A stretch of DNA of 64,000 nucleotides from Bispira polyomma (Eukaryota): positions 38,998,001 to 39,062,000 of the forward strand of contig OZ287756.1 in the NCBI GenBank assembly GCA_965649765.1. The letters are read 5' to 3'. Each line of letters begins with the position of its first letter. The stretch's first letter is position 1. The notes beneath the pieces are model-generated. The model was not told where the DNA came from and did no database searches. It saw only the letters and a list, made by a program, of their open reading frames with translations. The position numbers and the translations under genes are program-made. Positions 1-64,000 of this stretch are shown one piece after another.

Positions 1-950
1 CGACTAATTTTGATTTAATAATTGGAAGACCAAGTTTTTGCAATAATTTTTGCAGAAATTGGTAAGCTAAGGTCATCTTAGTTTTTCTTTCAACTATGAT
101 ATAATCATCTATATAGTTAAATACTTTGTAAATATTTTGACGCATGATGTATGTTATTGCGTCAGAAATGCACATAAAGACTTTTGTACCATGTGTTAGT
201 CCAAACGTCCATGCTTAATGAATTAATTGTTTGTTTTTTCATTTAATCCAAGTTTTAAACAGTCGACCAGATCAACTCGTAGGTTGCAAAACGCATGTGC
301 AACGTTGATTTTTGCTAGCATAGCACTTTGTCCTATACTCTGAATCTCTTGAACAATTTAGTCAATTGAAGGTAATTTAAGTTCGCACTTAAGGTAATCA
401 TATGTGTCTTTCGATGTACATTCGTTTACAGAAAAGTCTTGTGGAAGTGATAAGTTGATAATTAGTCTTCTCTGGTCATTGTCTTTAGGTCTTGTTAGTA
501 GAGGAGAACAACAGAAGTCTTCATGAATATTTTCTAAAATTGGTTCTATAATCGCTCCTTTGTCTTTTTCTTTAGTGAAATACTTGTCTTTTTTTCTGGA
601 CACTGGTTTGCTGAAAATGTCTTTATGTTTGTTGTTCAGTCTTTGTCTCTCATATAAAGAAATGGGGAAATTCATAATTTAAATATTGAATTAATAATAT
701 ATCTTCATAATATTTTTTCCAATTCTCTATTTTAGTCCTGATTTTATTGGTGTTCTTGCCACCTTTTAATTTGAAGTCCCAGTCTGTCTTATTACGTCAT
801 ATATAGATATTAATAATTAAAAATAAGTATTATAAACTGTCTGTCTATCTGGTCCTATAAATGAATAATTCATATTCCTTTTGCTATGAAACCATATTTT
901 CTTTCATCATTACTTTCATCATATTCGTCTGCTTTATTGTCATTATTAAT
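1..950 (-). mobile_element. Degenerate reverse-transcriptase region of a tyrosine-recombinase (Ngaro/PAT/DIRS-like) retrotransposon, running off the window start
   Basis: ORF 358-675 has SPLLTRPK..RRLIINLS.P...SVN...D.Y...LKLPSID. The same strand continues through stops to AMLAKINVAHAFCNLRVD and NYIDD (104-115). Collinear with the RT at 54375-55070. Confidence 0.8.
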
Positions 951-1029
951 ATCGTCTTGTATGTCCATGTCATATTGTGTCAGTGTCGTTATGACTGAAG
1001 AAGCATGACTGAAGAAAGATGCTCACCTT

Positions 1030-2620
1030 AATACAGTGGCTGGTCACATCTGGTTACTTACAGCATCACATGAAATCACTTTGCAGGTTAGACATGTGGC
1101 GGGTGTGGATAATGTGGGGGCGGATCTTTTGTCTAGATATTCAGATCAAACTAAACATGCTTAATCTCATGACATCTTTCCCCAATTACAACTGCTGCAG
1201 GTCCCCCTGTCATTGCTACCTCCCTCACTTGGGATATTTAATGGTTATTAATTGTTATATATATATATTGTTATTACAGGGTCCCTTTGGCTACAGCAGC
1301 TACTAACTGCTGCCTCCTCCAAGGCTAAGATGGCTTATCAGGCCAGAACTAGGGCTTGGTATCATAGGACTATGTCCAATTTTCTCAGTTTTTGTATTAG
1401 ACATTTTGTTCCTTATCTACATTACTCCCTCAGTGTGTTACTGGCTTACATTGCTCATCTAGTTCAAGTTGGGCTAACTTACCCTTCAATTCATAATGAT
1501 TTGTCATCTTTAAAGCACTATTTCAGGAGATTTGGTCTCGACATAGGAGTCTTTAATGATGTGCATGTAGCTATGATTCTCAAAGTCAATATTCACAATG
1601 TTACTCGACAAGTCAAGGTTAAAGACATTTTGGGGTTCAAGACCTGGTCAACATTTGTGCTCATTGTGACAGTATCCTACATGGGATAGTATTTAAGCCC
1701 GTATTTCTGGTGGCCTTCTTTGGCCTCTTTAGAATAAGTAACTTCAGTATAATTGTGAGCGACTCTTATTACGTTGTGAAGTACAGTTTCAGTCACCAGG
1801 TTTGGTGATTCAGGTTAGATGGACAAAAATATGCAAAGTCGACAGACTAGTGTGTCTCTGCAGTAATCTTTGATTAGTGGTTCTCTGCTTTGTCCAGTAC
1901 AAGTGGTTCAAGATATGACAATTGTAACCCTGCTGCACATAATGCACCCCTCGTACAGGGCCAGTACAAAATTTTAACAGATGTAAAGGTGCGTTATGTA
2001 CTAAGGGACATTTTAGGAGGCCTTGGCCTCAATACTAGTACTCTTGGTTTTCATGCATTCTTTCACTCTTTCAAAACAGTTTTCCCTTTCAGTGTCTTCA
2101 GTCACGTTGGACTTGGATATCAGATGCAGTTTGAGCTTACTTGCAAGCTGAGTCAAATCTCTATCTTTCAGGCCATTCTATCTTTAAAAAAATACAAATC
2201 TTCCCCGTTTTATTTTAACTTTACTTTCTTTGTTTGGCTTGGGGTGGTTATTATTCTTGGGTATTCAGTTTAAATAAATCACATATTTTATCATGGCTTG
2301 TAACCTTTGTCATATACTTATACGTGAGATGAAAACTAAACATTATTGTGTTAATTCAAGGTAAAACATGACTAGACGTTTGGTCACTGTGGTGAGGTTG
2401 CGAGAACGTAGGTTAGTCGCAAGCATCTTCGGTGACGAAAGGTCAGAGACACCAGGCTGCACTACTTTTGGATGCAGCGTTGGTCATCGCAAGTTCATTT
2501 TTGGCACCAACTGAGATGGACATATAATTTTGTTATTCTCGGGTATTCACTCCAAATAATCACATATTTTATCATGGCTTGTAGCATTTGTTAAATATTT
2601 ATATGTGAGACGAATGCATG
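1030..2620 (+). mobile_element. 3' part of a Ngaro/PAT-like element: RNase H end, degenerate tyrosine recombinase and split direct repeats
   Basis: RNase H motif HVAGVDNVGADLLSRY (~1093-1140). ORF 1252-1689 resembles the YR N-terminal domain of 52840-53460. Also VFLVAFFGLFRISN (~1701-1742) and GLNTSTLGFHAF. An ~80-bp direct repeat at 2250-2333 and 2533-2614. Confidence 0.8.
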
Positions 2621-4033
2621 AATATACAAGCATTCAGTGACGACTGAATGGTCATATATCTCTCGGCTAAAGTCTTTTATTATCACTCAGTAATATATAA
2701 TATTTTGATGAATTTCCGAACATTGTTTTCAAAAGCTGTCCCAGCACTGGTAGTAAACGTAGTATAACCGTCTTATAATTTTGCCCACTAAAACTTGGCT
2801 GATTAATTTATAAAAAAATTACCTCACAAATGCTACCTCTTCAGAGATAAAAGCTGGCATCTCATCATACACAATTTTATTAAATGTTTAGTGTAGAATC
2901 TTTTTTTATTTTGATGACTTCATTGTCTGTATTATTGTTGAGGGGCAAGGTTGGTTAGTATGAAGCGATTTTCTTGGTTACTGTGTCAGCGATTCTGAGA
3001 CTGACTAACCACACACACAACTGTGACGTTTCACAGCATCTTAACAAAAAAAATTGTGTAGATAGAAAAGCACATGGATGGATCAATTTTGAAAGCAATA
3101 AAAGGGATTTATATCAATCGCCGTATTAGGAAAAATGTAATTAAATGTTGATATTTTAGAAAATGTTGTTGTGTTTGTATGACAAGATCGATTCTGCAAT
3201 TAAACAAAATTAAATATATTAAATGGATGTATATGCAACTTCATAAAGGGAGAACTTCAACTATCACATCCAGGCCTGTGAGTATTATAAATACTGTGAA
3301 AAATTGTGATTAAAGTTAATGAGTATGGTATTCCATTGAATACTTCCAAGTGCCTGAACTGAACTAAGAGTCAACAACCGAACTCCCAAATTTGGTGGTT
3401 AATAAATAACTGTGCTACTACTTTGTATTACTTTACAGCTAGCAACTAATTTATGGTCTATATATCCAAATATTAAATGTGATTGCATGGTTTATTTTTC
3501 AAAGCATTATTCAATATTAAGACAAGAAGGCTGTGTGACAGCTAGCTGTCACGTACCTTGCATGTCTGCATGGTAAGCATTTCCACAAACTGTGTCACAT
3601 ATCTCAAGATGCTAGAGAACAAACCAATACAAAAAAAATAAATATAACATCTTGGCTTAAAACTATAGCTAGCTATTTTTTTTCCTTGTATAAACAAACA
3701 AATTATCCGAACAACTCTTTCAATAATTTGTTTTTTTGCTTTAAAACTTTAAAAATGATTTCATTTGTTTGCTATAATATAATATTTTGAGGCTAAACTG
3801 CAGGGACCTTATTCACCTTTGGACTTTGCATACTCCTTACTTGAAAAAAATATGTGAGTTTGTCTTACATTCAGTATCCATTCAGAGACTAAAGTCAAAT
3901 TTCAATGTCCTGACAAATTTTCAAATTCTAAATTTTTTCCCAGATATTCGAACTTTGTTTAGTCTATAGTGTTGTTAAATAAATGCTTGGTGAAGTTTGA
4001 AAAAGCTATTATATTCCTAACTTGAAAAAATAG

Positions 4034-5216
4034 TGTAGCAATGTAGCGTATGGCATTATCGGCGATATAGCAATAATTTGTTAAAGTATTAATTTGATTT
4101 CGTATGGGTTTTATATTGTTGTAAAATTGTCATTAATGGTTGTTACATACCTTTAGAAAGTTATATTATATGTACATAGCCGGTATGTGAAGGTTTTTAA
4201 ATCACCATGCTTTGTATATTTTATGTCAAGTAAAGAAAGTTACTTGGTCAAGATTTGGGACACAACTAAAGTTAACCAATGGGGAGCCTTGTTCCAAGTT
4301 TACAGGTACAGGGTTGGAGTTGTTCTGATGTGTCTGGTGTTTGCCTATATAAAGGGGGTGGAAACCTTCACTCTGGTCTGAATTGGTAATAGGGACACAA
4401 GAATGGCAGGGTAAGACCTGACTTCTTTTTATTTTTTCGCTACCAGGGTAAAATCTGTAGATTTATTAAAATGTTTATTTAAGTTTTATACTTTATATTT
4501 TCAGGGTAAAACCTGTAAATATTGAAATGACTGGGTCATTATTTATTTTCATTGATAATGTGATTTTCTATTGTAGGAATTGTTTGCCACCTGGGGGAAT
4601 TATGTGTTAGATATACTAATGTGATGTTGTAATATTTGTAGTTAAAATATAGCTTTGTCATAGATATTCCGTTACTGTAAGGGTAAAACCTTATAGTTAT
4701 ATACAGTTTCTTGTTGGTACTAGGAACTAGCCTAACAGAGAAGATTTAAACTGAGGTGATGTGCTGCAAGGGTGAAACCTATGCAGTCCTTTATGTTTTC
4801 TGACTATACTTAGTTTAACTAATTTATTATTTCCATCATTTCATATTATTTCTCTGTAGGTGTTGACTATATGGTGATTTGATGGGGTAAATCCTGTCCA
4901 TGTTGCATGAGGTACTGAACCTGTTCTAAGCAGAAGATGACACTAGAGGGAAAACAGGCAGTAGGTGTCCTACATGTGATACGTGTACTTTTATTACTTT
5001 CAGGTGATCTTGTAACTTATTATTTCAATATCACTGGTATTTATTTATCTGTAATGTTTTGACTTTTTACAATATTATATCTGTGTACCAATTCAGCCCC
5101 AGCCTTGCTGGTAAAACTTGTATAATTTGTAAAGAAATGATGTTTGTTGTTTAACTTTCAGTTTATAAGTCCTGGCTTCCCTATAGGTTTATCTACTATA
5201 CTCTTGGCACGCTACA
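4034..5216 (+). mobile_element. Solo LTR (Gypsy-like, 1183 bp)
   Basis: Termini TGTAGC...GCTACA (TG..CA with inverted repeat). 4-bp TSD ATAG at 4030-4033 and 5217-5220. TATA-like TATATAAA at 4346-4353. No internal coding region. Confidence 0.8.
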
Positions 5217-5914
5217 ATAGGTTAGTTTGTCCTCCACCCAGTGTCCATTCAGAAAGTAAGGCCTAATTTTAAAGTCCTGTCAACCTATAAGTTACAAAAA
5301 AGCCTCCACAAATAGAATTGTAAACCACTTATGCAATGACATTCTTGCTTCTCGGTAGGGTTGAACATTACTCACAAAATTCCCAAAATTGAAATATATT
5401 TAGATGATAGTAGTCTTTCACAGGCGTTAGATGGCATTGAAATTGCTGATTCACAACATACCAGGACAAGGACATTCTTTAGTAAAATGTATTAGATCGA
5501 CAATTCTCCTACACTTACCCCAAACTATTCAACACAAAACCAAATAACAACCTTGGATGTGTTTCATGATCATTTACACATTTCCTCAATAGTGTTCTTT
5601 TTAATCCTTACTCGTAAAATTACACTTGAGATTACCTTAAATAAACATATGTCGAGTTTGCTCTTACAATTCATTACAGCGTCTGTATTTTTTTTCTCAG
5701 TGACTAGTTTTTTTAAACAGTTACGAATCGAAAATTAACCACTCTATCTAAAATTTGCCACCCCTAAAATTTAAGCTACATCAATAAAACCTGGCCAAAA
5801 AATAACGGGTAAGAAAGGCAAACTAGCCATTAAAATTTTCATTTGAGCAAATAGACTGAAATTCTGTTTTCCCAGGTAAGCCTGCTGAAGGACAACAATA
5901 AAGGATGATGTGGA

Positions 5915-6361
5915 GGCTGACAAAGGTTTACAGCTTCGTATGTACGTGGATCACTACTTACTACTAGGTGTAGCTACTGTACTGCTACTTACTGGTGCGT
6001 TCTGCTGCTTAGTAAAACAAATACAACGAGTGGGGACAATCTCACTACTTACTGGGAATTCCTCGCTACCTACTACTACATATAGCTACTTTCTGATACG
6101 TCTATGCTACTTTCGGAAACGTTCGGGGACGAACCGAGAAACGGGGAGAAACGGAAGCTGTGGCTGTAGCGTTTCAAACAGTTTGAAGCACTAAACAAAA
6201 AAGACAAAACGGAGACGTTTTGGGAACGATTTTATCCGTCTGAAAACGTAAAGAAACAATCACAGAAGGGATCCTCATTTCCTACTACGTTGCAAACCGT
6301 TTCTTAAATTCACACAACGTGACACAAACGTAGCTCTAGAACATGTAGGTGTGACCAGGAC
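5915..6361 (+). mobile_element. Non-autonomous Harbinger-type element, family A, copy 1 (partial)
   Basis: Aligns by eye with 10620-11210 and 32080-32578 (tactgtactgctacttactggtgcgttctg, ctcactacttactggga). Ends in catgtaggtgtgaccagg followed shortly by TAA. Confidence 0.65.
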
Positions 6362-6364
6362 ATA

Positions 6365-8585
6365 AGGGAAGGAGTCGTACTGACACAAGATCCAACATGG
6401 CAGACAACTCTGCACAAGTGATTCTGGATTGACTGTAGCCTTTGGAATGGGTACTTCTTAATCCAAGAAGCAGAGAATTGCAGACGAGTGCATTTGCTTT
6501 GAATATGGCAGTTTGATGGGACAGGTGTTTTCCGATTCTCTTGAGGTTGGGATCATATAGGCAGCAAGATTGACATACATTAAAAATATGATCGTCTGAG
6601 GAAAAGATTGAGTCGAAAGTAATACTTAAATTTTTTACTTTATCGGCTGGGAGTACATCATTGCCAAGTAGGTTAATAGGAAACTGTGATTTAGGTTTAT
6701 TCCTGTCTTTTTTGTGCTAATTAGTATAAATTCTGTTTTGTCAGGTTTGAGTTTGGCAAAATTCGTCCAATCTTGGATGGAGTCGAGACATCTGCCAAGG
6801 ATGCTGAGCTGATCTAATGCATTTTTGGTCATTCATAGGGAGATTTGAGTGCATACACGTAATGTTTGATATTGAGTGTCAATAACATATTAACACTCCG
6901 AGGCGAGGTGTAAAAACTACATAGGAGGGGTCCTAACACGGATCCCTGGGGGACTCTAAAAGGTAAGTTAAAAGGAATAGACAGATGGTTATCGATTTCA
7001 ATTTTTTGGCTTCTTTTGGTAAGGTATGATGCAATCCACTCCAATGCAAGGCTTTAAATGCCAAATCAAGTTCTTACAGTGACTTTTAAGATGGTGTGGT
7101 CAATGGTATAAAACACTGCTGACAGGTCCAGCTGTGTCAGAGCAGTAACTTCACCTTTGTCAAGAGCAAGTTTGATGTCATTACATATTTTTAAGAGTGC
7201 ACTTTCAGTTGAGTGATGTTTTCTGTAGGTAGACTGATGTAGGATTTGAACATGTTCATTAATCTGGTTAGCAACAGCCTTTTCAATAATTTTGAAAATA
7301 AAACTGAGTTTAGAAACAAGCCTAATTTTTTAAAGGGTATTTTTTATCAAGGTTGGATTTCTTGAGTAGGAGGTAATGAAAGTGGTTATAAAACAGGCAG
7401 GAAAATTGTCTTTAAAAAGTTACATATGTTGGTGATGGATTCAATAAGAATGTCAAGACATTTGGAAAAAACGAAGCAGGAGTGGGATCTAAGCCACAGG
7501 ATTTAAGAAGGAAGGATGTATAAATTTTAAGGACATCACTCTTAGACATGACATGGAAGTTATTGAGCTAAGGAACATGGTGGGAAGGGTGTATTTTAAT
7601 AAAGTTAGTAGCAGCTCTGAAGACAAATCTGGTCTTAGCAATATTATCAATAAACACTCTCCGAAACAATTTGCAAGAAACTTAGTACAGTGGTGATCTG
7701 GTAATGAGTTTTTGATTATTTTCTTGGGATGGAGTTGACCGAGTTCTTTAGCTTTTTAGGGAACTTATCATTTTCAGAGATGAGAGAGTCATAGTGTTCC
7801 TTGCGGGCCTTGGACATAATGACATTAAAATCATTTGTGGCCCTTCTGTATTGCCTCCTGTCGAACCTAGATTTTGTCTGATGCCAAACTCTTTCTAGTT
7901 GATGCTTGTGGCCTCAGAGATGGCTGCAGTCGACCATTCATGTGGAGCCAGTAGAACACATTTGTTGGTGACTAGTGCATGTGTGTCATGTGTTTTGGTG
8001 AGATTATTGTTGTATTGGTTGCCTAAACTTTCAGCTTCTTTCCATGAATATTTGATGAGGTTGGAGGCCAATATATCATGACGAAATTCTAGTACCTTTA
8101 ATATAGCTTTGGTAACAAAATAGTGGCAAACGTGGCAAAATGATCAGAGATATCTACAGAGATACTAGTGGTTTTTAGCAGGGTTGTCTTAGATTGACTA
8201 GATCTAGAATATAGTTGTGGATGGGTGGCGGTTTTGATTTGCTGAATGTAACTGGAAACATTGAGGAGGTTTTTAAAATCAGTGGTCCAGGCCTCATCTA
8301 TGTCAACTTTCATGTTAAAATCGCCAAAGATTAGGCATTTATGTAGTAGACTAAGCATCTCTAGGAATTGTGTGAATTCAGCCAGAAAATCTACCCGGTT
8401 AGAAGAAGGTGCAACGCGATACACTAAGGCTACAAAAATAAGTGAGAGGAGTCTGAAACCCTGAGAGTGATGTCCACAAATGTAGTAGTTGGCAGAACTT
8501 CCCCAACTTTAGCTACGAAGCAGCCCTTCAGAAAGATTCCACCACCACCACGTCTATGGAGTCTAGGTTGATGGAATAGTCAATA
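6365..8585 (-). mobile_element. Degenerate L2/CR1-clade LINE (APE remainder and RT)
   Basis: Fragments HQPRLHRRGGGG, YRVAPSS, IFGDFNMKV, DISDHF, YRKHHSTESALK, VPQGSVLGPLL, KLKPDKTEFILI and LQSIQNHLCRVV, with many frameshifts and stops. Confidence 0.85.
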
Positions 8586-9958
8586 CCGTATTCGACGTAA
8601 TTAGCGCACAGTGTCCTTGGAAAAACAAATTACCCCTATAAATGAGGTTTTTAAGTGTTTCCTTATAACCGCCCAGGCCTACAAAAAAAGCATATATGTC
8701 TCTTCACAGATGAAATGTGTGGAGACCCCATGTAGAAACACGTCTGTGTTGAGGTGATTTTACTCATCTACATACAAGTCTACAATGTCAAGTTACACTT
8801 TAAGACAAAAAAAAATGTGCAAATAATGTCACTAGAGGATAAAAATATTATATAATTATTCCCAAGCCAAAAAAATTACTGGTTTGGTTGAACACAGATA
8901 AATTAAAAATTGAAGTTAATAAATCTGCAGCAATTGTTATTTAGTTTAAGGTTGATTCTTGGTTTTTAAAATATATAGCATATCTTTTGCAGATGTGTTC
9001 ACACTGGTAAATTTTACAATCTATCTGATAACAGAAAGCTCCACAATGAAGTATTAGTATAAAAATTTGCTGTAAAACTGAAAGGTATTAAAAAAATTAT
9101 TTGGTAACTTTACTATCTTACTCTGTTATTGTCAGTATGGTAAGTTCTCTTAGCTTATAAAAGCATGCCTATTTCAAACTTCTACAGCCTACAACAAGAA
9201 ATAAAATGTGTACTTGGCAAATGAAACTTGAAGCAAAATTTTGATAATATACTCTAAATTTTTACTGGATTTTAATGGCCATTTTCTGCAGTTAATGGCC
9301 ATTTGCTGCAGTTGATGGCAGGACAGAAATAGTAACCTTGCATGGGCTTATATTTCACACCATTGATCTAAATAGTATATTTATTTTTTAAAATTTAACA
9401 TTATTGTTTAAATAATATATTAGAGATTATATTCTAATTACATTAATCATGCTAAAGTAGCTTAACTCATTGGAAGTCATTATTTTGTCACCAATGGGTG
9501 TGCAGAATGATTTTCCTACATACAATAAAGCTAAGCCTTAAATATCTTTGAACAAGGTTACTTTATCAGTCAGTCACTTTCTTCCGTGTTCAAATTTATG
9601 ACTAATTTCTAGCTTTGTAAAACTTTAGTGCAGGAAGACTCCATCAGTTACTATCTTGTGAAATTTTTCTTTCACAGGCACTAAAAGTCTTGATTGCAGT
9701 TATTCATTTGTATTGAAAAATAACCCAAGTACTAACATAGACTTGTATATAGTATTTATTGCAGTTACTTGCAAAATATTTTTATTTCAAAAAGAGCAGT
9801 AGAATTATTTTTTTCCTCTTTCAAATTCTCATTTGCATAGGTACATGCTGAAACTTAAGATAAGGCTGAAGTAATATCTCAAATAGAGAACCATACCAAA
9901 CATAAAATTAGGTGATGTGCGGTTAATGGGGCATGTGCGGTAATTACGTCGAATACGG
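8586..9958. mobile_element. Non-autonomous Tc1/mariner-pogo-type TIR element inserted in the LINE endonuclease
   Basis: 25-bp TIRs CCGTATTCGACGTAATTA(G/C)CGCACA (1 mismatch). TA TSD at 8584-8585 and 9959-9960. Removing it rejoins the APE sequence EISPNSY / LFHQPR. Confidence 0.85.
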
Positions 9959-10305
9959 TAACTGTTGGGGGAAATTTCTTCGACAGTAAGCCAGGTTTCT
10001 GACATCTGGCATCGAGGAGGACAAATAGTTCCATTATGAGGGCCAGGGTTCAAATTTATGTCACCGGCAAGAATGAGTTGCAGAGAAGTCCAGAAACTGC
10101 TATTCCTGTATGGTAGAAATGGGTTGAGGATTTGTGCACACTGAGAACAGGTGGCACAGTTTAGGTTGGTGAGTGATTCATTTACCCATGGTATTATAAA
10201 AATAACATGTTTGTAAATAGTGGTGCTGTCCACAAGCTGTGAGTATGGTTCTGATGCCCTGATAGCAAATAAAATAAAAACGAGAATATTGAGAGGCAAC
10301 TGCAT
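9959..10305 (-). pseudogene. 5' part of the same L2/CR1 ORF: hydrophobic leader, 2A-like GDINLNPGP and internally deleted APE start (SETWL)
   Basis: ORF 9829-10305 reads ...LQLILAGDINLNPGP...SETWL..EISPNSY. Its C-terminal ~40 aa are read-through into the TIR element. Confidence 0.7.
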
Positions 10306-10619
10306 ATTCTATGGCCATGGAAGAGGAGTTGGAAGCCGGTTTTTTAATTTACTAAAAATGACGTCAGGTGATATTTAAATATACCAGAATTGTAGCAAAA
10401 CTACAGTAGCAAGGTCAAAATACACAGTTGGGTGATTATAGGCAAAAGTATCAAAAACCGTATAAAACCGCAAGTAAAAATTTTGTAATATGATCAAGGG
10501 AAGATGAAGGTGATGCTTTAGTAGATATATTGTGAGAATATTAGGGAAATACTGTACATTTGGATGACAAGGGTTAAGCAATATGTCCAGTAATTAGTAT
10601 CTAAGCACCCAGGTACCTA

Positions 10620-11210
10620 AGCAATATACACCGAAAACGTGGTAGTTTCGTGTCAAAGTGACGTCATTTCCATAAAAGGGTAGTCGATTGTGACATTTTG
10701 TGACGTTTTTTGACAATGCTGGTACTTATACACACGGAACGGGGGCAAAAATCAAACACTTTATTGGTAGGATATCACTATCTTCTACAACATAGATCTA
10801 CTATACTGCTACTTACTGGTGCGTTCTGTTGCCTTTTGCTACTTAGTGAAACGATTCTCGACTGACAGAGACGATCTCACTACTTACTGGGACTTCCTTG
10901 CTACCTACTACTATGTAGAGGTACTTACTGATATGTCTATGCTACTTGCAGAAACGTTTCGGGACGAACAGAAAAACATGGAGAAACGTAAGCTGTGACA
11001 CAATAGTTTCATCAAACAATTTGAAAAAACGTTGCAGCAGACGAAGCAGAAACATTTCTGGAACGATATCATCCGTTAACCAACGTCACGGAACGAACGC
11101 ACCAGGAATCCTCACTTTTGCATTACCTTCTACTACGTTTATACTAGGTTTCAAAACAATTCAAAACGTCACATACACATGACTCCAGCATGTGAAGGTG
11201 TGACCAGGCT
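10620..11210 (+). mobile_element. Non-autonomous Harbinger-type element, family A, copy 2
   Basis: Collinear with 32080-32578 (gtcatttccataaa, gtcgattgtgac, tacttactggga). Ends gtgtgaccaggct followed by TTAA. Confidence 0.7.
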
Positions 11211-11224
11211 TTAAGGGATTATAT

Positions 11225-11600
11225 CATCCCAGAAACATGTGCTTTTACAATTATTTCAAACTGTTTGAAACAATCTTGACAGAGCTCTCCATTTCTCCAC
11301 GTCCTAAAGAGCGTAGTGGTAAGTAGCACATCATTGTAGTAAGTAGCAAAATGTAGAAGTAAGTAGCTGTTCCTAGTAGTACGTAGTGATAAAGTGACTA
11401 TTTTTGTTCATCCATGGCAGATTCGTCATTAAAACGTCATAGAAACATCACAGAAAGGTCATAATACGTTACAGAAAGGTCATAAAACGTCACATAAACG
11501 TCACAAACATAAGTAGCAGTTATGTATGGAAATGCGGAACTACTACCTTTTTTAGCAGCCACGTTTCGGGATGATAACATGTGTAGGTGTGACCAGGCCA
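11225..11600 (-). mobile_element. Non-autonomous Harbinger-type element related to family A, opposite end or orientation
   Basis: Reverse-complement versions of the family motifs (aagtagc, aaaacgtca repeats). Ends catgtgtaggtgtgaccaggcc followed shortly by TTA. Palindrome TTTCAAACTGTTTGAAA at 11254-11270. Confidence 0.6.
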
Positions 11601-11619
11601 TTAGTGAATAGAATAAATC

Positions 11620-12727
11620 TTAATGTCAAAGTTAATATAAAATTGTCAAATTGGTTTCATCTCCGGAAGGTATATAGCTAAAAACTCTAGGTGGATTATT
11701 GATATTGATAGAATATGAAAAAGCTTATGACAGCATTTAATGGATTTTGTAATAATGTCCTTCGTTATTTAAACTTCACTGAAGAATTAATTAGATGGAT
11801 AAAATTAATTAATATGTATATTAAACTGCTACTTTGCAATATGGTAAATTGTCAAGAGTTTTTAGTTTCATGTGGTTGTCAAAAGGATGACCCAATTTCA
11901 TCCTTCATCTTTATAATGTGTGCCGAAGTTCCTAACATCTGGATGCAGCAAAACATGTAAACGGGGTTTTCATCAAAGGAATTGAGTACACAATTATCCA
12001 GTTGATGACACAACCTTATTAGATGGTTTAGTAACAAACCTCCAGACTGCACTAAATACTTTGCAAGTTTGTGGCTCTATTTCTGGTCTCAAGATGAACA
12101 CAAGTAAAACTAAAGTGATATCAATAGGAGGGAAAAAGTAGAGAATAACTTGAAGTCAATTCAAAATCCTGATTTGGGAAACAATAAATTTGAATTGTTA
12201 GGAATATCTGTTCATGTGAACTTGAATGAAATTATGGGGTTAAATTTCATAATAATAATAACTGTTATATCATGGTCGTGTGGAAACATCACTCCAGTAG
12301 GAAAAAAGACCCTTGTATTTAAAAAGACGTAATAATTTGTTTCTTAGTCTCACCATCCCGTCTGACTACTACATAAATAAAATCACAAAAATGTTTTATC
12401 ATTTTATATGGGATGGTAAACCAGATAAAGTGAAGCACTGTATTATAACACAACCATATCATTATGGCAGATTGAAGATGGTGAATCTCAACAAATTTAT
12501 TCATGTTCTAAAAACTACATGGGTGAGAAAAATGTTAAAAGCACATAAATTATCAAAAATAACCCTTATGTATCATTTTGAAATCTGAAAAACATGATGT
12601 AAACCGACTATTAAATAAATATAAGATTAACTTTGTCATAGCAAGCAAATGGCATGATGATTTTAATGTAAAATTTAATGCTGAATTATGGAGAGCAATA
12701 TTTAAAGCCTCCTTTAATGTGGTCACT
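11620..12727 (+). mobile_element. Degenerate Tx1/L1-clade LINE ORF2 fragment
   Basis: GCQKDDPISSFIFIMCAEV, DDTT, GLKMNTSKT, ITPVGK, FYHFIWDGKPDKVK and GRLKMVNL. Homologous to 62986-63996. Truncated where the next element starts. Confidence 0.8.
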
Positions 12728-14350
12728 GTAATAGGCAGCGCCCAGGCGCAGGCGGTTTCAGTTCACAGGGTACCAGTCAACAAGTTATTTGACCTCGTTG
12801 CAGCTTACTATAAAAGACGAAACATTTAAAATTCTCCCACCTTTCTTATTTCCGTTTACTGGAACAACTTCAAAACAATAGGCTTGGCGGTTGAAATTTG
12901 TTGTATGGAAACTTGGATATTTTACTGATTTTAGTGTTTTAATTTACAAGCTTTTATTTTTGTATTTACAATGCCAAGTATTAAGGATTTTAGTTGTTCC
13001 AAGTGTGGGGAGAAACATGAAAGGCCAGTGGGTAGAAAATGTGTTTATTCTTTCGTGTCTGAGGAACACGTGGCTGTCGACGGCTCCAGTGAAGCTTCGA
13101 CCTCCTCTTCAGCTCTGGGTGACTCCATGTCTGCTCAGATTCTTTTTACAGTTACAGTCTATGGCTCAAATGATGGAGAGGATGGATCAACGAGTGCAGC
13201 TCAAGGAGGCGGCGATAGCGGGAGACCTCACCAAAAATCAGGCGGGTAGTAGCTCTCTTTCTGTCCATTCTGTAGTTGAAACAAGTAATGAAACTAGTGC
13301 TAGTGACAGTGTTGTTCCTAGTGTTGAATTTTTATAGAAAAATTCGGCTATTCAAACACAAGTATGACAAAGGCTAGTTGAATTAAAAGCATTGAATGAG
13401 AATCCGACACAAGGTAAGATCAAATCCAAAAGAGGGGGGGGGGGGTTTACTGATGTCCTAGTTAATACAGTGGGCGAAAAAAAGTGCAAAGCAAATTATT
13501 AGTCACACTGTATATAGTAAGAATTTTCAATCATTTCACTTGTTTGACAAGTCGGTGATTCAGCAAATGTGTAGATATAATAGAGGTAGAACAGGGCAGT
13601 ATAGTTACAGTGAAGTCGTGATTAAACCACGTAGTAGCAGTAAGTGTATTGTAAATAATGTGTCAAAAGTTGTACATAAAAATACTAACAAGAAGTCAGG
13701 TCGACAAGACTTGAGGTGCAAAAAGCACCCTGAAACAATATAAATAAACGCACAATGGAGGTGACCAGAGCTAGGCAAACACATAATGTGACATTGGAAG
13801 GTTTAAAATCTATTGTCAAAACTCGGGCCCCCCATTTTGCTGGCAAAAATATAAAAACAAATGATTCTAGCAAACAAGTCAATGGCAGGCTGACACGTTT
13901 AATAGATTTACTGTGTCTGGCCAACTTGAAACCTCAATTGTTGATGGTGACAGGAGTTGGGGTTCTAACATATTGGACCTGCATAAAATATTGCGACAAG
14001 ACGGCAGACAAAATTTCATGGGCCTCCAGTTGCCAGTAAAGTAACAGCTAAATGCTAATCAAATATGGATTTCCCCTTGACGTGTGTCGTGACAAAATTA
14101 GCCATTCGGGTTGGGTTAACCATAAGTTCGCCACAGAGTTCCCTGAACATGTCGATTTTTATCTAATGGAAGAGTGCGACTATCAAGCAATGCTCGACCC
14201 TTTTGTGGATCCTCCAATCAAAAACCTTCAATTTTCCCCAATGATGACCTGTAACAAATCTAGCTCGATTCATAGGCGGGTCATTGTTGATCTGACTTGG
14301 CCAAAGGGTCAATAAGTTAACGCTGGTGCTTCACCCACCACTTACCTTCG
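12728..14350 (+). mobile_element. 5' fragment of a Ngaro/PAT-like YR retrotransposon (gag-like ORF1 and RT start)
   Basis: ORF1 start CSKCGEKHERPVGRKC is homologous to 57218-57433. RT N-terminus LIKYGFPLD..NHKFATEFPEHVDFYL..SPMMT..RRVIVDLTWPKGQ is homologous to 54375-55070. Confidence 0.8.
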
Positions 14351-14499
14351 ATGTTCATAAAAACCATCAGTTGTGCTTGCATGTAGGCAATTACAGTCCA
14401 TTTGCTAAAATTATTATTCTTTGTGGAATCATGCTGATCACTTGACGTCTGAATTAAAACTGTTTGTATTTAACTTCGAGCCCTCGTTTTTATAGCATT

Positions 14500-14850
14500 T
14501 AATGAAAACGTTACCAGCCGATTGTTATAACCAAGATTTTGACTTGGATCAGCCGTTCTATTGGCCGACTTATCTTTGTGTCCAACGACTGGATCATAAT
14601 GCCCTAATGACCTATCTTTTGGATCGAAAGCAGTACTTATCTTTAGCAATCCGGTAGGTGGGGAGCCCAAAAATGTGATCTTAATAACTAATTGGGCCGA
14701 TCCATTGTAATGCTAATGACTTATCTTTATCAACCGGGGAGGTCAGAAGCCCAAAATGTGATCGTGAATACAAATTGAGCCAATCGGTCGTAATGCTAAC
14801 GACTTATCAGGGTGGTCATACAACTTATCTTGAAAGATCGTGGTGATGCA
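14500..14850 (+). repeat. Subterminal-repeat fragment related to the Harbinger relic at ~41770
   Basis: Repeated gac(t/c)tatc motifs. The string aatgacctatcttt is shared with ~41848. Confidence 0.4.
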
Positions 14851-15297
14851 TTTTTTCCCGCCCTTCTTTCAAAACATCATGTTGAAACACCAAGGATTGC
14901 TCACGGTCACATAATTGGGCCTCTTCCCAACTGTGCATGATAGTGGAACTGCACTATTAGAGGGATCCTTTATTAGATTTCCATCAAAGAAAATGTAAAA
15001 ACTTAAGGTAAAATCAATGGCCCTATAGAAATTGTGGCAAAATCAAGTGTGACAAAGTCATAGACAATTGATTGATATGCAGCGTAAATGCTCTAAGGTC
15101 AAATTGAGTCGAGTTTATAGTGTGGGGTACTGTCAAGCTCAGTGGGTAGTAGATTGTAATAAAAAAAACTGTCATTTTTCCCCTCTCTTTTTTAAAAAAA
15201 ATGGTGAGGAAACGCCAAGGATTGCTCACGATCACATAATGGGGGCCTCTCCCCGACCGTTCTTGATAGTGGAACAGCACCATTTAAGACATTCTTG
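14851..15297 (+). repeat. Diverged direct repeat, two ~110-bp copies about 325 bp apart
   Basis: ccaaggattgctcacg(g/a)tcacataat..gggcctct..tgatagtggaac at ~14890-14945 and ~15215-15280. Confidence 0.7.
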
Positions 15298-15873
15298 AGC
15301 TACATCTAAATTTAGTGTGTCCATACGTTTAGCAAAATATTGTAGTAATTCTTAATGCTCTTGTCTATATATACAAAGATAATAATAAAATAACTTGTAT
15401 TGGAGACCAGATTCAGTGAACACTGTGACTTTTCATTTATTGTAAACCTAGGTTTTAATTATCAAACATTTTAGATTATTTTTATACAAACATTACATTT
15501 CATGGCAAAAGTGCTGTTTTATGAAACTGATTTATTTTCTAATCAGGTTGTCAATTTATTTCAATAAAGAAAACTAACTACTAAACGTTTGAAAGTATTA
15601 GCATTAATAGACATTTCAATTATTTTTTTCTTTTTAACCTATAAAAATGAAAAAAGACATATACATCTTTTTGATACTGAGCATCTTAAATGAGACCTTT
15701 TTAGAAAGGTTTTCCCCCGAAGAGGTGTCAGAAGTCAAATGTTATGTTAGATGTCTAAAATGAGTTTAATTTTTGTATCGGCTGAGTCAGAAACAATATC
15801 GCACCAACTGTGGAAGAAAATAGTATAAAAACAAAACAAGGTAATGTTATAGGCTTGTTAATTAGGTGAACCG

Positions 15874-16293
15874 TTATCGTCCATATCTCATGGCTTTGTT
15901 GGCAGATCCTGGACCGGTGGATTCTCCTTCTCCTTGTAAACGTGTACCAAATGACACTAACCGGGTCTCCACAGGCAGGGGGCCTCCCATTGGCTGCCAG
16001 AAGTTTCTTTTGTTCATACTCTGTGAAGGATATTCCCCGCCGCCGGTGACATAGGAATCCTCAAGCTGTCTGAGAAGTTCTGGCACAAGCTCTTTGATCA
16101 GACTCTTTCTCAACTCATTCCAGTTGTGTTGTTTCGTGAGTGAGTATTCTAGAATTGCATTCTCATTGTTGGAATGAGCCTTAAGCCAATCCATGAAGCT
16201 ATCGTCTCTAGTGCCCAGGTAGTGGCTGGTACAGCCAGAAAAGAGTAGTCCACACAAGACGAGAACACTCAACAACAGTCTCATCCACATCAT
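15874..16293 (-). CDS. NKY: Neuropeptide KY (NKY; sNPF/PrRP-type) precursor, single coding exon, 139 aa
   Basis: Signal peptide MMWMRLLLSVLVLCGLLFSGCTS, KR cleavage site, predicted 41-aa peptide NFWQPMGGPLPVETRLVSFGTRL...KAMRY, then the G-R amidation signal and stop. Closely matches annelid NKY-1 as recalled (FWQPM.GGPLPVETRL.SFG...KAMRYamide). The ORF-track start is TTG; the first ATG (16293) directly follows the acceptor gtttttctgacttgcag. Confidence 0.88.
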   Translation of the reverse strand: MMWMRLLLSVLVLCGLLFSGCTSHYLGTRDDSFMDWLKAHSNNENAILEYSLTKQHNWNELRKSLIKELVPELLRQLEDSYVTGGGEYPSQSMNKRNFWQPMGGPLPVETRLVSFGTRLQGEGESTGPGSANKAMRYGR

Positions 16294-16312
16294 CTGCAAG
16301 TCAGAAAAACAA
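16294..16312 (-). promoter_or_regulatory. 3' splice acceptor immediately upstream of the NKY start codon
   Basis: Minus strand reads ttgtttttctgacttgcAG|ATG ATG TGG. Confidence 0.65.
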
Positions 16313-18506
16313 GCACATATCTCAATACAGACTCAATATCCCATATCATATGTGCACTAACTATTTCATTTGTGATCCTACTATATAGTCTAAATTATCT
16401 GTATATGGAAGCGTTCTAATAATTTCTCACAATTGTATTCACTGTTGTCTTGCTCGAATTTTAGTATGCATAATTTAGATTATATCGAATTTTCTGGAGA
16501 TACTAGAACTTTCAAAATCATTATTTAACTATTGAATTCGCCAAAGACAATGCTGTAATAAACTTTTTACATTTTCTGATTCACTTTCACTAAATTTCAA
16601 ACAAGTCACTAGTACATTTCGGATTGATTAGAACTATAAGTATTTTACCTTCCACGGATATTACAAACTTGTGGTGTTTTTATACTTAACTAGTGTTTTT
16701 ATACTTAACTAGATTTCATTTTTCCGCATTATATACATATGTGTGATTGATGACACCTAAGCAAAGTGGTATAAGAGCTAAGAAGTCGGGATGACCATAT
16801 GGTTTACGTCACCACATGAAAAAATTCCAGTATAGCTCCAGCTCCAAGATAACCAGGAATTCCTTCTGGAGTGCATACATGCAAACACAACCGTATTGTC
16901 GCCTGTTTGAGATAAGTATTCAGATAGACATGGTCAAGATTGCCCGTTCAGACAGAAGTAGTTCAAATTCATCACCAAGTAACAAGAGTCATGACAGTAT
17001 TTTTCCCAGTAGTAGCAAGATTAACCTGTGTGTACACGCTGAAATAAGAAAAGAATAATGAACAGACTGTTTCAGAGGTCATGTGTCCGGCCTTGGATAA
17101 TAGGTATTTAGGTCATGGAGAATTTAAATGTAGGTCAAAAGATAAAATGTAAAAACACTTGTAGAAGATGGTATATATAGATGGTGCACGGACAAAAAGG
17201 AACCAATCAAAAAGAAACCGGACAAAAAGAAATCACACAAAATGTATTTGGACAAACAGTCTCACACTACAACAAAGTAATTTTATTGTAAATAAGTAAA
17301 TATCGCAAAAAATACATGTGGTCAAAATAAATAATCGTTAGGGTTATAATCAGGTTAAAAAGAGATAAGTCATGTGTTTTTAAGAGAGTTTTTTTTGCTT
17401 TTTATTTGTGGACTCCAGCACAGAAGTATGGATTTTTTATATGAATGTAAACAAGAATATATAGAGACTTCACTGGAATATGAATTTTGTTTAAATAGAC
17501 AGGATCAAATATCAAGTTACATTTTTTAAACATGTAACATACAGTGGGTTACAGTGGGTGCAATTTCCTTACTAGACATGTCCCAATAAGCGGTGTATTA
17601 TACCATACCCTGGTATATTCTTTGTAACATGGGTAAAAATTCAAGAATTTACACAATTGGAACAGTTTATTTAGATGCCTGGGGTGCTAGGTTTCTGATA
17701 GATCTAATACATTTACTGTAAAACTTTAAATGTTAGCTCTACTGAATTTTCACAACTTTATCATTTTAAGACTTTTTCTGGACCAAAATTTTCACTCTTT
17801 ACCAATTTTGCTTAAAATAATTATTTACATTTAAATGTTAATGAAACCTAATTTTTTACCATTCTAGTTCATCAACAAAAAGAACATAAATTTCAACTAA
17901 AAAGATCACTATTTTACAGTATTTGGCAGGCAGTTTCTTGCACCTGATTATTTTTCAAAGACATATAAGGGAAAAATTGGGAAACTGTTACACAGACATA
18001 AACACTTTTATTTTATGCAAAGTAATATACACAGAAAGTCACGTGTATGTATATTTGGTGTACTTCAGTTGATATTTTCATAGTGAACATAGTTCTACAG
18101 ATTCTATTAATATCAAATGGCACTGACTATTATTTTTAAATGAGTTATATATTAGACAGACCACTAATAGAAGTATTGGTTGTCACCTTTGCACACACAA
18201 AATGTCAGAACATTTATGGCATGTTATTCTTCAAATAATTTTTATGACAAATCTTGGTAAGCAAAAAGAAGAGGGTTTAGATACAGATTTACAATGTATA
18301 TTCTATGTGTTGGAGGCACTTTTAAGGTTGGAATTGTGACTTAAAATTTAAACATTTACATGTAACACAATTTTAACACTCAATTTTGTTTGTTCATATT
18401 TGGTATACAGATCATTATGATCTTGACATTGTATCAGTTCAAATCGTATGAAAAGATTAGGTTTGAAGGTTGACTCTTAAAATTTGGACTGCTGTTCATA
18501 TTTAAT

Positions 18507-18612
18507 ATTTATATTATTATTATTATTATAGATTTTTAACGCGCTTTATTGATGCTAGGCATCTTCTAAAGCACAACAGCAGAATCATTAGTCCAATCAT
18601 TAAGTCCATGGA
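18507..18612 (-). mobile_element. 5'-truncated 3' end of the L2 family, with (AAT)n tail
   Basis: Reverse complement matches 27010-27110 (tccatggactt...ctttagaagatgcctagcatcaataaagc...ataataata). Confidence 0.8.
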
Positions 18613-19116
18613 AATTGCAAAGTAATATCAGCCCAAATTCAGAAATATTTATAAACTAAGATGAAAACACAAGATGTGGATTGAAATGGCCAGTTTATTC
18701 AACTGGCAAAAATGTATATAGTAAACCAAGCATACAATGTCTTTACAATTTCATTACATCACACAAGTGACTGATATATACATTATTTATTTACATAAAT
18801 GTGTTGACGGACATTTGATGAGTTTAAATATTGTATAAAAAATATATTTAATGTTTGACTCTTATATATGTTACACAACTTTATGTGTGAGTATTTGTGG
18901 GCATCAATGTCAGGGTTGTTTTACTGTTGAACTAGGATGTTCATAATATTTATACCAATAGATATAACCTTGAAAATTTACATTTGATAGTAACATTTGT
19001 GTAACTACAAGTTATGGAATTTACAACCTGCTATATATATGTATAACTATAGCAAAAGCCTTTTCCTAAAGGATCTACCAAAAGATGTATCCTGTGAGCA
19101 TGAATTCAATTTACAG

Positions 19117-19406
19117 GGGCTATATTCATAAAGGTCTTCATCCTAACATAGGATTTAGGTCTTTGATTTTGATCATGAATGTTAAGATTTTAGTTTTAAT
19201 TCCAGAGACATTAGGATTTAGGTCTTTGATTTTGATCATGAATGTTAAGATTTTTGGTTTTAATTCCAGAGACATTAAGAAAATATCTTTGCTTTGTGTT
19301 AACTTTGAATTTAACACTGAGTTCAAAAGTCGGCAGTCTTAAATATTTTAGACATAAATGTTAAGCTTAAGACTAAGATAAACTAAAACCTTTTTTGAAT
19401 GCACTC
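19117..19406. mobile_element. Degenerate MITE related to the 51986-52092 hairpin element, with an internal ~62-bp tandem duplication
   Basis: Starts CAG|gggctatattcataaagg and ends ccttttttgaatgcactc. Duplicated taggatttaggtctttgattttgatcatgaatgttaagatttt. Confidence 0.5.
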
Positions 19407-19652
19407 GAGATCTTTGTGCCAAGGACATATGCCATAACAAAGTTAATTTTCCAGCTATCTATGTGGTAACAATGTTAAGGCCTAGTCTCATTCAGACATA
19501 CGTCCATGAACCTTCATTATGGCAGGTTATGCTACGAATGGACTGTTCTGCCACATATAGATGACCCTATTTTCCTTTTTTTTACATCCCAAAAATCTCC
19601 CAAAAATCAACAGGACCCCACATATAGCTAGCTAATTTACTGTCCTTATCTT

Positions 19653-19810
19653 TGTATGTTCGTAATACTTATTTACAATTCACTTAATAAACTTTTAAAT
19701 GATCTTTTTATGTTCCTAATACTTCTTTACAATTCACTTAATAGGCTTTTAAATGATCTTTTTATGTTCCTAATACTTATTTACAATTCACTTAATAGAG
19801 TTTTAAATGA
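19653..19810. repeat. 54-bp tandem repeat, about 3 copies
   Basis: atgttc(g/c)taatactt..ttacaattcacttaata recurs at 19656, 19710 and 19764. Confidence 0.9.
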
Positions 19811-20468
19811 CAAAGTATCAATTCAGTGTAAAAGCACCATCCGAAATTGTCTGATCATATCGTAAGTAAATGTTCAGAGCGTATCGCATCAAAGGCGGTT
19901 AGCAAGAGCCTTTAAGTTCAGAGTGGGAGTAAACTGTTGGTGGGCTGTTATAGCACCAGTACAGTCCATTTCAAAACTAGAACCTGATGGATTCTACCAA
20001 AACTATATGAAGGGTTTTTTTAACCATGAACTGTAACTGTTAAAATTGGTCACTCTTTTTTATGCATATATTTATTTATTTGTCATACATAAAGTATTGT
20101 TTAAAATAACACAGAGAAAGAATCAAATATATGTATACAGAAAAAAAGAGGGAAAAAACTAACTGTAACGCAACACTATAAATTATATTCATACAAAAAT
20201 ATTTGAACTAAAATTTAGCCACTGAACAAAAATTTTGTTTACACCACCCCCATGCTCTCTATATTATGTGGAGATTCTATGTTTGAAAATGGGTGTACAG
20301 AATCTGTTAAGTGGATATAAAAAATATTGTCACCACTCAGGAGTCACAAACTGTTCAAACAATGCTGAAAACCTAACATTATTGGTAGCTGGGGGTAACC
20401 TAATTTTAATTTTAAGGAATAAAAGGGGGTGTAAGGACATAATTACACCAGTAAGAGGGGAATATAAT

Positions 20469-22868
20469 TCATATATATTGGTTTATGCCAATAGGGTGAA
20501 TGGAAGGGACATTCCAGATGTATTTTAATTCCTTTCTTCTGCGAATGGATGTGTTATCAGGAATGTTTGGATTTCCCAACCATTCTATTACACTGAATTC
20601 CATATCATTATGGGTATGGTTTTTCTGGGTAAAATGTTTGGCAACTGGGGTACTGTTGTTTTCTCTTGGTTTCTGAACACTATGTTTGTGTTCATATATT
20701 CTTGACCTAAAGGCCCTACTAGTTTCTCCAATATACTGTAATCCACATTTTCTACAATTTATGAGATAGATAATGTTGGAGATTTCACAAGTGTAATGGT
20801 TTTTGCGTGGGATATTTACACATTTATGTGTAACTCCAGTGTGGTGGCTTATAAACGTATTAATTTTATGGAGTAAAGGACAATAGGTACATTTGCCTAA
20901 TCTGGTACAGATTTTTGGTCTGTCCTCAGATTGTTTAGTATCAAGTGGGGGATACTGTACAGTTGAGGGTGATAACAAGTCTCTAAGGTTGTGCAATCTT
21001 TTAAATCCCAAGATTGGTGTTTCAGGAAATAAATGACTGAGATCTGTGGTATTTTGGATTATATTCCAATTATTTTTAATGAATTTCCTGATGTGTGGGT
21101 TTTGAGGGTGATAAGTAGTCACCATGACTGGTGATGTGGTCTTGTTGGGGGAACTATCTTTTATGATTAGTTCATTCTGTGTAAATTTGCTGGCTTTTTG
21201 ATAGTGTTGTTTGAGGTATTTATACTGATATCCTCTATCTAGATAGTATTTTGTGAGTTTATGAGCATGCAGATGGAAGTCCTCATCCTTGGTACAAATT
21301 CTTCTTAGGCGAAGGTATTGTCCATAAGGGCCCTTTTTCATGACACTTTGTGGGTGTGCTGATGAATGGTGTAGGTATAAGTGTGTGTCTGTTGGTTTGT
21401 TGTATAGGGTTGTATACAATAGTCGATATTCATCAATTTTGACAGTGGTGTCCAGAAAATTGATGTTGGTCTCACTATACTCATGGGTGAATTTAATGGT
21501 GGGGTGGATGTTATAGAGGTATTTTATGAATTGCATAAGTGCATCCACACCATGAGTCCAGATCAGGAATATGTCATCTATAAACCTTTTCCATATTAGA
21601 GGTTGTAGATGATAATTATTTAATGCTTTAGTTTCAAATTTATCCATGAATAAATTAGCATAATTTGGTGCTAAGGAAGTGCCCATGGCAGTACCTCCTA
21701 TTTGGAGGTAGTGATCACCATTAAATTCAAAATACATATTATGTAGAACTAATTTTAGTAAGTCTAAAATATAATTGGATATAGATTGTTTAAGTGGATC
21801 CTTTCTTAAGTGATCAGCTACAGCAAGTATCCCTTCCTGATTGGGGATATTTGTATAGAGAGATGACACATCAAGTGTCACGAGAAGAGACCCAAGTGGG
21901 GCTCTGTCTACTTCCTTCAGTTTCTGGATGAAGTGTTGAGTGTCTCTAAGGTAAGACTGAGTTTTTGGGACATAGTCTTTGATGTGGGCATCAACAAATT
22001 TACTAATGTTGGTGGTTGGGTGGTTAACAGCACCACAAATAGGTCTACCAGGGATACCTTTTTTGTGTATTTTTGGTAGTAAGTAAAAACTGGCTTCTTT
22101 ACAATTCATGGGTTTAAGGAACTCAAGATTTTTGTCTGTAATGAGTCCTTTAGATTTCATTTCAATGAGGGTTTTGGTGATTCTCTCAGAAACTGCTGTT
22201 GTGGGATCATGATCTAGTTTGGTATAAAAATTGGGGTCAGATAACTGTCTGAAGCCCTCCCTTAGGTAATCAGTAGTGTTCATGACTACTACTGCACTGC
22301 CTTTGTCAGCTTTTTTAATGACTATATCAGGATTTTGTTGAAGTTGTTCAAGGCCAGATATCTGGTCCTTTGTGAGGTTAGGTTTAGGTTTGTGTCCTAT
22401 TTTAGAATTTATGAGATTGTTTCTAAATGCCAATTTGAAGACATTTAAAGAGATGTGTGTATTGGTGGGTTTCCAAGTGCTTTTTGGTTTGAAATTTTTA
22501 TGAATGTCCTTGTAAGGGTTTTCTTGATCATCTAAGTTTTTTGCTAGGAATTGTACAAGAATTTGGTCATTCTTGTCCAAGAGTTGGTTATCATTGTAAA
22601 AGTGATGTTTAAGGACCAGTCGTCTGTGGAAGTCCTTAAAATCTAGCCATATTTGTGATTTGTCTGGCTTGTTTGGAGTTGGGCAGAAGGTGAGTCCTTT
22701 CTCCAAAGTCTCAATTTGTGGGTGAGTTAGTACAGTATCAGAAATGTTAACAACATTATGACCAATGAGGCTTTCCATGGTGTGTCCTTTGGGTAATATC
22801 CCAGGAGTGGAATGCATGGCATCCTCTTTTAAGGCCTTCAAAAGGTCCAATCTAATAGTGTTAGCCAT
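20469..22868 (-). CDS. Penelope-like element (Neptune type) ORF2: reverse transcriptase, Cys linker and C-terminal GIY-YIG endonuclease; 799 aa from the first ATG, uninterrupted
   Basis: LEKGLTFCP, IVIKKADKGSAVVVM, FYLLPKIHK, LVTLDVSSLYTNIP, GTAMG, RFIDDIF and YNKPTD. Linker CTRLGKCTYC (Neptune-type). Endonuclease NIIYLINCRKCGLQYIGET..RIYEH..VAKHF..GIN. The ORF-track start at 22991 is TTG. Confidence 0.93.
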   Translation of the reverse strand: MANTIRLDLLKALKEDAMHSTPGILPKGHTMESLIGHNVVNISDTVLTHPQIETLEKGLTFCPTPNKPDKSQIWLDFKDFHRRLVLKHHFYNDNQLLDKNDQILVQFLAKNLDDQENPYKDIHKNFKPKSTWKPTNTHISLNVFKLAFRNNLINSKIGHKPKPNLTKDQISGLEQLQQNPDIVIKKADKGSAVVVMNTTDYLREGFRQLSDPNFYTKLDHDPTTAVSERITKTLIEMKSKGLITDKNLEFLKPMNCKEASFYLLPKIHKKGIPGRPICGAVNHPTTNISKFVDAHIKDYVPKTQSYLRDTQHFIQKLKEVDRAPLGSLLVTLDVSSLYTNIPNQEGILAVADHLRKDPLKQSISNYILDLLKLVLHNMYFEFNGDHYLQIGGTAMGTSLAPNYANLFMDKFETKALNNYHLQPLIWKRFIDDIFLIWTHGVDALMQFIKYLYNIHPTIKFTHEYSETNINFLDTTVKIDEYRLLYTTLYNKPTDTHLYLHHSSAHPQSVMKKGPYGQYLRLRRICTKDEDFHLHAHKLTKYYLDRGYQYKYLKQHYQKASKFTQNELIIKDSSPNKTTSPVMVTTYHPQNPHIRKFIKNNWNIIQNTTDLSHLFPETPILGFKRLHNLRDLLSPSTVQYPPLDTKQSEDRPKICTRLGKCTYCPLLHKINTFISHHTGVTHKCVNIPRKNHYTCEISNIIYLINCRKCGLQYIGETSRAFRSRIYEHKHSVQKPRENNSTPVAKHFTQKNHTHNDMEFSVIEWLGNPNIPDNTSIRRRKELKYIWNVPSIHPIGINQYI

Positions 22869-23036
22869 AATACTGATGTGGGTTACAATGGCTGGAGTGC
22901 TTAAAGTAGTAAAAGTAGCCCCTGTGAACTGCACCCAAAAGAAATCAGGAGAGAGAGAGTGTGAATGATATTTATTGAATATTGAGCACAAAGCATATCA
23001 ATTATAATAGATTGTATGATAGTAAATAAAACAGAG

Positions 23037-23825
23037 TTACTTGAGGCCTATTATGAGGCTCATGAGGGCCTCTTTGAGTTGATTCTGGCCCTTGTTTCTG
23101 GGTTGATTCTGGTTGGGTTTATTAGATTGTCGATATGGTCTTTTTGGTCCTTGCCTATTGTTGTAAGCACGGGGTATATTGTTGCCTTTTTTGGCTGGTC
23201 TGGAAAAGGCATTGGATGCAGCAGATTTATATTTCTGGCCTAGGAAGGTAGTGATCTCTTTATACTGGTCACCACTGAGGAGTTGCTGTAATAATGTCAG
23301 TTGACTCTGGATCTCTTGTTTGGTTTCTCTGTACCTATTGTTGAGGTCCTCAATAATGATTAGGCTCAGTTGTTTCTTGCAAGTGTTAATGGTACTATCC
23401 CATCTTGTTTCAAAGCTTTTATCTCTGGAAGATGGGGTTCTGCATCTGAAGTCTGCCTGTTGAGGAAACTTATTATTTTCTAAAAGTTTCTTAAATTGGT
23501 GTAGATTGGTAGCTATTGCCAATTTCTTTCTATGAAGAGTCTTAGTTTTTAAATAGATGGTTTTGGTGGCATCTGGATATTCTGATCGTGTGTGGTCTGT
23601 TGGTGAGTCAGACCGTTTTCTTTTATTACTGGGTATTGGTTTTGGTGATCTTTGTCTAGGTTTGTCTAAACTAGAAGCTGCCTGATTTAGTAGTTGGAGT
23701 GTTTCATCACTGAGATTACTTTTGGGAAAAGGTGTCCCTGCTCCAGGTGTAATATAGGTGGCTGATTCTACACCTAAGGTGCCAATGGCTGAAATCAAGG
23801 TTTCTTGTGATACACTAGTAGACAT
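23037..23825 (-). CDS. Penelope-like element ORF1 (262 aa): N-terminal helical domain and basic N/Q/R-rich tail
   Basis: Intact ATG-to-TAA ORF, same strand and frame as ORF2, directly upstream of it. Segment KFPQQADFRCRTP...FETRWDSTINTCKKQLSLIII resembles the P..L....P....F...W..IL..CS..L..LI pattern recalled from Neptune-type N-termini. Confidence 0.75.
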   Translation of the reverse strand: MSTSVSQETLISAIGTLGVESATYITPGAGTPFPKSNLSDETLQLLNQAASSLDKPRQRSPKPIPSNKRKRSDSPTDHTRSEYPDATKTIYLKTKTLHRKKLAIATNLHQFKKLLENNKFPQQADFRCRTPSSRDKSFETRWDSTINTCKKQLSLIIIEDLNNRYRETKQEIQSQLTLLQQLLSGDQYKEITTFLGQKYKSAASNAFSRPAKKGNNIPRAYNNRQGPKRPYRQSNKPNQNQPRNKGQNQLKEALMSLIIGLK

Positions 23826-23992
23826 GGTATGTCCAGAGGTAATAAAGCATAAAAGGGTTTATGTCTTGTGTATGAACAAGTAGACTAAATAATATATGTA
23901 GCCTAAGGCTAAGGTTATTTCCACTTTTACACTGAGCTTAAACTCTGTCCTCCATTCAGTATACATATGTCTGGTTTGAGAATTTCTCATTA

Positions 23993-24219
23993 ACTTCAAG
24001 GTAACATGTGAACTTTGACATTTTCAATAAAGAATAGTATTCCATAAAGTTAATTTAATTGTGGTATGTAATAGTCACCTGGCTAAGCAAACAATACCTA
24101 AACACTTCAAGGTAACATGTGAACTTTGACATTTTCAATAAAGAGAATAGTATTCCATAAAGTTAATTTAATTGTGGTATGTAATAGTCACCTGGCTAAG
24201 CAAACAATATCTAAACACT
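23993..24219. repeat. Near-perfect 111-bp tandem duplication upstream of the Penelope ORF1
   Basis: acttcaaggtaacatgtgaactttgac... starts at 23993 and again at 24104. Confidence 0.9.
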
Positions 24220-24526
24220 ATATATTCATATAATCAGGATTTGTATAAAAACTATACCTATAGTTTCCCCTCATGTTGAAATTTTTGAGTTATTAGCAAA
24301 GTAAATTTTTATGAGATAACTTCTTTAAAGTTACCGTTTGCCTCTTTATGCTCCAAGTTGTAACAAATTCTATCCTCCCCATGAACATGGACTATTTTAA
24401 ACCTTTTTAATTATGTTCATGAGGGATATACATACAAAATGTCCTAGTTTTTATGTTGCATAAGGGCCCATGTGAACTTAATATTAGAAGATTATAGCTG
24501 TTTGTGTTTACACATTGTGAAGAATA

Positions 24527-24677
24527 TTGAATTTGAGTTTGAATTGGGATATCAACGTCCACTCTAGTACACTCAAGGTTCTGCACTGAAACCAGCGGCC
24601 CACAGTAAGGAACTACCACCTTTCCCACAAAGGTGTCGACAGGAGTCAAACTCATACCACCCAGAGGTGAGAGACCG
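24527..24677 (-). mobile_element. tRNA-derived SINE, 5'-truncated and internally deleted copy
   Basis: Matches 28061-28311 and 47214-47472 (gaaaccagcggcccacagtaaggaactaccac, agaggtgagagacc). Confidence 0.8.
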
Positions 24678-25395
24678 TAAAGGCTCTGAACTCTCTGAAG
24701 AAAAGACCTGACATAGTGGTAAAACCAGCCGACAAAGGGGGCGCTATTGTGGTGTGAAGGTGAGAAGTACTACTCTCAAATGAGTGGGACTAGGATAGTT
24801 ATTTCATTAGGTCCTGAGTTTTTCTAATTTCGGTGTAGGCAAACAAAAAGTTGATATACTACAGGCTTATGATGGTCCTTTGCAAGAGCTTTACAAATGG
24901 TATATTGATGATGTTCTGTGGGCTACCTCTATGTCAAGGGATAAACATAAACATTACATCAATTTTGTGTGCAATTTCCAATAAGCTTTCCAATACACAT
25001 TCACAATATCTGAAAAAGATGTTGAAATTTTCGACATTGGATTATCTGTCAGTGAAGTCAAAATCAGTACTTCAGTTCACTACAAGGAAATAGACAGCCA
25101 TGCCTACCTAAAATATGGTTCTAGTCATCCTATTTCATGCAAGAATTCAATACCATATTCACAGTTTCTCAGTTTGAAGTGTTTATGTTCTGTTGACAGT
25201 AACTTTGAATTCAGGGTGAAAGAAATGAAGAAATTCTTTGTTGCAAGAGATTATCCCCAAAACGATTTTGACAGAGCTAAAAGTTCTCGTACATCCGAGA
25301 AAGTTCTCCCCATAAATTACTGTCTTACATTTTTAGCTGATAAGTTTAGCAAATTTTTCATAGGTAAAATCAGCAACATTTTTGATGGTTTTTAA
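24678..25395 (+). pseudogene. Degenerate second Penelope-like RT fragment
   Basis: KALNSLKKRPDIVVKPADKGGAIVV, WYIDDV, HYKEIDSHAYLKYGSSHPISCKNSIPYSQFLSLKCLCS and FVARDYP, with deletions and frameshifts. Confidence 0.85.
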
Positions 25396-25419
25396 TGATG
25401 TCTGATTTCCGGGGTATAA

Positions 25420-27110
25420 GGTTTCTAACCTATTCCATTTCCACAGACTTTCTGAGAAGGATGTTCTATAACTCATAAAAACCTCTCCTATTAAATCCTG
25501 TGAACTAGATCCTATCTCCACCATTATTCCAAATCAATGCTTCGACATTCTAGTCACCCCCATAACAAACATATTAAATTTTTTTTGTTGGAATGGTATT
25601 TTACCCCATCTGTTTCAAGACTGCAAATCCCAGGGTTTGCAAATCCCAAATCCCACTCAAAAACTACAGACCGGTGTCAAATCTCAGCTTTGTCTCTGAA
25701 GTAATCGAGAAAGCTGTGGCACAACAAATTTCTGACCACCTTAACAGACAAAAAATCTCAAATCGTCACCAATCTGCTTACAGAAAGTTCCACTCTACAG
25801 AAAGTGCCCTTTTTCTTATCAGCAATGATATAAATCTTGCATGCTTGCATTGGACCATAATGAAACAGTGGCCCTTACCCTTTTAGATCTTTCAGCAGCC
25901 TTCGACACTATTGATCATGGCCTACTCTGCGACATTCTGAGGTAGAGTGGCACTGTCTTCAGATCCTACCTTATTCTTAGAGCGGATAGAATTAAACTAG
26001 ATGATCACTTATCATCTTCCATTAACCTACCATACAGAGTACCCCTGGAATCTGTCTTGGGGCTTCAACTTTTCACTCCCTATACACATCATCTCGGCAC
26101 TGTCATCAGTAATCACAATATAAAACACCACATGTGTGCTGATGACACTTAAGTCTCTCTCTCTCTCTGAAACCCTCAAAATGCAAATAAACATATTGAT
26201 CTGCTCACGGACTATCTGTCCGTAGTCCAGGCGTGGATGAGTTACTCCAAATTGAAATTAGATCCTGACAAAACTGAATTCATTCTTTTTGAAAACAAGA
26301 AAGACAGTGAATTTCTAAAATCAGTGTTCCCCATTTCCCTTCTGGGAAAAGTTATACTACCTTCCGAAGTGCCAAAAACCTGGGTGTCACTTTCAACTTG
26401 GCCTTTTCCTTTGACACTCATATTGCCAACATCTGTCGCTCCTGCTATTACCACATCCATGACAACAGAAGAACCTGAAACCACCTGTCACTGAACACTG
26501 CTATATCTGCTCTTGTGTGCAGCCTCCTCGACTACTGCAACTCTTTTTTGTTTGGAGTAAACAAGTCACAGATTAAAAGCTTCAGTCCATTCAAAACTAC
26601 CTATGCATGGTGATTTTTTGCCTGGGTAGTTGTACAGACGTCACTCCTTACCTCAAAAACTACACTGGCTGCCTATTCACTCTAGAATTTTGTTCAAAAT
26701 TTGTGTTAACACTTTTAAGGCTGTAGTCACTCAACAGCCCTCCTACATGACTTTCCTTTTCTGTTAGAGTAACCTGAAAAGAGGCAACAGACTCACTCTT
26801 TCTTCTGTTAAGACCCGCTAGAAAGGCAGGATCAAGAGCGTTCTCCATTGCATTTCCCTTGATATGGAAGAGTCTCCCAGTTGACCTCAGATCAGTAGAT
26901 ACACTTATTTGTTTTAGGGAAAAGCTCAAAACCTATCTTTTTAACCTTGCCTACCCACCTCGGTTTCCCTCGTGTACACCCCTACATCTTTCCTTACAAC
27001 CTTGTTATGTCCATGGACTTTAAATTTGATTACTGATTCGGCTGTTGCGCTTTAGAAGATGCCTAGCATCAATAAAGCATGTTTAAAATTCATAATAATA
27101 ATAATAAAAA
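25420..27110 (+). mobile_element. Degenerate L2-clade LINE: RT, 3' UTR and (AAT)n tail
   Basis: KSCELDPI, NYRPVSNLSFVS, HQSAYRKFHSTE, LDLSAAFDTIDH, ADDT, KLDPDKTEFILF, LHWLP and KLKTYLF, followed by AATAAA and ataataata. Confidence 0.88.
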
Positions 27111-28060
27111 ATACTATGCGACCTCTCAGTATTATATGTACACATACCATTTTCAATCAACAGGCTTAACACTCATATCCAGGTCAACCTATTACACGTT
27201 TAAACCTAAATGGATTAGCATACATACTTTAAAAAGGTAATTCACAGGGAAACAGTTACAACTAAACAACTAAAGACCGAATGAGAAGAATCAAATGCAG
27301 ACTAGGAATGAGGAACCAGATTGGCTAGTCTTAAGAAGGTAAAAACAAGCAGTTAAATAAACTGCTTTGAATGTGATTACATATGTTTTATGCTCGCATG
27401 CTACCACAATTTTTTTCCAGCTAGTCTACTGAAAAGATTGATTTGTTTTTTGGAGTAAAGATTGTGGTATGTGCTACTCCTTGCAAGAACAAAGCCGCAT
27501 GGGGTTCCGTGACTTCAGTGCTGACATGTAGTTCAACAACTTGCCATGAGAGCAACCATTATCCCCCCAAACTGCAAAAAAAAGATAAAATTATTGTTTT
27601 CATCTTAAGAGATAAATCAACCGCTTAGTCTCTGTAATAGTTAACTTCAATGGTGTTTTAAAATTCTCCATAGACAATACTTGCAGTTATCCCATGATGC
27701 CTATCAAGTATACCTTGTGGTTATTGGTAAAGCTATTGGTATCTTTGTACCATATTGATACAGTGAGTTGACTTTCTTGCTGAAGAAGATATTTGATATG
27801 CACCTTTTATAGGTAAGTGTTATAAGATTTGGCGACTAAGGGTGACATCTATCTCACTAAATAAAGCATGCAGCCAAAAATTTAGTTGTGATATTTTGCT
27901 GTATCTGCTAAATTAGTTTCATCCTGGGTTACAATTCTGTAACCACTCGAACAAGAATTTGAAACAGGTTTTCCAATCCATGACCTCTCGGATGTCAGAG
28001 CAGCAGTCTTTGTGCTTCATTTTTGAATGTAAAGGGTCATAAATGACTTACCACTAACAA

Positions 28061-28311
28061 TTTGAATTTGGATATTTAACGTCCACTCCAGTACCTTTTA
28101 GTAGGTTATATTGGGACGGGTAGTTGGAAATGCTGGAGGAAACACTGCATACAGTCTGCCAAGGTTTTGCAGTGAAACCAGCAGCCCACAGTAAGGAACT
28201 ACCACCTTTCCCGCATAGGCATCGACGGGATTCGAACTCACGCCGCCCAGAGGTGAGAGACCAGTGATTGTGAAGTGCAATGCTTGCTAACCACTAGGCC
28301 ACCGCGGCCCC
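28061..28311 (-). mobile_element. Full-length tRNA-derived SINE (~250 bp)
   Basis: Minus strand starts GGGGCCGCGGTGGCCTAGTGG (A box), has GAGTTCGAATCC (B box) and a CAAATT-type tail. 11-bp TSD ACCACTAACAA at 28050-28060 and 28312-28322. Confidence 0.9.
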
Positions 28312-31300
28312 ACCACTAACAAATGGAATGGTTTCACCTTAATTGTTTTTTGGATAGCAAAGTCCCAGAAACTTTCCGCACCAAATGATATCATTATAGA
28401 AACTTTTTTAATAAAAGGAACTTTTACATCTCATACTGGACTGATCAAATGCAATAGATGTACATATTGTGTGTGCCATCTTCAATGTCAGATGGATTCT
28501 GTAATTTTCTAGCCCTAGTAAAAAGGGACGAAGTTTGGTAAATCCTTAAAATTTTACGTAATCTCTTTGGAAAGGAATGATTTAGATTCCACCTCTGGTT
28601 CAATGTGATTATAAATGTATTTTGGAATAGGAATATGTGTTTCACTCACTTGAACAAACTGCCCCGACTAAAGATATTGCTATGTTTTTTTTATTGAATT
28701 GTCATAAGTCACACTTTCCATTTACTAACAAATTCATATAGATGAGCCAGGGGTGCTCATGGAATATTTCTTGGTATGCTTTGTATGACTCATTAGGTAG
28801 GCATAGACGTCATTAATGGTATAGTGTTAACATCCAACGGAATACATGGGTAGAGCATGACCCTTTTTATATACAATCCCATTTATACATATTTCTTCAA
28901 ATCGCATAATTGCGGTTCCGGGTTCCTCTTCCAATTATGGTTCTGGTTCCAGTTCTGACTCAAACTGAAGTCCACTACCCAACGATCGGGCTAAAACATT
29001 GGCTTTTTGCAGCTGTTAAGCCAGAATAAGGCAAGCCAGTTGGCAGTTTTCTTTTTGTCTTTGAGTTAAAATAAATGTGTTTATTAAGCGAGTAATATGT
29101 ACCCAGTAATAGGCTGATTATCTTCTATTAAAATTGGAACTTCTTCTTAGTCTTTTGTTTAACCCAGACTTTCAAATTTTTTGTCAGAACGATCCTGTTA
29201 TGATATATCTTTCTGTTGTCAATTATAAGTTTTGAGACAAATCATTTCTTTACTATAAAGTTTTCATTTCTCTGATGATTCCATATTGATATTTTCTGAC
29301 ATGTCCCCCATATGCTTTTCCAATGTGACCAAAGCGATAGCTATAGCACTGTTGTGAACAAATTTGAATATGATATCATATGGGAAGCGGTAAAATACAA
29401 CTTACCGTTTTTAGGCAATATACAGATCTCTGTGTGATAAATGTTTTCATGGTAAAAAGTCAAACTACAAAAATATCTCGGCAAATAGTTTTCCGTATTA
29501 CATTTATCTAAAAAAAATCTTAAACTCACATTGGTGGGTCTACAAGCTACCATTATATTTGGTTGTTGGGTGGAATAGGAAGGTTGGGTAAACTTGTCGA
29601 CAGATCTGGAGAAACCTATAATAGTGACTGGCTGGATGGCTTACTTGAGTCTAGACAACCCAGGATACACTACCTAATTGAGAATCATAGTAAAGAATTT
29701 TGGATATCAAGACTGAAGCACAAACTCAGACGATAGAGTTCCTTTTGGCATGCCGTGAAATCCCATTTGACCAAAACTGGTTCTTAGAAGTCATTTTATT
29801 AAAACTATTTCTTGGGTCGTATTATAACTTAGGCTAAGCCCAGTCTTAAAAATAAGATTTTAGTCTTAGCTAAAAAAAGCTTTTGAGTTGTACTTGAAGA
29901 CAAAATGAAAATACTGCTGTTAATCGGATATTTGGAACAATATTTATTTACAAATCCCTCTTTAAAAAATGAAAATACATTTAATATAGTTTTAGCCCGC
30001 CATTTAAATGATACTATTAATTTATACAAAATCACAGAAATTCAAGATGGCTGGTATGATAATTTCCATGTAAACTAGTCAATTGTCAACAAACTAGAAG
30101 ACTTGAGTGAAAGCCCTTCTTTGTGAAAATTGTCTTAAGGGAGAGGTTGTGTTTAGCTGAGAGGGAATGAATCAGCACAAGAATAGCTGTTCTTACTGAT
30201 TCTAATCCCCAGACAAAATAACCAGGTTTACAACATATGAAGACAAAAATTGATATCTCTATGCTAAGTTTTACTTGACGGCAAAAGAATAGTCTTTGGC
30301 GGGAAGCAAAGTGTTCATGCACAAACTAATCTGTTAGACAGAGTCACTGTTTTGAAAAGATCTTGTTACACCCAATCCTTTAGCTTTAAATATCACTTCA
30401 TGATTTGTCATATGAAATGTGTTTTAAAGCTATATTGTTCATAAACAAACAGCAAACAAAACACCTTTACTTTGATAAAACATTATTTCATTCCAGAATA
30501 CCAAGACAACCAACGAACTTTTACATTTTAAATCATAGTAATTAAATAAGTGAAACCGGTTAAGAGAGTTTAATTAAGGTTTATGAACTGTGTCAGACAT
30601 GTTCCTGTAGTTCTATAAGAGGTTTGTGTTGAGAGCTGTGGGTAGGTCGGGGTAGACACCTGTGGAGTGAGACAGTGCTCACAATGAGTTAAGTGAATGT
30701 CTAATCGGTACTCTCTGATACAGGACACTACTTCCCCTTCAATACACTTTCACTCATTTACGTCTGCACATAGTGAGAATTCCATTACCGACACCCTCAA
30801 GCAATCAAATCTTTGCAAGACGGTAATTGGCGCATCACTCTCACAGCGCCAAGGAAGCCAGTTAGTTTTAATGTGTAGTTATTCCGCCATTAAGGAGAAT
30901 GTGTAGGTTTTCACTATCATGGCTGTGATTGTTGTATTTCCTACCTGTAGATTATTTGTTTAAAGAACGCCTCTCATTCTCTACACAATCCTCTGTTTGC
31001 AGTCTAAACCTTGTAATAGCTTGTTGACCTTCATTTGACTTTGTTTACCAGAATTCAGTACTGAGATAAACTTCAGCTTGTATGTCTAAGTTGATGTAAA
31101 GTATTTCAAATTAAATCACATAGATATCACATCTATATGTATCCAGATTACAACCAGTCGTTTAAACTTACATGCTGCAGTCAAACTTGGATTAATGCAC
31201 AAAATATAAAATAATAATATGCTACAGAGCAGGTCATCAAATGATAACAAATATTCGTGCATACAAATACTTCCAAACGATAAATGTACCTTCCAACACA

Positions 31301-32079
31301 CAATGATACATCTAATTTGCATAAAGCACACCATGTACATATAAAGAATCAATAATAGCATTTATAAAAGCATGTCGGAGGGAGGTGAAGGCCGCTTTAT
31401 GTAAGTCTATTATGGTTTCTGAGACAGGAATATAAAATTGTATTCCTCACAATAAAAACACTTTTGTGGATAAATTCACATAAAATAAAAGGTGTGGTCT
31501 CTGTAAGTCGTACTATATGTACACATTGTTTCATTGTATATTATATGTTTCAGTACCAATCGTGGCTTATCGTGGAAAACGCTTGTCACAATATTCCAGG
31601 GATTAACCATTTCCACTTGCGAGTTGACTTACTTTTTATAATTAGGTCAGGGATGACGTGTCATCGGACATCAAGAATCCCAGAGGTACAGGGTGTTAGC
31701 TTTTCAACATAAACCACTGATTTTCCATGTCAATTTATTCTTTTATGTTTTTTTGTGAAATAAACTTCTGTGTATCTTCTAGCCAACATATATATGACCC
31801 ACAAATATAAGGCAAATGTAACATTGACAACGATAACACAAGATTTTATGTTATTGTTATTATTATCAATAAAGCTACATCCCATAAAATGTTTATCTTT
31901 GACTTGTCATACATGTACAATTTTAACAAATTAATAAATAATTCGTGAATTTTTATTTCTTAAAATCTGACAAAAATATATTTATTTGTCTTCTGTAACA
32001 CATGATAAGAAATTTTATAGAAATTAATACCTCTTAGATATGGAGTTTTTAACAATGCCCATTCATACAGATTTGATTT

Positions 32080-32578
32080 CTACACGTGGTGGCGTCCCCT
32101 AACGTAGCAAGGCCATATAAACTGAAAATGTGGTAGTTTCTTGCAAAGTTACGTCATTTCCATAAAGGGAGAGTCGATTGTGACCTTTTGTGACGTTTTT
32201 ATGACGATGTTGGTACTTGTACACACGAAGCGGGGGGGGGGGGGGGGGGGGGACGGGCCCTTTACTGGTAGGATAGCATTACCTACTACTACGTGGATCT
32301 ACTGTACTGCTACTTACTGTTGCGTTCTGCTGCGTTATGAAGCTTAGTGAAACGTTTCACGACGAATACAACGAGTGGAGATAATACCACTACTTACTGG
32401 GACTCGCAGTTTGAAACAATCGTGGCAGCAGACCAAACAAAGACGTTTCCAGAACAATATCATCTGTTAAGCAACGTTCCATAACGGACGCACCACAGAT
32501 GCTCACTTTGTCATTACCTTCTACAACGTTTATACTAGCTTTCAAAACGTGACACACATGTATAGGTGTGACTGGGCT
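32080..32578 (+). mobile_element. Non-autonomous Harbinger-type element, family A, copy 3, with an expanded poly-G tract
   Basis: Collinear with 10620-11210. Ends catgtataggtgtgactgggct followed shortly by TAA. Confidence 0.7.
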
Positions 32579-33103
32579 ATAACCAGGACAAGACACTCAA
32601 GCCCAATGTGTTTTGCAAATGATGTGACTGTAAACATGAACGAATAATCAACTCACTTTGTCTGAGAAACCCAGTACCCACAGCAGGAAAGCTTTCAGGG
32701 AGGATAGAGGTCGGAAGGCAAAACATCATGTCTAAAGATAAGGCTACATCCAATGTGGCAGGGAGAGCTGATTTACAACCCAATTCTGTGATGGCCACAG
32801 CAATGGCAACGATGTAATCATTTTGGCGACAATCGTCTCTATGAGGCAGAGAATCTATACTTCCATGGTACTTCCACTTTTGCAGCATACTTGACTAGAC
32901 AAGAGAGGGGGCTAACAACTTGGTCAACACATAAGAGGGACATAAGATTTGCCGAACTAAGAGGAAGAGGCTTAAACATCAACCGAGAGAGGATAACAAG
33001 ACATTGTTTGCACTGCTGTTCTCATAAAGGATGAGAGTGTCAAAGCACGGATGGAGTACAAATGTCGTGATAAAACAGTCTAAGAGGAACAAATACGGCC
33101 TTG

Positions 33104-33594
33104 TATATGTCATGGTAGAAAGACCAATCTGGTAGAATTTGAAATTCTACTGGTAGAAACTCCAATTGGAAAATTTGAAGAAATAAAAAGAAAACACCAC
33201 CTGTGAGTTATGTTTCATTGTTTTAGAAAATGCAGTACATTGCTATATACTAAAAGGTACCTTGACTAATTAATGATTTTGCATATTTGTTTTGTATTAC
33301 ATAGTTTTACAGAGTATATATTTGGCAAAAATTGCATTAAATATCTTGTCATATTAATGCCGAGGAACACAGCAAGATTCCTAGTATTTTTACTTTAATT
33401 ACTGACATACTTTGACAAAGTTATCTTATTTATCATAAAACAAAGAGTATTGAGTCAATAATGTAAAGTACAATTTAATTTTTTTTTTCTTATAACCAAC
33501 AGAATTGGACTTTCTACTGGTAGAAAGTCCAATTGGAGTTTCTACTAGTAGAATTTTAAATTCTACCAGATTGGACTTTCTACCATGACATATA
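33104..33594. mobile_element. MITE with 67-bp TIRs and probable TA target site
   Basis: tatatgtcatggtagaaag...ccaattgga at both ends in inverted orientation (3 mismatches in 67). Internal TGGTAGAA/TTCTAC repeats. Confidence 0.88.
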
Positions 33595-36294
33595 TATAAT
33601 TATGATACCTAAACCTTTACAATTATTTTTAGGAAGTACATGAAACTTTGTTATGGCAGGGATGAAAGACATCTCGACATTTTTTGAAGAAGTGAAACTG
33701 TTCTTAACAAATCCAATTAGAAAATAAAATAACTGTTCACGGAAATGTTGGTGAGATGTGTGGACACGAGAGAAGTGACGTTAACTGAAATAAAAACAAT
33801 GGTATGACGTTTACTAACATCTCTTGTTGTTCACTTCCCATGCCTTAAGAAGTAGAATCAACCAAATCCTCCCAAACCTCAACAATGAATCTACCCTAAA
33901 ATAGCTCTTTATAATGTAGCAACTCCAGAAGTGTGGCATTTTCTCTGTGGAAGGAGCAATTACCATAAAACAAAAAGGAGTAGTTAATGAATATGACCGG
34001 GAATTGGTATAGATTTACACCCGACAGATAATATTGTCTACCCATTCGGTGAATCACTAGCTTAGTTTTATTGCCCTTTCTTGATCCTACTTGGATCACT
34101 AGAGTAAATGCAATTCCCATGGGTAAGATGACAATAAAAGTGATCCACTGTTTATACGCTGTATTTATTAACGCCTTTCTGACCATTCTCTGCTGACTGT
34201 TTATAATATGAACACATGATCTAATTGTTATTGTTGAGACAATCAAAGAGAGCAAGGGTATGATCCATTGTGTGTACACTTCAAAGAGTTCATTAGGATT
34301 TGGCGTGTGTATCAACCATTGACACTTACTGGGGGTTTCTCTCACCTTTAGTTAAAACCTAGACTATTCTTTGACATTTGGCTTTTTTTCCTGAAGCTGG
34401 TTGTAGCCTTTGAAGATAAGCTAGTCAATTTGCTGAATATGGGGTTTACTGAAACACACGTGTTTGGCATTGTTTATTCATGAATAGAGGCCCCATATGA
34501 CCTATCATGTATCTTGTACCCTCCCGCAGGCATGACAATCTCTCTGATCTTGTTTTTATACAGCAATTGCTAATGTCTACATAATGTGTTAAAAGTAGGG
34601 TTTTTTCTTGCCATTGGAAAACATTTATTTTGAAACTGCGTATTTTACAAGGGGCTGTTGCAGCAAATGATCAAGGTTATTAGCAAACTTCAATTCAGGC
34701 GTAGGTTGAATCATGGATTTAATGGATTAAATGAAGAGCTGCAGAGAAGTTTAATTTTAGGTTTGATGTAGGTTGCCGAACTTGACTCCACTACAGCCAC
34801 ACTGGTTCTCAAGCTGCATTCACAGTAACAAGTTTGTAATGTTGTGTTTTTTTTTCATGAAATGAAACAAATCTTAAGTCATTATTGTTAGAATGTTTCA
34901 CCAATGAACACTGAATATGTAATTCATCAACTGAATCACTCAAAAGGTTTTTCGTACACAAGGCTAAATGTAATTTTGCTACTTATGGAAATACATATTT
35001 TAGCATATCCAAAATAAAAATAGGTTTTCACCTGGTCATATTCGTCGGCCTTCTATATACCCCATACCCTCGTCTCTGAGATTTGTAAGAACTATTGATA
35101 TTGTTGATAATGCTATCCGCTGAAAATAATCAGCATAATGCATTATAGTTTGGTGGCATTATAGTTTGGTGCAAGGGTTATAATTGGGCACAACTAAAAC
35201 AATATAAATACTTATACCCTTCGCCCCCTTTCCCCCATAAAACCCATCACAAATGTTCATTCGTTACTGAAAATTTTGAACATTTTAAAACTTGACGGCA
35301 CTACTAATGTTCACAAATATCAATAAAGATTTCAGAAGTGCTCCTAATGTAAACAAACTTGAAACAAAGTTGAAACCTACTGTCACTGATCGCTACGAAT
35401 ACGTCTGTGGTTGGTTCATGACGGGCATTCGTGTTAATGATACCTAGGTATAACGTATCTCCACAACATACATATTAAGGTGTATTTTGTGTTTATGTGA
35501 TTCACAAACATAACACCAAACCTCTCTACTATTAGATTAGGTCCGTTTTTTGTCAGTAGCAGGTTGTGTTGGCTTGATGTGGCTCGTTCTACGTTTGTTG
35601 CAATTAGTAGCAGGCAGTAAATTTTCGTTGCACTTAGTGATGTATTAGTAGATGTTTGTTATTGTATGAAATGTCTTATTAGTTTCTCATTAGTGGGTGG
35701 TAGTGAAGATATGTTTCATTTCTACCTTCATTTTTGGTCATCACAGTTTTGTTTCGACCTTGCCTGAGCTTCATCTGGGGAGGGGATTTTTTGGAGATGA
35801 GGGGAGTAGGAATGAGACCAGGCCTTTACACATCAAAGAAACAGAGGTTTCACGGTACGTTAGTTCACACAACTAAAAGGGGGGGCTATAAATAGAGGGG
35901 AATTGATTGATATTGGTTTATGTTGTAAACAGGCCATTCTGTGTATCCCAATTGCATATAATTAGAAACTGAAATTCAGCAAGATGATGCTATACATATA
36001 TTCCCTACACAATCGTTGTTACCTTCAGATAATTTGAATAGTTAAAAATAGTAAGTATGACTCCTTATGTAATGAGGCCATGTCTTACGTTTATCAGTAG
36101 CACTTATGGAGTAACACCGATCATGTGGTGCACTTATTCTGCTGACGTAGATAAAGAGAGAAGTTTTTAACAAAAAACGTAGCACGAAACTCCTCTCTCT
36201 ATTATTTCTGGGCTTATTTACGCGATTTCCTCAAAATTTCACTTAAGTAGATATATGTCAATATATTTGATGAAGTTACTTCACATTGCAAATG

Positions 36295-36960
36295 TACACT
36301 GGTAATAAAAGTATTAATCTGTCTGTATTTATATTGGCCAATAAAACCGGGTCAAACTGGTATTATACATAAATAATTGAGTAGTTTAGTAATAGAGTAG
36401 CCAAAAGTTTATGTCAAATATTACCATTTGCAGTTTAAATTTAGTTTATTTATTTGTCATACACAAAGTATAAATAAATTGTTTAAAGTAACATTTTTTT
36501 AATACACAAATATATATTGGTTTTTTTTTATACAAACATATTCTAACAAGGAATTGTAGTCATTGAATGTGAATGCAATTGTGAAACAATTAAAGTTACT
36601 CATGTTACGTTAATTACTTTATACGCTTCATACTTTATAAGCCTTCAGTGTGTGTTGTATATAATTTTAGTAAGAATACTTATACATTTTAGAGGGGTTC
36701 TGACAAAATAGCTTAAAATAAACTAGAAACCTGTTCTTCCACACTTCAGATGCCTACAGAGGTCAATAAATGCAATTCCTGCTAAAAGGGTGTAAATACT
36801 ATAATTCGAAACTTGGAAGTTGATTACATTACTTCACACTGTAACTGTATATTGGTAATAAAGAAATACTAACCTGTCTGTATTTATAAACCCCAATAAA
36901 ACCGGGTCAAACCGTCTTATACATGAATAATTGATCGAGTGGTTTGGTAGTACAGCAACT
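36295..36960. repeat. Diverged ~110-bp direct repeat, two copies about 550 bp apart
   Basis: tggtaataaa..ctgtctgtatttata..ccaataaaaccgggtcaaac..ttatacat.aataattga at ~36300 and ~36853. Confidence 0.7.
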
Positions 36961-37189
36961 CAGTGTTTAGGTGAAAATCTTATAGTAATACTGACTTGCT
37001 GGGAGGAGAGAGGGTAGTAATTATCCAACACAATTTAAAAAAAATTAAATTTGATTACTTCCACCAATTCCTAACATTAGTTGATTTCAGCCAAGCAGGA
37101 TGGAGGGGAATATATACTCTACATATCTTTTGTGTTTTTTTAAGATAAATTATCAGTACCCTCATTGGCATTAAGATCTATTATCAGTT

Positions 37190-38260
37190 AAGACCATTAA
37201 ACACAGTCTTAAAAGTAAAACTCTTTAAAGGGCCTTGCTTAAAGGTTTAAAAGGCACATTCGTAAAGACAGTAATACAAGAGACAAATCCCAGATTAAAA
37301 TGAACCTATTCACAGATGGTTTGTCTCTGTGAAAACTGGTTAAAAGTTTGTTCAACTCCAAATTTTTTAGGAGACTTTTACGAGCCGAGAGCATCTGCAT
37401 TAGTCACCCTATGCCCAGCTACTGTTGATGGCTTAATGTTATTTTCCTTAAACAGATAGTTTTCGATGTCAGCTGTACTTGAGAGAGGAGGCTTTAAGGT
37501 GTCTACAAAATGCAGCCATCCAAAATCTCACAGGATATGCAAAATGCATCTATTTCCCGAGCTAGATTGCCCGGGACAGTGGATAAGATTTGTAGCAAAC
37601 ACGTCCACCATTATTGTGAGCCAAGTCTGACAAATTATTTTTAAATACTTGAAGATAAGGAGGCCACTCCGTCGGAATGGTCTTGCCCATCCTTGGTATG
37701 TAGTCTGCTATAACATTGAGCTTTCCTGGGATGTGTTCTGCCCCTAGCTTTGGTTCATGCCATTATAGTCCAGATCACCACACACAACTGAAATATATCA
37801 GTCTTGTTCTGATGTATCTGTGAACAAACATTGCAAGATTATGTGAAATAGATGCAGCTTAAGCAGGTTAACCTTGATAAAGTGACAATAGCTTACTTGT
37901 AGTGGTGTCACAATCAATAACCTTGACTCAATTCAAATGTTGAAATTGATGATCTAAACCAGAGATTGAATGAGAAAGGTGAGCTTTTGGATGGCTACTA
38001 AACATCCTATATTTATCTTGCAAGAAAAAGTTGACTAAAAACCGATGAATAGGAATGCCTTGAGAAGCCATGAGTTTACTCGTATCACTACTCTTGTGAA
38101 CTGAGAGAACAAATAATATCCGTAACAATAGAGCCATGGAGTGATGCAAACACCTCTATACATGAACATAAAGTTATTGAGTGTTTTATAAGTATTCATA
38201 AGTAGAAGTGATGCCATCCTTTCACTTTAAATGTTAAAACTGCAAACAAGTACAACCTGT
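37190..38260 (-). mobile_element. Degenerate DIRS1-like fragment (RNase H, methyltransferase-like region, YR start)
   Basis: HIPGKLNVIADYIPR..IPTEW, VDVFATNL and NYLFKENNIKPSTVAGHR, the last homologous to NILFREKVLKPSTLAGY in ORF 60187-60429. Confidence 0.7.
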
Positions 38261-39069
38261 AGAACTGTAGAACGGTAGCCTTATTTGCCAGGGTCTCTTT
38301 CAGACTTGAAGGAAAGAAGACTTATATACAACTGATCATAGGATCATTAAAATACTACAAGCAACCTTAAACTTAAAGTTATAGTACGTGTATTGTTCTA
38401 CATTTTATGTAATATCCCTAACAACAAAGCCTAAAGTTAAAAATATTCCAGAAATTTAAACATAAACAATGCCGGGGGCATATCTATTGAAATTGAAATA
38501 TGAATTCTGATATTAAAGCATATACATATATTCAAGTGATACTAAATACATTTGATGTAACACAACTGATTCCTGGTACATATAACCCTGGACAAAACCT
38601 GTCAGCCCCCTTCCAGTTAAATGATGTTTAGTTACAGTATGACAATTTTGTTACCAAACTGAAAGTCATACTTTCACAAAAACTCACACAACTGGATGGG
38701 GAAAGTGACAGCTTTTTTGCCCAGGGGTGTACACATGTTAAATGAGATCAAAAATATCTTGACTAGATACTTATATTAAAAGGAACATGCAAAATATTGC
38801 TATTGATGGTTGGCGATCTAACAGCTACAATATTTTCAACGACCTAGATACAATTTCAGTAACAAGAACAAGAGGTCAATATAAATCAAATGCACAACAA
38901 AATTCTTGCTGTGATGCATGGGTAGTGTTATCGAAAATTTTATATTATGTAACATTGACACTCTCAAGATCTTGGCCACATTTATACCAGGCTACTCAAC
39001 ATCATAAGGGTATAAAATGTTCTTTTGCATATCATTAACATATTAATATCACGTCTTCATAAGTGTATT

Positions 39070-39566
39070 ATACAAATCTCCCCAGATATGCCCAGTTTAT
39101 CCCCAGAATATGCAGTTTTTACTGGACCTCATAAGATAATGACCATAATATGTTCATACCAGATTATGCATAGACCATACTAGATCTAAGAAGATCATCA
39201 CACGTTTAGGCAATTTTTGCTCCAGATTACACCTGTCCGGTCCAGATCACACAAGATTAAGCTATAACCATGATATGTTCTGTACCGAACTGCCCAATTT
39301 TAGCTGTTTATAACACAACATTTCAAATTTTAACAAGATTATGTCCAAATTATGCTCCGACCTATCCAGTTCTGTCTTATTGTGACTTTTAGAGCCGACC
39401 ACCCACAGAAGTTTTGAACATGTTTAAATTTTCCTTATGACACCAGATCTTGGCAATCTCGCCAGTTTATGCTCAGTTTATCCCATATGCTAAAATTTTT
39501 CTCCAGATCACACAAGATCATGAAATCGCGAGTAAACAGCTCTAAAGAAGTGAAAGTGTCAACCCC
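39070..39566. mobile_element. Old non-autonomous Harbinger-like element
   Basis: Many ccaga(t)/ccagtttat subterminal repeats. Palindrome TTTTGAACATGTTTAAA at 39412-39428. Terminus-like gtgtcaacccc. Confidence 0.45.
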
Positions 39567-41066
39567 ACATACACCCAAACGGTGCACCTTGTGCATGATA
39601 AAATAAAACATAGAAACTAAAAATTATGTAAAATTATATTCCAAATCATTTCTTGTTGGGCCAACTGAGTATTAATATCTTGCCATTTGAAATATAGTAT
39701 CTACCTAGCTATATTTCAAGTGGCAAGATACCAATTTTCAGTTGACACAACAAGGAATGTTTTGGTCTGGGATATGTATAATTTATTTATTTGTAGATGT
39801 TTTAACACAATTCAAAAGTAAAATTGGTAGTAGTTATGGTGGGACAGAAACCATAAATTGTATGTGCACGAATAGTGATGTTTGTCTACATGACTTGTAT
39901 TTACAGCGACTTATAAGCCCATATAGGGCTTGGTATTTTTGTATCTTTTTGCTAATTGCAATAACACAAGACACCATCAAAAGTAAATAACTAGAATCCT
40001 CAGACAAGACATCAGAGAGTCTACATGTCTTTGGGTATTTTGTTTGCAGATCTACAAGTTATTTTTAGTTATTACAGTTAAAGTTTCATTTCTTCAATTC
40101 AATCAATATTATTCTGTTTTCCCCTCACCAAAGCCGTGTTAAAATATTTCCACTTATTTATAGGATTAGTCAGTCAATAATTGGCTCATAATGACTTACC
40201 TGATGTAAACTTGATGGCTACTTGGACCTTGTAGGTCGACATATTATTACATATTCTACCAATTATTACTAATGATTATAAAGATGTGTGTCAGTAGTAA
40301 TCTTAGTAGTAGTGCTACTATTGATTGCACTGGTTGACTTAACATAAGTTGTTATATATACGAGCAAATCAAACTTAAAATTATTAGGTAATATTTACAG
40401 TGCATTGTTTGGCGTTTATAATTCCAGCCGGTCGAAAAAAAAGTTGTGTTGAATTTAAAGACCAAAATTATCTGCATAAAACGTCAAATAACAATACTAA
40501 ATGTTACTGTTACAAATGAATATGAGTCTAAAAGAAGCGTTTTTGACTCAGTGCTTGCCTTTTACTGATTACATCCCATACGTCGAGATCTCTACCAAAT
40601 GGAATCCCCCCTATAAGTGCCAATTTGGTAAACCACCTCAGATTTATATATATCGATAGTCCCTTTAGAAATGCATAAAACACAGCGAATATAAACAATC
40701 ATTCAATGTGTCAACTAGTATACGTAAAATTGTACTCACAAGTTAGGAAATGCCAGTCACACTATTTCCGTTGCTTGATGTCACATTTACGAACGCCTTA
40801 CTCTGCAGCTTTCATCCAAGTGAGTGCACCTTGCACAGGGATGACTATATCACCCCAGTTGTACACTCCCGACAAAAAGTAAAGGAACTAGGGAAAAGCT
40901 CAACTCCACCAAATAGCTGTCTCCTTGTGTTTGACATAGTTCAGTAAAATTAAATAACTACATTACCACTTTAATGTGTCAATTTTTATTTGTCAAGTTA
41001 TATATATCCCAGAATCATTTTATTGATTTACATTTGTATATGTATTCACAAAATGTCGTGTGTAAA

Positions 41067-41270
41067 TATTTGATATTCAGATTTAAGCTTGTTCGATAAT
41101 ATAGGAATAAAATACTTAAACTTGTGTTATATGCGAATTTTAAACGATTTCTGGGTTGAATTAATGCATTTAGTTCAATTCAATATCACAGATCGTTTAA
41201 AATTTGCATAAAACACTCATTTGTATTTTTTCCTATATTATAAGACGAGCTCATATCTGAATATCAAATA
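41067..41270. repeat. ~200-bp imperfect palindrome (foldback element)
   Basis: Nested inverted pairs tatttgatattcagat/atctgaatatcaaata, ataatatagga/tcctatattat and atgcgaattttaaacgat/atcgtttaaaatttgcat. Confidence 0.8.
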
Positions 41271-41769
41271 GACACTTTCTGATTTGTGCTAAACTATAGA
41301 TAGAACAGTATAGCATTCAATGGGAATATATGTTTATAATTTGAAATATATGTGTGTGTATCATTTTAGAATTGATGTCTCTACTTGCTGACTGTATTAT
41401 ATAAAATGGAATGTGAATAGTTTTACAACTTACTGTTTACATTGCATATCTGCCATGTAACCTTTGTTGCTGTGGTTATCATATTTATGATTAAAATATA
41501 TTTTATGGATAATTACTAGTAGTTACTAGTGGAGCATGGAGTTTTTAGGTCAGAGACCTTCTAATATGATCGTTAGCTGAGGTCTAAGATGAACCATTTA
41601 GAGGGTGTAGAATTATTGCTAATATGTCTAATATGTATATAAATATTATGGTGAATATATTTATTTTATATATGGGCGAACTGATAAAAGCTTATTTCAT
41701 AAGAAAAATGAAAGAATTATTTGATGTAGAAATACATTGAAAGGCTAACACAAGGCCACACGCTCAGGT

Positions 41770-44700
41770 TTTCACACATGATTGGGTGACACACGGCCAA
41801 TAATTTTAGAACAATCGGGAGCTTGCAATGACTTATGGTTAGGTCCTAATGACCTATCTTTACAATTGTCCCCGCCCAGGATCCAAATCTGGAGGAATTT
41901 TAAAGAAAACCATTCTGAGTATTCGCCCAATCCTCAATTATGTCGAAAAGCTGCTGACTTATCGCCGTTGGCCCCAACTTATCCTATTGTCTGCTAAGGA
42001 TAACTCATTGGAGGGTAACTCGGGCATGGTTTCTGATAGCTCAGGAAAAAACCCTTGTTTGTAAGGATAACTGTAGCGTGACTTCCGACAAGTCGGAAGC
42101 CACGGCCGAGTCTAAGGATAACTCGGGAACACAGAAGACAACTCAGGGATGACAATGATAACTCGGAAGCATATTTTCATTTGCTCAAGAGTCAAATCGC
42201 GGGACCAGAAGCACATAAAAGGATACCATGACAGGTCACCTCATTTAATTTTTAGCAGCGACTGGCAATTTTCATTGAATATATATTATAAGTTTAGGTC
42301 TTTGCGTTTTTTGTTGTGAGTTATAAGTTTAAAAGTTTTATATTGTTACATTGTACATTTTTTTTATTAAATATGCAACCTAAGAAGAGGGAAAGGAAGA
42401 GGAAGATGGTGACTTATGATGATGAGGAGGAAGATAGGGAGTTTGATGTTAACAGACCTGAAGAGGCTCTGACTGTGGTACCAGAGACCCAGTGATCTCA
42501 GTTTACTGCCCTGGAATACACAAGAGAGACCCAATATACAAAGTGTACAAGGGTCACCAGCACTTGAGGTCAGTCCCTGGTGGCTTCTACATTTAAATCC
42601 ACTTAAACCTAAACCCCCCATTTATTTTCATCGGCTTAATAATGGACTCCCCCACTCACTGTTCAAGTGTCCAGAAATTTGGGCAGGAAAACCAGCAGTG
42701 GAGCGCCCCAACCTCAGTTGTCAAAATTTGTTTGCTGGGAGCAGTCCTTTAAAGCCCACCCTCCTCACCCTTTAATGTTAAGTTAAAATACTATGTATGT
42801 GTATGTCATAGTAAATATGTGTAATCAAATAAATACTCAGTAATTAGTAAATACGCGAGCTAACTGATTTGGTCGGTAAATACGCGTAATCCCTAAAAAC
42901 TTTAGTACATACACATATTTACTAAATTTTGTCTCCACTATTTACAAGTTTACTGGTTGTCATTTCAGTAAACATGTGTAATGTGAAAGTTTTATTTGTT
43001 TAAATTTTTGTTTAATTTGATGTGTTTAATTTGATTTCAAAAGATTAATATCAAAGTTTGGTAATTTCAGTGTTTCTCATGCAAATAATGTACATGTAGT
43101 ATTATTTAGTGGTTTGTTATTAAATTTATTTAGGTTATTAATGTCTTTATTTAGGTCACATCAGAGCACACTACATCATATATATTTTGTATGTGCATTT
43201 TTGTTTACTTTCACAAGTGTAATCAAAATATTGATTCCCCAATAGTATATAAATTAAAAAAACTCTGATTTGTTCTTATTTCAAGTAATATTTTTTTAAT
43301 TTGTGAAAATGAAAAATTGATTTTTAATTACTATTGAATTAATTAAATACTAACATATAGTAAGGTATAACTTTTCTTTGATATTATTGTAAAGAGTTAA
43401 CTGTGCTTCTACAACATCAAAATCTGTAAAGGCCACACTACCTTTATAATAGCTAGATTAAAAGTATCTTATATAAACCCTTATTTTGTTGTAACTAAAA
43501 ATGTGGCTTCTCTAGAAGGTAAACTTTAAATGAGTTTAAAAAACAATGTGCAGTGAAACTTAAATGGATAGTTCTGTTTTTCTAGTATAATATATTAATC
43601 TTTTAAGTTAAATTAATGACAAATTTGTTATAAAATTCTCAAAAGTGATCATAATAATGACAAATGTAGTAACTAAAAATACATAATAAATTTACCATTA
43701 TCATTACATGAACAAATTGTATGTAATAATCTAATTAATTAATTGATATTATTTATTATCAGAGTTGAACATACCACATTTCATGTAAGGTATAAGAAAA
43801 CGTTATTTAAACTAGCAAATCTATTTCAAAATAATTTTCAGGTGTAAATATTTTGAAGAAAAATTGTAACATTATTATTGGTGTAATAAATAAAGATGAA
43901 CTTATTAATAAATGGAAAAATCACAACCACCATATTGTTTGTAATTGTTCATTTAGTATTTGTTTATATCTAACTCCAGGTTTTTAACACTGCAAACTCT
44001 ATAAGTGCCATGTACACCCCTTGGGTTGTTGTTAAACAGCATCAGTCTCTCTCTTTTGTCTCTTTCGCATCAGATTCCCCCAAACTATACACAAAGTTTT
44101 ACAATTTGAGATACGTGCAACATTGCCATACACATACTAATTTGGCCAGTAAATACGGGTAATCCCTAAAAATATCAGTAAATACACATATTTACTCATT
44201 TTTATGTCTAGTAAGTTCACGTATTTATTGAATTGTCTTATTATTCTTTAAGTGATGATTAACTGGTCATATTTAAGTATTTTTTCCATATGATGTAACA
44301 TAATGAACACTATTAGTTGACTTCTACAAAGACAAGCCTCAAGGTTGAGTGAGCTATTTGATGATTTTAGTTTATATGTAATGTTAGATTAGACATTTAT
44401 TAAATCCCAATGACTATTATACTGATGTTGTTATTACTGCGGTGTATCATATCACTTTTTGCCCTTCTCTGGGGCATGCCCTTTGAACTGGGGGCACAAT
44501 TCAACTGGTGAAGCTGGGTGAAGGACACCTTTAAATTTCTGCGGCCTCCCATCATTCTCCAAGTAAACAGGACGGCTGGGTACAAGCTCTTCTCATCTGC
44601 CTCTGCTGGTCATGGGTCGCAGACACCAACGGTCCGACACAGACCAAGCTGAACTGGAGATGGAGGAATCCTTACCGTTGCTGCCCTTTAACCCACCATG

Positions 44701-45870
44701 ATGCAATGACTTTACGGACAGGATGTCCAGGATGGAAGATAGGATAGCCGGCTTCTTGAAGGATGCTGTCAAACCCGAAGTCTAAGGGACCACAAGCTGC
44801 CTTAATGAACTGGCTGTTCTTAAAGACTGATAAACTGTCGAAAACTTTGTTCAACACTTTCAGATAAGAGGCCTTTAACCTGGTCAGCAACTTACCGGAA
44901 CGGATCAAGCGCAGGTCAGACTCTCGCATTTTCAGCAACAACCACAACAGTATCCACAATTTCAACCACAGCTGTGTACCTCCTATGGTATGGGGCCACC
45001 TGTTTTTATCCTACAGTAGCAACAGCAACAACAACAGTATATGTACTACATACAGCAACAACAAGCCAGACCACAAATGTCACAGCCTTCAAACCCTTCA
45101 CCAATCCATACAGTTTAACGACCACCAACCCCAAGTGGAAGTGTAGCTAGTATATCTAGTATCACTGGGACTATTCTGGCAATTGACAACCCTGGGTCAG
45201 TCGAGTCAGACATTCTGAACAGTTCAACAGTCGCATCAATAGTCAGAAATATCGTCATAGGTCCAGGGGATATAAGCTACCAGAGCATCAACACACCTTC
45301 ACATTATGAGCATCGAATCACAGACACAACCACCACAGCCTCCTCCATAGCCACGACAGCCTCCACTTCAGCCATCACAACAACCTTCTTCACCACAGCA
45401 CCACCCCTGCCGAACCTGCCAGATCAGTAGAGTGTACAGAAAACCAAGCAGGGCAGCGAAAGAGCAGAGGGAGCTACAGATGGGAAACTGTCTCAATGAA
45501 GGGGCAGTAACAGAATATGAGACTGAGCTGCAAGAAGAATCGAAAATCGGCCTATTTCAGGGCCACCCTAATGTTGTAAAAACATTATCTGAGATGTTTG
45601 GTAAATGAAAAACCACATCTCACTACAGCAAGCATACTGGCCCCACAAATAACTTGATCCTATGCCCCACCCTCCTCTCCATCCTCTATCTCTTTGAATG
45701 CATCAGGGGACATCCTCAGGAAGTTTCGGTATGACTCCCCATCTTGTAGAAAATTCTTTCTAGTTTATAAACAACTCTTCACGATTATTCCCCATTCCTC
45801 TCCATCCTTCATGTTGGAGCTACGAAAATTTCAAACTGTTTGAAATTCTCGGTATCAGTCAATGTGGCCA
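41770..45870. mobile_element. Decayed PIF/Harbinger element: MADF/Myb-like accessory gene (+) convergent with transposase N-terminus (-), interrupted by other repeats
   Basis: Plus strand SWVKDTFKFLRP (~44512-44550), F..EAFNLV and a Q/S/T-rich tail (44600-45430). Minus strand QDGESYRNFLRMSPDAFKEI (~45688-45747). Subterminal repeats at 41830-42170 and palindrome at 45827-45847. Confidence 0.6.
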
Positions 45871-46006
45871 CCCATGAGTTTATGGGCAAAGTGATATAGT
45901 TCAAGAAATGAAAAGCATTGATATATCTCTTTGGGCATTTAATATATGTCTATCGTACATCTAATATTAATTTGTTAGTCCATTAAACATTCAATAGTAT
46001 GCAACT

Positions 46007-46262
46007 AAGGTGACCTTTAAAGGTTAAGGTAACCATACACACACAAGTTTAAGTTTACCTTTTGAAAAACTGGTGATCACTTTAAGTAAATTACTTTAAG
46101 TAGGTAACTTAAGGTCACCTTAAATTACAAATCTGTTAAAAGTAAAGATGGCAACTTCTTAAGGTAAACTTAAACATTTTCCAAAATGCTAGTCACTTTA
46201 AGGTTAGCTTAAGCAAGCTTGTTTTAAGGTTACCTTTATGGGTCACCTTGTAAGGTAAACGT
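46007..46262. repeat. Cluster of about 10 palindromic AAGGTNACCTT-like 11-mers
   Basis: Best copies at 46007, 46111 and 46226; degenerate copies at ~46026, 46051, 46101, 46161, 46200, 46240 and 46252. Confidence 0.75.
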
Positions 46263-47213
46263 AAAGTTCTAGTTTTAACTATGAACTATTACATACTATA
46301 TGTTACAAAATATACTATGAATATATACATATTACCATGCCCATTCAATAATAACATTTGTATACATTTTTTAAATCATTAAAATAAATGCCCAAGTTGA
46401 ATTATACTATACAGTTTTGTTAAAAGAAACACTTTCTTATTTACAATACGACCATTTCTTTCATTTTTTGGACACAAACACACCTGGAACCTTCAGCAGT
46501 GATAGCTGTTACAATATTTGTGAGGCCTATCTTTATACTAGTTGGTGTCAATTCAACCATTTTGACAGTCATTTGACGTGATTTGTTATGTACTGTTCAC
46601 CCTGGCTTCTCTTTTTTGCACTTTGAGCTTTGCACAGTGTCCCAAGTGACTTTGCCATGTAGCACTTCCCAGCTTCCACTCAATCTTGTACCTCAAAATA
46701 CACAAATTTATACACTTAATACATGTAACATTTTTTATTTTTTTAACAGAATACCCTACAATTAAATCCTTTTTTTGAGATGAGAAGGGTGGGCAATGAA
46801 GCAGCTGTCTCTTCAGTAACCCCTTAAATTACACAGCTGACTCTGAAATGTGTGGTTTTATAGTTCCATTCCGTACCACAGAGCTTTAAATGGAACGACC
46901 CATTTTTGGGAAAGTGGGATGACGGATTTATGGCTTTAAAATGTGGACTTCTCTGACTGACACAAAGTGTTGCGCATTTTCTACACCACTAGTTATCTTT
47001 TTACCCACCTAAACGTCGCCATGGATTGTAGTGTATTCTTTGTAGTGGTAGCTTACTAATAGCTTACTTGTCCAGACATTTGCCATTTCTTGCCGTTGTT
47101 CTCCCTTTTATTCTTGCCGACTAATTTCTAGAATAGCAAGCCACAACTTGACGGTGAAGAGGTGCAACAAAGCAAATAAAGTGTGAGTCACGGATAATAG
47201 GCAAGAATGCCAA

Positions 47214-47472
47214 CAAATTTGAATTTGAATTGTGATATTTAACGTCTACTCTAGTACCTGTTTAGGTTATATTGGGACGGGTAGTTGGAAACGCTGGAGG
47301 AAACACTGCATACAGTTCATCAAGGTTCTGCACTGAAACCAGCGGCCCACAGTAAGGAACTACCACTTTTCCCACATAGACATCGATGGGAGTCGAACTC
47401 ACGGCGCCTAGAGGTGAGAGACCAGTGATTGTGAAGCGCAATGCTTGCTAACCACTAGGCCACCGCGGCCCC
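47214..47472 (-). mobile_element. Full-length tRNA-derived SINE
   Basis: Same A box, B box (GAGTTCGACTCC) and tail as 28061-28311. Probable TSD AA(G/A)AATGCCAA at 47203-47213 and 47474-47484. Confidence 0.9.
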
Positions 47473-47736
47473 TAAAAATGCCAAGGAATGAACTGTGATG
47501 TGAGAGAAACTACCACCAATGAGCTACTTATCAGTGGCGAGGAAGAATGAAGTCCAACTGTAGATGCTTGGCTCGAGTACATAAATAGCTAATGCGTGAG
47601 GAAGAAAATCATTAATGAACAGTACAACCCTTTGTGGATAAAAGTTTTTGACTTAAATTGTTAAAGTTAAAATTTTAACTTTGTCTCTCCTCAATTTGTG
47701 TATTTATCTGGTATTTTGTGTTATTAAACTGAAACT

Positions 47737-49340
47737 ATGCCAAAGAAACCAAGTGTGGGGAAGAGGATGGTGAGGCCTCAGGGCATTGAAGACGCAGGGG
47801 ACACCCAGCCAGTTGGCTCCACCAAATTTCAGAAGCCTTCCATCTTGAGACTGAGGCAACAGAGGTCCTGATGGGGCTGAGGACGTTGCAGAAAGGGTGC
47901 CAAAGAAGAAAAGGACTATCTAGCTAACAGAGGAGGATGAGATTGTTGTATCAAAGATAGGGTTTGCCTCTACAACAAGGACAAGAAGGAATACCGAGAT
48001 GTTGACAAAAAGGCTCTGTTGTGTCGGAAGCAGTCAGACCTGATAGTCATAACTGGTAAGACTTTCATTTATATTGTACCATTTTAGTGTGTTTTATTAT
48101 ATAGTATGTATCTCTAATAAAGTAGTTAAAAGTAGCTGTTATCCAATATATACTCTTTGAATAGAATTCATGTCTTGTGAGATAATCTGTAATAAGTTAA
48201 GTATTTGTATATATAAATCTATACCAAAATGTGTGGATTCTAAAAACGATTTGATGTGGAATTGCCTAATGTGTGTAAATGTGCAATTATAAATCTGTAA
48301 GTGTACATGTATACAAAGCAAGAGTTGTTTGTGTTGGATTTTTGATTTTCACCTATTTTCGCTGTGTTACTTTTAGTTGATGAACTACAGGTCTGGTACT
48401 AGGGCATGGAACAATGAACGGAAAGCTGACATCTTCCAAATCTTGAGATGGGGTCAAAGAACTGACAGACAGAGATCCATGGATCATGGACCGGCTATCT
48501 TTCCTCGACTCACCTGTAGTGTAAGTACATATGATATGCATCCAACTCCCTTTGGAAGTAGAATTCTGATCAGTGGAAATAGCTGTCCAGTAGAAGTTGC
48601 TTATTTAACTGTACTAAGAAATGTTATGCTCCTGAATAAAGAAAAAGTAGCTTGTTCATCCGACGGAAACTGATCTGTTTTTATATCTTGTCCTTGTTGT
48701 TATTGTACTTTACCACTTGACAGCACATAAAAGAAGAAGAATCTACTAGTTATTTACAGGAAAATTAATATAATATTTGCATTAATAATGGTTTATCAAG
48801 TATGTTACCTTTTCGCAGGAGAATACTGTGCTGTGCAGATATATGCACGCTTTTTCATGTTATACCAACAGTTGTTTTTTTTATGTGTCAACAGGCTCAT
48901 CTCGGAAGTGGTTGGGAACACACAGGCATAGTCAAAGCACTAGATATGTCAATAGGGCTTGGGAGTTTGTCGATATTGGGCTTTTTTGTTCTTTTGGGGC
49001 ACAGCCTCTTCCGCCTCTGCTGCTTCTCACACTGTCACTGACTAGGATGATACTCCTGATGATCACGAGGACATGGGCAACCACCTCGACAGCAGTACAC
49101 TTCCTCTCTGACATGAGAAAAAGCTGCTGGAGAAGCTGTATGTCAAAAGTGCGACATCCAGCATCACAGACCTAGAGCTCGGCATACATATCATACCATA
49201 CTAAGACTGTAAGGGGTTACTGGCTGAGCAGTATGATGTCCCAGATCCACAACAATCTCTGGTACAGTTTTTATCAGCACTCTTTCGATTTGGTCTCCAT
49301 GGCAAATGTGAGTCTTAATTCATTCGAGAGCAGGCAGAAG
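47737..49340 (+). pseudogene. Spliced MADF/Myb-SANT-like Harbinger accessory gene, decayed
   Basis: IKDRVCLYNKDKKEYRDVDKKALL, phase-1 intron G|GTAAG (48056) to TTTTAG (48376), then VDELQVWY*..GKL..KS..ELTDRDPWIMDRLSFL and a donor GTAAGT at 48521. Contains stops and frameshifts. Confidence 0.7.
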
Positions 49341-50156
49341 CTGCATGGAGTAAAATTAACTTGAGGATAGGTAGCAAGTGACACAGCAGCAATATAGTCA
49401 GCAGCAATTAGACCAGCATTAGACCAGCATGACTGCATCATATGACCTGACAATCAACCTATCAGACGTTTATTTTGGGGCGCCAACTAACATCCCCGCG
49501 ACAAACCAATCTAAGATCTCTTTACAATATACATTGCTTGTCCTGTGGCCGCATTCACAAAAATTTAAGAATATGACTATTTGTGAATACCAGCCCTGGA
49601 GTGTAATATTCTCAACCAAAATTAATTTTTTATTTGATAGAAGAAATAGTTAATTCAAATAGTTTTGACCATTTGTGTTGTTACAAGTCTTCTTATCCAT
49701 GTAACCATCCATGTATATTTGAATAACCTGAGCTTTACTAATTATATTTCTTTCTTTATAAAACTGATTTCAAGGTTAATGGACTGACATAAATATATAG
49801 TCAGTCACACTTACGTTTTGCCTACGTTTGAAATTTCGCAAACATGAGAACACACAAGTAAACAAAATCAATATTTTGAGCGTATACGAGCGAAAGCCAA
49901 AAATTATTATGTTTCACGTACGTTTAATCCATTTTCTTCCTGTTTCTTTCGAACATTGACACACACGGAATGTGATTTTTAGCTGCTGTTTTAATCACGC
50001 TTGTGACGCCTGGCACGTTATGTATTACGTTTGGAAATGTTTCATACATTTCGGTCACGTATTACACACATTTTCCTTACATTTTCATTCTGCTTACAAC
50101 GTTTGGGATGCGTTAATTACACTTTAGCTGCTTTTCTCAGGCTCCAAGCTTCAAAA

Positions 50157-50820
50157 ATGGCTTTTACCTTTGAAGGAGAAGGCCGAGGCAGGTGTGGACC
50201 AGGCCCTGGATACGTAGGGGACCACTGTTTGGATTCTACCACTGTTTGGATACACCTATTGCAGGAACTTGAGGCTGAGGACCCTGCCAGTTTTGGGAAT
50301 TTCACCAGGATTGATCCTGTCCTCCTCCAAGAACTGGTCCAACATCTGCAACCAAGACTACGAAAGAAAACGGTCAATTTTAGGGCTCCCCTAGAACCAG
50401 GTTAAATGGTGGCCATCACCCTGAGGTACCTGACTGGTTCGGACTACAGATCTCTGGCCTATGGTTTTCGTGTAGCACACAACACGGTGTCTGTGGTTAT
50501 CTGGGAAAGTTGCCATGCCATAGAGGCGGAATACCTCGATTAAGTTACACCTGCTCTGGACACACCCCAGGGTTGGACTGATATTGCAGAACTTTTCAAG
50601 AAAAGATGGAACTTTACCCATGGTCCAGAAGTAGCCACTCTGATCAACACGGTCTGCCGCATCTCGCACAACATTTGCAGAGTGAGGTATCCAAATTGTC
50701 AAAAAAGATATGGAGGAGATACTACTGGGTAACATGGTAAACAGAGAGGGCAAGGCTCAATGCGCCTTACTAAAGAGTACTAAAACAACCCAATAGGTGC
50801 TGTTTCCTGGCAGGACAGAC
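50157..50820 (+). pseudogene. PIF/Harbinger (HARBI1-like) transposase with the DDE core deleted
   Basis: LLQELEAEDPASFGNFTRIDP..LQPRLRKKTVNFRAPLEPG, VAITLRYL.GSDYRSLAYGFRVAHNTVS, W..IAELF...WNF and C-terminal GAVSWQD. TIR-like gtcagtcacactt at ~49800. Confidence 0.85.
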
Positions 50821-50850
50821 TTCCAAGTGTCCATTTGTGTAAAGCACAAC

Positions 50851-51011
50851 CAACTGGGTTCAAACCCAGGAGCAAATAACTAGTCATTTGACTTTCAAAA
50901 CTTTCAAATAAGCATTTATCTCAACCACCATCAACTGGATTTAAACCCAGGAGCAAAGAACCAGTCATTTGACTTTCAAAAGTTTCAAATGGACATTTGT
51001 CTTAACAACGA
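50851..51011. repeat. 81-bp tandem duplication
   Basis: caactgg.tt.aaacccaggagcaaa.aac.agtcatttgactttcaaaa at 50851 and 50932. Confidence 0.85.
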
Positions 51012-51017
51012 TTAACT

Positions 51018-51425
51018 GAAGAAGTGCAGAAAAGTGGAGGTCACCTGCAAAAAATAGAAGTGCAGGAAAGTGGAGGTCACCTGCAAAAAAAAGAAGTGCA
51101 GGAAAGTGGAGGTCACCTGCATAAAAAGAAATTGAAGGCATGTGGAGGTCACCTGCAAGGAGTACAGGAAAGTGGAGGTCACCTGCAAAAAAATGGAACG
51201 CATGTGGAGGTCACATACAAGAAAGGCTACAAAGAGAGTAGGAATCACCTTGCAAAAAAGAAGTGGAGGAATGTAGAGGTCCCCAACAAGAGAGGAGTAG
51301 AGGGATGTGGAGGTCACCCACAATGAAGGCATGGAGGAAAGTGGAGGTCACACACAAGAAATGGTATAAAGAGAGTAGAGGTCACCCACAAAAAGGAGTG
51401 GAGGAATGTACAGGTCACGCACAGT
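51018..51425. repeat. Minisatellite, ~30-40-bp units with a gtggaggtcacctgc core, about 11 copies
   Basis: Repeated (g)aaagtggaggtcacctgcaaaaaa; units become more diverged to the right. Confidence 0.9.
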
Positions 51426-51985
51426 ACAATGGAGAAATGTAATTTTAAAAATTTATGTAATAATGTTTAATTTAATTTTATATTTTATTTTATTTGATAA
51501 TGTTAGAAGTACTGAAAAGGTCCCCACCCCGGAAGCAGGAGGAGATAAAGTAGGACTGTGAAGATCATATGTTCAGAAGTGCTCATGTAGATCTAAAATA
51601 TAAGGTATATAAACATACTGTATGCCATTATATTGTGCAATGTTTTGGGATCTGAGGAGCAAAGACACAGTAAAGTTCTATACCACATAGCGTAAATGTT
51701 TACAAAAACTATTTAATGTGTCAAATATGACAGATTCAAGATTCATCCACATACTATGTGACGACATTCCTGTAGAATTTCTGTTATTTAAAGATGTAAT
51801 AAATTTTGTGGGAAAATATGTGAAAGTGATAACCTTTATGCCGAGTTGTGTGTTAAACTCATTAAAAGAGGTAGTAATTCTAACCTGAATAGGAGGGTAA
51901 GCTACATTGCCATTGTTACATATGTGCCCAAAATTTTCTCATGTCACTAAATCAGTTTGGAAATCTAAAACAATCTTATGTTCAG

Positions 51986-52092
51986 GGGCCGTATTCACGA
52001 AGGGACTTAGCCAGGTCTTAGGCTTAAATCAGTATACTTTTGTGCTAGATTTAAGCCTAAGACCTGGCTAAGTCCTTTCGTGAATACGGGCC
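51986..52092. mobile_element. 107-bp hairpin MITE (Harbinger-type, CWG target)
   Basis: 45-bp inverted arms (43/45 match) around a 17-bp loop. CAG TSD at 51983-51985 and 52093-52095. Confidence 0.88.
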
Positions 52093-52639
52093 CAGGGATT
52101 CAACTCAGACATAGAGTTCATGACAGTAGGTAATATAAAAGATCTGTTCTATTTGTGTGACACAAAAGATTATAAGTTTAGCTTGTGCGAAATTAATGAC
52201 ATCTTAAGATTCCTGTGTACTGATGAACTTTTTAATTTCAGTTTTCTCCTCTGCAGCTGTGTTCTTTAATATGTCTGTGCTTCAACGAATTTAAAATAAA
52301 TAATAAAGTAAAAATAGGTAAACACCTCATATAACTCTCATTTAATGCTCTCAGTATGAATTTTTTTAATTTACAACAAATGATATTATTGAAGACATCC
52401 TTTTGAGATGCTAGAAATGAACCATCATTTTATAAAGTAGTAAGTTTTGTACCCCAGAATGAATTATATGACCTTTAATTTGAGTCTATGGCAGTTTTGA
52501 GCCTTTATTTATGAAAATTTTCACTTCATTTAAGAGTTATTAAACTTAATAGTGGTGTCCCCAATTCGTAATAGTAACATTTCCAGTTTATAATTCAAAA
52601 TAAAATATAAGTTCAAAGTTTTGAGTATTTAAAGAATGA

Positions 52640-55600
52640 CTTAAATTATATGTGGGTTGGATAAAAGCCAAGTCATGATAAAAGTCCAAAGTGAAATTAT
52701 GCAGTATACATACTCATAGACAAATGAAAAGACAATTATAACAGCATTGTGATTTTATTTTAATATACCTCTATATGATTAGTTGTGTTAACTGTACAAC
52801 CACACTACTAATTATTAATTTATGTTAATAAAATTTATTTTATTTACAAAGTCCCAAGCCCAACCTAGGAAGTAATAATATATTGTTGAAAAGCTTTGGG
52901 TACAACGGCAGCAGCCATTGGTGTAGTCTGTAGATATTGCCACACACCGTCACTTTGCCACCCCAATGAGTTTTAATGTTTTGTATTTGTACATTGTGAT
53001 TAAATACAAAAGAAGATATTTGTATTATCTGTACTTGTGAAGCACCTTGCATTGCCTTATGCCACTTCAATATCAAATGGGCCCATGGTGCAGCAAACAA
53101 AACATCAACCACAGTAAAATGACGTGTATTATGAAATGCATACATAGAATTGGGGACCATATTAGAGAGACAAAAGAAGCCATAAAAGGCCACAAGGAAG
53201 ATAGCTCTGTATACTGCTCCATTTTCAATACTGTCACATGCTTTTGAAATATTTAAAATATTCTGCACAGAGAAAATCCCTTTCAATTTTGGAGTGTAAG
53301 GAGCGTTATTGGCCACTGATTTGATAAATAGATCAATCTTTCTGTGCCTCAAGTGGTACAAAGGTAAACTGTATAGTTGTGCATAGTGTTTTAGCACTGA
53401 AATATAATTATTTAAGGAAGGTGCACGAGTGCCTTGTGCCACCAGATATTCCAAAAACAACTATTGAATCAACCTCATGTATGGAAACCCCAAAGTGCAA
53501 TGAAAATGCCAAAAATAATGAAAATTTGCCTTGATACGCCGCGTCAGTGGCAGGTCTAAGTCCAGTATGAACCCTATCAAATGCTTTGTCCAAAAGGCTA
53601 TTTACCAGGGGTTGACTTACAAATATAAAGGTTTTGTCAGATCTCAAAATCTGGTTGAAACAGGTGATCCCCCACGGGCCACCATACATGTGAAATCAAT
53701 TCTTCCACTACATTATTATTTACTTTTGGTGAGAACCATCTTGAAAGACAATCTGCATATTTGTTGTTCACCCCATATATATGTTCATAATGTACTGATA
53801 TGTCATATTTAGAAGTTATAGCCCAAATGGTTCTAGCGCATGCTAAAATGTAAGGGTCATGGATTTTACTGTTGACCAAAGAGTGGACCACTGCAATGTT
53901 GTCACACCAGATTTTAACAGCCGTGTGCTGCTATAATTCATCCCAAACAGAAAGTGCAATAACAATGTTGATAATTTCAAGGTGAACTATGGTTAAGCCT
54001 TGTGCTTTGGTTAAAGGATATGCAGCCGCATAAACATTCTTATTCCAAATAGCCCCCACACCAGAAAGAGATGCATCGACATATACTTCTACCTGTGGCT
54101 TGATATGATTGAACACCACTTTCCCTTTAAAATCGGCTAGAAAGGTGTTAAACCACTTCAAGTCCTTGAAAAAACTCGTGCTGGGTGAACACATTTATGT
54201 ACATAGATTAATCTACCAATCAAGCTTTGCAATTGCCTGCGTGTAGCTTGCTTTGTTGAACTCCATATCTTACATTCAAGTTTAATTTCTTGTAACTTTT
54301 GTGGAGGTATAGATATAATGCCTGTTAGTACATTAATATTGATGCCCATACATACCAGTTCGTGAGAGGGTGGATCAAGTTCGTCTGGATTCAGTAGAAG
54401 ACCTAAATAAGCAAACAAAGCTCTGAGAGTGTGCGTCACATGACGTCTGGACGCCTATGACGTCGTCGATGTAGTTGCAAATGTTGTAGCCGTGTGACAT
54501 CATTGCGTCGCGCACAATGTCTGTCACATGCTGGCAAAGAGCACTTCCGGTTCTAAGGCCAAACACCACACTTAAATCAATATATGTTTTATTTCTGTGA
54601 GATATACCCATGACATCATAGTCTTTGGGATTATTCCGGAGATTATGAAATGCCCTACTGACATCAGTCTTATATAACAATGTAGTACTGCCAATGGTGG
54701 CAATTTTCTGAACAATGTCTTCTACTGTGGGGTATTTAAGTATATACTCTTGATTGTCATATATGTCATTTGGAATGGCCTCATTTACAGAACGTGTCTT
54801 TGGCCGACTAAGGTCCACTATTTTTCGCCTCGAGGCATTAGGTTTTGGTCTTGATAGCAATGGAGACAAGTGTAATTTATCTATACATTTGTTGTCACAT
54901 GGACCCACCATGGATTTATGTCTGAGTTCTTTATCTAGATAAATATCTATGTCTTTTGGGAACATTTTTGCTGATGAATGATTCTCCAAATGTGTATTAT
55001 AAACAAAGGTGTTTTTGTTTATGTCTAGAGGGGACCCGAATTTCACTAAAATGCACAAACATCCAGCCAAGGTGACCTTTCATGATTGTTTTCCAATTAT
55101 TTATATTCAAGTCTGAGGGTACCTAAATCCTAGCTCCAATATAATTTGGAATACCTGTGTGAACAACTTGTATATGTACTATGGCTAACCAGTCTAAGAT
55201 ATTTTCTGCAGTAACAATAGATCCTTTTGATTCACCAAGTACACGTGGTATGGGTTGTGAAGTAAACCCCACCTGTTTTTGTTATAAGTGCTTTCTGTCA
55301 CTGTACTGAAATATATTGGGGTCAAGTACACCTTGAACATGTTTCATGTTATTACAAGTGCTGGAGCACGTGAAAGTGCATTGTGTATTAGGACAAGGCC
55401 TAGTATGATGTATGTCATGATGTGCTTGAGAGCAGATTGGTTTGTCTGCATGTTTCTGTACCAGACACACGTGGCTATCATGAGTGATTTCTGTGGCAGA
55501 TATGTCTCACCCAGAAAATTCCTTTGCCCCACATGTGAGCGAAAAGTGAGTAAACCTTGTTCACCCATGGAGGTGTCCCCGTCTGAAAGAGAGGAATTGG

Positions 55601-57790
55601 GCCACACATTGTGTGCGTAATATATATCAATATTTGAATTTTCTGAATGACTACTTAGCCCTTGGCTGTTAAAAGTTTTATCCTTATACATTTCTAAATT
55701 TTCCAGCTTTGAGTGGAAATTTCAGTAACTTTACTAAAACCTTGACTGAAAGTATTTAGAGCTTTAGTACTAACTGGGCGTTCTTGTGAAAAGTGTGGAG
55801 CTTGCAAATCTGCACTTTCATCCCAGATACCCCCAGTACCCATGTACTCGCCTGCCTCATAACTATTGATGGAAACGCTACTATGGGCTTTGGCCTTAAT
55901 ACTACATACTACATAACTGTCACCCGTTTGCACGTGTGATACACACATATAATTACATTTACTATTTTCCTTCAAGCCTGTGCTTAAAGGTAGATCACAG
56001 AAACTATCAAAGTAAGTGTTTCTACTATTACAATGTACAAGGTTAACATTATTCTGGAAACATGCATGACTGTTATCAAGGTTTCTAATACTACTGACAT
56101 CAAAACTATGTTCCATGTCCTCATGAACCGAGCACTGAAATTTGCATTTATAGCTTAGATTCTCATCAAAACGACTATGACAGGGGGTGTTACTGTCCTC
56201 ATAATAATATAATTGACTGTCTTGCATACTACAATATTTCTGTACATACTGTCCACATGATTGACCAGAGGGGGTGGTACTGTCCCCAGACTCGTACCAA
56301 CTGTGTTCAGTAACATGAGAACATGGGTTAATACTAGATAATTCATACTCTTGCATGAACATTTCACTGGTAACAATAAAATTACTGATTCTATTAGTGA
56401 ACTATTTGAATTTTAATTTTCTATCTGGTCTTTTTACACACGAGGTGTATCTTTTAGCACCCAGTTTTTTGCTATTTTGTTACATTCAAATTGTCTATGA
56501 GCATGAAATCTTGAGTATGACAGTACAAACATGCATGTTTTGCGCAATTACTTCCCTCTGAGTGATCAGACTGATGAATACACGTATTGTTATTGTACTT
56601 TGTGCAAATAACCTTTTCTTTTGATTACTAGAGCTATACTTTCCCCACTGCTGATTACCATTTGTTTGGAATGTGCGCTGAGTGCATCTCATTCTGATCT
56701 TATCAATTTGTTCAAATTTACCCCAGTCACATTTTTTCCTCTCAATGGTTTGAAGAACCACGCTATGTGCTCTCTTTACCCAATTCGTTTCGACAGTATC
56801 TTGCATGATAAGCTTAAGATATTCTAGCATATTGTCCCTATTTTCCTGGGTACTTTCCTCTTGTAAGCAATGCACAGAACCATAGACAAACTGGAAGGGG
56901 CTAAGCTCCTCATAGTTCGGGTTTTTACCACCAGAGTCAGAATAACAGAATTCATGTGGTCATGCCACTTATACATCAACCTTTTTCTTAGTCTCATTGA
57001 CACAAATCAGACCAGACTTAAAATTTTATTTACTTGATTCTCGGGTCTTTCCCTGAAGCTTTAGCAGTTGTTTCTGCACCTGAGCCTGCAGCTGGTCATT
57101 GTCCCTCAAGTACTGCATGTCTGGAAGAATACTATCTGCTTCATCGTCAGACGTTTGCAGCCGCTTGTTCACCCGTTTACCAGTTATTTTCTTCTAATGT
57201 TTGTATTTTGCTCAAAATTAGAGCCAAGGCATCATCCTGCCAGCACTGGTCTTCTCAGGTGGCGTCGGAACTCCCCTAACAGCTCCCAGCAAGGATTCTT
57301 CTGACACTTGTTCAAGGTGGTCGAGTTCACGGTTAGGAGCAGATACATTCAGAATGCAGTTTCTCCCTACAGGTCTTACATGGTGGGCAGGTTTCCCTAG
57401 TAAATCACACCTTCTACAGTGGAACTTCGACATTTCTGTAATAAAGTAGATAACTTCTCCCTCACAGCAGAACCTGGCTTGTCAAGAATAAAATATCAAG
57501 AGTTGTCAAACTTTGTAAAATTTTGACTTGATATTAAATCAGTATTAAACGAGCTCGTTTTTGTGACCCCAACAAGCCGCTCCCTGCTGTAAAAAAGATG
57601 TTTCTCTTAGCTTTGTAAGCTCCACACTGACAATATACTGTGTTGAAACTTGCAAAGAAAACTTTTACAAAACTACTTTGTTGTCACTAATTGAACAGTT
57701 TTATTACACCCCCCCCCCCGCCCCCCTTAATAAAAAACACTCTTCCCCCAGACAGAGACAACCTCCACACGCCCACGCCACCCGCACACA
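52640..57790 (-). mobile_element. Near full-length but frameshifted Ngaro/PAT-like YR retrotransposon (gag-like, RT/RNase H, YR; no methyltransferase seen)
   Basis: ORF1 pieces at 57218-57433 and 56495-56875. RT SPLLSRPK, DVSRAF, FGLRTG and NYIDD. RNase H YVDASLSGVG, IVHLE, CDN and HIYGVNNKYADCLSR. YR AIFLVAFYGFFCLSNMVP and LILKWHKAMQ. Confidence 0.9.
52840..53620 (-). pseudogene. Tyrosine recombinase of the Ngaro-like element; catalytic Arg changed to Cys and internal deletion
   Basis: GLRPATDAAY..KF.LFLAF, MFLEYL..SLNNYISVLK and GFF(C)LSN. The region carrying the HxxR motif is missing between IIQI and SSFVFNHNV. Confidence 0.8.
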
Positions 57791-59104
57791 GTTGTGGTTA
57801 CTAGGCCAAGTACATTTAATTTTGTGATTCAACTGACAAATGGTCACGACCCTATACATAAAATGTAGAGTTTGTAACAGTGATTAATATTGAATCCTCA
57901 ATATCATATAAACTTTCTGAATTGTAAACAGGCACCACATATTATATGTTTACATCATCTATAAGATTGGAGATTACATTGAGATGTTCTAAATTTCTTT
58001 GACAATAAATTTAAGTTCAACGGCCGAGTGATCACTCCTATAGCTATACCTATAATATGCAGTTATGAATCAGATCATTTTAGTTCTTATACACGATAGG
58101 CATCTTACAAGTTGTTGAATCTTTCAGAATCATCCTTGATTTTGGATTATTGATGCTAACATAGTTATAGCAGTCCATAAATGAGTTCAACATGGAAGTT
58201 CATTCTTAGTTAGATCTTTACAAATGAAAACATAAGTTTCATTACATTCAGCAGAACAAAAAAAAAACAAAAAAAAAAAACATGGATTGTTCTTGTTAGG
58301 AGCATATACATTAATGATTCTAATGCCTCTGTCCCACTGGATTTAGTTTAGATATCTAAGTCACGCTGGCTCTGTCAAATCTTTAATGTCAAAGCCGATG
58401 CTAAAGGTGATGTTATTTTTTTCATGTAAAAGGTGTAAACCTACACACAAATTGATGTACTTTTAAGTTAATATATGCAAGAAGTCAGAGGTGATAGCAC
58501 TATTGAAGCAAGTTTACACATAAAATGACATGTAATTGTACGTCAAGACACATAAAAAGACACACTGTTTGATATTTAAAGCCATAATAATATGTTGAAG
58601 CACATTGTACGCTTTGTTACTCTACGTTATCATACATAAGCTGTCCTAAAGCTATCTAAACTAATATTATTATAATTGATTGAACGTTTGATGTCTTGTT
58701 ACGGTAAAGTACATGTATTACGCTTACAGTCGTTTGTGTTCGTCAGGAGACATCTTCAAATTTGATCTACGTAAGTGCATGTTTCATTTCACGTTGCCTT
58801 CTGCGCAAACAACTTCGTAAATATTTGGAGACGTTAGTGAAGCATGTCATTCACATGGCATTTTCTTGCTGCTGTGTAACCTCCTCTTGCTGTACCTTTT
58901 GAACAGCACCCCTTCCTCTTCCTGTATTCCTTCTTCTACCCCGAAACCTTATGGCAACCAATGGGAGCTTGTGTAACATCTTTGTACGATGTAGGCAAGT
59001 TTGCAAGAACTTGCATGAATTGACATAAACAACAAGGTACAGAGAGCGAGAGAATATATTTATTTAAGATCCACCTGCACTAATGACATCACATTACAAT
59101 AATA

Positions 59105-62100
59105 AAAATTTGAATTTGAAATAAAAATTTTATTAGAAATACCATTTCTTAATATAGTTATATGTTGGAGCCATCCAACCCATTGGCCAACGCAGACATG
59201 CGAATTTTAGGGTATATCACTACCTTAACCAGACAATGGGTATATACAGTAGTCCACCCTTTAGCCAAAAGGGTCACATGAACACTTGTTCACTTCATTA
59301 TTTTTGTTGTAAAAGAATTACATGCGGGATCGGCGGGAGAGACTCCAAGTATTAGTATTTCTAATAAAAATTTAAATTAAAAATGAAATTTTTTAATTTT
59401 ATTGCAAAATACTACTACCATTTCCTAATATAGCTGAATCCAGCCTAATTGGATGGAGGGAATTCTTTTACTGAGAACCCCTACCACCTTAACAGCAGTG
59501 TACATAGTGAATAGACAAACCCATTACACAACCACACCAGCAAGCTTAGTTAATATTGACTTTTAAGCCAACTGAAGTCCTTGAGATAAAAGTTGGTGAA
59601 AGTATTTGTGGAATTTCCAATAGAAAGCATTAGAAAAATCACTTAAGGAAATTTCCCCGTTAAAGGCCAAAGAAGCAGCTATAGATCAAATCATGAGCTT
59701 TCACTTGACCAACTTGATGTGTCTCACTGTCTGACTTTTCATACGCCAATAAGACAGTTTGTTTAAAAAAACTTTTTTAGAAAAGCCTTTGTTATGACCT
59801 TGCTTAATAGCTACCAACAAGAGTTTTGTTGTTGCTTGAGATGCTTGGTTCTATCTAGATATAATTTAAAAGCTCTCACAGGCAAAGTGACCTATCATCA
59901 AGAAAATTTCTGTGTAACTGAGTTTTCAAAAAAAGGAATGACCACTTGTTCTATAACATTTGGACCATCAGAGCCAATTAGTTATTTAGTAAAAGAAACT
60001 GGTGATGGAAAAGTATCCTCAGACCAAATTCTCCGTATAAATTTAAGGAATTATGAGTCCAAGAATGAATCTCACTTGTTCTTTTGCCATAAACCAAGGC
60101 CAAAAGAAAATCGGTCTTGTAAAGCACAATCTTGAGAGATGCCTTAAACAAAGATTCAAAAGGAACCCTTGTAAGTAAAAGACGTATCAGAAACAAAAAC
60201 CCCAAATAATTATGGCTCGATTTTGTACTGGCCTATCCTTAAAGAAAACTGGCAATAAGTTATTCAAGTCTAGACTCTTAAACACAGTTTCCCCTGTGCT
60301 AGGAAGATCATATGAATTATATCCTGCTAAAGTAGATGGTTTCAAGACTTTCTCCCTAAACAAAATATTCAGGAAAAATTGCTTCATCTGAAATAAGGAT
60401 ATTTTAAATGTCCACCTTACTCTGTTCACAACATTGTAAAAAATGGACCACCTTGACTCATAAAACTTTTTGGAGGAAAGCCTGTGAGATGTGTTAATCC
60501 TTTTAGCGACTTGTCTGAAAATCTGTGTAAATGTTCAAGTGTAGGTGTCAAACATAAAGATTCAGATATTCCAGATTATTGTGAAATCTGTAGCTGAACG
60601 ATTGTATCAACAGATTCCACAATAATAGAAGCCTCATTAGTGGTTTTGTGGACAACTGTATAAGGCCCCGAAAACCAATGGCCTCCCTGGCTACCCTGGT
60701 GCAATGAAGATCACCCTGCTTCTATAAGGTAAGATCTCTTGCACCACCCGAGGTATGTGGAACAACAAAGGTCAGTGGAACAACAACATAAGCATGCAAA
60801 ACCTCCCAAAAAAGTTCAACTCATCTATATTCAAGCTTGATTGTCCAAGATAGAAGATACAGAAAGTGGCAGCTAGAAATTATGATTTGTTGCAAACAAA
60901 TCGACCACAGGTTGATATCAAATGTGACTAATCATATAACCTGAGTATTCAGAAACCATTTTGTCTTAATCAACCTGTCTGTTTTAGATAGAGCCTCTGC
61001 CAAAACATTCAAATTCTCTGGAATATGCTTGACTGCTATCTAGATAACAGTGGCATTCGTTCATGCCAAAATCCTCCACACAAGAACACACATTTCCACG
61101 GAATGTTTATATGTTTATATTTGTTTCCATCTGATTCCACAGATCACTTGCTGTATGATGATTCAGAAGAGCACCCCAGCCCTTCTTTGACGCATCTGTA
61201 AAGAGAAAAAGTCTGAACTCCTTCTGATGGAGTGGAACCCTTCAACAAATTTTGAAGATTTGTCCACTATTCTAAATGTAACCTTATGATCTGACTTAGA
61301 GGAATTGGAATATCCAGTGACTGAGGAAATTTCCAATTCATCTTGAGATACCACTGGTAGGGCCCATATGCAGACGACCCTGTGGTATGGTCTTCTCCAT
61401 TGAAGCCATGCTCCCAGTGAAAGGCATAAGCTTCCTTGGAGTTGTCATTTGTACCTTCAACATGGAAATGATCTTTTCCTGTAACAAATCAATCTCTTTC
61501 TGGGTCGGAAAGACTAGGTTGTCTTTTAAGTCGAACCGATAGCCTAGGAAGTCGGTCTTTTGGGATGGTGTAAAATCTGATTATTTGAAATGTATAACCC
61601 ATCCTATCTTTTGCACCAGATCTACTAGCTGTTGTATATCGAGCTGGCATTGAATTCTTATTTTGGATCTTAACAGCCAATCATCTAAGTACTGGTTAAA
61701 TCCTCAACCCTGAAGCAGATCCATGAGTTTCACCTCTTTTGCTACCCTTGTGAATTGTAATGGCTGTAGCACTTCCAAATAGTAGTGGAAAAAACTGGTA
61801 AAACCTTTCGCCTGCATTGAACTAAATATTTCTTTGGTGCCATGGATGTATAGGCAAATGCGTCTATAAGGTCGAGAAAAGGTAGCCCTGCTGCGACGAA
61901 ATCCGAATTGTTTCCGCCATTTCCATTTAGCAAGTTGGAAGACATAAAAACTGGTTTACCTGGCTTTAAATTTTGCACTGGTCATGCATTTCCTGGTAGA
62001 TTTTGTAACCAAACAGCTTCTGTGAATCATCCTCATCGACATCTTGGAACACAACTTCTGGAAAAAATGTCCTTCTACTTACAGAAAAACACATATTTGC

Positions 62101-62200
62101 TGTCAGACATTGAAGTTTCCATCAAAGTGATTATCCCTTTGCTCAAAGAACTATTGATAAAAACCAGTAATTGAATACAGTCATCATACCTTCAGAACAC
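59105..62200 (-). mobile_element. Degenerate DIRS1-like retrotransposon with terminal repeat/ICR, YR, methyltransferase-like region, RNase H and RT
   Basis: LDLIDAFAY (RT); TDASKGWGA-like and HIPENLNVLAEALS (RNase H); VDLFATN (MT); KTDFLLAL..GKRTSEIHSW, VKAHD and NTFTNFYLKD (YR). Nested inverted and direct repeats at 59105-59460. Confidence 0.85.
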
Positions 62201-62258
62201 TGTCTTCTGACTCCACTGACTTAAGCTTAAGCCTATTATTGTAAATGTCAGCAATCAA

Positions 62259-64000
62259 TTTTTTTTTTTTTTTTTTTAATTTTTTTTTTTTTGATTTTAC
62301 ACAAAAACAAACAAAAAAAATAACTTGTTACCGGACAAAACACAAAACCTTTTCTATATGGTTAATGTTTAAGAACATATAAGTACAGAATGTGTCTTAC
62401 TTTCCCACAAAACATCTCACAATTACAAAAACACTGGGATACATACTTTTAGCAGTCACATGATATCAAAAATGTGGATGAACAAATATATATTACATAA
62501 AATAAGCTGATCAGTTGGTAACAGACTAAGATTAATTTTAAAAATACATATTGCATAAACTAAGCTAATAGATTGGTAAAAGATTGATATTATGTCAGAA
62601 ATATTTTACACAGGTAAGTATCATTCCGGTAACAACACAGAAAACTGAATACATAATAAGAATTGAATTAGTACTATATATCCCGGAAAATATTTTTCTA
62701 TCTTTCCCATCGTTTGTTAAAAGCAATATCGTTTCCATTTATTTGCGACAAGTATTTTTGTTCTTCAAACTTAATTTTGACTTCTTGTTGTAAATAGTAA
62801 ATATTTAAATCTATTTTTTTTCATACATTTATAAATATAATTTCTTGTAATAAGAAGGATGAAATTGAGTGGCCAAACACTACAGTCTAATATAGGATAA
62901 CCTAAGATTTTCATTGGTTCGGTTATATTTATCTATTCTTCTTTAGATCCAATTTCCTATGTTATTCCACAATACGGATACTTTTTTATATATGGACAAT
63001 ACTCTCAGGCATTTCTCCACATAACGTACATTTATCATTCTGACTAACTTTAATTTTATTCAGGTAATCATTTGTATCTAAAATATGAAATAATACTTTG
63101 TATTGAAACCAAATTAGAGAATTGTCTATTACAGATTTGAAACAACATTTAAAGAAATTTGACCACATATCATCTTTATAATTCATATTAAGTTCCCTTG
63201 ACCATTTGGTCTTACATAAAGGTTCTGTTGAATTAAACTTGTTCCCAAGTAGCACATATAGGTCCTTACACCCTTTAATATTTGTTAATAGTTTTAAATG
63301 AAACAGGTAATATGTTCTAATACATTCAAATGGTGCTTATATATATTTAGCAATAAATTTAGTTAGCTCTCGCATAACTTTAAAATAATGCAAGAAATTT
63401 ATGTTTAAATTATATTTACTTTTGATACTATCTATATCAAGTACCTTCCCAGCTGTATTCACTATGTCGCCAACACAGTGTATTCCTTTTTTGTGCCAAA
63501 CCGGATAGAACATGGGTTGTTCTGAAATCTGAGCATTATACCATATACAAGATTGCATCATGTCACTATTTGACCTTACCTCACGTGCTTTACATAGTAG
63601 CATCCAATTTTCAAGGACATTTTGCCAAAATATATTTTGAACAATTTTTATTATAGTGTTGCACCATTCCGGTCCCACTGTAAACAAATTTCCAAGATTT
63701 TCGTATGTCTCAAATAATAAAGTTTGTCATGGTGATTCATTTAGAAGGCTCAATCTTCCCATTCAACTAACCTTTAAAGCCTTTTCAAAATTATAGATAT
63801 CCAACATTCTCAGTCCCCCTTTGAAATAGTCAGAACATATAGTTTTGCGTTTTATTTTATCAGGTTTGTTATTCCAAAGGAACTTATAAAACATTTTGTT
63901 CAACTCTTCTAAGAGAGTATCAGGTGTTGGTACTGGTAGAAATGGATGAATTAATTTTGAAACAAGAATTCTTTTTATTACTGTAATTTTACCCAAAGGT
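62259..64000 (-). mobile_element. Tx1/L1-clade LINE 3' half with poly(A) tail; runs off the window end
   Basis: GKITVIK..LVSKL, FLWNNKPDKIKR, GGLRMLD, FWQNVL, IWYN and the zf-RVT-like WFQYKVL..C.LC...ESIVHI. Poly(T) on the + strand at 62259-62292. Confidence 0.88.

Follow-up and report, generated by a model that had tools for sequence, protein, structure and literature searches.

In the HIV-1 packaging signal psi, the splice-donor hairpin SL2 and SL3 are bound by a nucleocapsid (NC) with two knuckles. The hairpin array described here resembles psi in its short 5' hairpins, which would be read by CCHC knuckles, and in the placement of a likely splice donor within a hairpin loop. It differs in extent and in its candidate reader: psi is one compact 5' cluster of unlike hairpins read by two-knuckle NC, whereas here 9-16 copies of a single motif extend from R to the end of pol, and the Gag carries three knuckles. 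MS2 and HBV provide examples of dispersed packaging signals. These and the signals of STNV-1, as presented in the accessible text of PMC6475782, share with the array many short, degenerate stem-loops with a common loop that are spread through coding sequence; they come, however, from RNA viruses or a pararetrovirus and owe their definition to work in vitro, whereas the present hairpins are defined by evolutionary covariation in an LTR retrotransposon.

According to the available part of PMC10309623, the Gypsy-type element Cer1 of C. elegans with its protein CERV and the HIV Rev-RRE system have in common with the elements studied here an accessory protein from a spliced mRNA (predicted in the present case) and the need for export of unspliced RNA. 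CERV is a large protein that contains G and M domains plus a Cys loop, and no RNA target of it is named in that part; ORF3 of the present elements is a double C2H2 protein of 200-330 aa and also occurs without hairpins. The HIV-1 A-rich loop (PDB 1BVJ; PMC1694020, accessible part) has the identical GUAAAA hexaloop, whose fold is U-turn-like, as is predicted here; it is a single site thought to mimic an anticodon loop, whereas the array has many sites and loop position 3 is free. RNA of the LTR retrotransposons Ty1 and Ty3 is recognised by Gag, as is proposed here, but in the available account of PMC4974528 their packaging regions are terminal, without a repeated motif and with Gag sites that are not precisely defined, and Ty3 NC has one knuckle. 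How Gag singles out its own RNA has not been settled even in Ty1 and Ty3, and most support for dispersed signals comes from experiments in vitro.

In openly accessible papers, as distinct from subscription journals and repeat databases such as Repbase and GyDB, no description was found of the motif, of a Gypsy Gag with three knuckles, or of a C2H2 ORF that follows pol and is expressed by splicing. The accessory ORFs of the MDG1 group are, in the accessible portion of PMC11952523, proteins different from ORF3. A search of Rfam 15 gave no gathering-score match for the LTR (best E 1.6, all far below gathering) and 0 matches for four elements.

The solo LTR and its six hairpins

The window is the whole stretch of DNA that was analysed, 64,000 nucleotides of the genome of Bispira polyomma (GenBank assembly GCA_965649765.1, contig OZ287756.1, positions 38,998,001 to 39,062,000 of the forward strand). 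It holds a solo LTR of Gypsy family A, in which an initial annotation had described six RNA hairpins; the family letters A-F are labels coined in this analysis. The features of the LTR are as follows, with positions counted from the first letter of the window and closing-pair probabilities taken from the fold in context.

4030..4033, plus strand: left target-site duplication ATAG, from the sequence
4034..5216, plus strand: solo LTR of Gypsy family A, 1183 bp, TGTAGC...GCTACA, from copy matches and duplications
4346..4353, plus strand: TATA box TATATAAA, from the sequence, present in most copies, putative in function
4399..4427, plus strand: H1, loop GUAAGA (4411-4416), closing pair G4410-C4417, closing-pair probability 0.99
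4403..4416, plus strand: first ATG after the TATA box and likely phase-2 donor of the ORF3 mRNA, ATG GCA GG/GTAAGA (slash, putative splice junction), the donor being the H1 loop
4444..4457, plus strand: H2, loop GUAAAA, closing pair mutated to G.U in the window copy, probability 0.0
4502..4515, plus strand: H3, loop GUAAAA, probability 0.94
4674..4697, plus strand: H4, stem of 9 pairs with loop GUAAAA, most copies having two G.U pairs, probability 1.0
4763..4787, plus strand: H5, bulged, loop GUGAAA (GUAAAA in 7/20 copies), probability 0.37
4881..4898, plus strand: H6, loop GUAAAU here (GUAAAA in 16/20 copies), probability 0.03
5111..5118, plus strand: seventh G-GTAAAA-C core, stemless (U.U beside the closing pair), same context in family E
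5132..5137, plus strand: position of the poly(A) signal, AAGAAA here and followed by a GT-rich stretch, putative in function
5217..5220, plus strand: right target-site duplication ATAG, from the sequence

The LTR has the TG...CA ends, the short inverted repeat and a target duplication within the 4-6 bp range of Gypsy LTRs; 4-bp duplications are also present at five other copies (L003-L006 and L014). At least 63 matches of the window LTR were found in its own genome (40 of 57 candidates scored). Copies L049 and L051, which are one duplicated insertion, continue into a PBS-like sequence and then into decayed Gypsy gag-pol, in agreement with the earlier assignment to Gypsy; the primer site of these elements is presumably of the tRNA-Leu type. 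A polypurine tract lies upstream of the LTR in copy L023, and both L023 and L007 are preceded by remnants of ORF3. The PBS after the LTR (L049) and the polypurine tract before it (L023) are as expected of a Gypsy element. Gag followed by pol in the order protease-RT-RNase H-integrase was found in the relatives C-F and is decayed in family A. The window LTR is a relic that retains the R-region part of the hairpin array. Family B, to which a first PBS search led, has in common with the LTR only its last 14 bases. A different Gypsy element, with integrase before RT, is inserted in opposite orientation in the family A pol of L049 (351-5161), and the same integrase-before-RT type adjoins copy L012 (L062).

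The six motifs and their stems were all located at the positions first reported for them, and each hairpin folds in isolation as described (H5 with a shortened loop). When the whole LTR is folded, H1, H3 and H4 are strongly predicted, H5 is partial, and H2 and H6 are not formed in this decayed copy. The stems exceed chance: 4 of the 6 cores have four or more contiguous pairs, whereas 300 dinucleotide shuffles of the LTR contained 0.06 such cores on average and never more than 1. The remaining 62.8 kb of the window contains 1 such hairpin per strand. The sequence AATAAA stands at 5132-5137 in 12 of 16 family A copies and, together with the TATA box at 4346, would delimit an R region of about 780 nt holding all six hairpins, consistent with the long R region proposed earlier.

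In an alignment of 20 family A copies, nearly all read G-GTAAAA-C at H2, H3, H4 and H6, GTAAGA at H1, and GTGAAA or GTAAAA at H5. Two of the variants from which the hairpins had been described, TCTG of H2 and GTAAAT of H6, proved private to the window copy, and the closing pair of H2 is G-C in 17 of the 20 copies. The covariation that the initial annotation had read from the six stems exists between sites and between families; among the 20 copies of the window's own family no compensatory change was found, and the hairpins are conserved there without double changes. The two subfamilies of family A differ at 2 of 119 columns in cores and stems but at 60 of 648 columns in the rest of R (Fisher p 0.003); six H5 outer-pair rows in this count were indexed one base off and are void, which barely affects it. 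Tandem duplication, earlier dismissed as an origin of the array, does contribute to it: H2 and H3 have the core and the 3' flank in common, copy L008 carries a fresh duplication of this core-flank unit, and in families D and F the hairpin is multiplied in tandem repeats of 28-39 nt.

Several plus-strand pyrimidine tracts ending in AG are present in R between 4430 and 5010 of the window (before H2 and H3, and near 4577, 4860 and 5004), and H2 and H3 read AG-G-GT; these may represent further small introns or decoy sites. A degenerate core with a 7-nt loop lies right behind the TATA box in family A (4354-4369) and is canonical in family C (L063, oriented 853); RNA would contain this core only at the 3' LTR.

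Covariation and strand of the stems

Every G-GTNRAR-C core was included in the core set, with one copy per family and without a stem filter, and 82 cores were collapsed to 71. Pair 2, which lies beside the closing G-C, is Watson-Crick in 64 of the 71 cores (G-C 36, A-U 17, U-A 11; permutation mean 27.4). The corresponding numbers of Watson-Crick plus G.U pairs are 55+7 at pair 3, 41+16 at pair 4 and 47+8 at pair 5. Paired cells amount to 80.1%, compared with 54.3% in shuffled sets (0/500) and 25-51% with slid partners, and the covariation score of the 71 cores is 0.667 versus 0.21. RNAalifold, given no structure, predicts these five pairs as well. In the 46 cores that have the loop and three outer pairs, the closing pair is G-C 42 times. 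Compensatory covariation lies above the shuffled and the slid controls, as is expected of a conserved RNA structure motif, and the hairpin is strongly supported as an RNA structure motif under selection. The GUNRAA pattern, which includes GUAAAA, holds also in a list of cores not constrained by the loop; by analogy with the GUAAAA of PDB 1BVJ, the loop may form a U-turn hexaloop.

The 71 cores include orthologous sites and tandem copies and are not independent of each other, so the cleanest evidence comes from three orthologous gag/pol sites. Both stem partners are swapped there at third codon positions, with the amino acids unchanged, as follows.

Site after knuckle 1: TCT GGT AAA ACA (families C, D, F) versus TCG GGT AAA ACC (E)
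Site before RT: AGA GGT AAA ACT (A, E; GGT CAA in C) versus AGG GGT AAA ACC (D)
RNase H-integrase linker site: GAG GGT AAA ACC (C, D, F) versus GAA GGT AAA ACT (E)

The linker site is broken in the single internal copy of family A. Cores were found in all three reading phases and are therefore not a by-product of a conserved peptide.

At pairs 3-5, G.U pairs number 31 and A.C pairs 3 (p 0.0006 against the permutation ratio). This excess favours RNA of the sense strand despite the G+T skew of that strand, and extends to the core set of the families the plus-strand preference first proposed from the six window hairpins. It also bears on a role at the DNA level, as a kappaB/Dorsal-like double-stranded site (GGGTAAAACC), as a hairpin of single-stranded cDNA in reverse transcription, or as a by-product of template switching at quasi-palindromes. 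The commonest form of the hairpin in the LTR resembles the Dorsal consensus, perfect stems fold on both strands, and one core adjoins the TATA box. A double-stranded site, however, needs no complementary covarying flanks, and many cores are flanked by AAG/CTT, CTG/CAG or ATG/CAT; the sense strand favours G.U and avoids A.C; and a mutational process would not fix the loop together with its closing pair. A DNA-level role is thus very improbable, and is largely refuted by the covariation and fold results.

Distribution of the array among Gypsy families

The six window hairpins are copies of one motif, stem-G[GUNRAA]C-stem, which occurs in five related Gypsy families (A, C, D, E and F) and is lacking in family B. 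It is located in the LTR (R), the leader, gag, pol, and the spacer between pol and the zinc-finger ORF3. The sequence CAGGGTAARACCTG occurs 142 times in the genome, 100 of these places being listed, compared with 9 occurrences of the reversed control. Around matches outside family A, 49 stretches were fetched, 23 of which are LTR family C and 13 family D; families E and F were reached via searches with the extra ORF of C and D. The number of hairpins per element is 14 in C, 16 in D, 9 in E and 16 in F, against shuffle means of 0.48-0.65 (0/300 shuffles reach the observed numbers) and 0-1 on the antisense strand of these elements. This layout, in which short stem-loops sharing one loop recur throughout the element, is the one looked for in dispersed packaging signals. 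The sole internal copy of family A has at least 4 pairs at 2 of its 4 cores.

With one copy each of C, D, E and F, tandem copies included, 57 hairpins were counted in the 24.9 kb from the 5' R to the ORF3 acceptor and 1 in the 5.8 kb from the acceptor to the 3' R, where about 11 would be expected. The initial annotation had regarded the hairpins as a module of the LTR, a view that does not hold, since the same hairpin is spread over the entire element, coding sequence included. TAR/boxB-like 5' control, which it had also considered, fares no better: the hairpins are not confined to the 5' end of the transcript, and an array throughout the element argues against such control and for recognition of the whole RNA. 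The suggestion of a multivalent protein-binding RNA module is retained as the likely role.

Both copies of family B tested had 0 hairpins, and no second hairpin motif was found in this family by loop counting, local folding or k-mer enrichment. In the family B element L046 the words TTTTAG, CAACCA and CATCC are over-represented (TTTTAG 21 versus 6.9 expected), with no consistent hairpin context. Families A, C, D, E and F are close together in the RT and RNase H trees. In the RT tree, which lacks A, family B branches outside the others (93/96), while the RNase H tree leaves it unplaced; its exclusion from the clade by the trees is not firm.

Twenty further Gypsy stretches of the same genome were picked from 150 matches by long open frames (33-43% identity, several of the same family). 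They contained 0 hairpins in 16 cases, 1 in 3 and 2 in 1, the count covering the central 7 kb in 5 of the 20, and no alternative repeated loop word was found in any of them. Among 11 metagenome loci (31-45% identity), 9 had 0 hairpins and 2 had 1, with no ORF3 match in the DNA examined; as these loci lie outside the clade, they serve as a control and not as a test of range. Viral contigs and phages gave no matches.

In the family C element L063 some 10 nt separate the end of the 5' LTR match from the gag frame and no primer site can be recognised; the N-terminus of gag has four RVKP/GVKP repeats that are hairpins. Five near-identical family E-like copies (L161-L165, contig C11), four of them about 16.7 kb apart, suggest a large tandem segmental array.

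Gag knuckles, ORF3 and host factors as candidate readers

We give an even chance to the reading that the hairpins are dispersed RNA recognition signals, probably read by the three-knuckle Gag nucleocapsid for packaging. Gag has three CCHC knuckles in families C, D, E and F, and one intact and two decayed knuckles in family A. Outside these families, one knuckle was found in family B and in 18 of the 20 other Gypsy stretches, and none was found in the other 2. According to the available text of PMC2577118, Gypsy lineages usually have 0-2 CCHC knuckles, and CCHC arrays act in RNA packaging. Three knuckles were also present in 7 of 41 Gag homologues from other assemblies, 4 of the 7 with GKT just after knuckle 1, and three other Gag homologues contain xVKP like the hairpin repeats in family C gag; at the protein level, these are hints that the clade and the motif may extend beyond this animal. 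Hairpins and extra knuckles are confined to one clade, so their co-occurrence counts as a single evolutionary event and is only a lead.

In packaging, the three-knuckle nucleocapsid would select and condense full-length genomic RNA, with many Gag molecules binding many loops (avidity). Unspliced RNA would be favoured in packaging, since its hairpins outnumber those of the spliced ORF3 mRNA several-fold. In families A, C and E, where the likely ORF3 donor is inside the loop of the first hairpin, Gag bound at that loop would in addition raise the share of unspliced over spliced RNA. The enrichment, the covariation, the sense bias, the spread through coding sequence, the near absence from the ORF3 exon and the co-occurrence with three knuckles all speak for a packaging role. 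Against it, the spliced mRNA would keep the 3' R hairpins; one family C core is right behind the TATA box, a position that probably precedes the start site; a diverged ORF3 is likewise common to the clade; and only 3 of the 6 window hairpins are strongly predicted in context. The cis signals of Ty1 and Ty3 are near the ends, with most internal sequence dispensable (PMC4974528, available part), and the dispersed packaging signals proposed for STNV-1 had no discernible in vivo role according to the accessible part of PMC6475782. A more specific version, which we hold tentatively and would lean against, is that Gag and RNA evolved to match each other: Gag would have gained two extra knuckles, and the RNA a tag that recurs 10-20 times per genome and is kept even by synonymous codon choice, with one tag on the ORF3 donor so that the level of Gag would switch the RNA from splicing to packaging. 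If true, LTR retrotransposons would have a first example of a packaging code that is defined by sequence and spans the whole genome.

The second candidate reader is ORF3. An ORF after pol that starts with two C2H2-type fingers occurs in all six families A-F. Its AlphaFold model is confident at residues 11-70, where two C2H2 fingers are predicted with pLDDT above 90. The structural matches are weak and consist of ordinary or DNA-binding C2H2 pairs (best Z 4.7, rmsd 1.9, 51 aligned), and Foldseek against viral models gave no E below 0.1. The PDB sequence search returned generic C2H2 fingers only, and the ESM Atlas generic C2H2 clusters only, with low recognition. A word search found no homologue; a profile search found homologues with the same acceptor-like residues in nine other assemblies.

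A pyrimidine-AG lies just upstream of the fingers at codon phase 2 in 28 of 29 readable ORF3 loci (36 given; other families), the family A acceptor copy being too decayed for phase reading. After the first post-TATA ATG, GT[AG] at phase 2 is present in 12/12 copies of C, 7/7 of D, 8/8 of F and 8/8 of B, and in 8/13 of A (old copies) and 2/5 of E. In A, C and E this candidate donor coincides with the first hairpin's loop, and in families A and C only the donor hairpin has G at +5. Three sequencing runs, which behave as genomic contigs, contain no joint between donor and acceptor and carry no information on expression. As the phase of the donor matches that of the acceptor and the donor is inside the first-hairpin loop, H1 likely doubles as start codon and ORF3 splice donor, judging from the sequence.

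The hairpins could be a response element for ORF3 as the product of the spliced mRNA, comparable to Rev or CERV: ORF3 would coat RNA that retains the intron, keep the donor of its own mRNA in H1 from being used and favour export of the unspliced form. This we consider possible but unlikely. All five hairpin families have ORF3 or remnants of it, and the start codon and donor in R match the phase-2 acceptor, yet family B, whose splice layout is the same, has 0 hairpins. In 13 of the 20 outside stretches, too, pol is followed by a C2H2 ORF without the array, so that accessory protein and hairpins do not go together and ORF3, unlike Gag, is not a marker of the hairpin families; nor was an alternative repeated hairpin found in family B or the 20 outside stretches. 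The hairpins are concentrated next to the donor and the acceptor and are nearly missing from the ORF3 exon, as confinement to intron-containing RNA would require (57 versus 1), but R hairpins are also at the 3' end of the spliced RNA. The two modelled fingers also speak for this reading, and the helix of the first finger is neutral to acidic in the hairpin families (net charge 0 to -2), unlike the basic, DNA-binding-like helices of the outside families (+2 to +5), so its ligand may have changed. Acidic helices, however, bind nucleic acids poorly, and the best structural matches are DNA-binding fingers (Z 4.7 or less). CERV itself is a precedent for such a protein, within the accessible text of PMC10309623.

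A C2H2 ORF in the place of env is common in the Gypsy elements of this genome (L046 6016-6765, L063 2127-2846, L065 7123-8100, L213-L231). The C-terminal half of ORF3 has a conserved acidic-hydrophobic motif, W..EP..GF..L in A and C-F or VE.IL.ELLP.GCLSPLP in the B type, with a terminal DPR, and could be an activation, export or interaction motif.

The loops might also recruit a host export or stability factor, or U1 snRNP through the donor-like G/GURA, and so guard the long AU-rich RNA from premature cleavage. Most cores read G/GTAA, H1 is likely a real donor, and many pyrimidine-tract-AG sites are present in R. Apart from H1, however, the loops have A at +5, and C stands at +3 in 7 of the 71, both unfavourable in the consensus for pairing with U1; positions -1 to -3 are buried in the stem. 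Any Gypsy family could moreover make use of a host factor, yet the array is limited to one clade, and we regard this reading as quite improbable. It has precedents in the direct binding of NXF1 by retroviral RNA structure (compare the CTE), described in the available part of PMC10309623, and in the SPRE as a motif-type element (PMC8579622, accessible part).

For the packaging reading and for a response to ORF3 alike, evolution offers a defined 8-nt core with free covarying stems, together with natural negative controls in family B and the other Gypsy families. The two candidate readers, the three-knuckle NC and the ORF3 fingers, are small expressible domains. A packaging code or a Rev-like export element would either way be new for this group. 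Small and with free stems, such a hairpin-protein pair could also find use in RNA tagging, as MS2 and boxB do.

Elsewhere in the window, a Penelope-like RT plus GIY-YIG frame of 842 aa lies at 20469-23858 (minus strand) and a second RT fragment at 54375-55079 (minus strand). An unclassified repeat rich in CTACT words is present in three copies (5952-6176, 10759-11011 and 32260-32402), and positions 51016-51423 contain an array of 30-36 nt units with the core GTGGAGGTCACC.
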